Source: Octopus bimaculoides
Lineage: Eukaryota
Assembly (NCBI RefSeq): GCF_001194135.2
Contig: NC_068982.1
Location: 66,083,213 to 66,147,212 of the forward strand
Direction of reading: 5' to 3'
Length of the DNA: 64,000 bases
The notes under the pieces were generated by a model. That model saw only the letters and a list, made by a program, of their open reading frames with translations, was not told the DNA's origin and searched no databases. A program made the translations under genes and the position numbers. Every line of letters begins with the position of its first letter. Within the stretch, counting starts at the first letter, position 1. Shown in pieces: positions 1 to 64,000 of this stretch.

Positions 1-199
1 ATATATATATATATATATATATATATAATGTATTTACCATTGTATACAACGTTTTTCTTCCCTTTGCTCTTGAAATATATATCGTAGCAAATCTATTTTT
101 CTGGTTATATTTACCCTCGTTACATTTCTCAAAATCACATTAAAGAAGCACACACAAACACACATATATGTATATATCGGTACTCCTCGATTTGAAGCT

Positions 200-931
200 A
201 TGGTTATCTTTAACTGGTCAAACAATTACCGCAATGTCCTTCGTCTTTCTCTGGAAATTAGGATTGTACTATGCACTAGAACAGTTTCCTCTTATTTTCT
301 CCTGGTACTCACTGCGGTCGTTCCCGGGTGATATAGTAGCTATTATATTATCAACATACAAAATGTTTCCACCCTTAAAACATGATGAAACTTTGTCCAC
401 TCTTGTTATTTCACACGTCCTTAATTATTGCTATGACTGCTGGTCGTTACCGGCTTTATGTATAATAGCTAGTTTAATGGGTTTGTTTGTTTTGTTTTGC
501 CGTTTCTTAATAGGTGAACGTTAAATATCTGGGCGTACCTGACTTCCAACTAGTTTCAGGTCAATTGTTTACACGCACATAACATTATTATTATTATTAT
601 AGATTCGTAGGACATTATACGATGTACAATTTTTAAGACATTTTTCTTTTGTTTTGAGCGTGATTTGGCTATTACTTCTAGCAGGTTGAGCGACCACACA
701 ATTTCCCTCCTTAACTCAAAGCTGTTAATATTTGAAGTTTGCTCTGAGACACCAGACGTTTTAAAAAATATTGTCCGGTATGCTTTTCATCGTATGATAC
801 TAATAGTAGCACATAAAACATAGGCAGAGGTAAAGAATACGCACACTACCCGTTTTCGGCGTAACAAAAACCCTACCCTAAATCCTAACTTTGACCCTAA
901 ACACCAGGTGTGCGTATTCTTTACTTTTGCC

Positions 932-972
<41 letters not shown>

Positions 973-1260
973 NNNNNNNNNNGCTGATAGTTAGCAAGGT
1001 GAGACACACATAAGAAAGAAGGAAACAAAGGACCACTGATGAGGTCACAGAAGTGTGACGAAAGAACTCTGGCCGAAATAAGATTAAGATTAATGTAATA
1101 TAAAGCTGAAGCAAATTAACACCAAATATACAGTGCGTGTGTTTTTATTGACTAAACTGGCAATATGACCATCCCCAAGTACAACTAAACATGAGAACAT
1201 TGATCATCTAATATGATGTTAGACGCACAACACACATTGCGTCTGTCAAGACGTGTTGTC
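200..1260. promoter_or_regulatory. CpG-retaining region, candidate CPT1 promoter or non-coding first exon
   Basis: CpG is visibly more frequent here than in the gene body (by eye). Coding exon 1 has a splice acceptor, so an upstream exon must exist. A possible donor CG|GTATGC lies at 778. Confidence 0.3.
823..931. mobile_element. Short MITE-like element with terminal inverted repeats
   Basis: Perfect 17-bp inverted core gtaaagaatacgcacac (830-846) / gtgtgcgtattctttac (908-924), extending imperfectly to ggca...tgcc; the interior has ccctaa-like units. Confidence 0.6.
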
Positions 1261-1384
1261 AGGTAATAGCCCAGTGGCCTAATATAATTTGACAGTTTTT
1301 TCACCCTTGTACTGTGTTCTAGAGTAAGTGATCAACAAGATATTAATATTTAAAGATCACCTACTTTATCCAATATTGATTTCA

Positions 1385-1780
1385 AATTTTGGCACAAGAC
1401 CAGCAATTCCGTTGGGAGAGGGAGTAAGTTGATTACATTGACCCAATGTTCAACTGGTACTTATTTTGTCGACTCCGAAAGGATGAAAAGCGAAGTCAAC
1501 ATTGGCGGAATTTTGACTCAGAATGGTATCGCTTAGCATTTTGTCCTGAGTGCCAGCTTTCCACCTTGATACTTTGTCTAATATTGATTTCAGATTTTGG
1601 CACAAGGCCAGCAGTTTTGGGGAAGGGAAAAAGTCGATTTCATCTACTCCAGTATTTCACTGGTACTTATTTTATCGACCCCGAAAGGATGAAAGGCAAA
1701 GTCGACCTCGGTGAAATTTGAACACAAATTTACCACTAAAGTATTGGTTCTCACTCACTGGACCAACAAAATGCAAAATC
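1385..1780 (-). mobile_element. Two tandem copies of SINE family D (aagtaccag / gtcgacctcgg module)
   Basis: Reverse-complement matches to the copy at 27685-27914; CpGs well preserved. Confidence 0.75.
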
Positions 1781-2699
1781 TTGTTTGAAATTTCTCTCTT
1801 CTTCTCNNNNNNNNNNNNNNNNNNNNNNNNNNNNNNNNNNNNNNNNNNNNNNNNNNNNNNNNNNNNNNNNNNNNNNNNNNNNNNNNNNNNNNNNNNNNNN
1901 NNNNNNNNNNNNNNNNNNNNNNNNNCCCCCGCCTCTTTCTCTCTCTCTTTCCTTTTCTCTTTTCCCCGTTCTCGTTTACTCTTATCCTCTCTTTTCCCCC
2001 TTTTCGTTTCCTCTTTCTCTTTTCCTCTCCCTCTTCTCACTCTCTCTCTCTCTTGCGCGTCCTTTTCTTTTAATACTTTTCTCTTCTTTCCTGCTGTCAT
2101 TTTTTGCTTTTATTTCCTTTTAAACATACTATCAATAAATTATGTGTACATACGTACATGCATGCATGTATGTTTTTTTTTTTTTCTTACATATCTGAAA
2201 GATTTTCCTTTAAAATGGGTGTGAATGTGTTGTTGCAAGTACATACACGTAACATTCTCAATAAAATCTTGGTTCCTACATGATGTATTACAAATTTATA
2301 GAAATAAGTACAGTGTAGGTTAATATGTTGTGTGTTGCTAGCAGGAGATTTTGCTGTTTGCCCCAGTTAATATCAAGTGATGCACTTTTTCACTGAATCA
2401 CTATCCTTCTGCGTAGAATTGTACTATATCCTGCTTTTAAGCCTATCTTTATCTCTAACAGTGTCCTTGATGAAGTGTAAACATTTTTTTCTTTTATTTG
2501 ATCTTTCTCACATCATCTACATTTTAATATTTGTTCTTTTTCTAGGCTGGTATAGATTGGACTGGTATATTATACTCTAGCTTTCCAAGAATCTCCATCT
2601 TGTGTTATCATTTAAGGCATTATCAGATGTAACCACTTCTCAAAGTCCTCCTTGGCCTATATTTGCCAGAGGTGATCCTCTACTATCAATTCATTTTTC

Positions 2700-3485
2700 T
2701 AAATACAATCTCTCCAATATAATTGCTACAGATGAGACTGCAGTATTTATGGGCCAAGGATCTAAAACAACAATTGAACAGACAAGTGCCTCATCAATAT
2801 GGGTTGATTTAACTATGCCACTTGTTTTACATGGTTCTCAAAGAGGTCTTTTAGCCTGGGATTCGGCCAGTACTCATCGTGTAAAAGATATGAAAACCTT
2901 TCTTTCTGGAAGAAGAATTGACCACTTAATGATTCCCTCAGGAATGACTTCATATCTACAAACATTAGATCTTGTAATAAACAAGCCCTTCAAGGATTAT
3001 TTGCAGATGGAAGTGAATGAATATATCAAACATAGAATGGAGAGAAATCAGTGTGGAAACTTTGTCAAACCCAACCTCCAAGAAGAAGTGAATTGGGTGA
3101 AGAATTCATAGAATAAAATTACTGACAGTTGTGTTGCCTATGCACTATGAGCAGGGTACTTGGACAAAAAAGTGTTCATTTAAGGAAAGTTATATTGCCA
3201 AACATGAGAGATTGGGGTCCATGATTCTACAGGAAATGGAATTGCAAGAAATCCAGTCTGAAGTTTGGGGTTTAATGATTTATAACGATGTTCCAGAAGA
3301 GGACGAAATGTTTGTACTTGACTAAAAACAATAAGCAAATAAACAAACTTTTGATAACTAAAAACATGAGTTTCCTTTTTACAATTTTTTCCTTTTATAC
3401 GAGGACATGAGACTTTTTTGTCTTTCTTGGATTTTTTTCTGCAAAAATATAAGACATCCCCCCGCCCCAAAATAAGCCCCAGTGG
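2700..3485 (+). mobile_element. pogo-family (DDE_1) DNA transposon remnant
   Basis: NIIATDETAVFM, LLAWDSASTH, MIPSGMTSYLQTLDLVINKPFKDYL; internal deletion and stop codons; subterminal aagacatcc...aaaataagccc motif. Confidence 0.85.
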
Positions 3486-3740
3486 TATAATTGTGCAGTA
3501 GATGTGTCCATATATATATATACTTTCAACTATGTTACCCTCAAATACCTTTCTCCAACAAAGGGTCTTGTTCAAGCTGTTAGAATACTCTTCTCCTCAT
3601 GATTGTATGTGTATGACCATGTATATGTGAGACTTGCTCTTTCTGTTTTCTGTAAAACAACTGAGCTAAGTTATTATTGTTAATTCAGTTCAAAATGGAC
3701 AGATTTCTTCAACCCTCCGAACTTTGACGTTGAGCAAGCT

Positions 3741-4017
3741 TTGACAACTGCTTCACACATTTACAACATTGACAACTGCTTCACACACTTACAGCATTGA
3801 CAACTGCTTCACACACTTACAACATTGACAACTGCTTCACACACTTACAACATTGACAACTGCTTCACACACTTACAACATTGACAACTGCTTCACACAC
3901 TTACAACATTGACAACTGCTTCACACATTTACAACATGGACAACTGCTTCACACATTTACAACATGGACAACTGCTTCACACATTTACAACATGGACAAC
4001 TGCTTCACACATTTACA
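3741..4017. repeat. 28-bp minisatellite, about 10 copies
   Basis: Unit ttgacaactgcttcacacacttacaaca starting at 3741 and every 28 nt thereafter; head-to-tail with no spacers. Confidence 0.95.
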
Positions 4018-4044
4018 TTTTTCATGATCAACAAGGTACCAGAA

Positions 4045-4900
4045 ATTTCAAATCCACAATCTTAGCTGTACATTATCAGTTGAGGCAAATACATTTAATG
4101 TGGCTTTGGTGGTTACTCCTTCCCAGGGTCAGCCTTAGCTCTCTTTTCACATTAACATAACATAAATGGAAGACAATGTCCTGTTATTGAAAAAGAAGTA
4201 GCAGTTATTATCAAAAGTCTATATTTATGGAAACAATTTATCCTACTGACTACTCACCAATCAATATCATTTATGTTTCTGCCTTCAACTAAATCCACGA
4301 TAAAGAATGATATGACTGCCCACAATGAGCAAGACTATATTGTTTTACAATGTTAATCAATCTTGTCCTGGAAGAGATAATATCTCTGCAGATTCTCTCA
4401 CAGAGATCCAGTGCTGTAGATTACTTCCTGATATATTCACACTTTGTTACTCTGGGGAACAACATGTATTCTATCAAAACAAATACTCTTTCCTTTTTAT
4501 TGACAATCTCAACCAAATCTGCAATTTTATGTTTGGAAAATTTGATCAAGGCTACACAGCTATTCAAACAACTGAGTTTGGGCTTTATCAGTCCAAAACA
4601 TTCATCTACTTATAGATTTATTGGCAATCATCAGTGATACATATTTGCATATACCATAATGGACAGCTTTGGCTTCTTTAGCTTTAATTCACTTTGAACA
4701 AGGGGCTTAATTTATGAGCCATAAATTAGCTACTTTTCTCACTCAACATAAAATTGCAAGAGACTAAAACCACCTCCCATTGGCCTGGCGGGAATGGAGA
4801 AGGTGAGAGGTTTCATTAGGTGTTTTTGAAAGTCTGTACACTGATTTCCAGCTAGCAAGAATCTACCATAATCAAACTGGGAGAAGTTCTACCAAAGATT
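4045..4900 (+). mobile_element. Gypsy-type LTR retrotransposon pol remnant (RNase H to integrase)
   Basis: Frameshifted motifs in Gypsy order: PVIEKEVAVIIKSLYLWKQF (4180), CPGRDNISADSLT (4364), LIKATQLFKQLSLGF (about 4543), TKTTSHWPGGNGEGERF (4764). Confidence 0.75.
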
Positions 4901-6259
4901 CCACCTCACCAAGCCACTTGTTATTGACATGTACCAGTCACCCTTACCATTTATCCATCTCTATTACTATCCATCCTTCTCTCACCCCCTCTACCACCCT
5001 CTCACTCCCTTCACCTGTACATCCTGATTCTTTTGTTAATGCTCTCTACATTTTACCTTTTCAGCCACATGGCCATGAGCAAATAAACTCATCATTGAGG
5101 GTGAGGACTTTAATCTTATGGAGTACAAGGCAGCCCTACCAATGTTGGTGCCATGATAAAATGTACTCAGTTGTGAATGAACAATGAAACAAGTGATATC
5201 AAGAGAACTCTTAATCTTGTCAAGGACATGACAACCTCTTGAGTCCTGGTCCACAATAAGATGCACCCAGTACACTATATAAAGTAGTTGGTGAGAGGAA
5301 GGGCATCTAGCTGTAGCTCATTAGCAAGTGTCTTCTATAGTCCAGGGCTGACCCAAGTCTTGTGAATGGATTTGGTAAATGAAAATTGAAAGAAGTATGT
5401 GTGTGTGTGTGTGTGTGAGCGACAGAGAGAATGTTTGTATGTACTCTTGTCTTGATCTATCATACATGCAATGCTGTACATTTCCAGTCTTCCATGAAAA
5501 ATATGTTTGGGCATTGGTAAATTATCTTCTTGGCAGCAAGAAGGACATCCAGCTATAGAAAATCTACCTCAACAAATTCTGATACATGCCAGCATGGAAA
5601 AGTGCACATTGAATGTGATGATGATAGTCAGGATATAGTGTCTGCAATTTTTGTATTAGTTCAGTATAAATGTTTTCTATTCCTTAAGTTAACAGCTGCT
5701 GGACAACTGGCTTCTACTGTTCTTATATATTTTTTTTTGTTTGTCCCAGCTTATATATAGTTTGTTATGCTTATGTTTTACAGAAATTTTGGCAGGAACA
5801 TTCCAACTGTATTCTTTCATTTTATGAATACCCCCACCCCCACCTATACACACACATCACTGTGATATATATTTATATCTTTAGGACTATACTTGCCTGG
5901 TATTTTGACCACTATGTCATGCCTCATAAGTAGATAGTGTTATGTTGGCATATTCAAATAGTTGCATAAGATCTCACATCTTGGTGTTTTACTTTCACCA
6001 CTATCCCTTTTTGTGCATCAGGTATTTTGTTGATATTTCCTGTTCCTGAACTGCAAAAGTATAACTGTTGAAAGTGGGAGCTGTTAGTCCAAGAAAGACT
6101 ACTCTGATTATATATGTTACTGAAGTTTTCTTACATAGCCATGTATGTATGGTGTATTTATGAAACCGTTGATATTTGTAATATTTGTTTTGTTTTCATT
6201 ATTCTATCATTATATTTATGTATTTCTTTTCAGGTTTGCTCATTTCATAAACTGTTGTG

Positions 6260-6400
6260 ATGGCTGAAGCACACTCAGCAGTTGCATTCTCCTTCAGTGT
6301 GACTTCTGAAGGTCTCGATGTTAATGTCAACCGAGAGGTACTGGGCCTTATTTTCAAGAGTGGTGTCACATCATGGAAAAAACGTTTAGGAAGATTCAAA
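6260..6400 (+). CDS. CPT1: CPT1 coding exon 1 (exon starts at 6234 with 26 nt of 5' UTR)
   Basis: MAEAHSAVAFSFSVTSEGLDVNVNREVLGLIFKSGVTSWKKRLGRFK; acceptor tttcag at 6233, donor gtaaga at 6401; 47 codons, as in vertebrate CPT1A. Confidence 0.97.
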
Positions 6401-6865
6401 GTAAGATATTGCTTTAGCTAAACTATTTTAGTTGTTTCTTCTGTTAATATATGTGTGTCTGTCTGTCTATTTCACCTACTTGCTTTCTCCCACCCTCTCT
6501 TATCTCTTTACATTCTGAATTCAAGTCTTTCCTGTGTTCTCTGGCTTCTATAAGATATCCCTCTATTGCTAAAATGTTCCTGCTGCCTAAAGAATAAATA
6601 TTCCATTTAGGTGATAAAGTTGTTATTGTTTTGTCCAAAGATGTCTTTAATTCTGCAGACCTATAGTCAAAAGAGTTCTAGATGTTAACTATCTTGTCTT
6701 TTACTCAGAGATAATGTATGTAAGACTACATTATCCATTTGTGACTGTTAATAAAGTGACATTTGAGGGAGATTTCTAATAGATTGCACAATTACAAAGA
6801 GGTTCCTTTCATTACTATTTACTTATTGTTTGCTTGGCAATCAATCAATTACCTACCCAATGGTC

Positions 6866-6913
<48 letters not shown>

Positions 6914-7049
6914 ACAATTATATAGTATATTCTGTAAAATCTGTCACTTCATATTTTTACATTTGCATAATAAAAGATGGTGATTAAATTCATCATCATT
7001 TTATACCTGTTTTCCATGCTTGCATTGGTTGGACATGTCTTCTCCAGCC

Positions 7050-7330
7050 TGCCATCTCTTCTCAATGCATGCTAGTTATTGCGGCTTATTGTTTGCTAAG
7101 AACTTTTCTTATAGTTGTCTGTCTTGGAAGATATGTGTACTACTCTTTCTTGGCACAAACCTGAATTGCATCTCATCAAGGCTAATTTTCTTCCTAATTA
7201 GTTCTGCACTATGTCTTTCCATTACTTTCATGACTTGGTCCATTTAGTTTGGTGCCTCTATAGTTTCTTTCTGGAGCGTCTCTTTTGCTTTTATAGCAGT
7301 TAACGGTGACACTATTATGCCAGTTATTGG
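7050..7330 (-). mobile_element. RTE-clade LINE reverse transcriptase fragment
   Basis: Minus strand, with frameshifts: NCYKSKRDAPER / NYRG / DQVMKVMER / ISLDEMQFRFVPRKSST. Confidence 0.7.
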
Positions 7331-9869
7331 GATTGACTCCTAGTAATACCTGATTGACATTGTGAATGATCTATCACTGATGATCTGGCTTCTTCCCTTG
7401 CCTTCATACCCTTAATAGCTGTTTTAACTTATTAGCTATCAAGTGTGTTTGAACTACTCATCTAACTTAACACTTAACATTTAATCTAGCTTTGAGTAAT
7501 AGCTACCAGGCATTTTCTGGACAATTTATCTGTAGTAGGTTAGTCTCCTACCCAGACTTTTTAAAATCTTATTCACTTAATCATTTCATAACCATATTTC
7601 CAATTAAGTTTCAAATACTTTTTCAAAATAATCAAGAATTCAGAAAGGTTTGGTAAATTAACTGTGATGTTTTTATTTGTTGGATAAATTTGTTTTTCAG
7701 AAGGCATTTCAATTTGTTGATAAATAGTTGCTTGCTGATATCTCACACCATTTGTTTAATGAGATTGTAATTGAAGATCCAGTTTGAATATGAATATGTT
7801 AATATAACTGATTTCAAATGAGTTGGTGACATGTAATTAGGGGTTTAGGGATTGTCCAAAGTGAGTTGGTTTACTTAGGGCTAGGAGTTGTCTTAAGTGG
7901 CTTGATAAAATAAAACAAGGGGTAGGTTCAGATAAATGGGTAACATCTCAGGTAGGTTGGTAACATGGCTTTAAGGGTGGTCTCCAGTTTATTTTGAAAT
8001 AGGATTAGTGGTGGTCTCAGGATTAATGCTACAGAAATCAAAAGTTAAGTGCTGGTCCTATAAATTCTTCTAATTTGTGAGATGTGTTTATTAGCTCTTT
8101 CAATATCAACCTATATGGGGACTGCTCTGGTTCTGATATAAAACTCTCTTATTTTAAACACTTTGTCATCTTATGTAAAACCCTTTTTGTTAAGTTCATA
8201 ACACCAGCTTAGTAATGAAAAATTCATTTCAGTAAACCTTTCCAAATTCTTGTTTATTTTCAATATTAATTGTCACACTTAGGCCATGTATTTTATAAGA
8301 AATATTTCTATGAAAGGTATGTATATATTTAGGAATTTGTGGATTCTTGCTGTTCAATTTCAGTAATTATTTTTCTCTAGTTGCAATGAATATCAATAAA
8401 AATATGATGATATTTGTCTGACTTAATTGGTAAATTACTTGGTTTCTATTGTTTGCCAAATTTCTATTATGTAAGTAATCTTTTAATCATAAAGTCTACA
8501 TAAATACATCCTATCCCTTTACAAAAATAGGTCAAGTATTAAGATAAAAATGTTTATTATCAATGTTGTTGTTTGTGATAGATATTGTAGGGGTAAGTTT
8601 GTGGTCAACAAAGTCGACTCTTGTTTGAACCGCATTCTTTCATTAACATTTGTAATACTCTGAGGTGAAGTATGAGCTTCACTGTTTTCCAATATTTTTT
8701 CAGCTCTTTAAACTCTCAAGTTTCTACATCTCAGCCACAAACAACCTTTGTTGTTTGATGTTTTCAAACAAAAATGTACTGGGTTCAATCTAAAGACTTC
8801 TTCTTTGACTCCTGCCCCACATTATTATCATTACTATGGTGTAATTCAGAACAGTAGAATGACAGGAATAGTGGAACTCTTGTGATATTTAGGTTGCTTC
8901 AAAATCTGTATTCAAATTCTTTTGGGTTGACATTGTCTTTTATCTCTTCTTATTAGCTCATCTCTCTTTCTCTCTTTCTCCTCCTCTGTTTCTGTCTCTA
9001 TCTGTTTGTCTCTCTCTCTTTCTCCTCCTCTGTTTCTGTCTCTATCTGTCTGCCTGTCTCTCTCTCTCTCTCTCGTTTCATTCTTTAAAAAAAGTGGAAG
9101 GTCTAACACTGCTCAATCTAATTGGGTTTGTAGGTCTAACACTCCACCTGGTTAAATATCAACCACTATCATCACCACCACCTGGTCCTTGAGTTCTCTC
9201 TGTTATAAGTATTCAAACTTGGACTCTGGTTCCCTCTTCACCCATATTTTTTTTCCTGTAGATATTCTCCTACAGATGTTGATAATGTGTATTATCTTCA
9301 TCAGTTTGTCCTGACAACTATAAATCATCAGCATTTTATACCTAATTTTTCATGCAGGCATAGGTTAAATGGTTTTACAATCTGTCATGGTTTTTCATCA
9401 CCTGGCATACAGCAACAGAGAAAAACTAACCAACTCAATTGTTGTATATGTCATTATTTTAGCATGTTTTCACAGACTAGATGTCCTTCTTATACTCAAC
9501 TACTTTATTGCATGAACTGAGTACATTTTATTGTACTACCAGCACTAGAGAAGTTGTCCTCAGTAAGACTAAAGAGTCTACCTACCTTATGTTGTCTCCA
9601 TTTGTTCCATATCAAAAATAGAACCCAAACTTCATTTTAATGAATAGGCTTCATAGACAGAAAATGCTTCATTCAGTTCTGAGCAGTTATGTTATAGTGC
9701 ATTTGAACACTCTACAACAGTCTCATTATTATTATTTTTTTTTTTTTACAAGGCACAAATGCACATCATAGTGGAGCAGTGTTTGCTTTTTCTAAGATTG
9801 TGATAGTTTCAATAATAACTATTCCAGTGTCTAATTTATCGAACTGCAACATTTAAACAACCTTTTCCA

Positions 9870-10155
9870 CATTTAGTGGTCACAGCTCTAATACATGGAC
9901 ATGTGATCAGAATATTGCAGGAAAGAATTGCAAGATGTATTCTTCATGACAAGCCAAATGGCAGGAGACTTAGTGGTCGATCATGAATGGAATTGTTGGA
10001 TAATACCTATAGTTGCAGCTGGTTATGCTTGGGAATCCAGCTGGAAAGTATAATGACAGTTGCTTCTAATAGGATACTATGGAGGAGGTGTCTGTGAAGG
10101 CTCTACCACCGCAACTTCACCAAGAATAGGGGTCACAGAAGATGCATGGATGGAC
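9870..10155 (+). mobile_element. RTE-like LINE 3' end fragment
   Basis: HGHVIRILQERIARCILHDKPNGRRLSGRS* followed by a gatgcatggatgga tail. Confidence 0.5.
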
Positions 10156-10375
10156 CTTTATTTTCTGTAATTTCTAGATCATCTTATTCTACTGATAATT
10201 ATGATCAAAGTTTCTCATTGTAAGTGCGTTGTGTGGTTAAGATGTTTCTTTCCAAGCCCTGTGGTTTCAGATTCAGTCTCTGTGCAAGGCACCTTGGCAA
10301 GTGTTTTCTGCCCCAGCCTCAGTTCAACCAAAGCTTTGTGAGTGGATTTGGTGGAGGGAAGCCGAAAGAAGCTTG

Positions 10376-10440
<65 letters not shown>

Positions 10441-10807
10441 TGTCTCTCTCTCTCTCTCTTTTGTATTGAAAATGTGGTAGTTGTAAATGAACATCACCTT
10501 CATACAAGTGATGTGTTTGTTTTGAATATTTCATGGAAACATGTCTAGAAAATATTATCTTATTTGAAATAATTGAGGGTTGGTGAGAAGGAGGGCTTTC
10601 AGCCACAGAAAATGTGTCCCAGTGAATTTTGTCTGACCCATGCAAGCATGGAAAAATGGATATCAAAACAATGATAGAAAATGATGACAGTGGACACAAT
10701 CAGAATTTGAACTTGAAACTCTAGAGGTTCTTTGATAATAATTAATCTTCCATCTGTTTTCTCTTTGTAACATATGAAAATAATAATGCTTTACTTTATC
10801 ATTTCAG

Positions 10808-10944
10808 AATACATTCCGTACAGGTATCTACCCTGTCACACCTATGGGACTTGGGTTTATTGTTACACTAATAGCTTCTATGAAAGCAAAGAACTTTGCT
10901 CCAAGAATCACATATTTAGATAATATAGCAGACACCCTCCCAAA
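10808..10944 (+). CDS. CPT1: CPT1 coding exon 2 (TM1 region)
   Basis: NTFRTGIYPVTPMGLGFIVTLIASMKAKNFAPRITYLDNIADTLP+AA; atttcag / gtaagt; ends in phase 2. Confidence 0.93.
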
Positions 10945-11356
10945 GTAAGTAGTTTTGTTTTATCTTTTCCTCTTTGTTGTCTTTGAAATTAATCTTGAAG
11001 TTCATCTGAGAGAACTCCTTAAATTACTGATTTGTTAATTATGAATGCATCATAAATATATAGGTGTGTGTCATTTTGTGTTATTGTTGTCTGGCCCAAG
11101 TCAGTCTTGATTATACATCTGGATGCTCTTGCTGTCACCAACCCTCACCTATTTCCAAGCACAATAATATTTTTCTAGTTTGAATATGTTTTTATGGAAA
11201 TGAATGACACTGGCTGTATGATGGCCAAGATTAGGAGACACGCACATGATGGGCCTCTTTCAGTTTCTACTCTACTGTCATAACTTTGTCCAACAGTTTG
11301 GTATCTCTGATGACTTTAATGTTTTTAATTGGCCATTTTAATTGACTACACTCTCG

Positions 11357-11505
11357 GAGTGGTTGGCATTAGGAAGGGCATCCAGCTGAAGAAACTCTGC
11401 CAGATCAGATTGGAGCCTGGTGCAGCCATCTGGCTTGCCAGTCCTCAGTCAAACCGTCCAACCCATGCCAGCATGGAAGGCGGACGTTAAATGATGATGA
11501 TGATG
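11357..11505 (-). mobile_element. Repeat family C copy (tcatcgtttaacgtccgc... module)
   Basis: Reverse complement of the copy at 11626-11769 and of 22733-23000. Confidence 0.85.
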
Positions 11506-11625
11506 TTCATGACTAGAATGAATGAAATACCCATGTGCAGTAACTGAGTGTCTGTATTGATGAAGTTCGTTTATCATCGTTTAACGTCCGCTTTCCTTGC
11601 TAGCATATACTTGGTTACTATATCC

Positions 11626-11769
11626 TCATCATTGTTTGATGTCTGCTTTCCATGCTGGCATAGGTTGGACAGTTTGACTGAGGACTGGCAAACCAGGAGG
11701 CTGCACCAGGCTCCATTCTGATCTGGCAAGGTTTCTACAGCTGGATGCCCTTCCTAATGCCAACCACTC
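11626..11769 (+). mobile_element. Repeat family C copy
   Basis: tcatcattgtttgatgtctgctttccatgc...ctggatgcccttcctaatgccaaccactc. Confidence 0.85.
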
Positions 11770-12473
11770 TGATTGGAGGAAATTTCTCAGGTATTTGTTC
11801 ATGGAAGTAGTGTAAGGCTGGTTGAGGTGTCATGGTTGTTAGTTGATAATGCTTGTAGGCAGAAAGTTAAGAATTGAAGGGTGGCATCATCTGCATAGAA
11901 AAATGTCTGCAATAACCATAAGAAGCAAACCATTGATATACAGAAGGAAGTTTGTAGGAATCATAACTTTTTGGTATAACCTGCTGATGTAATAAATAGA
12001 GGTAGGGAAAAAATTCCAAAGGGTTGTAGTTCTATGTTGGGAGGCTTGGGGAAAGTGTTTAGCAAAGAGTTTGAAAAATGAGACCAGGCAAGAGTAATGT
12101 ATGGAGAAGTAGTTCCATTAGGTGTATTTGAGTAGAGGTGTATACAGTCTACTGGTTGAGGGATGTTGCATTAGTAATAGAAAATAAAAATAATCATGTC
12201 TAGTTCTTTTTTCAAAGTAATCAGTTTGACTTCTTGGATCTAGTGTTTGCAGACATCAATGAGATGTGACAGTCTGCATGTATACATATGTATGGTAGGT
12301 GTGTAACATGTGGGTAAGGTGTTTCAATACTCACCTGGCACTTGCTATTTAGAGTTCAATATTTCTGTCCATCTGAGGTTGTTCTAGTGTCTAGTTAGGA
12401 AATATTTTGTCACAAATATTTTTATAATTATTAATATTGTAATGGTGTGTTGATGTTTTTTTTATATTTTTAG

Positions 12474-12645
12474 GGTGGACATATACAACAATACAGTTAA
12501 TATATTTGGCAATGTTTTTTATGGTGTTGTTGTCTGTGGAGCTTTTACTTTTGCCATCCGCATGATGCTGAGGGTTTTGTTCACATATCAAAGGTGGATT
12601 TATGAAGTCAGAGGTCCAGTGTCTTTAAGAACCAAAATTTGGCTA
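12474..12645 (+). CDS. CPT1: CPT1 coding exon 3 (TM2 region)
   Basis: G+VDIYNNTVNIFGNVFYGVVVCGAFTFAIRMMLRVLFTYQRWIYEVRGPVSLRTKIWL; ttttag / gtaagt; 172 nt. Confidence 0.95.
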
Positions 12646-13236
12646 GTAAGTATATATTTTCATATATATTTGTCTATCTTCCATTTCTGTTAGGTACCAT
12701 AGAGTGGAAGGTAAATTTGCAAACATGACTGTGTTTATTGCAATTTCATGGTTCCGGTTTCAATCTCAATGTGTGGCACCTTCAGGAAGTGTTTCCCATG
12801 ATAGCCTCAGATTCACCAATACATTGCAAGAAGAAATTGGTAGACAGAAACTGTGTGGAAGCATGTCATATATGTGCATGTAAATCACTAATGTATAATT
12901 GGTAAACATTGTCAACATTGATTAGTAAACTGAAGAAGTGATCATCTTCAAATTAAGTTGTGTACAGTATTTAATTTATTCTACACCAAGTTACAGATAG
13001 TCTTTTGTCAGTTACCATTAGAAATGTAGTGATGCATTGGGTATTGTGTATCTAGAACGAAATTATCCAATGTATTCCTTTTCAAAATAGGTATAATTGA
13101 GGGAGATTTAACTTATTTTAGCAGGCCAGGTAAACATGTAGAACAAGAGTAGTCAAACCCATTACCTGCAGGTTAAATTTCCTCCACTTTCAAATTTGAC
13201 CTACCCACTAATGAAGTCTCTAAAATCTCATATATA

Positions 13237-13750
13237 CGATGGGTACCCAAAAGAAACCAGAATTTTGCAATATTATTTTATTCACTTAGTTTTACATGTT
13301 TATGCGTTTATCTCCTTCAAAGTATTCTCCATTTGAATGCATTGCAATGCATTGGTCCAGATGCATTTGAAGCAGTCCTGGAACTCTTGCAAAGTGATGC
13401 TTTTTAATGCCTCCGTCATTTATTTTTCTTCACCTCTTCCACATCTGCAAAATGTTTTCCTTTAAGGACTTTTTCATTCAGGGGAACAAAAAGAATTGCA
13501 GGAAGCAAGATAGGGTGAATAGAGAAGGTGGGTAAGTGGGGGGGTTGTCATGCCATTTTTGGTCAAAGACTGCCTCACTCTCAAGGCGGTGTGTGCAGGT
13601 GCATTGTCATGATGAAACCACCACTCTCCACTTTGCCACAGTTCAGGGCATTTTTGGGCATCGCAAAAATCAGTAAACAAAGGAGAAGCCCTGTCAAACA
13701 AAGGCACACTATGTGGAAGTATGATTTCACTCAATGCTGCCAGCTGGCAG
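13237..13750 (-). mobile_element. mariner-family transposon remnant
   Basis: TA followed by a cgatgggtacccaaaag terminus; minus-strand WWFHHDNAPAHTALRVRQ and HLLYSPYLASC (decayed HPPYSPDLAP). Confidence 0.8.
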
Positions 13751-15187
13751 ACTGATGCCTGAGGGTCACATTAAGTGGCTTCTAGCGGCAAAAGCCTCAA
13801 CTACTGCAGGCTTTTTTCCAGTTACTTCTGTGTACTCCTCTTATATGAAAAAAAAAAAAAAAAAATATTAGCAATAGAAGCTGTATTAATACCGAATGGC
13901 AATCTTTAAATCCTACTTAAAGATGGCCTAGTTCTCTATCAGTTATTATGCTGAGTGTCCCAGCTGGTTTGATCAACTAAACAGCCTGCTTGTGAAATTA
14001 ACATGCAAGTGGCTGATCACTCCACAGCCATGCGTACTCTTAATGTAATTCTCAGGGAAATTCAGTGTGACTCAGTGTGAATTACAGGTATAACTCATAT
14101 TTGCCAGCTGAGTGGACTGTGATTTCATCAAAAGAACCAGTTTTCTTTTTAACATTTTCGCTTTTTTGCTGAGCAAGAATACATCAGTGAAAGATGCACA
14201 AAATCTCACACACACATATAATGGGCTTCCACATAGTTTCTATCTTCGATATTCTACTCACAAGATATTGATCAACCTAAGACCATAGCAGATGACACTC
14301 ATTCGAATGTCTCACCATGAGATAAAACCTGGAGCCACGTGCTTGCAAAGTGAACTTCTTAGCCTCACAGCCATGCCTGTCTTACAAACTACTAAAAGTT
14401 AAGATGTTCAGTTTTTTTATATTTTTTATCATTGATTACTAAGCAAAACAAAGGAAAAAGTTATTGTTGTTTTTGTCTTTTGCTTTATCAAACTTTTTCT
14501 ACAGTAGGCCTACTTGTTTCAATATTAAGAATGCAGAGCAGCTGTATTGAGTAAATGTTATTTGTCAAATGAAATTAGTCACACACAAACTCCTACATAC
14601 ACACACATAAATGCAATAGAAATACTTTTACACACTTTCTTATACTCTTTTGCTGGTTTCAGTTTTTAGACTGTGGCCATGTTGGAGAACTGCCATTGAA
14701 GGTTTTCAGTTGGTTGCATCAACACAGAACTTAATCTAGTACTCATTTTACAATCCCTTAGGAACTGTAAATTCCACTTGCAATTAACAGACTTACCTCA
14801 GTATGCACACACAAAAGCATAGAAACACTCACTTGCACATGCAAAACTTTCAGGTTTTCCATATACTAAATTGTACTTGCAAGAAATTGGTCCATCTAAG
14901 GTTATGTGCATAAGACACCTGCCAAAGTTGGCATCCATTATGATCAAAGCATGTAATTGCAAAGCAAACTTCTTAGCTATTCATTCATATCTGTATCCTA
15001 AATTATATTATCAAATAATTTCTTCTGTATGTTGTTTGGTATAACAGAAGCAGTGCCATAGCCAGTGATATAAATAAATTCTGAAGTATGGTATTTTATT
15101 GTTGAAAACTATAATAGTTAGAAAGGTGCAAAATATATTTTAATACTAATTATATACTGATTGTTTTCATACTGTTAATATTGGGTT

Positions 15188-15430
15188 GAAGGCACATGGC
15201 CCAGTTGTTAGGGTGTTGCACTCACAATTGCAAAATCATGGTTTCAATTCCTGAACCAAGTAGTGCATTGTGTTCTTGTGCAAAACACTTCATTTCAAGT
15301 TGCTTCACTCCACTTGGCTGTAAATGAGTAACACTGCAATGAGCTGGCATCCTATTCAGAGGAAATGTTGTGATCTCAATCACCTGTACACCATGGAACA
15401 AGGTGACTGGCCCTATGAATCCTAAGACAC
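15188..15430 (+). mobile_element. tRNA-headed SINE
   Basis: gaaggcacatggcccagttgttaggg...ggtttcaattcc head (A/B-box-like); related heads at 38995, 63740 and (reversed) 28897 and 38672. Confidence 0.7.
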
Positions 15431-15537
15431 AACGTAGTTCTTATTATATAATATTGGATCAAGTGATATTTTTATTTTAATGAAATATTGTTTAAAGGAA
15501 ACTTTTATGATTTGTCTTTATTTACTTTCTATTTCAG

Positions 15538-15645
15538 ATGTTTGTGAAAGCTTTTAGGTTTATAGGTCAAGAGCCTTTACTGACAAGTTTTCAAGGTGCT
15601 TTGCCTAAATTACCAATTCCATCTATTGACGACACTATGACACGT
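15538..15645 (+). CDS. CPT1: CPT1 coding exon 4
   Basis: MFVKAFRFIGQEPLLTSFQGALPKLPIPSIDDTMTR (LPxLPxP acyltransferase motif); tttcag / gtaagt. Confidence 0.96.
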
Positions 15646-15746
15646 GTAAGTATATCTTCCAAGTAATACATCTACACTTATCACACTGCCCTGTCAATAG
15701 TCTTTTTTTTATTGTTGTTGTTTCAGTGATAACCTACTAAGGGAGT

Positions 15747-15779
<33 letters not shown>

Positions 15780-16958
15780 AATTTGGTGTTCACTTTTCCA
15801 TGCTTGCATTGGTCAGGTGGAATTTGTGGAAGCAGATTTTCTACAGCCAGATGATCTTCTTGTCATCAACCTTTGGTTTCAGTCTTACTGTGTGTCACTT
15901 TAGACAAATGTCTTCTACTATAGCTCTTGGCCAACCAAAGCCTTGTAAGCAGGTTTAGTTGACAGAAACTGAAAATTCTGTCACGTCGTGTGTGTATGTG
16001 TCTGTGTGTCCTTGTCTTGACATTGTGTGATAATTTTGTCACTGTCATGCAAGTAGTGTTAATTGTTTCCAGTATTCTATGAAAGTATACCCAGTCAAGG
16101 AGAAATATTACGTTGCTTGGAAACAAGAAGGGTATCCATCCATAGAAAATCTGCCTCATCATCCATATTGTTTTCAGCTCCTGCACTAAACACTCCACAG
16201 TTCTCCTTTCCATGGCACCAATGATCAGCTTGCAGTTGTTCAAGAACATTAATTGCATTGGTCTCAGTGGTCTCAGTGGGTCTGTGAAGGACATGACCAC
16301 AGCCCTTTTCTCTCATACTAATCCAACAAAATAATAAAATGCTCCATTTAACTATGGTGTTTACTCATAAATTTATGTACATGTGCCAATGTAAGAAATT
16401 ATTATTATTTGTACTAATTAAAAGTTATCCCAACTCATGTCTATTTATCTTAGGTATAATTGTGTGGTTCATTTTGCAACTGCATATTTTCAAGTTCAAT
16501 CTCACTGCATGGAACCTTGGTCTTCTACCATATATTTGAGTCAGTCAAAGCTTTGTGAGTGAAATTTGGTGGATGAAAACTTTGTGGAAGCCCATTTAAA
16601 AGAACAGTTTCTATTTCTTGGATGATAGGCTTAATCCTCTAAAAACGTTAGCTCTGTCACTGGTCAAAAGATTTCATTGTCATTATTGTAGTTATTAGGC
16701 TGCAAGCTGGCAGAATCATCAGCATAGTAGCATTTCTTCCAGCTTTGTGTTCTGAGTTTAAATGCAGCCAAGATCAACTTTGCCTTTCATCTTTTCAGGG
16801 TTGATAAAATAAGTACCAGTTGATCACTGGGATTGATAATCAACTTTCCCCACTCCCTTCAAAATTGTTGGCTTTGTGCCACAATTAGAAAAAGTTACAG
16901 AAGTTAGTTTCAGTATTGTAATATACTATAAATCTAATAAGTTGGTATTCTTTGACAG

Positions 16959-17096
16959 TATCTTCGTTCTGTAAAACCATTATTGGACAAGGAGAACTAT
17001 GACCGAATGGAAAAACTGGCACTTGACTTCAAAAGTGGTGTAGCAAAGAAATTACAGCGTTACCTCATCCTCAAGTCCTGGTGGGCTTCAAATTAT
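16959..17096 (+). CDS. CPT1: CPT1 coding exon 5
   Basis: [46 protein letters not shown]; tgacag / gtatgt. Confidence 0.97.
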
Positions 17097-18296
17097 GTAT
17101 GTATTTTGTTTTATTCTGTTTTATTTTTAACATTGAGATGGTAGTTTACCTGGAAAGAAAGAATGCAATTATTAATGTATTGAGATTATTGCATGCAAGA
17201 TTTCAGATCTCTAGCATCACTCTTTCATAGTCTATGAACTTTTTAGCTCACCCTTGTAATCTAGTACTGAAACAAAGCAATTTCAAATTCAGTTTGTACT
17301 TTGACTTAAATCATACTCAAGTAATTCATCTTTATTACCTCTGCCTTAGCAAAGATAGAGATATTGTTTTCAGTTGTGTTTGTTTGTTTGTTTGTTTGAC
17401 CATGGACAAGATATCTCAAGAACTGCTGGACGGATTCGGATGAAACTTTCAGGGATGTTTGGTCTTGTGACTGGCACAAACTGATTAGATTTTGCGATTG
17501 ATCCAGTACTAGACAAGAATTCTGGATTATTTTTCCGCTTTTTTTACTTAATTTTTGAGAGCGGTCGGGTTCATCTTTAGTATTCTCGTTTGTGAGAGCA
17601 GTTGAGTTTATTTAAGATATTCTCATTTTAAAAATCATCTCTGGCTAATCGTTGAGAGGATGTTGATGTTGCCTTGGTGGAGGTTTGCACTCTCTGAGTG
17701 CTCTTGTTTGTATTATTCTGTTGTACAAACATCTTGGTCAGTTTTACACAATATTTTAATAGGCCACTGTTTGGCTTGTATGTATATATTTTGGCACAGA
17801 GCACACACCTTTTCAAATGGTCAAAATGTCTGCTTCACAATTGTAAGATCCCAGGTTTGGATCCACTGCATGGTACCTCAGAAAATATATTCTACCGTAA
17901 GCTTGTATTGTCTAAGGCTTTGTGAGTGGAACTGAATCGGCAGAAACCATCTGAAACCTATCTGGCAAGTTGCAGCCATAATTCAAAGGAATGTGTGGAT
18001 CTAATCTTAATTGCTATTTGGAAATGATGACACATCCTCCAGAGGTAGAGGTAATCTTTGGATTTCTTTTGCCACAATCCTAGCAGTAATGTTCATTACT
18101 TCCACTTCAGGTCTTACTTTAATTGTAGTTAGGCTTCTGAGTGAAATAAAAGTGACAGCTTTTCCTTTTTTTTTTTTTTTTTTTTCACTGCCAAATTATA
18201 CAGAAAATATTGTGAATTGTGCCAGTTGTCTTGCTTAACCAAATGAAGCAAATGTAAAAGTAAATGATTTTCAAATGTAATCTTCTCTTCTTGCAG

Positions 18297-18374
18297 GTTT
18301 CTGATTGGTGGGAAGAATATGTCTATCTTCGGGGACGTTCTCCAATTATGGTCAACAGTAATTTCTATGGAGTT
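18297..18374 (+). CDS. CPT1: CPT1 coding exon 6
   Basis: [26 protein letters not shown]; ttgcag / gtaagt. Confidence 0.97.
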
Positions 18375-18922
18375 GTAAGTAAATTTTTATTTTTTGGTGC
18401 TAGTGGAGGCTAAAACACCTTGGGTGCTTTCAACAGAGTCCACTCAGTTGCAGGCATTCAGGACAGGTTACTAATTTGTGGATGTCTTCCTTCTGACTAA
18501 AAGATTTAAAATAAACACTCAGACAATTTTGTAAAGTAAAACTAAACTAATTGAATCTTCCTCAGTATATTATTTCTTCTCATCAAGCTAGTGAAGGAGT
18601 GTCTATATGGTCACTTGACATGCTAGAAACTGCAACCAAATTTCCTTAAAATTTGCTTATTGAATCATACTGTATTGAATGCAGTCTGAAAAAAAATGGC
18701 TGCTTCGAGTTTGGTGCTTTTGATCATAGGCCTGCTTCATTAAAACTAAACTGGGGCTAATTAACAATTGGAACTTATTTTTAATTACCCTATGAGACAA
18801 AAGGCAACGTTGACTCTGGTAATGAATTCAGATCTTAGAACAACAAAACTACTATAACACATCAAGTCTAATGAAATAATTGTATTCTCAAACACAGGAT
18901 AATGCTAATAACAGACTAAACC

Positions 18923-19088
18923 AGGCACAGGAGTGGCTGTGTGGTAAGTAGCTTGCTTACCAACCACATGGTTCTGGGTTCAGTTCCACTGCGTGGCACC
19001 TTGGGCAAGTGTCTTCTACTATAGCCTTGGGCTGACCAAAGCCTTGTGAATGGATTTGGTAGATGGAAACTGAAAGAAGCCCATCATA

Positions 19089-19135
<47 letters not shown>

Positions 19136-19351
19136 ATATGTTTGTGTGTCTGTGTTTGTCCCCCCAACATCGCTTGACAACCGATGCTGGTGTGTTTACG
19201 TCCCCATAACTTAGCAGTTCGGCAAAAGAGACCGATAGAATTAGTACTAGGCTTACAAAGAATAAGTCCTAGGGTCGATTTGCTCAACTTAAGGTGGTGC
19301 TCCAGCATGGCTGCAGTCAAATGACTGAAACAAGTAAAAAGAGTAAAGAGA
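18923..19351 (+). mobile_element. Full-length tRNA-headed SINE family A with central (TA)n and tail module B
   Basis: ggagtggctgtgtggtaag...gggttcagttcc head, gcaagtgtcttctactatagcc core, gactgaaacaagtaaaaagagtaaagag tail; at least 12 further partial copies in the window in both orientations. Confidence 0.85.
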
Positions 19352-20314
19352 ATATAGCATGAACAGGATAAACTATCCATATTTTGCAGGAGAATACAAT
19401 TATTTCCTTATCTGTATCTTTCAATACATCTCAACGCTTCTAAAGCAAACTTTGTTGACTTTCAATGTAAGTTGAATTCAGCATCATGACTAATGTTCTA
19501 TGAATTCATCTCACCGTTTATTCTGATCTTATCAACAACTACATTACCCAATGTCTCCTTTCTACTTATAATATAGTAGGATTAATTTGGGAGAGATTTA
19601 GCTGTTGTTTCTGTTTAGGGCATCTCTCATTGGCTTAATTGTCCTTCATTTTGTATCATAAAATTGTGTGGTATACTGGAATTTATTCCAGTTTTCAAAG
19701 CATGAAGCAAAGAATGCCAGTGTATCACAGTAATTTTTAAGTAAAGGTTTGGCATTATTCCTGCAACCCTAACAAGACACAGTTCTACAGGTTACAATAA
19801 TAAGCAAATCCTCCTTTTGTTACTTCTTCTATTGGTAAACAGACTAAACCATTTAAAAACCAATTGGCTCAGTTAAATAGAGCATTGTGGTTAAAATACA
19901 CTTCAAGTTCAATACAAATTTTTTGCAGTAAACTGTTGATTGGCTCATTGGACACTTCATTGAGCTCATATATCTAATGAAGATATTGGTTATGAAGTAT
20001 GTAATATTCTAACTTATTTTGGCACAAAACCAACAGTTTTGAGAAGAGGGGGCAAGTCAGTTACATCAATCATACTTATTTTATCAACCCTTGAAAGGAT
20101 AAAAGGCAAAGTTAGCCTTAGTGGAATTTGAACTCAGAAATGCTGCTAAGCATTTTGTTCATTGCAATAATGATTCTGCCGACTTGTTGCCTTATGAATG
20201 CATAAATATAAAAAAGAAAGAAAAAACAGGTACAAAATTTACTATTAGCTATTGGATGTAATTTTTGCAACCTTTTAATATTAAAGTTAATCAAATGAAA
20301 TTTTTACATTGTAG

Positions 20315-20422
20315 GATGCTGTCTTAATACAGCACACTCCTATTCAAGTGGCTCGTGCTGCTAACCTCATCTATGCTATGTTGCTTTATCGTAGAACATT
20401 GGAAAGGCAGGAGTTAAAACCA
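20315..20422 (+). CDS. CPT1: CPT1 coding exon 7
   Basis: DAVLIQHTPIQVARAANLIYAMLLYRRTLERQELKP; ttgtag / gtaagt. Confidence 0.96.
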
Positions 20423-21163
20423 GTAAGTTGTTCATTATTTACATTTGATGGATATTTGTCCTCATCTTATTTGTTGTTAACACAATGTTTCAGCTGATGT
20501 ACCCTCCAGCCTTCATCAGGTATTTTGGGGAAATTTCAAACCTGGGCTCTCATTCCTAAGGTATTTTTCAATGTTATTATTATTATTATTCAGGTCACTG
20601 CCTGAAATTGAACTCAGAATCTTGGGGTTAGTAGCCCGTGCTCTTAAACACTATGCCATACGCCTGTTGTAAATATTCTTGCTTTTTATCTTGACCTTAT
20701 TTGTACTCGTTAAATTCCAGAGAAATGGCCTGGCACTCTGTCGGTTATGATGATGAGTTGATTCAACCACTGGAACAACCTGCTTATAAAATTAACATGC
20801 AAATGGCTGAGTGCTCCACAAACATGTGTATCCTTAACATAGTTCTCATGGAGTTTGAGCATTATACAAAATATGACAAAGCTGGCCCTTTGATTTGTCA
20901 GTTTAGATCTTGTGNNNNNNNNNNNNNNNNNNNNNNNNNNNNNNNNNNNNNNNNNNNNNNNNNNNNNNNNNNNNNNNNNNNNNNNNNNNNNNNNNNNNNN
21001 NNNNNNNNNNNNNNNNNNNNNNNNNNNNNNNNNNNNNNNNNNNNNNNNNNNNNNNNNNNNNNNNNNNNNNNNNNNNNNNNNNNNNNNNNNNNNNNNNNNN
21101 NNNNNNNNNNNNNNNNNNNNNNNNNNNNNNNNNNNNNNNNNNNNNNNNNNNNNNNNNNNNNNN

Positions 21164-21204
<41 letters not shown>

Positions 21205-22364
21205 TTTATGTAATAGTTTGATTCATAATGATATTATGTAACCCTTACCAAATGTGTTGAGTGCCACTTTCTTTCATTTGTCCATTCACTCATATTTATG
21301 AGTGTGTGTATGTACAATTCGATGTACAACTGCTACTGTTGAGTTTAGAGTTTCATGAAACTTATCATCATACAGTAGTGGTTTGGTTGCCCCTATACTT
21401 AATAGTAATTTTGGTTATGACTTAGAGAGTGAATGTGATCAAGCCTCCAATTGTTCTTGGAATGTTCCAATACAGAAGTTCCAAACAACAACAATGAATT
21501 GTCCATAGAGAACAAATGATATAAACTTGTGTTTTTCAAAATTTCTAGTGTGTGTGTGTGTGTGTGTGAGTGAAAGAGAAAGTGATAGGTAAGCTAAATT
21601 GAATAGTATTCCATATTTAGTTACTTGGAGGAAGAAAGGAGATAATGTGTGTTTCCTACGTAATACAACCCAACCTTAATATACCATTGCTGGTATGTTT
21701 TGGCCAGTGCTAATAATACCACTTCCATTATAAATGCTTCGCCTGTTTTGACTAACCACCATGTGTAAGAATTTCATACATGAGAAATTTTTATGTAAGA
21801 CGTTTTGCGTTAATCTAAGCAGGTCATGTTTACTCTAAAAAAAAACTTCAAGTCAAATATGATTTCTTGATGATGACTCTAAAAAGTTCCAAGTTCAAAA
21901 TCATTAGTTCTGTTGCAAGTCATTTATTTCACAAGTTTAACCCTTTAGCATTTAAATCAGCCATATCCGGCCCAAATATTCTTCTTGTTTTATGCTCAAG
22001 CCAGCTAGATCTGGCTTCTCACACTTACCTTGCTATGTCATTCTGAAAATAAACAATCACATCATCAACATCTCAAAGTTACAAGATAATGCATTGATTA
22101 ATTTAAAACAATCTGAATGAATAAGTATTACATTTGACTGAAATATCTGAATGCTAAAGGGTTAAATTGGGAAATTTACTTACTTCATTAATATAGTTTC
22201 TAACAAAGCAATAAAATATGATGCACAGTAAAATTTGTCTAAAATGGAAGTTTAGTGTTATACACAAACAAAAGTTTGAATATTTCGTTTAAAGGATAAT
22301 TGTTTTATGTGAATGTTGTCAAATATATGGACCTATGATCATACTATATATTTTCCTTTTGTAG

Positions 22365-22449
22365 ATTTTTGTGAATAAAATCATCCCTCTTTGTTCATCT
22401 CAGTATGAAAGACAATTTAATACAACAAGAATTCCTGGCATTGAAACTG
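22365..22449 (+). CDS. CPT1: CPT1 coding exon 8
   Basis: [28 protein letters not shown]+G; ttgtag / gtaaga; ends in phase 1. Confidence 0.97.
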
Positions 22450-22506
22450 GTAAGAGCTAAGAAACATTTGTAATAATCTACATCTTACCTCAATGATTTT
22501 TTTGTG

Positions 22507-23448
22507 TACTCTTACTCTTTACTCTTCTACTTGTTTCAGTCATTTGACTGTGGCCATGCTGGAGCACCACCTTTAGTCGAGCAAATCGACCCCAGGACTT
22601 ATTCTTTGTAAGCCTCGTACTTATTCTATTGGTCTCTTTTGCCGAACCGCTAAGTTACGGGTACATAAACACACTAGCATCGGTTGTCAAGTAATGTTGG
22701 GAGACAAACACACACACACACACACATATATTTCATCATCATCGTTTAACGTCTGCTTCCCATGCTAGCATGGGTTAGACGATTTGACTGAGGACTGGTG
22801 GACCAGATGGCTACACCAGGCTCCAATCTGATTTGGCAGAGTTTCTACAGCTGGATGCCCTTCCTAACGCCAACCACTCAGAGAGTGTAGTGGGTGCTTT
22901 TACATGCCACCGGCACGAAGGCCAGTCAGGAAGTACTGGCAACGGCCACGCTCGAAATGGTGTATTTTACGTGCCACCTGCACAGGAGCCAGTCCAGCAG
23001 TGTGTACAAATAAGTTACAGTACACTCAAATGCATAACAACTTGAAATCTTTGGGATTTGGACTTACTATGGTGTTTTGTCTCAGGTTCATCTCTGTATA
23101 ACATCCAACAGTAGCCAGCTAACATTCCTGCATTCCAAAATCCTTGATATCATTGTTCCATCGATGCAATATCTTGATGAAAGCGTTCCCTTGCTCATCA
23201 GACACTGCTCCAAGGTTCTCTGCAAAAAAAGTCCATACATATATACATACATATATACATACATATATACATACATACATATATACGATGGGCTTCTTCC
23301 AGTTTCCGTCTACCAAATCCACTCACAAGCCTTTGGTCAGCTTGAGGCTATAGTAGAAGACACTTGCCCAAGGTGCCACACAGTGGGTCTGAACCCGGAA
23401 CCATGTGGTTCATAAGCAAGCTACTTACCACGCAGCCACTCCTACGCC
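22507..23448 (-). mobile_element. SINE family A copy split by a nested family C insertion
   Basis: Tail 22507-22720 and head 23286-23448 are the reverse complement of 18923-19351; family C occupies 22733-23000. Confidence 0.8.
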
Positions 23449-23551
23449 ATTATTGACATTGTCTTCAATATTTTACATTTAATGTTATTAGACAACAGCT
23501 CTGAGTTGACAGATATAGAGCTAATTATCAGCAGGTATTGAAATATATTTT

Positions 23552-23975
23552 GGTGCAGATGTGGCTGTGTGGAAGTGCAGGTATAGCTGTGTGGTAAGAA
23601 GTTTCCTTCCTAACCACATGGTTCTGGGTTCAGTCCCATTGTGTAGCACCTTGGGCAAATGTCTTCTACTGTATCCACTCACAATACCTTGTGAATGGAA
23701 TTGATTGACAGAAACTGAAAGGAGCCAGTTGTATGTGTATGTATGTTTGTGTCTCTTTGCCATGACATCTTGCGATAGTTGTAAAATGATTGTTATCATC
23801 AGACAAGCAGTGTCATTCATTCCTATATTCTCTGAGAACATGTTTGGCCATGGGGAAATATTACCTTGCTTGGAAACAGGTGAGGGTTGGTGACATCTGG
23901 CTGCTAAAAATCTGCCTTATTAAACTTCATCTGATTCATGTAGGTATGGAAAAATGAACATTAAAATGATGATGA
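23552..23975 (+). mobile_element. SINE family A copy with alternative tail
   Basis: gtgtggtaagaagtttccttcctaaccacatggttctgggttcagtccc head; tail ends aaaatgatgatgatgat. Confidence 0.8.
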
Positions 23976-24575
23976 TGATAATGAGTTAGCTAAGAACAAA
24001 CCAATATACTTTATATTTGTTGATTTATAGAAAACCTCTGATAGAGTTTCATCTAACTAGTTAGAAACTGGTTGTAGGTGAATGGTTTATGAAAACTGAA
24101 AACTTTGTTTGAAGATTAAAGTTGTCATTGACTTTGATGGGAAATCGGATGTACAGGAAGGTACCATCCCTTCTGTTCATTGTATTCCTTGTGTCAGAAA
24201 CTAGTTCAGGACTAGTTGACTTTAAGAACCTTTGTGACTTGGTTCTCATAGCAGAAATTCAAAACTGGGAAGAATGGCCTAGAATCTAGTGTCCTGATGG
24301 TCAACATAGTAAAGATCAAATAACACCCTACCATTTGAAAAAAAGAAGTATGCATTAAACTATGTAGTCCAAGATATACAAAAAGACTAGCTTATCACAT
24401 ATGGAATCCCTTTGATCATAAGTATGCTCTGACATATCTGAACTTGAACTAAACAAAGCAACCATCACTACTAGATTGGTATTCCCATCAGTCAACCAGC
24501 TGCATCTTTCCTATAATTATGAAACTTTTAAGTTACAATTATTAATGCACTCATTATACTATTTTCCTCTTTCAG

Positions 24576-24690
24576 ATACCCTTGTTCATTACAAAGACAG
24601 CAATCACATTGCTGTCTATCACAAAGGTAGATTCTATAAAGTGTATATTCGTCATGGAGGAAGACTACTAACACCCAAAGAGATAGAAGT
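24576..24690 (+). CDS. CPT1: CPT1 coding exon 9
   Basis: AT+TLVHYKDSNHIAVYHKGRFYKVYIRHGGRLLTPKEIE+GT; tttcag / gtgagt. Confidence 0.96.
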
Positions 24691-24761
24691 GTGAGTGGTT
24701 CTTTTTAGCTTCTTTCTGACATTTCCTTGTCTGTACACTTATACTGAAAATTTTCTTCAAA

Positions 24762-25025
24762 CGAGGTGCATTCAAAAAATATCTGACCTTTGGATATAAA
24801 AAAAAAACAATTTTGTACGTTTCACAAATATTTAATCACCTTTAAAGTACTCCCCTTGAGAGTTCATACATTTCTCCCAGTGGTTCTACCACTGCCGGTA
24901 ACACCTTTGGAACACCTTCTCTGGAATGCTATGGAGTTCTGCCATTGCTTTTCTCATAATTTCCTCTCATGACTCAAATCGATTACCTTTCAGCATGGTT
25001 TTCAATTTGAGGAAAAGCCTACGGT
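24762..25025 (-). mobile_element. mariner 3' fragment
   Basis: cgaggtgcattcaaaaaatatc terminus; minus-strand LKLKTMLKGNRFES*EEIMRKAMAELHSIPEK. Confidence 0.7.
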
Positions 25026-25484
25026 ATGCAGGGAAAAATAGTCAGATACTTTTTGAGAAGCATCTCATATAGTTGAGAGATGTACTTACCTGGCAAATGA
25101 TTTGATCTAGGACTGTATGTTGAAACTAAAATAGTTACAACATGGAAGACTCATATTAACCATTCAAAAACACAAAAACTGTAACCTCACTGAATTCAGT
25201 GGAACTGTGTCAGTGATCCAGTCACAGTTGGTGTGACAAAAACTTCAACAACAAATAATAAATGTTTAAGTAAAGTGAACAGCCTTTGTGTGTTTTTAAA
25301 TGGCTATGTGTTTTCCATGCTGTAATTGTCTCATCCTATATGCACATCTCCAATGGCACTCTCTATCATAACATTTTTTAAATGCTACATGGAAAAAATG
25401 GAAAAGTTCAAAATATTGAATTCTCAAAAAGCCATAAAACACATCATGTTCTGAATTGTTCATATATGTATATATGTGTGTGTT

Positions 25485-25557
<73 letters not shown>

Positions 25558-25696
25558 CACACACACATATATGTAAATGTTTCAGTGTTTGTAAAAAAAA
25601 TAACCATTTGTCATTATTTATATTTTTATTTTTAATAAACTTTGACATATAATGTGACAGAATCTGAGTATTTAGAAGGTAATGTTTTTATTCTAG

Positions 25697-25853
25697 ATCG
25701 CTACAGAAAATAGTTTCTGACAGAACTGATCCATGTCCTGGTGAGATGCATTTAGCAGCACTCACAGCTAGTGATAGAGTCAGTTGGGCAAAGGCTCGTC
25801 AAACTTTTTTCAACAAAGGCAAAAACAAAACTTCATTAGATGCTATTGAAAAG
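25697..25853 (+). CDS. CPT1: CPT1 coding exon 10
   Basis: A+[52 protein letters not shown]; ttctag / gtcagt. Confidence 0.96.
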
Positions 25854-27489
25854 GTCAGTTATAAGAAATAATTTAATTACTTTTCAGATTTTTGTGTTGT
25901 TTGTCTCTGTCTTTTCCCTCTTATACATTAACACGTGCATATATTTATGTTACTAGTTTATAACTAATATCATAGAATATTTTGAGTTTCTTCTAGGACA
26001 GTATGTGCAAGAAATTGTTGTTTTAACATGCATTTTACTTTGCTAGTATGGGTTAGATGGGTCTGTTGTGGAACATATCACCACTCATTTTCTTGTCTAA
26101 GAAGTCTGTTATTTTTCTTTATGACCGCCACACCAGTTTTTTGGGGGTGGGGTTTCCTCTCCCTCAGGTGCCTTCTACACAACTAGATCAGGTGAGGTTA
26201 TGTGATTAAGAATTTTGCTTCCCAACCACATGATTTTGGATTCATTTCCACTGCATACCATCTTGGGCAAGTGTCTTATACTATAACCCCAGGCCAACCA
26301 AAGCATTGTGAGAAAATTTGATAGACAAAAACTGAGAGAAGCCTGTCATGTATTTATGTATGCATATGTCCAAGTGTGTGCATGGAGGTGTGTGTTTATG
26401 TCTCTTTGCCTTGGCATCAAGTGTTAAGTATAAATGAGTATCACTCCTCACTGTCATACATGCAGTGGTCTTCATTTCCAATCTTCCATGAAAACATATT
26501 CAGCCATGTGGAAATATTACCTTGCTTGGAAACAGGAAGAGAATCCTGCTGTAGAAAATTTACCCCAACAAATTCCATCTGCTCCATGCAAGCATGAAAA
26601 AGTAGACTTTAAAACATTGATGTTGGTGATGGTGGTAGGTTAATTTTTGGTAATTTAACATTTGAGAATTATGTAAATATTGTATAAGAATAGTCTGAAA
26701 TAATGTAACGTTATAAGTACTTCTTGGACAAATATTGAGAACTAGTTTAACCATATACACCCCTACAGCAAGACACCTTTTTCTGTCTCTCTATCTCACT
26801 GTAACCTTTCATCATTTGACACAAGATCCCTTCCTCCAATGCCCCTTCCCCTCTCAAAGGACCCTTGTCTTGCAAGTTACTTGGTGACCCTACCAGTACT
26901 GGTGTCACTTAAAAAGCATCCAGTTCACACTGAAGTGGTTGGTGTTTGGAAGGGCATCCAGCTGTAAATACCATGCCAAATTGACCTCACCTGTGCTTGT
27001 CCCATGTAAAAAGCACTTGGTCCACTCTGCAGAGTGGTTGGTGTTACGGGGAGCCATAAAAACCCTGCCAAAACAGGCACACAAGTCTGGTGCAGGCTCC
27101 TGCCAGGCCAGCTCCTGTCAAACCATCCATCCCATGCCAGCAAGGAAGGAGGATGTTAAATGATGATGATAATGATGAGTTGTGTAAGGTACCAAAGCAA
27201 AGAATGCACACTGTTAATATTCAAAACTAGGCTAAGAAAAACTTTGAGTGGTTAAAAACCTGTGGAAAGAAACCAGCCTTTCTTATTCCTACCAGAATAA
27301 AAAATATATGTTGTTTACGCTGTAAGAAACTCTTAAAATGCATAAAATATGTTGTTTTTAATGGTCAACCTCAAAATAGATAAAACTTTTCCATCCAAGG
27401 GGTTTTTTAACCTCATATTAACATGCTATTATTTATAGCTTTATATGCTTCAAGTTCCACCATTAAAAATGCTAGTTTTAAAGAATATA

Positions 27490-27660
27490 TGTGTGTGTGT
27501 GATTGATAGGGTGTGTGTGTGTGATTGATAGGGTGTGTGTGTGTGATTGATAGGGTGTGCGTATGTGATTGATAGGATGTGTGTGTGTGTGTGTGTGTGT
27601 GTGTAATTGATAGGATGTGTGTGTGTGTGTGTAATTGATAGGATGTGTGTGTGATGATTG
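27490..27660. repeat. Compound minisatellite, (TG)n plus attgatagg, 6 units
   Basis: attgatagg occurs six times, separated by variable TG tracts. Confidence 0.9.
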
Positions 27661-27684
27661 TGCTACAGATAGATATGATGTAAG

Positions 27685-27914
27685 GTGGTGAGCTAGCAGA
27701 AACGTTAGCGTGCCAGGCAAAATGCTTAGTGGTATTTCGTCTGCCTCTACATTCTGAGATCAAATTCTGCCGAGGTTGACTTTGCCTTTCATCCTTTCAG
27801 GGTCGATTAAATAAGTACCAGCTATGCACTGGGGTCGATATAATCGACTTAATCCATTTGTTTGTCCTTGTTTGTCCCCTCTGTGTGTAGTCCCTTGTGG
27901 GCAGTAAAGAAATA
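27685..27914 (+). mobile_element. SINE family D copy with 18-bp target-site duplication
   Basis: agatagatatgatgtaag at 27667-27684 and at 27915-27932 flanks the element; many CpGs retained. Confidence 0.9.
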
Positions 27915-28301
27915 AGATAGATATGATGTAAGAGCAGTTTATATTAACCAGTGTGTCACTTCACCTTTGTCAGAACTCCACAGTTTGGCAGAGATTTAAG
28001 CTCTACTGTGCCATGCCAGTCCTTGACATGTTAGCACAGATCAGCAGTTGATTAAATTGACCCCCTTTATTCAACAAGTACTTTATTTTGTCAACCCCAG
28101 AAAGGTAACAAGCAAATTTGACCTCTGTGGGATTTGAACTCAGAATGTTTAAAGCCAAAACAAATATCACCAATGTTTTATCTAACACTCTAATGATTCT
28201 GCCAATATACTACCCTCACTTTATCCATCACATACATTTGAATATTGTTTGGTTTGTATTTTACTCATCATTTTTCATTGTGTTTTGTCTTTATATAACA
28301 G

Positions 28302-28349
28302 GCTGCCTTTTTTGTCACACTGGACGATGAACCTCAGAGCTATAGTGAT
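28302..28349 (+). CDS. CPT1: CPT1 coding exon 11 (48 nt)
   Basis: AAFFVTLDDEPQSYSD; taacag / gtaagt. Confidence 0.95.
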
Positions 28350-28571
28350 GTAAGTTGCAGTCATTTTTTTGTATCTTTACTAAACAATATTCGTAACATT
28401 TACACAGTTTATAAGTAGCATTGGATATCTTCATAGCTGTGGTTAAGAAGCTTGCTTCTTAATCATGTGATCTCAGGTTCAATCCGACTGTGACACCTTG
28501 GGCAAGTGTCTTTTACTATAGCCCTGGGTTGACCAAAATCTTGTGGGTAGATTTGGTTGATGGAAATCCAC

Positions 28572-28897
28572 TTCGGTCATGAATGACCATGGGATTGCAC
28601 CTAGAAAGTTACCCTCTGAGGCACAAGTCCAGGCAAGGTTGTTTGTGGAAGGCCAGCAGTTGCCCATGCATACCAGCCTCCCCACTCCACACCACTGATG
28701 TTATCCAAGGGAAAGGCATAGGCCGATACAGCTTGGCACCAGTGATATTGCAACTCATTTTTACAGCTGAGTTAACTGGAACAACATGAAATAAGGTGTC
28801 TCGCTCAAGAGCACAACATGCAGCCTGGTCCAGGAATCGAACTCACAACCTCACGATCATAAGCTCGACACTCTAACCATTGAGCCATGCACCTTCA
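28572..28897 (-). mobile_element. tRNA-headed SINE family E, inserted into a family A copy
   Basis: catgaatgaccatgggattg...ctctaaccattgagccatgcaccttcac; a second copy lies at 38347-38672. Confidence 0.85.
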
Positions 28898-29421
28898 CTA
28901 TATCTATACATATAAATTTCTTGTCTTGGGATTCATGGTCAAATGGCTGGGTGGAATTGCGCGAAAAATTACACAGATGTGTAGAATGATCCGGTGGTGA
29001 TGCTGGGCTTTGTATTTTTTTTATAGCTCCCATGGTTACTGAGATATAATCTACTATAATATATATATCATTATCTTCATCATTTAATATCTTTTTCCAT
29101 TTGTTCTTTGGCACTGGAAAAACTCTAGTACCCACTTCCTCTGGTGTGGCTGTTTAGTTCAATTGGTAATCTGGGCATGGTGCCATCCAGTAGCAAAATA
29201 TAAATTCATCACTGTCTGATTGAGAGACCGATTCTTTATACACAATCTACTGTTTTGATTCATTATCTTATTAATGAATTCTAGGCAATTAATCAATATG
29301 AAGCTGTGCCAAATGAGAATGAGCAAATAGATAGATATGTTTAATGTTTCTTTCTCTGTGACCTAATTGCACACAGAAATTTACTCTACATTTGTATATT
29401 GCATTTTTTTTTTTTTTTCAG

Positions 29422-29529
29422 CTTGATCCAACGAAATTAAACAAATTTAGTCGCTCCATGCTCCATGGTAAAGGTTATGATCGTTGGTTTGACAAATCAT
29501 TCACACTTGTAGTTTGTTCAAATGGCACG
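29422..29529 (+). CDS. CPT1: CPT1 coding exon 12
   Basis: [36 protein letters not shown] (RWFDK motif); poly-T cag / gtaaat. Confidence 0.97.
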
Positions 29530-29645
29530 GTAAATAAGGCACAATTTCTCTTTATTCCCAAATCTTTTCGTAAACTATAGCATTTTATAAATTGATTGCT
29601 AATATTTTAAAAGTAAATGACATTGGACATCATAAGCAGCAATTG

Positions 29646-30177
29646 AAGAACAAGGGATGCATTAATGGAACTCAGGTAGCTTTGTATAGTCTAAGTCAGG
29701 GGTTTTCAAACTTTTTGACTTGCGGACCCCTTTATATTTCAGGCTTTACCTTAGGGACCCCCTTATAAACGCTTATGAAATTTATACATAAATATTTGCT
29801 TAAAATAACATATATTTTTACATTTATTTATTTAACAGTATTTAACAAATAGGTTTATTGTCAATTAAAAGATTTCGATTAAAAAACATATATAAAATCA
29901 AATTGCCCATAAAAAGTATTTGCTGTCTACGGACCCCCTATCTTGTCCTTGCGGACCACAGTTTGAAAGCCCCTGGTCTAAGTGATAGATACGTCATCAC
30001 CTGGCAAGTGGATACCCAGTTCAAGTTCCATAAGTAAATGTGTTCCTTTTTGTCCCAAATTGTTATACACATTTACTTATGGAACTTAAACTAGGTATCC
30101 ACTTACCAGGTGATGACATATCTATCACTTGGACTATACAAAATCACCCGAGTTCCATTAATGCATCCCTTGTTCTT
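29646..30177. repeat. Fold-back palindrome with 111-bp arms, left arm interrupted by a hAT MITE
   Basis: Left arm 29646-29696 plus 29984-30043, loop 30044-30066, right arm 30067-30177; 9 mismatches in 111. Confidence 0.92.
29697..29975. mobile_element. hAT-family MITE
   Basis: 16-bp TIR caggggttttcaaact / agtttgaaagcccctg and 8-bp TSD gtctaagt (29689-29696, 29976-29983). Confidence 0.92.
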
Positions 30178-30332
30178 AGATCAGTAAAATATCCTTAAAT
30201 ATCATAAATCTATTGTATCTACCTAACAAAATGTATCATAAATATTTTATAATTTACAAATAATCAAATTACTCATTTCTAAGTCAAGTGAGAAATTTGA
30301 AGTTCTTTAAAATCTTTTATTTTGTGTTTTAG

Positions 30333-30358
30333 GTTGGTTTTAATGCTGAACATTCATG
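30333..30358 (+). CDS. CPT1: CPT1 coding exon 13, 26-nt micro-exon carrying catalytic His472
   Basis: VGFNAEHS+TG; ttttag / gtaagt; required to join NGT to W-xDAP in frame. Confidence 0.95.
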
Positions 30359-32229
30359 GTAAGTTGTTCCACATTGATAGAAAGTTTGCTGTGTATTATT
30401 ATTATTAGTTCATGATTAAAGATGATACAGTAGTAGGAATCTATAGTGTGCTAGAGGACTATATGTATTTCAGTATTTAGTTGCAACTCTCAACCTGATG
30501 TCAAATTCTACCAATATATACTTTATTTTCCATCTTTCCAAGAGTGATGAAATAGGTAATAGTTATGTTCCAGTGGAATTTTAATGACTACTATCCATTC
30601 AGGTAAAGAATTATGGCTTTATGTCAATAGAAGAAATCATATTCAGTACATTGGTATTTTACCAGGCATGTTTTGTATGTTATTGATTATGTTCCTGACA
30701 ATAATTTTATGTGACCTCAAAATATTTTTTCTTATTTAGTAAATTGTTAATCTAATGTGACTGTTAATCTAAACATAGATTGTTTAAAACACTAGTGAAC
30801 TACTCAATAAATATTGGGTTGTCAGATAAATTAGGATTTTAATTGGGTTTTTTTTTTCTTCTTGGCACTCCATCATTTGTTTGAAAAGAGGTAAAATTTA
30901 TGACATCAAATTTTAAAAACTATGAAGAAAAATTATAGAGGAAGAATTGAGATATAAAAAATATTATGATAAAAATATTTTTCATGTTAATTCAAATTAC
31001 ACTAGAAAAGATTAAAATAAATGGAAAAGAAAATGAACAAATTAATCCAACAACCCAATAGTTAGTACACTGGTGAACAGCTCAGTGTTATGTCTGCCTA
31101 CTCTACTTTACGACTTCAGTTTGTGGGTGCAGGCATAGCTGTGTGGTTATGCAATTCACTTCAGAAGCAAATGGTTTTGTGTTCAACCTCACCATGCAGC
31201 ACCTTAGAAAAGTGACTTTTATCACAGCCTCAGGTTGACTAGAGCCTTATGTGGAAGCCTGTCTGAGGGACTATCAATCCCCTAGTTTAATAAAACCACC
31301 TGTTACAAACATCCAGCTGTAATCTCTGTTTTGAGAATAACTCCTGCTTTCTGTCAAATCACAAAGAAGTATTTAATTATAATCTAAAAATTTGGAAAAA
31401 AAAGAGAAAAATAAGTCGGTTTTATATAACTCTTATAACATTTAATACACCAATTTTTAATGAAATTGTTTAATTTTTTTTTTAAGCTTTACATATTTGT
31501 TTAAAAAGCAGTAAACTTACTTTTGCTCATGTCCTTTAAACTTTGAGTTCTTATATTTAACTGAGAGTGGCTATTAATGTTGTATAGGTAAAGTATTAAT
31601 GTTGTATTGGTAAAGTAGTTTAATAAAAGTCTATAGTATATGAAAACTGAGCAGATGATGATAATGGCTTAAGGTAATTGTTATAATAGTTTTATTGTTA
31701 TCTGTATATATAACCTTGAGTTAGGTTAACAAAATAGCCTGTATTAAATCAGCTACAAAAAAAAGACATCTCTGTATGTGTTGTCATTTGCCTGGGTATT
31801 CAGTCATAATTTGAATTTTTCTAATCATAAATCTCTATAAATTCTGTATATTTTAGAAAATATTTTTTGTTGTCATCATTGTTATTATTCAGCTCCAGGT
31901 CACTGGTCTCATTGTTATTATTCAGCTCCAGGTCACTCCTCTCACTAAATTAGCTAGAGAAAAGTTCAACCTAATTTCTCACACAGTCTAACACCAGTAC
32001 TTGATCATTGAGTGTCTTTAGCAGAGTCTACTCTGTTACACTGCATTAAATCAATGTAATCCTATATACAAACTGGGAACACTTTTATAAATGTTGTTTG
32101 AACTAGAAATTAACCATGGATTGGACACATCAAATGTTATGTTTCTTTCTAGTCAACATCTATATTTTCTCCAAATTACAAAAAAAAAAAAAAAAAATAG
32201 TGTTAATAATACTCTCTGTGTTGTTTCAG

Positions 32230-32295
32230 GGCAGATGCTCCAGTAACTGGGCATCTCTGGGAGTTTACTCTCAGTGAAGATATCCTAAACTTGCG
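32230..32295 (+). CDS. CPT1: CPT1 coding exon 14a (alternative)
   Basis: G+ADAPVTGHLWEFTLSEDILNL+CG; tttcag / gtatgc; 66 nt, phase 2 at both ends. Confidence 0.93.
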
Positions 32296-32363
32296 GTATG
32301 CAGAATTTCTAGTTGTCTGTTGTTTACTTTATTTGCACATTTTAAAATATAATCTGTGGGATT

Positions 32364-32388
32364 TGCATGAGGTTACTCATTCTGCATG
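32364..32388 (+). promoter_or_regulatory. Two Rbfox-type TGCATG intronic elements downstream of exon 14a
   Basis: TGCATG at 32364-32369 and 32383-32388; ACTAAT (QKI/How-type motif) at 32415-32420. Confidence 0.55.
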
Positions 32389-33103
32389 CTTGTGGAATAC
32401 TGTTGCACACTATCACTAATTATTACTTGCATATTTGTTATTATTTTTCATAACAGCAAACAGAACTCCTCTTTAATCAGTGCTAATTTTTTTACTTTAA
32501 TCAGTGCTATTTTTTTACTTTTCTACTTTTATAATTCTTTAGTTTCGTCTTCATCAGCTTATTTTCTACACTAAACAACATTTTAGAGGAATGCTTTTTA
32601 AAAGAACTATTCTACATTATTTCCTCCTCTTGAAGGTGGATGAGAAAAATGATATGGAAACATTTAGAAGATAAATGTTAGATAAGCAGAGTTTAATCGG
32701 GTGACAGATGGAATAGATTTCTGAGGAAATGACACTAGTTATATTAAAAGAGGCAAGGAAAAAGATAAATAATAATAATAATGGTTGACCTTTAATGTGA
32801 CAAAAGAATATTGGTAACCACTATAAGTGTTACCTTTCCATTTGTGAGAACAACGAATTGAACTTGGGGCTTGGAATAAGTCTTAGAAGCTGTTAAACTA
32901 CTATTTAGTTTTGTTTTTTTTTGTTTTTTTTTTGTAAATTCCAGACAGTTTGGGCATTATTAAATCTATAGAATTTCCAAAAGAAAGTTATTAGCCTTCT
33001 ATCTCCATAACTGCCATTAACAGAAGATATTGCTTAAGTATAACATTAGCTTCATAGTTATAGTTGGTGTCTGTTCAAATAATTCTTAAGCACTTTAAAA
33101 AAG

Positions 33104-33419
33104 AAAATCTTTTATTTTGTCTCTCTTTCTCTTTCTTACTCACTGAACATTTTATTATTTTCATGTCTTTCTCTATTTATTTCAACTGTTTACCAATCTA
33201 CTAACACATTTACTCACTAACCTACCTGCCCAATATCTTTCTTATCTGTTAACCAACATACTTATCTAATTGATGTTTTGGGTTATCCCTACTCTTATAA
33301 ATCATCGATACCTCCATCTGCCTACATTATCCACCTTCCTCAAATCTAATCTTTTGAAAATATTGTATGCTTTATCTCTGGTTTGTGTATCACATTTTGG
33401 CTCCACTGCACATCACTTC
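33104..33419 (+). promoter_or_regulatory. AG-exclusion zone with distal branch-point motifs upstream of exon 14b
   Basis: 316 nt with no AG dinucleotide (read line by line), pyrimidine-rich; TACTAAC at 33199-33205 and CACTAAC at 33215-33221. Confidence 0.6.
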
Positions 33420-33458
33420 AGCACTTTGCACCCTATTGTGTGGATTTTTTCTAAATAG

Positions 33459-33521
33459 GTCTGATGCACCAATTACAAGTCATCTGTGGGAATACTCCAT
33501 GCAACTATCCAATGAAGAAGG
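33459..33521 (+). CDS. CPT1: CPT1 coding exon 14b (alternative, paralogous to 14a)
   Basis: G+SDAPITSHLWEYSMQLSNEE+GG; aaatag / gtaata; 63 nt, phase 2 at both ends; joins exon 15 as ...NEEG-YTDDGH. Confidence 0.85.
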
Positions 33522-33666
33522 GTAATACGTCTTGTTCACCTTTTAATACTTGGTTTACTTTGAATAAAAACTACTACCTATAGCTTTTATAAATTCTATT
33601 GGAAAAGAAATGTGAAAATTAAATGAAGGAGGTTAATGTGTTTATGATGTTTAAAAAGTGTCATTA

Positions 33667-33756
33667 GCTTTGGCTGTACATATTCTGAAATTGGAATGAT
33701 ACAGAGATGGCCCCTGCACAAGTATGACATGCAAATTTATAGTGTTCCATATTTTT
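33667..33756 (+). pseudogene. U6: U6 snRNA pseudogene
   Basis: gctttggctgtacatattctgaaattggaatgatacagaga--tggcccctgcacaagtatgacatgcaaatttatagtgttccatattttt aligns to metazoan U6 from about nt 7 to the 3' U-tract. The ACAGAGA box is intact, AGATTAGCA is deleted and the CpGs are decayed. Confidence 0.92.
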
Positions 33757-33760
33757 CTCT

Positions 33761-33950
33761 TGCCAGGCAAAATGTTTCGCAACATTTCAGCCATCTTTAT
33801 GTTCTGTGTTTGAATTCTACTGCAGTCAACTTAGCCTTTCATCTTTCAGGGTCTATTAAATAAGTACCAGTTGAGCACTAGGGTCAATATAATTGACTTA
33901 CCCCCATCCTTGAAATTGCTGGCCTTGTGCCAAAATTTCAAACTATTATT
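33761..33950 (+). mobile_element. 5'-truncated SINE family D copy directly after the U6 pseudogene
   Basis: Starts at tgccaggcaaaatg, lacking the first ~26 nt seen in the 27685 copy; keeps aagtaccagttgagcac and the gctggccttgtgccaaaattt tail. Confidence 0.8.
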
Positions 33951-34739
33951 TAGTCAGGGGTTACATGTAGGAGAGAATATTAACTGGGAGATTACATTTG
34001 AGGATGGAAAAGGATTCAGTTTGTACATTAGCATTGTTGGTGCTGGAGGAGTTCATGAGTCAAAAGGAGTTGCATGCTTGAAGTCATTGACAATGGCAAC
34101 TTGTGTGAGAGAAAGGTGAGTTATAACAAGTGTACTTGATGCAAGTTAAGGAGTTGTGAAACTGCTAGGGACTGGAGAAGTTTGGAGTGTGAAAGAGCTA
34201 GCAGTTGTTTCAGAGCAATATAGTTCTGAGGAATAAAGCTTATGTTTATTTATTTTTTGGTGTGTGTGTGTATGTGGAAGGATCATTAGTTGGCAGTGCC
34301 TCAGCATGGCCACAGCCCTCAAGCTGAAACTAGTAAAAGAATAGGGAGAGAGAGAGAATTCAGTAGGCTGTGTAAATATATTTGATAGGTGTTAACCCAT
34401 TTAGAAGAACAATATAAATAAAAGGTTAATGTACAATATAGGACTTAAGAGTGTGGGAACTTAATCCTGTGAAATAGAAACTGATGATCAGACTTTTACT
34501 TTTCTGAAAGTTATCCCATGCTAAGCATTAAATAGAATCCAACCCTCTATGTTTTGAGTTCAAATCCCACTGAGGTCAGCTTTGCATTTCATCCCTTTGA
34601 GGTTGGTAAAGTAAAACATCAGTTATGTACTGGGATTGATTAATCAACTAACCCTCTCTCCCTTCTCCTATCTCAGACCTTGCACCTGTAGTAGAAATAA
34701 TTATATATTTAAGGGTGGTGGATTGGCAGAATGATTACT

Positions 34740-35830
34740 GGGGTTTTCCGAAAATCTGCCCATCCATTAGATCGCCCATGAGCGTTTATTAGGATGGGCA
34801 GTTATTTGTGGTTAAAAATTGAATCAGAGTTAGTGTTCTTGTTTGCATTCTGTTTAGATGTTCATTTGCTCTACGTCTGCAGATAAATTTGAAGGATTTT
34901 TATTCCCAATAATGGAGTCGAAAGAAAATATATCAAAACATATTCAACAATCATATATCATTGGTGAAAAATTGAGTGCTATTAAACGAGTGAAAGAACA
35001 TTCTGGCAATTTATCTGCTGCCTCCAGAGACTTAGATATTGATAGAAAACGATTGAGAGAATGGTGCACAAAAGAAACTGAGTTAATATGTCAGACTAGA
35101 GAAAGCACAGATCGATTGGTAGAGGACCAGCACATAGTGATCTAGAGACTGAACTCTTACAGTGGATTGTTGTTCAGCGTGCAAACAATATAATTGTAAA
35201 TTATCGCCATTTATGGGAATATACTTTTGAATTGGTAAAAAGGTTTGGAATTGAAATGAACAGCTTTAGATGTTCTGATAAATGGATTTTCAATTTCATG
35301 AAATGGAATAAACTGACTGTGAGAAAGATTACACATGTTGGCCAAGCAGACAATAAAACACTTGGAGAAAAGGCACAAATCACCAGTGACTCTCTAGATA
35401 GCATTCCAGTATTAACAGCAGATAAGGATGCTGACTAGATTTATAATATGGATGAAACACCTGTATACGTTGACATGTTGAGTTCAACAACTATAGACTT
35501 TGTTGGCAATAAAAATGTAGATGCTAGCCATTGTTGTGCTACCAAAGTGTGTTTTAATGCTGCAGGAAAGGTGTTGAAGACAATGATCATTCTTAAAGGA
35601 TTGAAAAACGTATCTAAAATCAAGGTCCCAAAGAATATTTACTTAAGTCTCCAACAGGGGATCAATCACATATGAACTCATGCAGCTGTGGGCTGACAAA
35701 GTGTTTGGGCAGAGATCAGCACAACTATTCCATGCTCAAAATTCAGTGCTATTCATGGATGAATGCTCAGTGCACAAGAAAACAGAGCTTCTAGAAATGT
35801 TCAAACATAGGAATACAATTCTTAAACTCC
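34740..35830 (+). mobile_element. pogo-family transposon remnant with Brinker-like DNA-binding N-terminus
   Basis: EKLSAIKRVKEHSGNLSAASRDLDIDRKRLREW; YNMDETPVYVDM; LFMDECSVHK; multiple stops and frameshifts. Confidence 0.8.
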
Positions 35831-49099: not shown

Positions 49100-50335
49100 T
49101 CTAGCTTACTTGCTTAAGGCAGTCTATTTTGACAGATGACAACGTTGTCTTTGATCCTTAGGGGTTGTCTTGATGGCGTTGGCAGGCCCTCTCATGGCTG
49201 AAAAGGCTGATTCTAGAGGCACATGTCTGATTACACAAATAGAGCTCCGATGAAGATGAGCTCATCTAAGATTTTGCTGACATTCCTTGAGTTGTCTCCA
49301 CTTGTCTTTGCGAAGTTTAGTCCGCTCATCTTCAAAATACTGCGTACCAGTTTTGACCATACCCCTCCAGGTAGTACAGTCTGTGGCTAGTGTTTCAACT
49401 TCACCAGGGGGGATGTTGCAGAGCTTCAGGGATTTCTTGAGATGATCTTTATATTGCTTCTTTGAACCTCTGTGCGGTCGGTTACTCTCTGCTAACCCTC
49501 CAAAAAGGACAATCTTGGGTATATGGTTTTCTGCCATCCTGATAACTTACCCTACCCAGCGCAGTTGTCGTTTGAGGATCATGCATTTGATGCTGGTCAG
49601 TTTCACTCGTCTCAGGATCTCTGTATGTGGTATCTTGTCCTTCCAAGTCAAATGATGAATGCACTGGAGACAGTGGCTATGAAAGGATTCAAGGAGTTTG
49701 ACATGATGATGGTAAAGTGTCCAGGTTTCTGAGGTATACAGAAGCCTGAAAACCACAACAGCACGATAAACCTCGATTTTCGTGGAGAGATTCTGATCAC
49801 AATTAAGGAAGACCCTATCCTTGAGACGTCCATAAGCAGAGGAGGCAAAGTGGATGCGATTCTAAATTTTGTGGTCAATTACCCCATTGCTTGAGATGAT
49901 GCTACCCAAATAGGTGAATTTCTTGGTGTTCTTTAGCTGGTTGTCTTGGATCAAAAGAGTCACAGGGGGTGAACCATTTTTGGAGCGTTGAAGGATCTCT
50001 GTTTTCTTGGTGTTGACCTGGAGTCCAGCCCGACGATAGGCATTGCACACATCTAGGTTCTGCTGAAGGCTGGCTGGTTTGTGGGCAAGAACTTCGCAGT
50101 CATCGGCATACTGTAATTCAAAGAGAGTGGTGGACTGAGTCTTTGTTAGTGATTTTAGTCTCCTTAGTTGAAGAGACTGCCATTGTGGCAATATCAAATT
50201 AGGATGCCATGTTCGGGGTTGGGGTCATAGCAAGATAGTAAGGTCACAGCCACATGGAACACATTGAAGAGGACAAGGGCCAGGACACAGCCTTGTTTAA
50301 CATCGACTAATAGTATCAAAAGCCTTAGTTAGATC
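49100..50335 (-). mobile_element. 5'-truncated RTE-clade LINE
   Basis: Minus strand: FIDLTKAFDT, VKQGCVLA..LFN, QYADD, KFTYLGSII, SETWT, RQLRWVG, KKQYKDHLKKSLK; frameshifted, with an internal deletion. Confidence 0.9.
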
Positions 50336-50995
50336 AATAAAGGCATGATAAAGGTATGATAAGAGTAGGTACATCAAGTAAGCTGGAGTTTTTCAGTTCA
50401 GGGATACAGAAGCTGTTGAAATAACTGTAAAAGAAAGTGAGAGAAAAGTCCATATGTGAGCTTGTTGTAATGTGATAGTGTAAATTATTTGCCAATCAGA
50501 TGAATGCTGTAAATGCCTGTTTGTTTATCTCTTTGTACCTTCCTTTCTTTGACCATTGTCTGTTAGATACATTTAATGCAGAGAACTTCTAGAAATTATA
50601 CTGTAAGGCTAAAAACAAAAAAAAAGCACGATTAGTTATTGGCTAACATTATTTTGAACATCAACTAGTAAGGGAAATAGGTATGGATATGTTTCAGTCT
50701 CAGTTTGTTTAGTTTGTCTGGTTATCATTTACATGACTGTTTATTTGTATATCTATCAGTCTGTCTGCCTGTCTATATGTATTTCTTCAAAATCAGATAG
50801 ACTCATACACTGACAAAAACAGAAAAATTTATTTACCTTTAATTTTTAGTAAATTATTTTTGAAATATTTATTTGATAATACATGATTGTGGCTATTACA
50901 AGGGAGATGAACATTTCTTCATAATATGAGGTGGAATTTAATGATACCTTTTTATAGATGTGCATTTGTTTATTTTAACTTTTCTTTTCTAATAG

Positions 50996-51088
50996 GTTGC
51001 TGATGATGGCTATGGTGTATCATATATTATAGCAGGGGAAGATGTAGTATTTTTTCATATTTCTAGCATTAAATCATCTCCAACAACG
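50996..51088 (+). CDS. CPT1: CPT1 coding exon 20
   Basis: [31 protein letters not shown]; taatag / gtaagt. Confidence 0.97.
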
Positions 51089-51289
51089 GTAAGTAATTTT
51101 TCTATGTTCACTTGTGTCTCTCTCTCCGTCAGACCCTATTCTGAATAAACTATAATTCTCTTAGAACTACAGTGGATTTACAGTCACCTCTATCCTAAAA
51201 AATTTGCAACTCTGCACTGATTTATAGAATTATATGTTGATCCCATCCTATGATAAAACCAAAGCAGCTTCTGGAAAGGTAGTGCAAAC

Positions 51290-52400
51290 TACCACAGATC
51301 CTTGAATCATAGAAGAGCTCAGAATTTCCAAGCAAAAGGCATCGATTTCTGTTGACATTTGTTAGTGTCAAGAGAAAAGTCATGTTACATATTCTGTTTA
51401 ATTATACTAACCCAGATGAGACTGTTGAGGTCATCAAACATCATGTACAAAAAACCATCAAACTTCATGCAAGGCACAAATGGTCCAACTAAAGCATTCC
51501 CAACAACAGCAAGAATCCTTCAGGGAGACACTTTGGTTCCTTTTCTTTTTATGATTACTGAAAATTAGATCTTTGAGCAACATGTTGACGCTATCCAAGA
51601 TGAGGGCTTCACCATTAAGCAGATGCAACCAAGATGTCAGCTGAGTCTGTTTCTGTCTGACCTTGACTAAGCTGATGATCTTGGCCTTACAGCTCATCAA
51701 CTGTATGATGTGCAAAACTTAACATTTCTTGAAAATATTGCAACCAAAGTTGGTCTGTTTCTCAACACAAAAAAGATTGAATACATGGCCATCAATGAAG
51801 ATCAAAGCCACCTGCTAATTTAATGACACACAACTCAAGGAATTCAGTGGCTTTAAATACCTTGGGTCTTATATTGCTGAGATCAAGCAAGGCTCCATTA
51901 CATGCAAGAGACATGACTGGAATATCTGTAACAAGCTTCAACATAATCAAGTAGTTCTAAGTCAGCAAGCCTTGCATTCCTTGGAACAGGAATAGACAAT
52001 ATTCTTCTCTAGGATCTGAACCTGAACTCTGAAGAAGTAACTGCAGGATCACCTTGAAGCTACATACACAAGATTTCTGATGAAGGCATAAGCACAAGAC
52101 CAAAGAGGAGATCTAAAGACATATTCTGTCCATCTCCAGTCAAACTGTCTAAGCCATGCCAGCTTGGAAAATGTCTGTTAAATGACAATAGTGAAGAAGA
52201 TACAGGGTTAGCTTTACTGATTACTGTTATCATGCTAAACAACAGGCAATATTATGTTATATTTTGGAGACATTTGCACCCAAATGAAGGATGAAGACCA
52301 CTCAACTACCTTGATGTTATTGGCAGACACACATGAAACTAAGGATCTACCAAGACTAATGCGGATCAGAGATTCCCGGTGTAACATTGTGAGATGTAAC
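51290..52400 (+). mobile_element. Decayed non-LTR retrotransposon RT fragment (RTE/RTEX-like)
   Basis: ILQGDTLVPFLF (51515), DLD*ADD (about 51660), VGLFLNTKKIEYM, FKYLGSYI (about 51852). Confidence 0.75.
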
Positions 52401-53030
52401 TTAATTGTAACCACTTGAAGATGAAGAACATTTTATAACTCACTGCAATAGTTACATAGTCAGTGCTATTTAACATGGTTACTAGTTGAGTGTGAGAAAC
52501 TTGGTTATTTAGTTGAATAAGGTTTGTAGAAGGAAAGGAGTTCATGCAACAACAGCTTTGTCTTTACTGGAGGATTACACTATTGACATTTATCTTTCAT
52601 ACCTCTGAAGACAATCAGATTAGCAGTTTTACTCTTTGTGGGTTATGGTGTGGTTTATTAGGCCAATATAGGCTTAAAATCCATGGTTACAGTGGGAGCA
52701 CATAAACGCAGAATCTGGACCCAGTGGGACTCTTGCTTTCTGTACAATCTTCCTCTCTTTAGTTTCTCTGATCATTTCTGATTCTGAGTACTGTCCTCCA
52801 GAGTACACAGCACCATGCCACAGTAAGTGATCTTGAGCAAGATGTTCCCAAGTAGACTGTTCTAAGTTACACTGTTATATTTATTGCACTTAAAGAAACA
52901 CACTTTACTGAGGATTTTTCATTATTAGACTAGAAACACACTCTTCTGAACTTGTAGCAATTATTTAACATTATGCATTCCATAATTTACAGTTTAAATA
53001 TATAATTTTCATTTCTCTTTTCTTTTCTAG

Positions 53031-53102
53031 GATTCTGAAAGATTTAGCAAAAACATATTGAGCTCAATGAAGGATATAAAACAAATGTTAGAGACCTCAT
53101 AA
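53031..53102 (+). CDS. CPT1: CPT1 coding exon 21 (stop codon)
   Basis: DSERFSKNILSSMKDIKQMLETS*; ttctag acceptor; TAA at 53100-53102. Confidence 0.95.
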   Translation, partial: DSERFSKNILSSMKDIKQMLETS

Positions 53103-53146
53103 TATTTTCCAAGATGTATAAAGTTGTACCATAAAGGACATTGCTA

Positions 53147-53152
53147 AATAAA
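53147..53152 (+). terminator. Candidate proximal polyadenylation signal
   Basis: AATAAA 45 nt after the stop codon, followed by a T-rich tract; such hexamers also occur by chance in AT-rich DNA. Confidence 0.4.
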
Positions 53153-55312
53153 TTTGTTTTTTTAACAGATAACCCAACACCATCCATTACAAGTTTCAAT
53201 TTTCTCTAAAAATGCACAGAAAGCAATAATCATCTGATCTCAAAGAGTGTTCTAAGACTTTGTCCATATTCCTTGTGCTAACGAACCTCTAAATTTGATC
53301 ATCACAGTATTTCAGCTGCCATTCCAAACCGATGTTAAAAGTGATGTGGTATATAGACTTATTTGGCACTGGAATATTACCAGTATTCATCTTTTTACTA
53401 CAATCAGAAACCATCCAATTTCCTGTCATTTTTTACTTTGCTTTGGTTGTTGATAGATGAATTTATTTCATTTTTTTTTTTTTTTTTTTTAGAGAATTAT
53501 TGAAATTAACAAAAATTTTACAATTGAAAGTAAAGTTAATTTTTGAACAAATATAAATTTATATANNNNNNNNNNNNNNNNNNNNNNNNATATATATATA
53601 TATAATTTTTGAATTACTATCTGTAAAGATTCTGAAATATTTTGTTTGCAAAGTCATCTCATGAGTACAAAACAAAGAAGGTCAAAATGAACGAAAAATG
53701 TGTAGACAAATTTCATGGGCACTGCGTATGTATTCTTCATAAGTTGACCTCATTAGAAAGCTTAGACCAGGACAAATATTGTCATCAATGGTGTATTTAA
53801 ACCTTTTAAATATTTAGCCAAACCATAAACCCTGTTTTTAGTAGTTTCCAATGAAACATAATTACTTTTGTATATTTTCCAAACATTGGGCTGTGGTCAT
53901 GCTGGAGCATCATTTTCAAGGGTTTAGTCAATCATATTGACCTCAGTATTTATTTCAGTCTGGTACTTATTTTATGAATCCCTATTTGTTGAATTACACA
54001 ACATAAATACACTCACATACTTGGATGCAGAAAGAGAGGATTTCTCTACAACACACTATACACTTACATCTATGCAATAGAATATATTACTCTTTAATAT
54101 TGTGTAATAAATACTTACAGTAAATTTGATATGTGGATACAATTCTGAAATAGTACTCTAGTGTAATTTTCATGCTAGTATATATATTTTACACTGCAAT
54201 CTAAATAGGCAGCAAGCTGGCAGAATCATTAGCATCATTTCTTCTGGCTCTTTATGTTCTGAATTCAAATCCTGCTGAGGTCAACTTTGCCATTCATCTC
54301 TTCAAAGTCAATATATTAAGTACTAGTCAAGTATTGAGGTCAATATAATCAACTTTCTCCACTACCCTCAAAATTGCTACCCTTGAACTCTGCAACAGAT
54401 TGGCATGCCATTCCAGAGTAATGTTGTGATCTCAATCACTTATATACCATGGAAATTGGGTAACCAGCGTTATGAGTCCCTAGAGCTCAAGAAAAAAATG
54501 TAAGTACAATATAGAATTGCTCTTAGTTATAATAGATTTTATATTAATTATTTATCCCCAATCAATAATTGAAAAACGAACTTTTTAGTTATTGTCTATT
54601 CTGCCTTATACAAATGTTCAAATATTATTCTATTGGGACCAGATATATTCTAAAAATTCATTCAAATGCTATAGTTGACATTTGACTAGAACAGAGCTCC
54701 AACATGGATCAGATAATTTTATTTTCTAACAGCATAATGTACACCTGTGTTATGATCTTAAGAATATAACATGTCAAGAGTAAGCATTAATTGTTACAGC
54801 TAGATTTGTTAATCACCCTAATGATACATGTTTTCCTTCGAGGAACTTCTATCACAACAAATGCCATTCTGTTATTTACTTCTAACCTGCCTTAGCTTTC
54901 CATTTTTCCAAAACTTTGTCAGAACTGTGTCAGGAATCTTTCCCATTATGTTGACTTAATTCCTTAGTGCCAAATTACTTCTATATGGATGACTATGAAG
55001 TACAATTATTCTTCCTAACATCTTTGATGTTAGTAAGGCCAAGTAAGTGATTAAATGCTATCTAGGTCTAGATATGCTTTTTCTTTTTAAATGGTTATGA
55101 ATTAAATACCAGACAACAAAATACAGGAGTAAATAAATTTGACTAAAACCCCTTAAATAGAATGTTGCCCCATCATAGCAACAGTCCCAATAACTGAAGC
55201 TAGTAAAACTTAAACAAAAAGGAAATGAATAAAAGAAAATAATGATTTTAATTTCTGTTTTTAGAAATTTTAATTTCTGGGATTTATGAGTGTGATTTTA
55301 CAAGCACATGTA

Positions 55313-55344
<32 letters not shown>

Positions 55345-55401
55345 GTACTGTTCTGTGATGGTAAGGTCAACAAAAAAATTACTCCATCTGGTGAGAGATA
55401 A

Positions 55402-55965
55402 ATATTAATTTAATAAACACAATACATGTTTTTATGTGCTGCTGATAGTTTCATGTGTTGAGAAATACCTCAAACATATTCATCAGGCACACACCACATA
55501 TCATAATGAACTAAAAATTGAATGAGGGAAGAAACGCAAAAAGGTGAGAAGGAAACATAGAAAACATAGAAGGTTAAAAAAGCGGAAAACGAAAAAGTAA
55601 AAAAGGGTAAGATATCAACAAGTTAATCAGGTATAGGCAAAATTTTCCAATTTTCCAAAATGTACTTAGACACATGTTAACAACTACTGAAAATTTCAGA
55701 CCTATACCTGATTAACTTGATATCTTTCCAACCTTATAATTTAAGATCTAAAGAAAATAACTATTTTACCTTTTTTTACTTTTGTATTTTCCATTTTTCA
55801 TTTTCCATTTTTTAACCTTCTACATTTTCTATATGCTTCCTTTTTGTGTTTCTTCTCTCATTCAATTTTTAGTTTGTTATGATATGTGGTTTGTGCCTGA
55901 TGAATATGTTTGAGGCATTTCTCCAAATTGTTAGTATCACATAAAAGCATGTATTGTGCCTATTA

Positions 55966-55973
<8 letters not shown>
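55402..55973. repeat. Long fold-back element (arms about 235-275 bp)
   Basis: cacaatacatg/catgtattgtg, ctcaaacatattcatcaggcac/gtgcctgatgaatatgtttgag and gttaatcaggtatagg/cctatacctgattaac pair in nested order; loop about 55639-55698. Confidence 0.9.
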
Positions 55974-56007
<34 letters not shown>

Positions 56008-56721
56008 GTTCAGAATACCTGATGATAAATAGTTTCAGAGAGCAATGTATTTTACATTACGTTTTATAGAGATACTCTGCTTGGTTTTCTCTGTCATATT
56101 ATTTTATATTTTATGTACATACATTTTAAATATTTGTTCGTTCTTTTAACATCCATTTTTCCCATGCCAACATGGGTTTGGACAGGGAGTTAGTTACTTT
56201 AAGTAGGATTTTATGGCCAGTTGCTAACCCTTACTGTCTTTCAAGTAAGGAATTTCTTTATTTCATAGCTTTCCAAAAAGTGCAGAGCAACTCATTATAA
56301 TGTCAATATCAGCACTGCTTCATTCAAGTAGCAACAAGCATGGAACATAGACAGTCACACACACACATAAGTATACATGAGTGTCATCATCATCACCATT
56401 TTAATGTTCATTTTTCCATGTTTGTATGGGTCAAACAGGATTTGTTGTTAATTTTCTATGGCAGGATGCTCTTCTTGTCACATACACTCACTGGTTTCAA
56501 AGGTAAATATTTCTCCATGGCCAGACATGTTTTCAAGGAACATTGAAAATTAATGTATGACAGTGACACTTGTTTACAACTGTCACATGATGTCAAGACA
56601 AGGAGATACCAACTCACACACACAGAGTGGGTTTCTTTCAGTTTTCATCATCTGCCTCATTCACTCACAAGGCTTTGGTCAGCCCCAGCATATACTAGAA
56701 GACACTTCACTCTGGTGTGTG

Positions 56722-56807
<86 letters not shown>

Positions 56808-56832
56808 TATATATATGTAGTAATAATAATCC

Positions 56833-57004
56833 ATGGATGGAATTTATAAATATTTTAATGCATTGTTATGTGTGTTTCCACAAATCACATGTTTCATAAG
56901 ATCATAGTCCATATTCCCAGGAGTATGGAGTATGATCTTAAGAAACATGTGATTTATGGAAATGTGCATAGTGATGCATTTAAATATTTATAAATTCTAC
57001 CCAT
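56833..57004. repeat. Palindrome with 81-bp arms and 10-nt loop
   Basis: Left arm 56833-56913, right arm 56924-57004; flanked by (TAA)n on the left and (TTA)n on the right. Confidence 0.92.
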
Positions 57005-59247
57005 TTATTATTATTATTATTATTATTATTGTTATTGTTATTGTTATTATTATTATTATTACTTCTCCTTTATTTATCCTAGCTCAGTGTGACCCCACAA
57101 AACTGGTATTGCCAGTTGGTATTATTAGGCTGTAGCTGGCATAATAAAATAGGAGTTTTTATATGCATATTCAAAACATTTCCTGTAAATGAACTTAAAG
57201 GATATATATAATCATCATCATCAACTTCCTGCAGTTTTCAAATTCTGTCACATGACATTGGTTGACCAATGGCTCTAGTAAAAGACACTTACCCAAAGTG
57301 CTGTATGGTAGGACCAAATCTAAAACCATGTAGTTGCAAAGCAAACTGCTTGATCACACAACCATACCTCTATCTCCTTCCTAATGCAATAAAGTTACTG
57401 GGAAAGAATTTCCCTAGTTTGTAGAACTAAATATGTGAGAAAATAATTTTTTGCTGGTGGAATAGTCTATTGAAAACTTCATTGATCTCGAGAAATGTAG
57501 AGTAACAATTTTGTTGAGAAATATCATGTAACTGTAACAACTTGTGATTAACTGTTGTGGAGTTAGATATTCTAACTCTGATAAAAGCTGACAGAATAGC
57601 TAAAGAGCAGTTCTTGTGAGTTACGCTGATCTTACTAAAATCTTTTAGACTAACTTCAGTAGTCAGTTGTTATAAATATTGTTTATATTTATGTAATGTC
57701 AATATCAGTATAATTGTAGCTGTTACTCAAGATTTTGTTGTTGTTATTAATATGACTGAAGTAAATTGTGATAGTTGTCAGGATCAGTGGAATGACAGAC
57801 AAAATACCTTGTGGTATTTAGTTACAGCCCTTTATATTTTGAGTTCAAATTCTTCCAAGTTCAACTTGACATGTCATAAATGAAATGGAGTATCCCTCAA
57901 AAATTGGGATCAATCTTAATGAACAACTATGTCTTTCCCCAAAATAATGTGGTCTAGTGTTAATGCTAGAATTCAGCAATATTTTTGTGAATAGGGCAGC
58001 AGAAATGACCAGGATAGTACAGTCCTGGACTAAATATGTTAGAGTATTTAGTTTCATGCTTAGTCGTTCCAGATTCAAATCCTGTTAAAGTCGACTTTAC
58101 TATCTTTTACAAACCAACTTTGGTTTTCATTTCACCTGAGTTGAAAAAATAAATAGCAGCAAGATAAGCATGAACACCATCTTTTTCAACAAGAATCTGT
58201 ATTATTTCAATGATTTGGAAACTATTTAAAATTTGTTAATTCCTTTTTTTGTCTGAATTTTTACCATTGTTGAATTTGCAACTTCATGTCTTACCATTTT
58301 TATGTCTTTCTAGTCTGTTAGATCTGTTTCCTATTATCTCCTCTCCCTCTCTAAACTTTATTCTGGTTGGAAAAATTGATTTTGTGATATGTTATAAATA
58401 GCTATTGGGTATGGTATTTTGAAAGAAATATTTTTGTTTTCTTTGTTATCCTTGTAAAACATTTCTGTGACATAACTATTTTCAGTCAATTATGACTTCA
58501 TATATAAAATATATTGTAAGTGGTTTCACAAACAAAACTGAGAGTACTCAATATGTTGGGTACAACAGATACCTTTATTATGATATTGTAGATTAATGCT
58601 AAGATGCCATCTTAAAGATGGTATGTTGAAAGATATTTACAAAAAAAAAATTGTACTCAACCAATTAAAAAATTCTTTCTTGCCCAGTCTGAGTTCATAT
58701 TTACATATTCTTATCTATAAAGATGTGTGTATATATATGCACATATGTATATATATATTTGTGTGGTGTACCTACATATACGTACATGTGTGTGTATGTA
58801 TGTATGTATATATATATATATGTTTGTTTTATGTGCATATAATTATATCAAGAGCTGTGTAGTGATTGTGTGTATATCTATTAGTTTCACCTTCGAATGT
58901 AATTTTATTTTTTATGCTCCTATTCCTTTTTTCTCTCCATCTCTCCCTTTCTTTTATACAAAAACACATTCTCTCTTTCTCTCACCATATATATATATAT
59001 ATATATTGTTGAAATGTGCAAAAAACAAATTATTTGTATCTCAGATATTTCATGACATGTGCTTCAATGAAAACCAATTAGAGATCATTTCATCTATTAT
59101 TGCTATACTATAATCCAAGTCCTTCTTCAATGCTGCTTTATAGACAACATTATATGAGAATAAGCGTTTAGTATAGGTGAAACTTGAACCCTAATCCCTA
59201 TGGTAACATATTGTGCATTTCAGCACATCAATATATATATATATATA

Positions 59248-59410
59248 TTGCGGAGATGTATTTGCATAGCAAGTGACCTGATCTGAGATCGTGTGCTGGA
59301 ACGAAAACAATTGCAGCGTGGAAGGTGTTTATAAGCCATTTAAAATAACACACAAAAACCGTTAGATTCACTTCAACATTTAAATTTAATTTGTCAAAAT
59401 ATTTTCGTCA
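59248..59410. mobile_element. CpG-rich interspersed repeat fragment, possibly a Penelope-like terminal repeat
   Basis: gcggagatgtatttgcatagc...aaaccgttagattcacttcaacatt...ttttcgtc; recalled as a common Octopus repeat, class assignment is inference. Confidence 0.45.
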
Positions 59411-60228
59411 CTACTGGCTAAGTGAGCAGGCCAACATTATTATTATGCATATATTCAATGAAGAATTAAGTCAATTTAAGTTTTCTTTGAGTTTTACATT
59501 TTACTTATATTCTCTTAAGACGTTTATACAAAATCTAATTCCTACAACCCATCCACATCTATTTTAATTTCCATCTCAGAATGGAAATTCTTTTCCTGGT
59601 TTCTTCACTGAATACTTGAAAATTTCTTTTTCTTTCCTTTTTTCAATTTACTTGTTATAACAAAAAAAAAATTTGTTTTTCTGATTTTATCATACATACA
59701 TACATTTTTGTATCAAGCCTGGTATTACATAGAAGGTTAAAAGCCATTCCTCACCTTTACTTGGATGTTAATGATAAATATAATTATTGTTTGTCATTTC
59801 CTTTCTATGTTTTCAAACCTGGCACTTAAATTTTTAAGCAATTCATTGGTTATCTCATTTTACTGATTGAGGTTATTAATTTAAAGAAAGGGCAGTGAAG
59901 AGCAGAATCTATGAAATAATGGACAGAAAATGACTTATGGTATTTAATTATATACTTTTATGTGCCAAAATTAACTTTGCATTTCATCCTTTTAGGAGTT
60001 GGTAAACTCAGTCTCAGTGAAATATTGAAGTTGATTAATCAGCTATTTTTTTTTTTTATCCCTCACCAGAAAATGTGTTGTCTATTTTCTTATGTTAGAA
60101 ACCATTATTAAAATGGGCAAGTGAGATGGAAAGATAAAATTGATAATTGATACATTAATGGATGAAACACTTTGCTGTATTTGGTCATGATGCCGTTTTG
60201 TCCTGAGCTCAAATCTCACCAGTGTCGA

Positions 60229-60265
<37 letters not shown>

Positions 60266-60631
60266 TTTTTACCTTTCATCCTTCTGCAGTTCAGTAAAAT
60301 AAGAATCTGTCATGTGTTGGGATTATTCACACTCTACCCACCAGGATATGTAGTTTTTATGACTGTTAGAAATAATTATTAATTTCAAGAAATACAATAA
60401 TATAATGTTTTGCAAGGGGAGCAAAAAAAATAAAGGAGAACAGCAACATATATTTTGGGTAGATTATATGTATTTTAAAATAAATTGTTTGATATCCAGT
60501 GTTGAAAATCTTGTTCAATTACATTCCAAACACACTCACTTATTCAACATATGTGTTTGTGTGTGTTTATGTTTGTTTTTATGTTTAGTTATAATAAAAA
60601 CAATTTTACTTTAATCTGTGGGGTTACTCTA

Positions 60632-61830
60632 CAGGGTGACCCAAAAGTTCTTTTACAAAGGTTAAACAATGTATTTCAGCCAAATATCTAAATCAGTTTA
60701 CTTGAAAACTTGCACACTAATTTTTAACATATTCAGCAATGTAACAGCAAAAAATTATTCAATAAATCCACCTTGTTTCTCTATTACAGCCTTAAGTTTA
60801 CCAGGCACTGCTTCAACAGGGGCTCACAAGACTTCTAGTGGTATCTTCTCCCATTCACACTGCAGAGACCTCTTTAAATCCACTACTAAATGATGAGATT
60901 TAGCACAAGCATTGGTCTCCAAGATGAACCAAATGCTAAAGTCCATTGGGTTGAGGTCTGGGCTTGAGGGAGGCCATTCTTCCTTGGACAAGGAATCTGG
61001 GACATTGTCCACTAAGTCACTTCTGAGTCCTGTTTGCAGTGTGAGCAGGTGCTCCATCCTGCTGGAAGAGAGAGGGGCCACTGTTAAACAATTCTTGGCT
61101 TAAATGTTTCACCACAAGCTCAAGAATGAGTTCTTCATAGCTTGCAGCCTTGATTTTGACTACTTTAGGAACAAAAAAAAAAAAAAAAGAGAGGTGTTTT
61201 CCCCTTTGAAGATACTCCAGCCCAAACCATCACAGATAAGGAATTTTGAGTGGCAAATATCTCTGGCATCCTCTGGACATGACTGAGTGTTTTCTGCAAG
61301 GACCCTGTCATTGTGGTTGTTGTGAGCTTCTTCAACAGTGAACATCTTGTCCAAGCTCTGAGTATAAAGTTGGTCAAGCAGTGCATGACTTCTTGCAAGT
61401 CTCTTTCCTTTCGAAGCAGTTGTTAGGCTGTGAACTTTTCAGTTTCAATGAAGCAAGTCCAAAGTCACTTTTGACAACTCACTTCAAAGATTCTTTTGAA
61501 ACTCCCAGCTCAGCAGCCATCTTTCTCAAGGAGTGCTTTGGATTTCTGTGAACTCTAGAACTGATGATTTTTTGGAGCCTGGAAGTCCTGACTAACCTGG
61601 GATGTCCTGTTCTCGCTCAATCTTGAACTCCTCCAGTGTCCTTAAATCAATTGATGGTTCGGTAGATGAAAATTTGCCTTGCTTTTGGCCAATTGAGAAG
61701 ATTCAAAATTTCTGATGGTGACTTGCCAGCTTGATGTAGCTCAACTACAGCAGATAATTCATGTCCCATTCTAATTTTGGACAAAACTATATCTCTTAGC
61801 TTGAAGATGAGTTCAGAACCTGAAAGAAGA
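60632..61830 (-). mobile_element. maT (DD37D) Tc1/mariner transposon remnant
   Basis: TA plus cagggtgacccaaaag terminus; ATG at 61769 (MGHELSAVVELHQAGKSP); MFTVEEAHNNHNDRV, VMVWAGVS, FQQDGAPAHT, WPPSSPDLNPMDFSIW; the last two Asp codons are 115 nt apart (37 intervening residues plus a 1-nt insertion). Confidence 0.88.
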
Positions 61831-61920
61831 CAAAAAAAAAATCTTTAAAATGATATGAAATAATGATAAAACTGCCACTTTTTTATGTTAAATTAAGAAC
61901 TTCAAAAAATGTAACAGAGC

Positions 61921-61980
61921 AAGTTTCAGCCAGGTAAGCCATTGTCATAAAGCATGACAATGACTTACTGGCTGAAACTT
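61921..61980. repeat. Short hairpin, 27-28-bp arms and 5-nt loop
   Basis: aagtttcagccaggtaagccattgtcat-aaagc-atgacaatgacttactggctgaaactt. Confidence 0.9.
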
Positions 61981-62699
61981 AAAAGTCACTGTCAACAATA
62001 TTCTTCACATACAGTTCATATTTGTCCTTAACAATTGTTTCAATGGAGTGAAACATCATTATTTAATTGGATTACATAATTATTTAAAGTTTACCTATAT
62101 CTTAAGGGAAAATGATAATCAGAACACTGTTACTGATTTAAATACAATGGAGCAGAGAGAAAAAAATATCAGCAAGGGCTAGCTGTGTGGAGAAGAAGCT
62201 TGGTTTACAACTATATGGTTTCTGGTACAGTCCCACTGCACTGCACTTTAAGCAAGTGTCGTCTATAGCTCCAGGCTGACCAATTCCTTGTGAGTGAATT
62301 TGGTAGTTGGAAACTGTGTGGAAGCCTATCATGTGTGTTTGGGTTTGTCCCACTCACTACTGGTGTTGGTTTGTTTACATACTTATAACTTAGTGGTTTA
62401 GCAAAACAAACTGATAGAATAAGAAAATAAGTACTGGAGTCAATTTGTGTGACTAAACCTTTCAGGTAGTGCCCCAGCATGGCCACAGTCCAGTGACTGA
62501 AACAAGAAAAAGATAAGTTGCTTGATTACCAGTTTTAATTCTTTTCTCCCAAAGATATAGGTAATACATCATTTTTGTATTTTAATAACATAATTATATA
62601 ATAATGTTTTATTCCATTGCAACAGCTGTTGAAAACAATTAAATTATGAATTATACAAAGATATGACAGAAGTAAACAGACACCCCATAAAACATCGTT

Positions 62700-63480
62700 T
62701 TATGTTTATTCTAACTTGTAAAGGTTTATATTTTTTATTAATTGACATTTTTATGTTTCAGGTTCTATATGTGACTGCTTAATCATGTCATGTACAAAAG
62801 AAACCTTGGAATTGTCTGAATTTCAAAGCGACCATATTGTGGGTCATTCTGAAGTTGGACATAGCATAAAATTGCAGTAAACCTTGGGATCTCACTTCCT
62901 ACCATTAATAGAGTAATTGTGCAATTGACCAGAAAGGGGAAGGAATCCACCTCACCTCACCCAGATCAACCAGGACCCTTCTCTTTGTTAAGAGAAGTGT
63001 GTAGGATAATCCTCGTTGCAAGGCCTCTAACATAGCAGAACAAGTTGATGTCAGTCCCAGAACAGCTGCCAGGTATCTTCACATACTATAGTAGAGTAGC
63101 AAGAAGGAAGCCACTTCTTTGACCAGCCAACATCAAGTGGAGAAAAGATTGGGCCAGTGAGATGGTGGAGAGGCCACCAGCATTTTGGGATACTGTCAGA
63201 TTCTCTGATGCATCCAGATTTGCTGTAGTTCCTGACAGTGATCGAGTGTGGGTCTGGAGACTCTATGATCAAGAATTTGATGTGAAAAGATTGTAGCCAA
63301 CAATGAAACATGGCAGCTATTCTGTGATGGTCTGGGAAGCAATTTGGAGCAATGTCATGGAGCAATTTGGTGGAGTGTGAGGGAAACATAAACCCAGATA
63401 AATATGTGTCCATATTGCAGAAAGGACTCCTTCCAATCTTCTCCAGTGATAAAATGATTAAAGAAGACTTTATTTATGGA
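62700..63480 (+). mobile_element. Tc1-like transposon remnant running into an N gap
   Basis: ELSEFQSDHIVGH N-terminus; HGSYSVMVW; LVECEGNINPDKYVSILQKGLLP. Confidence 0.75.
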
Positions 63481-63739
63481 ANNNNNNNNNNNNNNNNNNN
63501 NNNNNNNNNNNNNNNNNNNNNNNNNNNNNNNNNNNNNNNNNNNNNNNNNNNNNNNNNNNNNNNNNNNNNNNNNNNNNNNNNNNNNNNNNNNNNNNNNNNN
63601 NNNNNNNNNNNNNNNNNNNNNNNNNNNNNNNNNNNNNNNNNNNNNNNNNNNNNNNNNNNNNNNNNNNNNNNNNNNNNNNNNNNNNNNNNNNNNNNNNNNN
63701 NNNNNNGGGGGGTTATTTGATTTCTAGACTAAACAGTGT

Positions 63740-64000
63740 GGAGGTGCAATGGCCCAGTGGTTGGAGCAGCAGACTTGCGGTCATAGGATCGCGGTTTCGA
63801 TTCACAGACTGGGCGTTGTGAGTGTTTATTGAGCGAAAACACCTAAAGATCCACGAGGCTCCGGCAGGGGATGGTGGCAAATCCTGCTGTACTCTTTTAC
63901 CACAACTTTCTCTCACTCTTACTTCCTGTTTCTGTTGTGCCTGTAATTCAAAGGGTCAGCCTTGTCACACTGTGTCACGCTGAATATCCTCAAGAACTAC
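63740..64000 (+). mobile_element. tRNA-headed SINE, cut by the window edge
   Basis: gtgcaatggcccagtggttggagc...ggtttcgattc A/B-box-like head followed by a non-tRNA body. Confidence 0.7.

What the first reader, a model, noticed from the sequence alone, without database searches (positions are those of the whole stretch)
33104..33458. 316-nt AG-free zone, distal TACTAAC branch motifs and a competing poison acceptor before exon 14b
Seen: there is no AG from 33104 to 33419, against only about 27 nt AG-free before 14a. TACTAAC (33199) and CACTAAC (33215) lie about 250 nt upstream of the acceptor. One CAG at 33419-33421 precedes the coding acceptor; using it adds 37 nt reading C-TLHPIVWIFSK-stop, and the stop TAG is the real acceptor itself. 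Established: long AG-exclusion zones with distant branch points mark regulated alternative exons such as vertebrate alpha-tropomyosin exon 3, and ACUAAY is also the QKI/How site. Inference: 14b inclusion is actively regulated and may be coupled to NMD.
Basis: partly seen in the sequence, partly recalled or inferred. Interest (0 to 1): 0.7.

Follow-up and report, generated by a model that had tools for sequence, protein, structure and literature searches.

The report
Conserved distal branch-site motifs before octopus CPT1 exon 14b
The AG-free stretch is real: it is the conserved splice-control region in front of one of two alternative exons of the octopus fat-burning enzyme gene CPT1, and it resembles known distant-branch-point and Quaking/SF1 switches, but whether the distal motifs are used and whether the "poison" acceptor matters is untested.

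Summary

The gene is Octopus bimaculoides CPT1. Exons 14a (32230-32295) and 14b (33459-33521) are duplicated alternative exons that encode the residues just after the catalytic His. My two spliced models match RefSeq isoforms X1 and X2 exactly.

The zone is single-copy. It is AG-free over 356 nt in O. sinensis and O. vulgaris. In Argonauta hians a 335-nt AG-free run sits at the same place. There, the only conserved sequence in the 14a-14b intron beyond the roughly 140 nt next to 14a is the 25-nt ACTAAC block, at a similar distance from the acceptor.

Exon 14b is the only acceptor in the gene with no branch-like pentamer in its last 80 nt.

By the standard definition, however, the AG exclusion zone of 14b is only about 37 nt, because the CAG interrupts it. 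That CAG is not conserved in Argonauta, and I found no trace of its use.

Verdict: a real, conserved splicing control element, and a new member of known kinds. Regulation of 14b is supported. Use of the distal motifs as the branch point is plausible but unproven. NMD coupling is speculative.

The parts
30333..30358 (+). CPT1 exon 13, a 26-nt microexon (VGFNAEHS + TG) carrying the catalytic His; donor GT at 30359
   Evidence: Spliced model equals the RefSeq proteins exactly
32230..32295 (+). Exon 14a (66 nt; ADAPVTGHLWEFTLSEDILNL-R), upstream member of the alternative pair; strong acceptor, AG-free run of 27 nt
32296..32436 (+). Intron block downstream of 14a that is conserved in Argonauta; holds UGCAUG (32364-32369) and CACUAAU (32414-32420)
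   Evidence: blastn 75% over 253 columns, E 2.5e-42, including the exon; motif coordinates
33104..33419 (+). 316-nt AG-free, G-poor, pyrimidine-rich, single-copy segment
   Evidence: AG-free in O. sinensis and O. vulgaris (356 nt) and Argonauta (335 nt)
33136..33148 (+). TTACTCACTGAAC, a degenerate copy of the spacer-plus-motif TTACTCACTAAC at 33210-33221
   Evidence: lies in an 89-nt run identical across the three Octopus species
33199..33205 (+). TACTAAC, a perfect branch-site / STAR-protein core; branch A at 33204, 254 nt from the acceptor
33215..33221 (+). CACTAAC, the second core; branch A at 33220, 238 nt from the acceptor; 16 nt after the first core
33200..33224 (+). 25-nt block conserved in Argonauta hians (L003 10680-10704, 24 of 25 identical). 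It is the only conserved sequence in the 14a-14b intron beyond the ~140 nt adjoining 14a
   Evidence: E 2e-5; E 5e-5
33236..33247 (+). TCTTTCTTATCT, a pyrimidine tract directly downstream of the tandem motifs. It is longer in O. sinensis, and Argonauta has a C/U-rich tract at the same place
33346..33350 (+). CTAAT (A at 33349, -109). With TTTAT (A at 33374, -84), these are the branch-like pentamers nearest to the acceptor, and both lie upstream of the CAG
33411..33417 (+). CAUCACU, a weak non-consensus proximal branch candidate (A at 33415, 43 nt from the acceptor). The CAG lies only 5-6 nt downstream and so could be bypassed
   Evidence: Read from the sequence; inference
33419..33421 (+). CAG, the first AG downstream of every branch-like motif; candidate unproductive acceptor
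   Evidence: Identical in three Octopus species; TTC in Argonauta
33422..33458 (+). 37-nt extension if the CAG is used: frameshift, reads TLHPIVWIFSK-stop
33459..33521 (+). Exon 14b (63 nt; [21 protein letters not shown]); acceptor uag|G with a weak pyrimidine tract, donor GGgtaata
   Evidence: In Argonauta the peptide is 90% identical, with an 8:2 synonymous to non-synonymous ratio
41417..41501 (+). Exon 15. Joining exon 13 directly to it creates TGA at the junction

Best explanation
The window holds the whole CPT1 gene of Octopus bimaculoides. Exons 14a and 14b are an old tandem duplicate. They encode the 21-22 residues that follow the catalytic His, and one or the other is normally used.

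Exon 14b has a specialised 3' splice-site region. Close to the exon there is only a weak pyrimidine tract and no branch-like motif. About 240-255 nt upstream there is a tandem (U/C)ACUAAC unit followed by its own pyrimidine tract, embedded in an AG-depleted segment.

I read the tandem ACUAAC unit as the functional core. It is a high-affinity site for branch-point binding protein SF1 and U2, so it is a distant branch-site unit. It also has exactly the form of a bipartite response element for a STAR protein (Quaking / How). Competition at this unit would set how often 14b is chosen instead of the strong default exon 14a. The AG depletion downstream of the unit would then be the footprint of 3' splice-site scanning.

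In Octopus one CAG at -37 interrupts the tract. Either it is used and gives an unproductive mRNA, or productive splicing uses a weak proximal branch (around A33415) that lies close enough to the CAG to bypass it.

Shown: the anatomy, the isoforms, the conservation and the AG depletion. Inferred: which A is the branch, which protein binds, and any NMD.
For: - Gene and isoforms: my spliced models are exact matches to XP_014771929.1 (X1, with 14a) and XP_052833834.1 (X2, with 14b).
- 14b is conserved in Argonauta with 8 synonymous and 2 non-synonymous codon differences.
- Between exon 13 and exon 15, the single-copy non-exonic blocks that Octopus and Argonauta share are the 140 nt after 14a and the 25-nt ACTAAC block. 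The block is 24 of 25 identical (E 2e-5). Argonauta has three motifs, with branch As 259, 275 and 281 nt from the acceptor, against 238 and 254 nt in Octopus.
- A pyrimidine tract follows the block in both genera.
- AG depletion between the block and the acceptor: in Octopus 1 of 25 G is preceded by A (background 0.32); in Argonauta 1 of 27 (background 0.285).
- 14b is the only one of 21 acceptors with no YTNAY in its last 80 nt. Other introns of the gene use TACTAAT or CTGACTAAT close to the acceptor, so ACUAAY is a natural octopus branch sequence.
- Downstream copies of this exon have long AG-free runs in other lineages: Argonauta 131, Patella 124 (with TACTAAT at its 5' end), Lymnaea 96 and 114, Apis 93, Pecten 83. 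First copies have 16-33 nt (Apis: 3 raw, 77 under the published rule).
- Literature: long AG exclusion zones mark distant branch points and alternative exons (PMC1431707). Tandem ACUAAC branch sites are the substrate of SF1/QKI competition in RAI14 (PMC13004596). Choice between Drosophila CPT1 exons 6A and 6B is physiologically regulated (PMC10879661).
Against: - Measured from the used acceptor, the AG-free run in Octopus is only about 37 nt. Scanning from 33204 or 33220 would reach the CAG first.
- Argonauta also has one AG (AAG at -131) between the block and the acceptor. AG exclusion between motif and true acceptor is therefore not strict in either genus.
- The AG-free run extends 95 nt (Octopus) to 182 nt (Argonauta) upstream of the motifs, which scanning does not predict and which points to a compositional component.
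- The three Octopus species are too close to be informative: introns are about 91% identical overall, and an 89-nt identical run is not exceptional.
- A tandem ACTAAY pair somewhere in 64 kb is not improbable (P 0.35).
- There are no lariat, CLIP or RNA-seq data. Nothing here shows that a STAR protein binds.
Confidence: 0.5

Rival explanations
1. Regulator site only. The tandem ACUAAC block is a conserved intronic silencer or enhancer bound by a Quaking/How-type STAR dimer (or another factor), and it never serves as the branch. Productive 14b splicing uses a weak non-consensus proximal branch (for example A33415, or A33430-33435). The long AG-poor, pyrimidine-rich tract is a binding platform (for PTB-like or other proteins), not a scanning footprint.
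For: - The CAG at -37 in Octopus and the AAG at -131 in Argonauta lie between the block and the true acceptor.
- The spacing of the cores (16 nt) and the conserved spacer fit the bipartite ACUAAY-N(1-20)-YAAY element (PMC13004596).
- A second conserved ACUAAU lies downstream of 14a. One STAR factor could then favour 14a and repress 14b, following the known dependence of its effect on binding position.
- UCUU and UCUCU motifs are 3-5 fold enriched in the Octopus zone.
- AG depletion also occurs upstream of the block.
Against: - There is no YTNAY motif at all in the last 80 nt before 14b, and the proximal candidates are poor.
- The block has its own downstream pyrimidine tract in both genera, as a true branch unit would.
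- UCUU enrichment is not seen in Argonauta.
Confidence: 0.3
2. Regulated poison acceptor. The distal branch unit and the first AG (CAG 33419-21) form a complete upstream 3' splice site. Its use yields a 37-nt longer exon with a premature stop, so 14b output is tuned by unproductive splicing and NMD.
For: - The CAG is the first AG after every branch-like motif.
- Its context (cacaucacuucag|C) is at least as good as that of the true acceptor.
- The frameshift and stop are verified, and the stop lies far upstream of the last junction.
- The CAG sits in a 140-nt run identical across three Octopus species.
- Argonauta also has exactly one AG downstream of its motif block.
Against: - The CAG is TTC in Argonauta, and the Argonauta AAG is not homologous to it and has a poor context (aag|aaaaaaaaa).
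- No protein with the junction peptide turned up in 5.8 billion clusters, and there is no exact match to the predicted truncated products of O. bimaculoides or O. sinensis. Both tests have low power for an NMD substrate.
Confidence: 0.12
3. Composition and chance. This is a G-poor stretch of intron that happens to lack AG, and the ACTAAC pair has no function.
For: - The zone has only 23 G. The mononucleotide-shuffle P of 0.0012 is not extreme for a 64-kb window.
- A tandem ACTAAY pair somewhere in the window has P 0.35.
- Conservation within the genus Octopus is no higher than the intron background.
Against: - There is an independent AG-free run at the same place in Argonauta (6.8 AG expected, none observed), plus a 24 of 25 identical motif block in an otherwise unalignable intron.
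- It is the longest AG-free run in the loci of all three Octopus species.
- 14b alone lacks a proximal branch motif.
Confidence: 0.07

Closest known systems
Distant-branch-point exons with AG exclusion zones (vertebrate alpha-tropomyosin exon 3, PTB exon 11, GABBR1 exon 23, OGDH exons 4a/4b; Gooding et al. 2006, PMC1431707; Kralovicova et al. 2021, PMC7969005)
   Same: - An alternative, duplicated exon.
- A consensus branch sequence with an adjacent pyrimidine tract hundreds of nt upstream.
- A long AG-free segment, with normal AG density further upstream.
   Different: - In Octopus the AG-free segment ends at a CAG 37 nt before the used acceptor, so the formal zone is short. In Argonauta it is 131 nt, but the motif block still lies beyond an AAG.
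- The motifs lie 95-180 nt inside the AG-free run, not at its 5' edge.
- The branch candidates are about 900-2300 nt from the upstream donor, so they cannot enforce mutual exclusion by steric hindrance as in alpha-tropomyosin or OGDH.
SF1/Quaking competition at tandem ACUAAC branch sites (RAI14 intron 10; Pereira de Castro et al., eLife 2026, PMC13004596); bipartite Quaking/How/ASD-2 response element
   Same: - Two perfect ACUAAC cores within 20 nt, upstream of an alternative exon, and evolutionarily conserved.
- ACUAAY is also a natural branch sequence in this gene.
   Different: - The RAI14 motifs are 34 and 43 nt from the acceptor; here they are 238 and 254 nt away.
- There are no binding or knock-down data for any cephalopod STAR protein.
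CPT1 (whd) alternative exons 6A/6B of Drosophila and the same exon pair in other protostomes
   Same: - Duplicated exons at the same codon position (…AEHSW|ADAP…), in the same phase.
- The first copy encodes 22 aa and the second 21 aa in Octopus, Patella, Pecten, Lingula and Apis.
- In the fly, the choice changes enzyme activity and responds to starvation, SR protein 9G8 and PKA (PMC10879661).
   Different: - I did not align the Drosophila gene itself. Equivalence to 6A/6B rests on bee and other insect 'whd' isoforms.
- The cis elements described here (distal ACUAAC block) have not been reported for the fly in the papers I read.
Unproductive alternative 3' splice sites coupled to NMD
   Same: An upstream AG that adds 37 nt, shifts the frame and brings an early stop.
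   Different: There is no evidence of use, and it is not conserved outside the genus Octopus.

Membership tests
Distant-branch-point / AG-exclusion-zone exon (Gooding 2006) | [quoted passage not shown] | tested here: not met
   Octopus 14b: first upstream AG at -37. Argonauta 14b meets it (131 nt). The 316 nt corresponds to the second AG interval.
Distant-branch-point / AG-exclusion-zone exon (Gooding 2006) | Consensus branch sequence with an adjacent pyrimidine tract near the 5' end of the AG-free zone, and normal AG density upstream | tested here: inconclusive
   UACUAAC and CACUAAC plus UCUUUCUUAUCU are present, but 95 nt inside the zone. AGs are frequent upstream of 33103.
Distant-branch-point / AG-exclusion-zone exon (Gooding 2006) | Lariat branch mapped to the distal adenosine | not testable with these tools
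   No RNA data are available.
Distant-branch-point / AG-exclusion-zone exon (Gooding 2006) | No usable branch site close to the acceptor | tested here: met
   No YTNAY in the last 80 nt; the nearest are at -84 and -109. All 20 other acceptors have at least one. This is a motif-based test only.
Bipartite STAR (Quaking/How) response element / SF1-QKI branch-site competition | [quoted passage not shown] | tested here: met
   ACUAAC at 33200 and 33216. Argonauta has three cores.
Bipartite STAR (Quaking/How) response element / SF1-QKI branch-site competition | The motif coincides with the functional branch site just upstream of the regulated exon | tested here: inconclusive
   It lies upstream of the regulated exon but 238-254 nt away, against 34-43 nt in RAI14.
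Bipartite STAR (Quaking/How) response element / SF1-QKI branch-site competition | Binding by a STAR protein, and a change in exon inclusion when it is depleted | not testable with these tools
   No CLIP or knock-down data exist for cephalopods.
Mutually exclusive exon pair of protostome CPT1 | Tandem homologous exons in the same phase, each used alone in an annotated isoform | tested here: met
   66 and 63 nt, both entering in phase 2. Isoforms X1 and X2 match exactly.
Mutually exclusive exon pair of protostome CPT1 | Same position as the pair in insects and other protostomes | tested here: met
   Isoform pairs and 'both-included' models in bees, wasps, ants, gastropods, bivalves, Lingula and a millipede.
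Mutually exclusive exon pair of protostome CPT1 | Strict mutual exclusion (double inclusion or double skipping is prevented or destroyed) | tested here: inconclusive
   Skipping both gives TGA at the 13/15 junction. Including both stays in frame (+21 aa) and is annotated as O. sinensis X1. No steric, structural or NMD mechanism against double inclusion was found.
Poison 3' splice site coupled to NMD | The alternative acceptor introduces a premature stop upstream of later junctions | tested here: met
Poison 3' splice site coupled to NMD | The junction is used in vivo and stabilised when NMD is blocked | tested here: inconclusive
   No matching product in the protein collections. These tests have low power.

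The most novel reading that the evidence does not exclude
An ancient, protostome-wide CPT1 exon switch is controlled in octopods by a distal tandem ACUAAC module. This module is both the branch-site unit of exon 14b and a Quaking/How response element. Because the first AG downstream of it is not the coding acceptor (CAG at -37 in Octopus, AAG at -131 in Argonauta), use of the distal branch gives unproductive mRNA, whereas productive 14b needs a second, weak proximal unit. That would be a two-tier 3' splice site that couples isoform choice to transcript destruction.
Probability: 0.15. Interest if true: 0.65.

Novelty: new member of a known kind. Interest (0 to 1): 0.45.

Why it matters
CPT1 gates fatty-acid entry into mitochondria. 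Vertebrates have separate liver and muscle genes. Flies, and as shown here octopods and many other protostomes, instead swap one small exon next to the catalytic His.

A conserved and sharply defined cis element in front of the downstream exon gives a direct handle on how that metabolic switch is set in cephalopods. It also offers a natural test of whether SF1/Quaking competition at ACUAAC sites, recently shown in mammals, works at a distance and outside vertebrates.

The recurrent long AG-free tracts before the second exon copy in molluscs and a bee suggest that the architecture may be old.

Tried and rejected
- Third exon copy: a tblastn hit 'RHLWEY' at 35205 lies inside a transposon-like ORF that O. 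sinensis lacks. It is not an exon.
- Repetitive element: the zone has no other copy in the window or in eight related loci.
- RNA structure that hides the CAG or brings the distal motifs close: folds of 33340-33470 and 33180-33470 are no better than shuffles (z = 0.10 and -0.19).
- Docking/selector pairing as in Dscam or 14-3-3: duplex energies between the intron 13 start, the 14a flanks, the 14b flanks and the exon 15 upstream region were all within shuffles (z from -1.9 to +0.2; the first attempt, timed out).
- Known RNA families in the zone: none. The only Rfam hit is a U6-like element downstream of 14b.
- Conservation within the genus Octopus as evidence: rejected as too weak, because introns are about 91% identical overall.
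- Search for the poison-junction peptide and for the exact truncated products: nothing found.
- Loci for Ostrea, Liolophura and Haliotis: not on record.
- A C. elegans CPT paper (PMC12846820) turned out not to concern this exon pair.

Full report
**1. The observation**

On the + strand there is an AG at 33102-3, the next at 33420-1, and the next at 33457-8. So 33104-33419 is 316 nt without AG.

TACTAAC (33199-33205) and CACTAAC (33215-33221) are present. Their branch adenosines lie 254 and 238 nt from the acceptor G. The AG-free run before 14a is 27 nt.

Joining 30358 to 33422 reads ...AEHS-C-TLHPIVWIFSK-stop, and the stop TAG overlaps the true acceptor.

All other AG-free runs of similar length in the window are N gaps, simple repeats or a tandem repeat. 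Among dinucleotides of similar frequency, none has a longer non-N free run.

The zone is G-poor (A77 C79 G23 T137), and AG is the only absent dinucleotide. A mononucleotide shuffle expects 5.6 AG, with P(0) = 0.0012. None of the 23 G follows an A, against 32% window-wide (P = 1.3e-4). On its own this is suggestive rather than overwhelming for a 64-kb window.

**2. What the locus is**

The peptide across 30333-30358 and 33459-33521 ([21 protein letters not shown]...) is the catalytic-site segment of carnitine palmitoyltransferase 1.

I first mapped exons with a human CPT1A sequence recalled from memory, used only as a lead, and then with database homologues. This gave a complete model: ATG at 6260, stop at 53102, and 21 coding exons plus a duplicated exon 14.

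The two spliced products are exact matches to RefSeq isoforms of Octopus bimaculoides:

- X1, 767 aa, with 14a (XP_014771929.1)
- X2, 766 aa, with 14b (XP_052833834.1 / XP_014771931.1)

Exon 14a is 32230-32295 (66 nt) and exon 14b is 33459-33521 (63 nt). Both enter with one base completing the Trp codon and leave with two bases. Four outcomes follow:

- Either exon alone keeps the frame.
- Both together add 21 aa in frame.
- Skipping both creates TGA at the 13/15 junction.

O. sinensis has the 14a and 14b isoforms, and also a 788-aa model that is exactly 14a+14b in tandem.

**3. The exon pair is old**

Isoform pairs, or 'both-included' models, at exactly this position occur in bees, wasps, ants, a beetle, gastropods, bivalves, Lingula and a millipede.

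In genomic loci I fetched, the first copy encodes 22 aa and the second 21 aa in Octopus, Patella, Pecten, Lingula and Apis. Lymnaea has three copies.

In Drosophila, the choice between CPT1 exons 6A and 6B changes enzyme activity and responds to starvation, 9G8 and PKA (PMC10879661). That 6A/6B is this same pair is my inference from the insect 'whd' isoforms. I did not align the fly gene.

**4. Conservation of the zone**

I fetched the orthologous loci of O. sinensis (L001) and O. vulgaris (L002). In both, the zone aligns at about 95% identity and stays AG-free. Because the AG at 33102 is absent there, the run is 356 nt, the longest in each locus.

These species are too close for this to carry much weight. 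Introns are about 91% identical overall, and an 89-nt identical run around the motifs is not exceptional. The 140-nt identical run across the acceptor (33353-33492) is only borderline.

The informative comparison is Argonauta hians (L003). It has both 14a and 14b. Its 14b peptide is [21 protein letters not shown], with 8 synonymous and 2 non-synonymous codon differences from Octopus. So 14b is a translated exon under purifying selection.

Between exon 13 and exon 15, the only single-copy non-exonic sequences the two genera share are (confirmed; a 70-nt match upstream of exon 15 looks like a repeat, having a second copy elsewhere in the locus):

- about 140 nt downstream of 14a
- a 25-nt block, ACTAAC-n-CATTTACTCACTAACCTA (33200-33224 against L003 10680-10704; 24 of 25 identical; E 2e-5)

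Argonauta has three cores (TACTAAC, CACTAAC, CACTAAC), with branch As 281, 275 and 259 nt from its acceptor.

Around the block, Argonauta has a 335-nt AG-free run (10492-10826; 6.8 AG expected), then one AAG, then 129 AG-free nt up to the acceptor.

A pyrimidine tract follows the block in both genera.

The element survives.

**5. Does it work as a distant branch point?**

In favour:

- 14b is the only one of the gene's 21 acceptors with no YTNAY pentamer in its last 80 nt. The nearest are UUUAU at -84 and CUAAU at -109.
- Other introns of this gene place TACTAAT or CTGACTAAT 20-25 nt from their acceptors, so ACUAAY is a normal octopus branch sequence.
- In Octopus the AG depletion is concentrated downstream of the block. 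There, 19 G occur and none is preceded by A, with 4.6 AG expected. The 95 nt upstream hold only 4 G and are uninformative.
- From block to acceptor, 1 of 25 G (Octopus) and 1 of 27 G (Argonauta) follow an A, against backgrounds of 0.32 and 0.285.
- In other lineages the downstream exon copy also has a long AG-free run, while the first copy does not:

| Lineage | First copy (nt) | Downstream copy or copies (nt) |
|---|---|---|
| Argonauta | 33 | 131 |
| Patella | 27 | 124 (TACTAAT right at its 5' edge) |
| Lymnaea | 29 | 96 and 114 |
| Pecten | 16 | 83 |
| Apis | 3 (77 under the published rule) | 93 |
| Lingula (the exception) | 30 | 21 |

Against:

- The published definition measures the AG exclusion zone from the used acceptor to the first upstream AG (PMC1431707). 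For Octopus 14b that is about 37 nt.
- Every branch-like motif lies upstream of the CAG at 33419-21. Linear scanning should therefore pick the CAG, not the coding acceptor.
- Argonauta likewise has one AG between its block and its acceptor.
- The AG-free run continues 95-182 nt upstream of the motifs, which scanning does not explain.
- The distal motifs are about 900 nt (O. bimaculoides), 1300 nt (Argonauta) and 2300 nt (O. sinensis) from the 14a donor. The steric mechanism of alpha-tropomyosin or OGDH (PMC7969005) cannot apply.

**6. The ACUAAC pair as a protein switch**

Two ACUAAC cores 16 nt apart are exactly the bipartite element bound by dimeric Quaking/How/ASD-2. A recent study showed that QKI and SF1 compete for tandem ACUAAC branch sites upstream of RAI14 exon 11. 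Either core can serve as the branch, and both together give strong QKI repression (PMC13004596).

The conserved spacer and the third core in Argonauta fit a protein-binding platform.

A further conserved ACUAAU (32415) and a conserved UGCAUG (32364) lie in the block downstream of 14a. One STAR factor could then favour 14a and repress 14b. This is inference, and no binding data exist.

**7. The CAG**

The CAG sits in a good context, is identical in the three Octopus species, and would give a premature stop. In Argonauta the homologous position reads TTC.

I searched the protein collection for the junction peptide and for the exact predicted truncated products of O. bimaculoides and O. sinensis, and found nothing. 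Both tests have low power for an NMD substrate.

If productive 14b splicing bypasses the CAG, the simplest way is a weak branch within about 15 nt upstream of it. An example is cAUCACu with A33415, which is 43 nt from the acceptor. This is a reading of the sequence only.

**8. Alternatives examined and dropped**

- No stable RNA structure around the CAG or between the motifs and the acceptor.
- No docking/selector complementarity.
- No repeat family.
- No Rfam family in the zone.

**9. Verdict**

It marks a real, conserved cis-regulatory region of an alternative exon in an ancient CPT1 exon pair.

Active regulation of 14b is well supported indirectly. The distal ACUAAC unit is very likely functional. 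Whether it acts as the branch site, as a STAR-protein site, or as both cannot be decided from sequence. The 'AG exclusion zone' label is formally wrong for Octopus because of the CAG. NMD coupling is an untested possibility.

It is a new member of known kinds (distant-branch-point / AG-exclusion architecture, and ACUAAC SF1/QKI elements), of moderate interest.

Noticed in passing
window 33660-33756 (+); L001 32910-33008; L002 33960-34058: A U6 snRNA-like element lies 138 nt downstream of the 14b donor, in the sense orientation. It matches Rfam RF00026 at 57.6-62.2 bits (gathering score 44) over the full model, but has a 9-nt deletion (AGAUUAGCA) and a broken 5' stem, so it is probably a U6 pseudogene. 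It is present in three Octopus species and absent in Argonauta.
   Followed up: partly
window 30358 / 41417 junction: Skipping both 14a and 14b joins TG to A and creates a TGA stop exactly at the junction. Double skipping is therefore self-terminating. Double inclusion stays in frame (+21 aa) and is annotated as O. sinensis isoform X1 (P0125). Nothing found here would prevent double inclusion.
   Followed up: partly
window 30333-30358: The catalytic His of CPT1 (AEHS) is encoded on a 26-nt microexon.
   Followed up: no
window 32296-32436; L003 9364-9479: About 140 nt of intron downstream of 14a is conserved between Octopus and Argonauta. It includes UGCAUG (32364, an RBFOX-type motif) and CACUAAU (32414). 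A second UGCAUG at 32383 is not conserved. Another UGCAUG at 34071 lies in a 130-nt block identical across the three Octopus species, downstream of 14b.
   Followed up: partly
L003-L008 and proteins P0121-P0245: The duplicated exon at this codon position is found across protostomes: insects, a millipede, gastropods, bivalves, cephalopods and Lingula. The first copy is 22 aa and the second 21 aa. In 6 of 7 lineages the downstream copy has the longer AG-free run upstream (35-131 nt against 16-33 nt, or 77 nt for Apis under the published rule; 83-131 nt in five of them).
   Followed up: partly
L004 9395, 12506, 14804: Lymnaea stagnalis has three copies of the exon. Copy 2 is preceded by an array of roughly 20-nt repeats, each carrying the branch consensus CTGAC, in an AG-poor 300 nt. 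Copy 3 and its upstream region look like a recent local duplication.
   Followed up: no
window 35192-36237 and about 32684-32698: There are lineage-specific insertions. A roughly 1-kb segment with a transposase-like ORF (it includes the chance 'RHLWEY' hit at 35205) is absent from O. sinensis. O. sinensis and O. vulgaris carry about 1.37 kb extra between 14a and 14b.
   Followed up: partly
L003 11410-11482: There is a tRNA-like hit (Rfam RF00005, 40 bits) in the Argonauta intron downstream of 14b, possibly a tRNA-derived repeat.
   Followed up: no
window about 1807-1925, 20915-21165, 44480-44570, 63482-63700; 3793-4034: The window contains assembly gaps (runs of N) flanked by simple repeats, and a tandem repeat with a roughly 24-nt unit. 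These account for the other long AG-free runs.
   Followed up: yes
L003 12225-12429: The whole 205-nt intron between exons 15 and 16 of Argonauta CPT1 is AG-free. The longest AG-free run in that locus (14262-14601) lies near the 3' end of the gene and was not examined.
   Followed up: no
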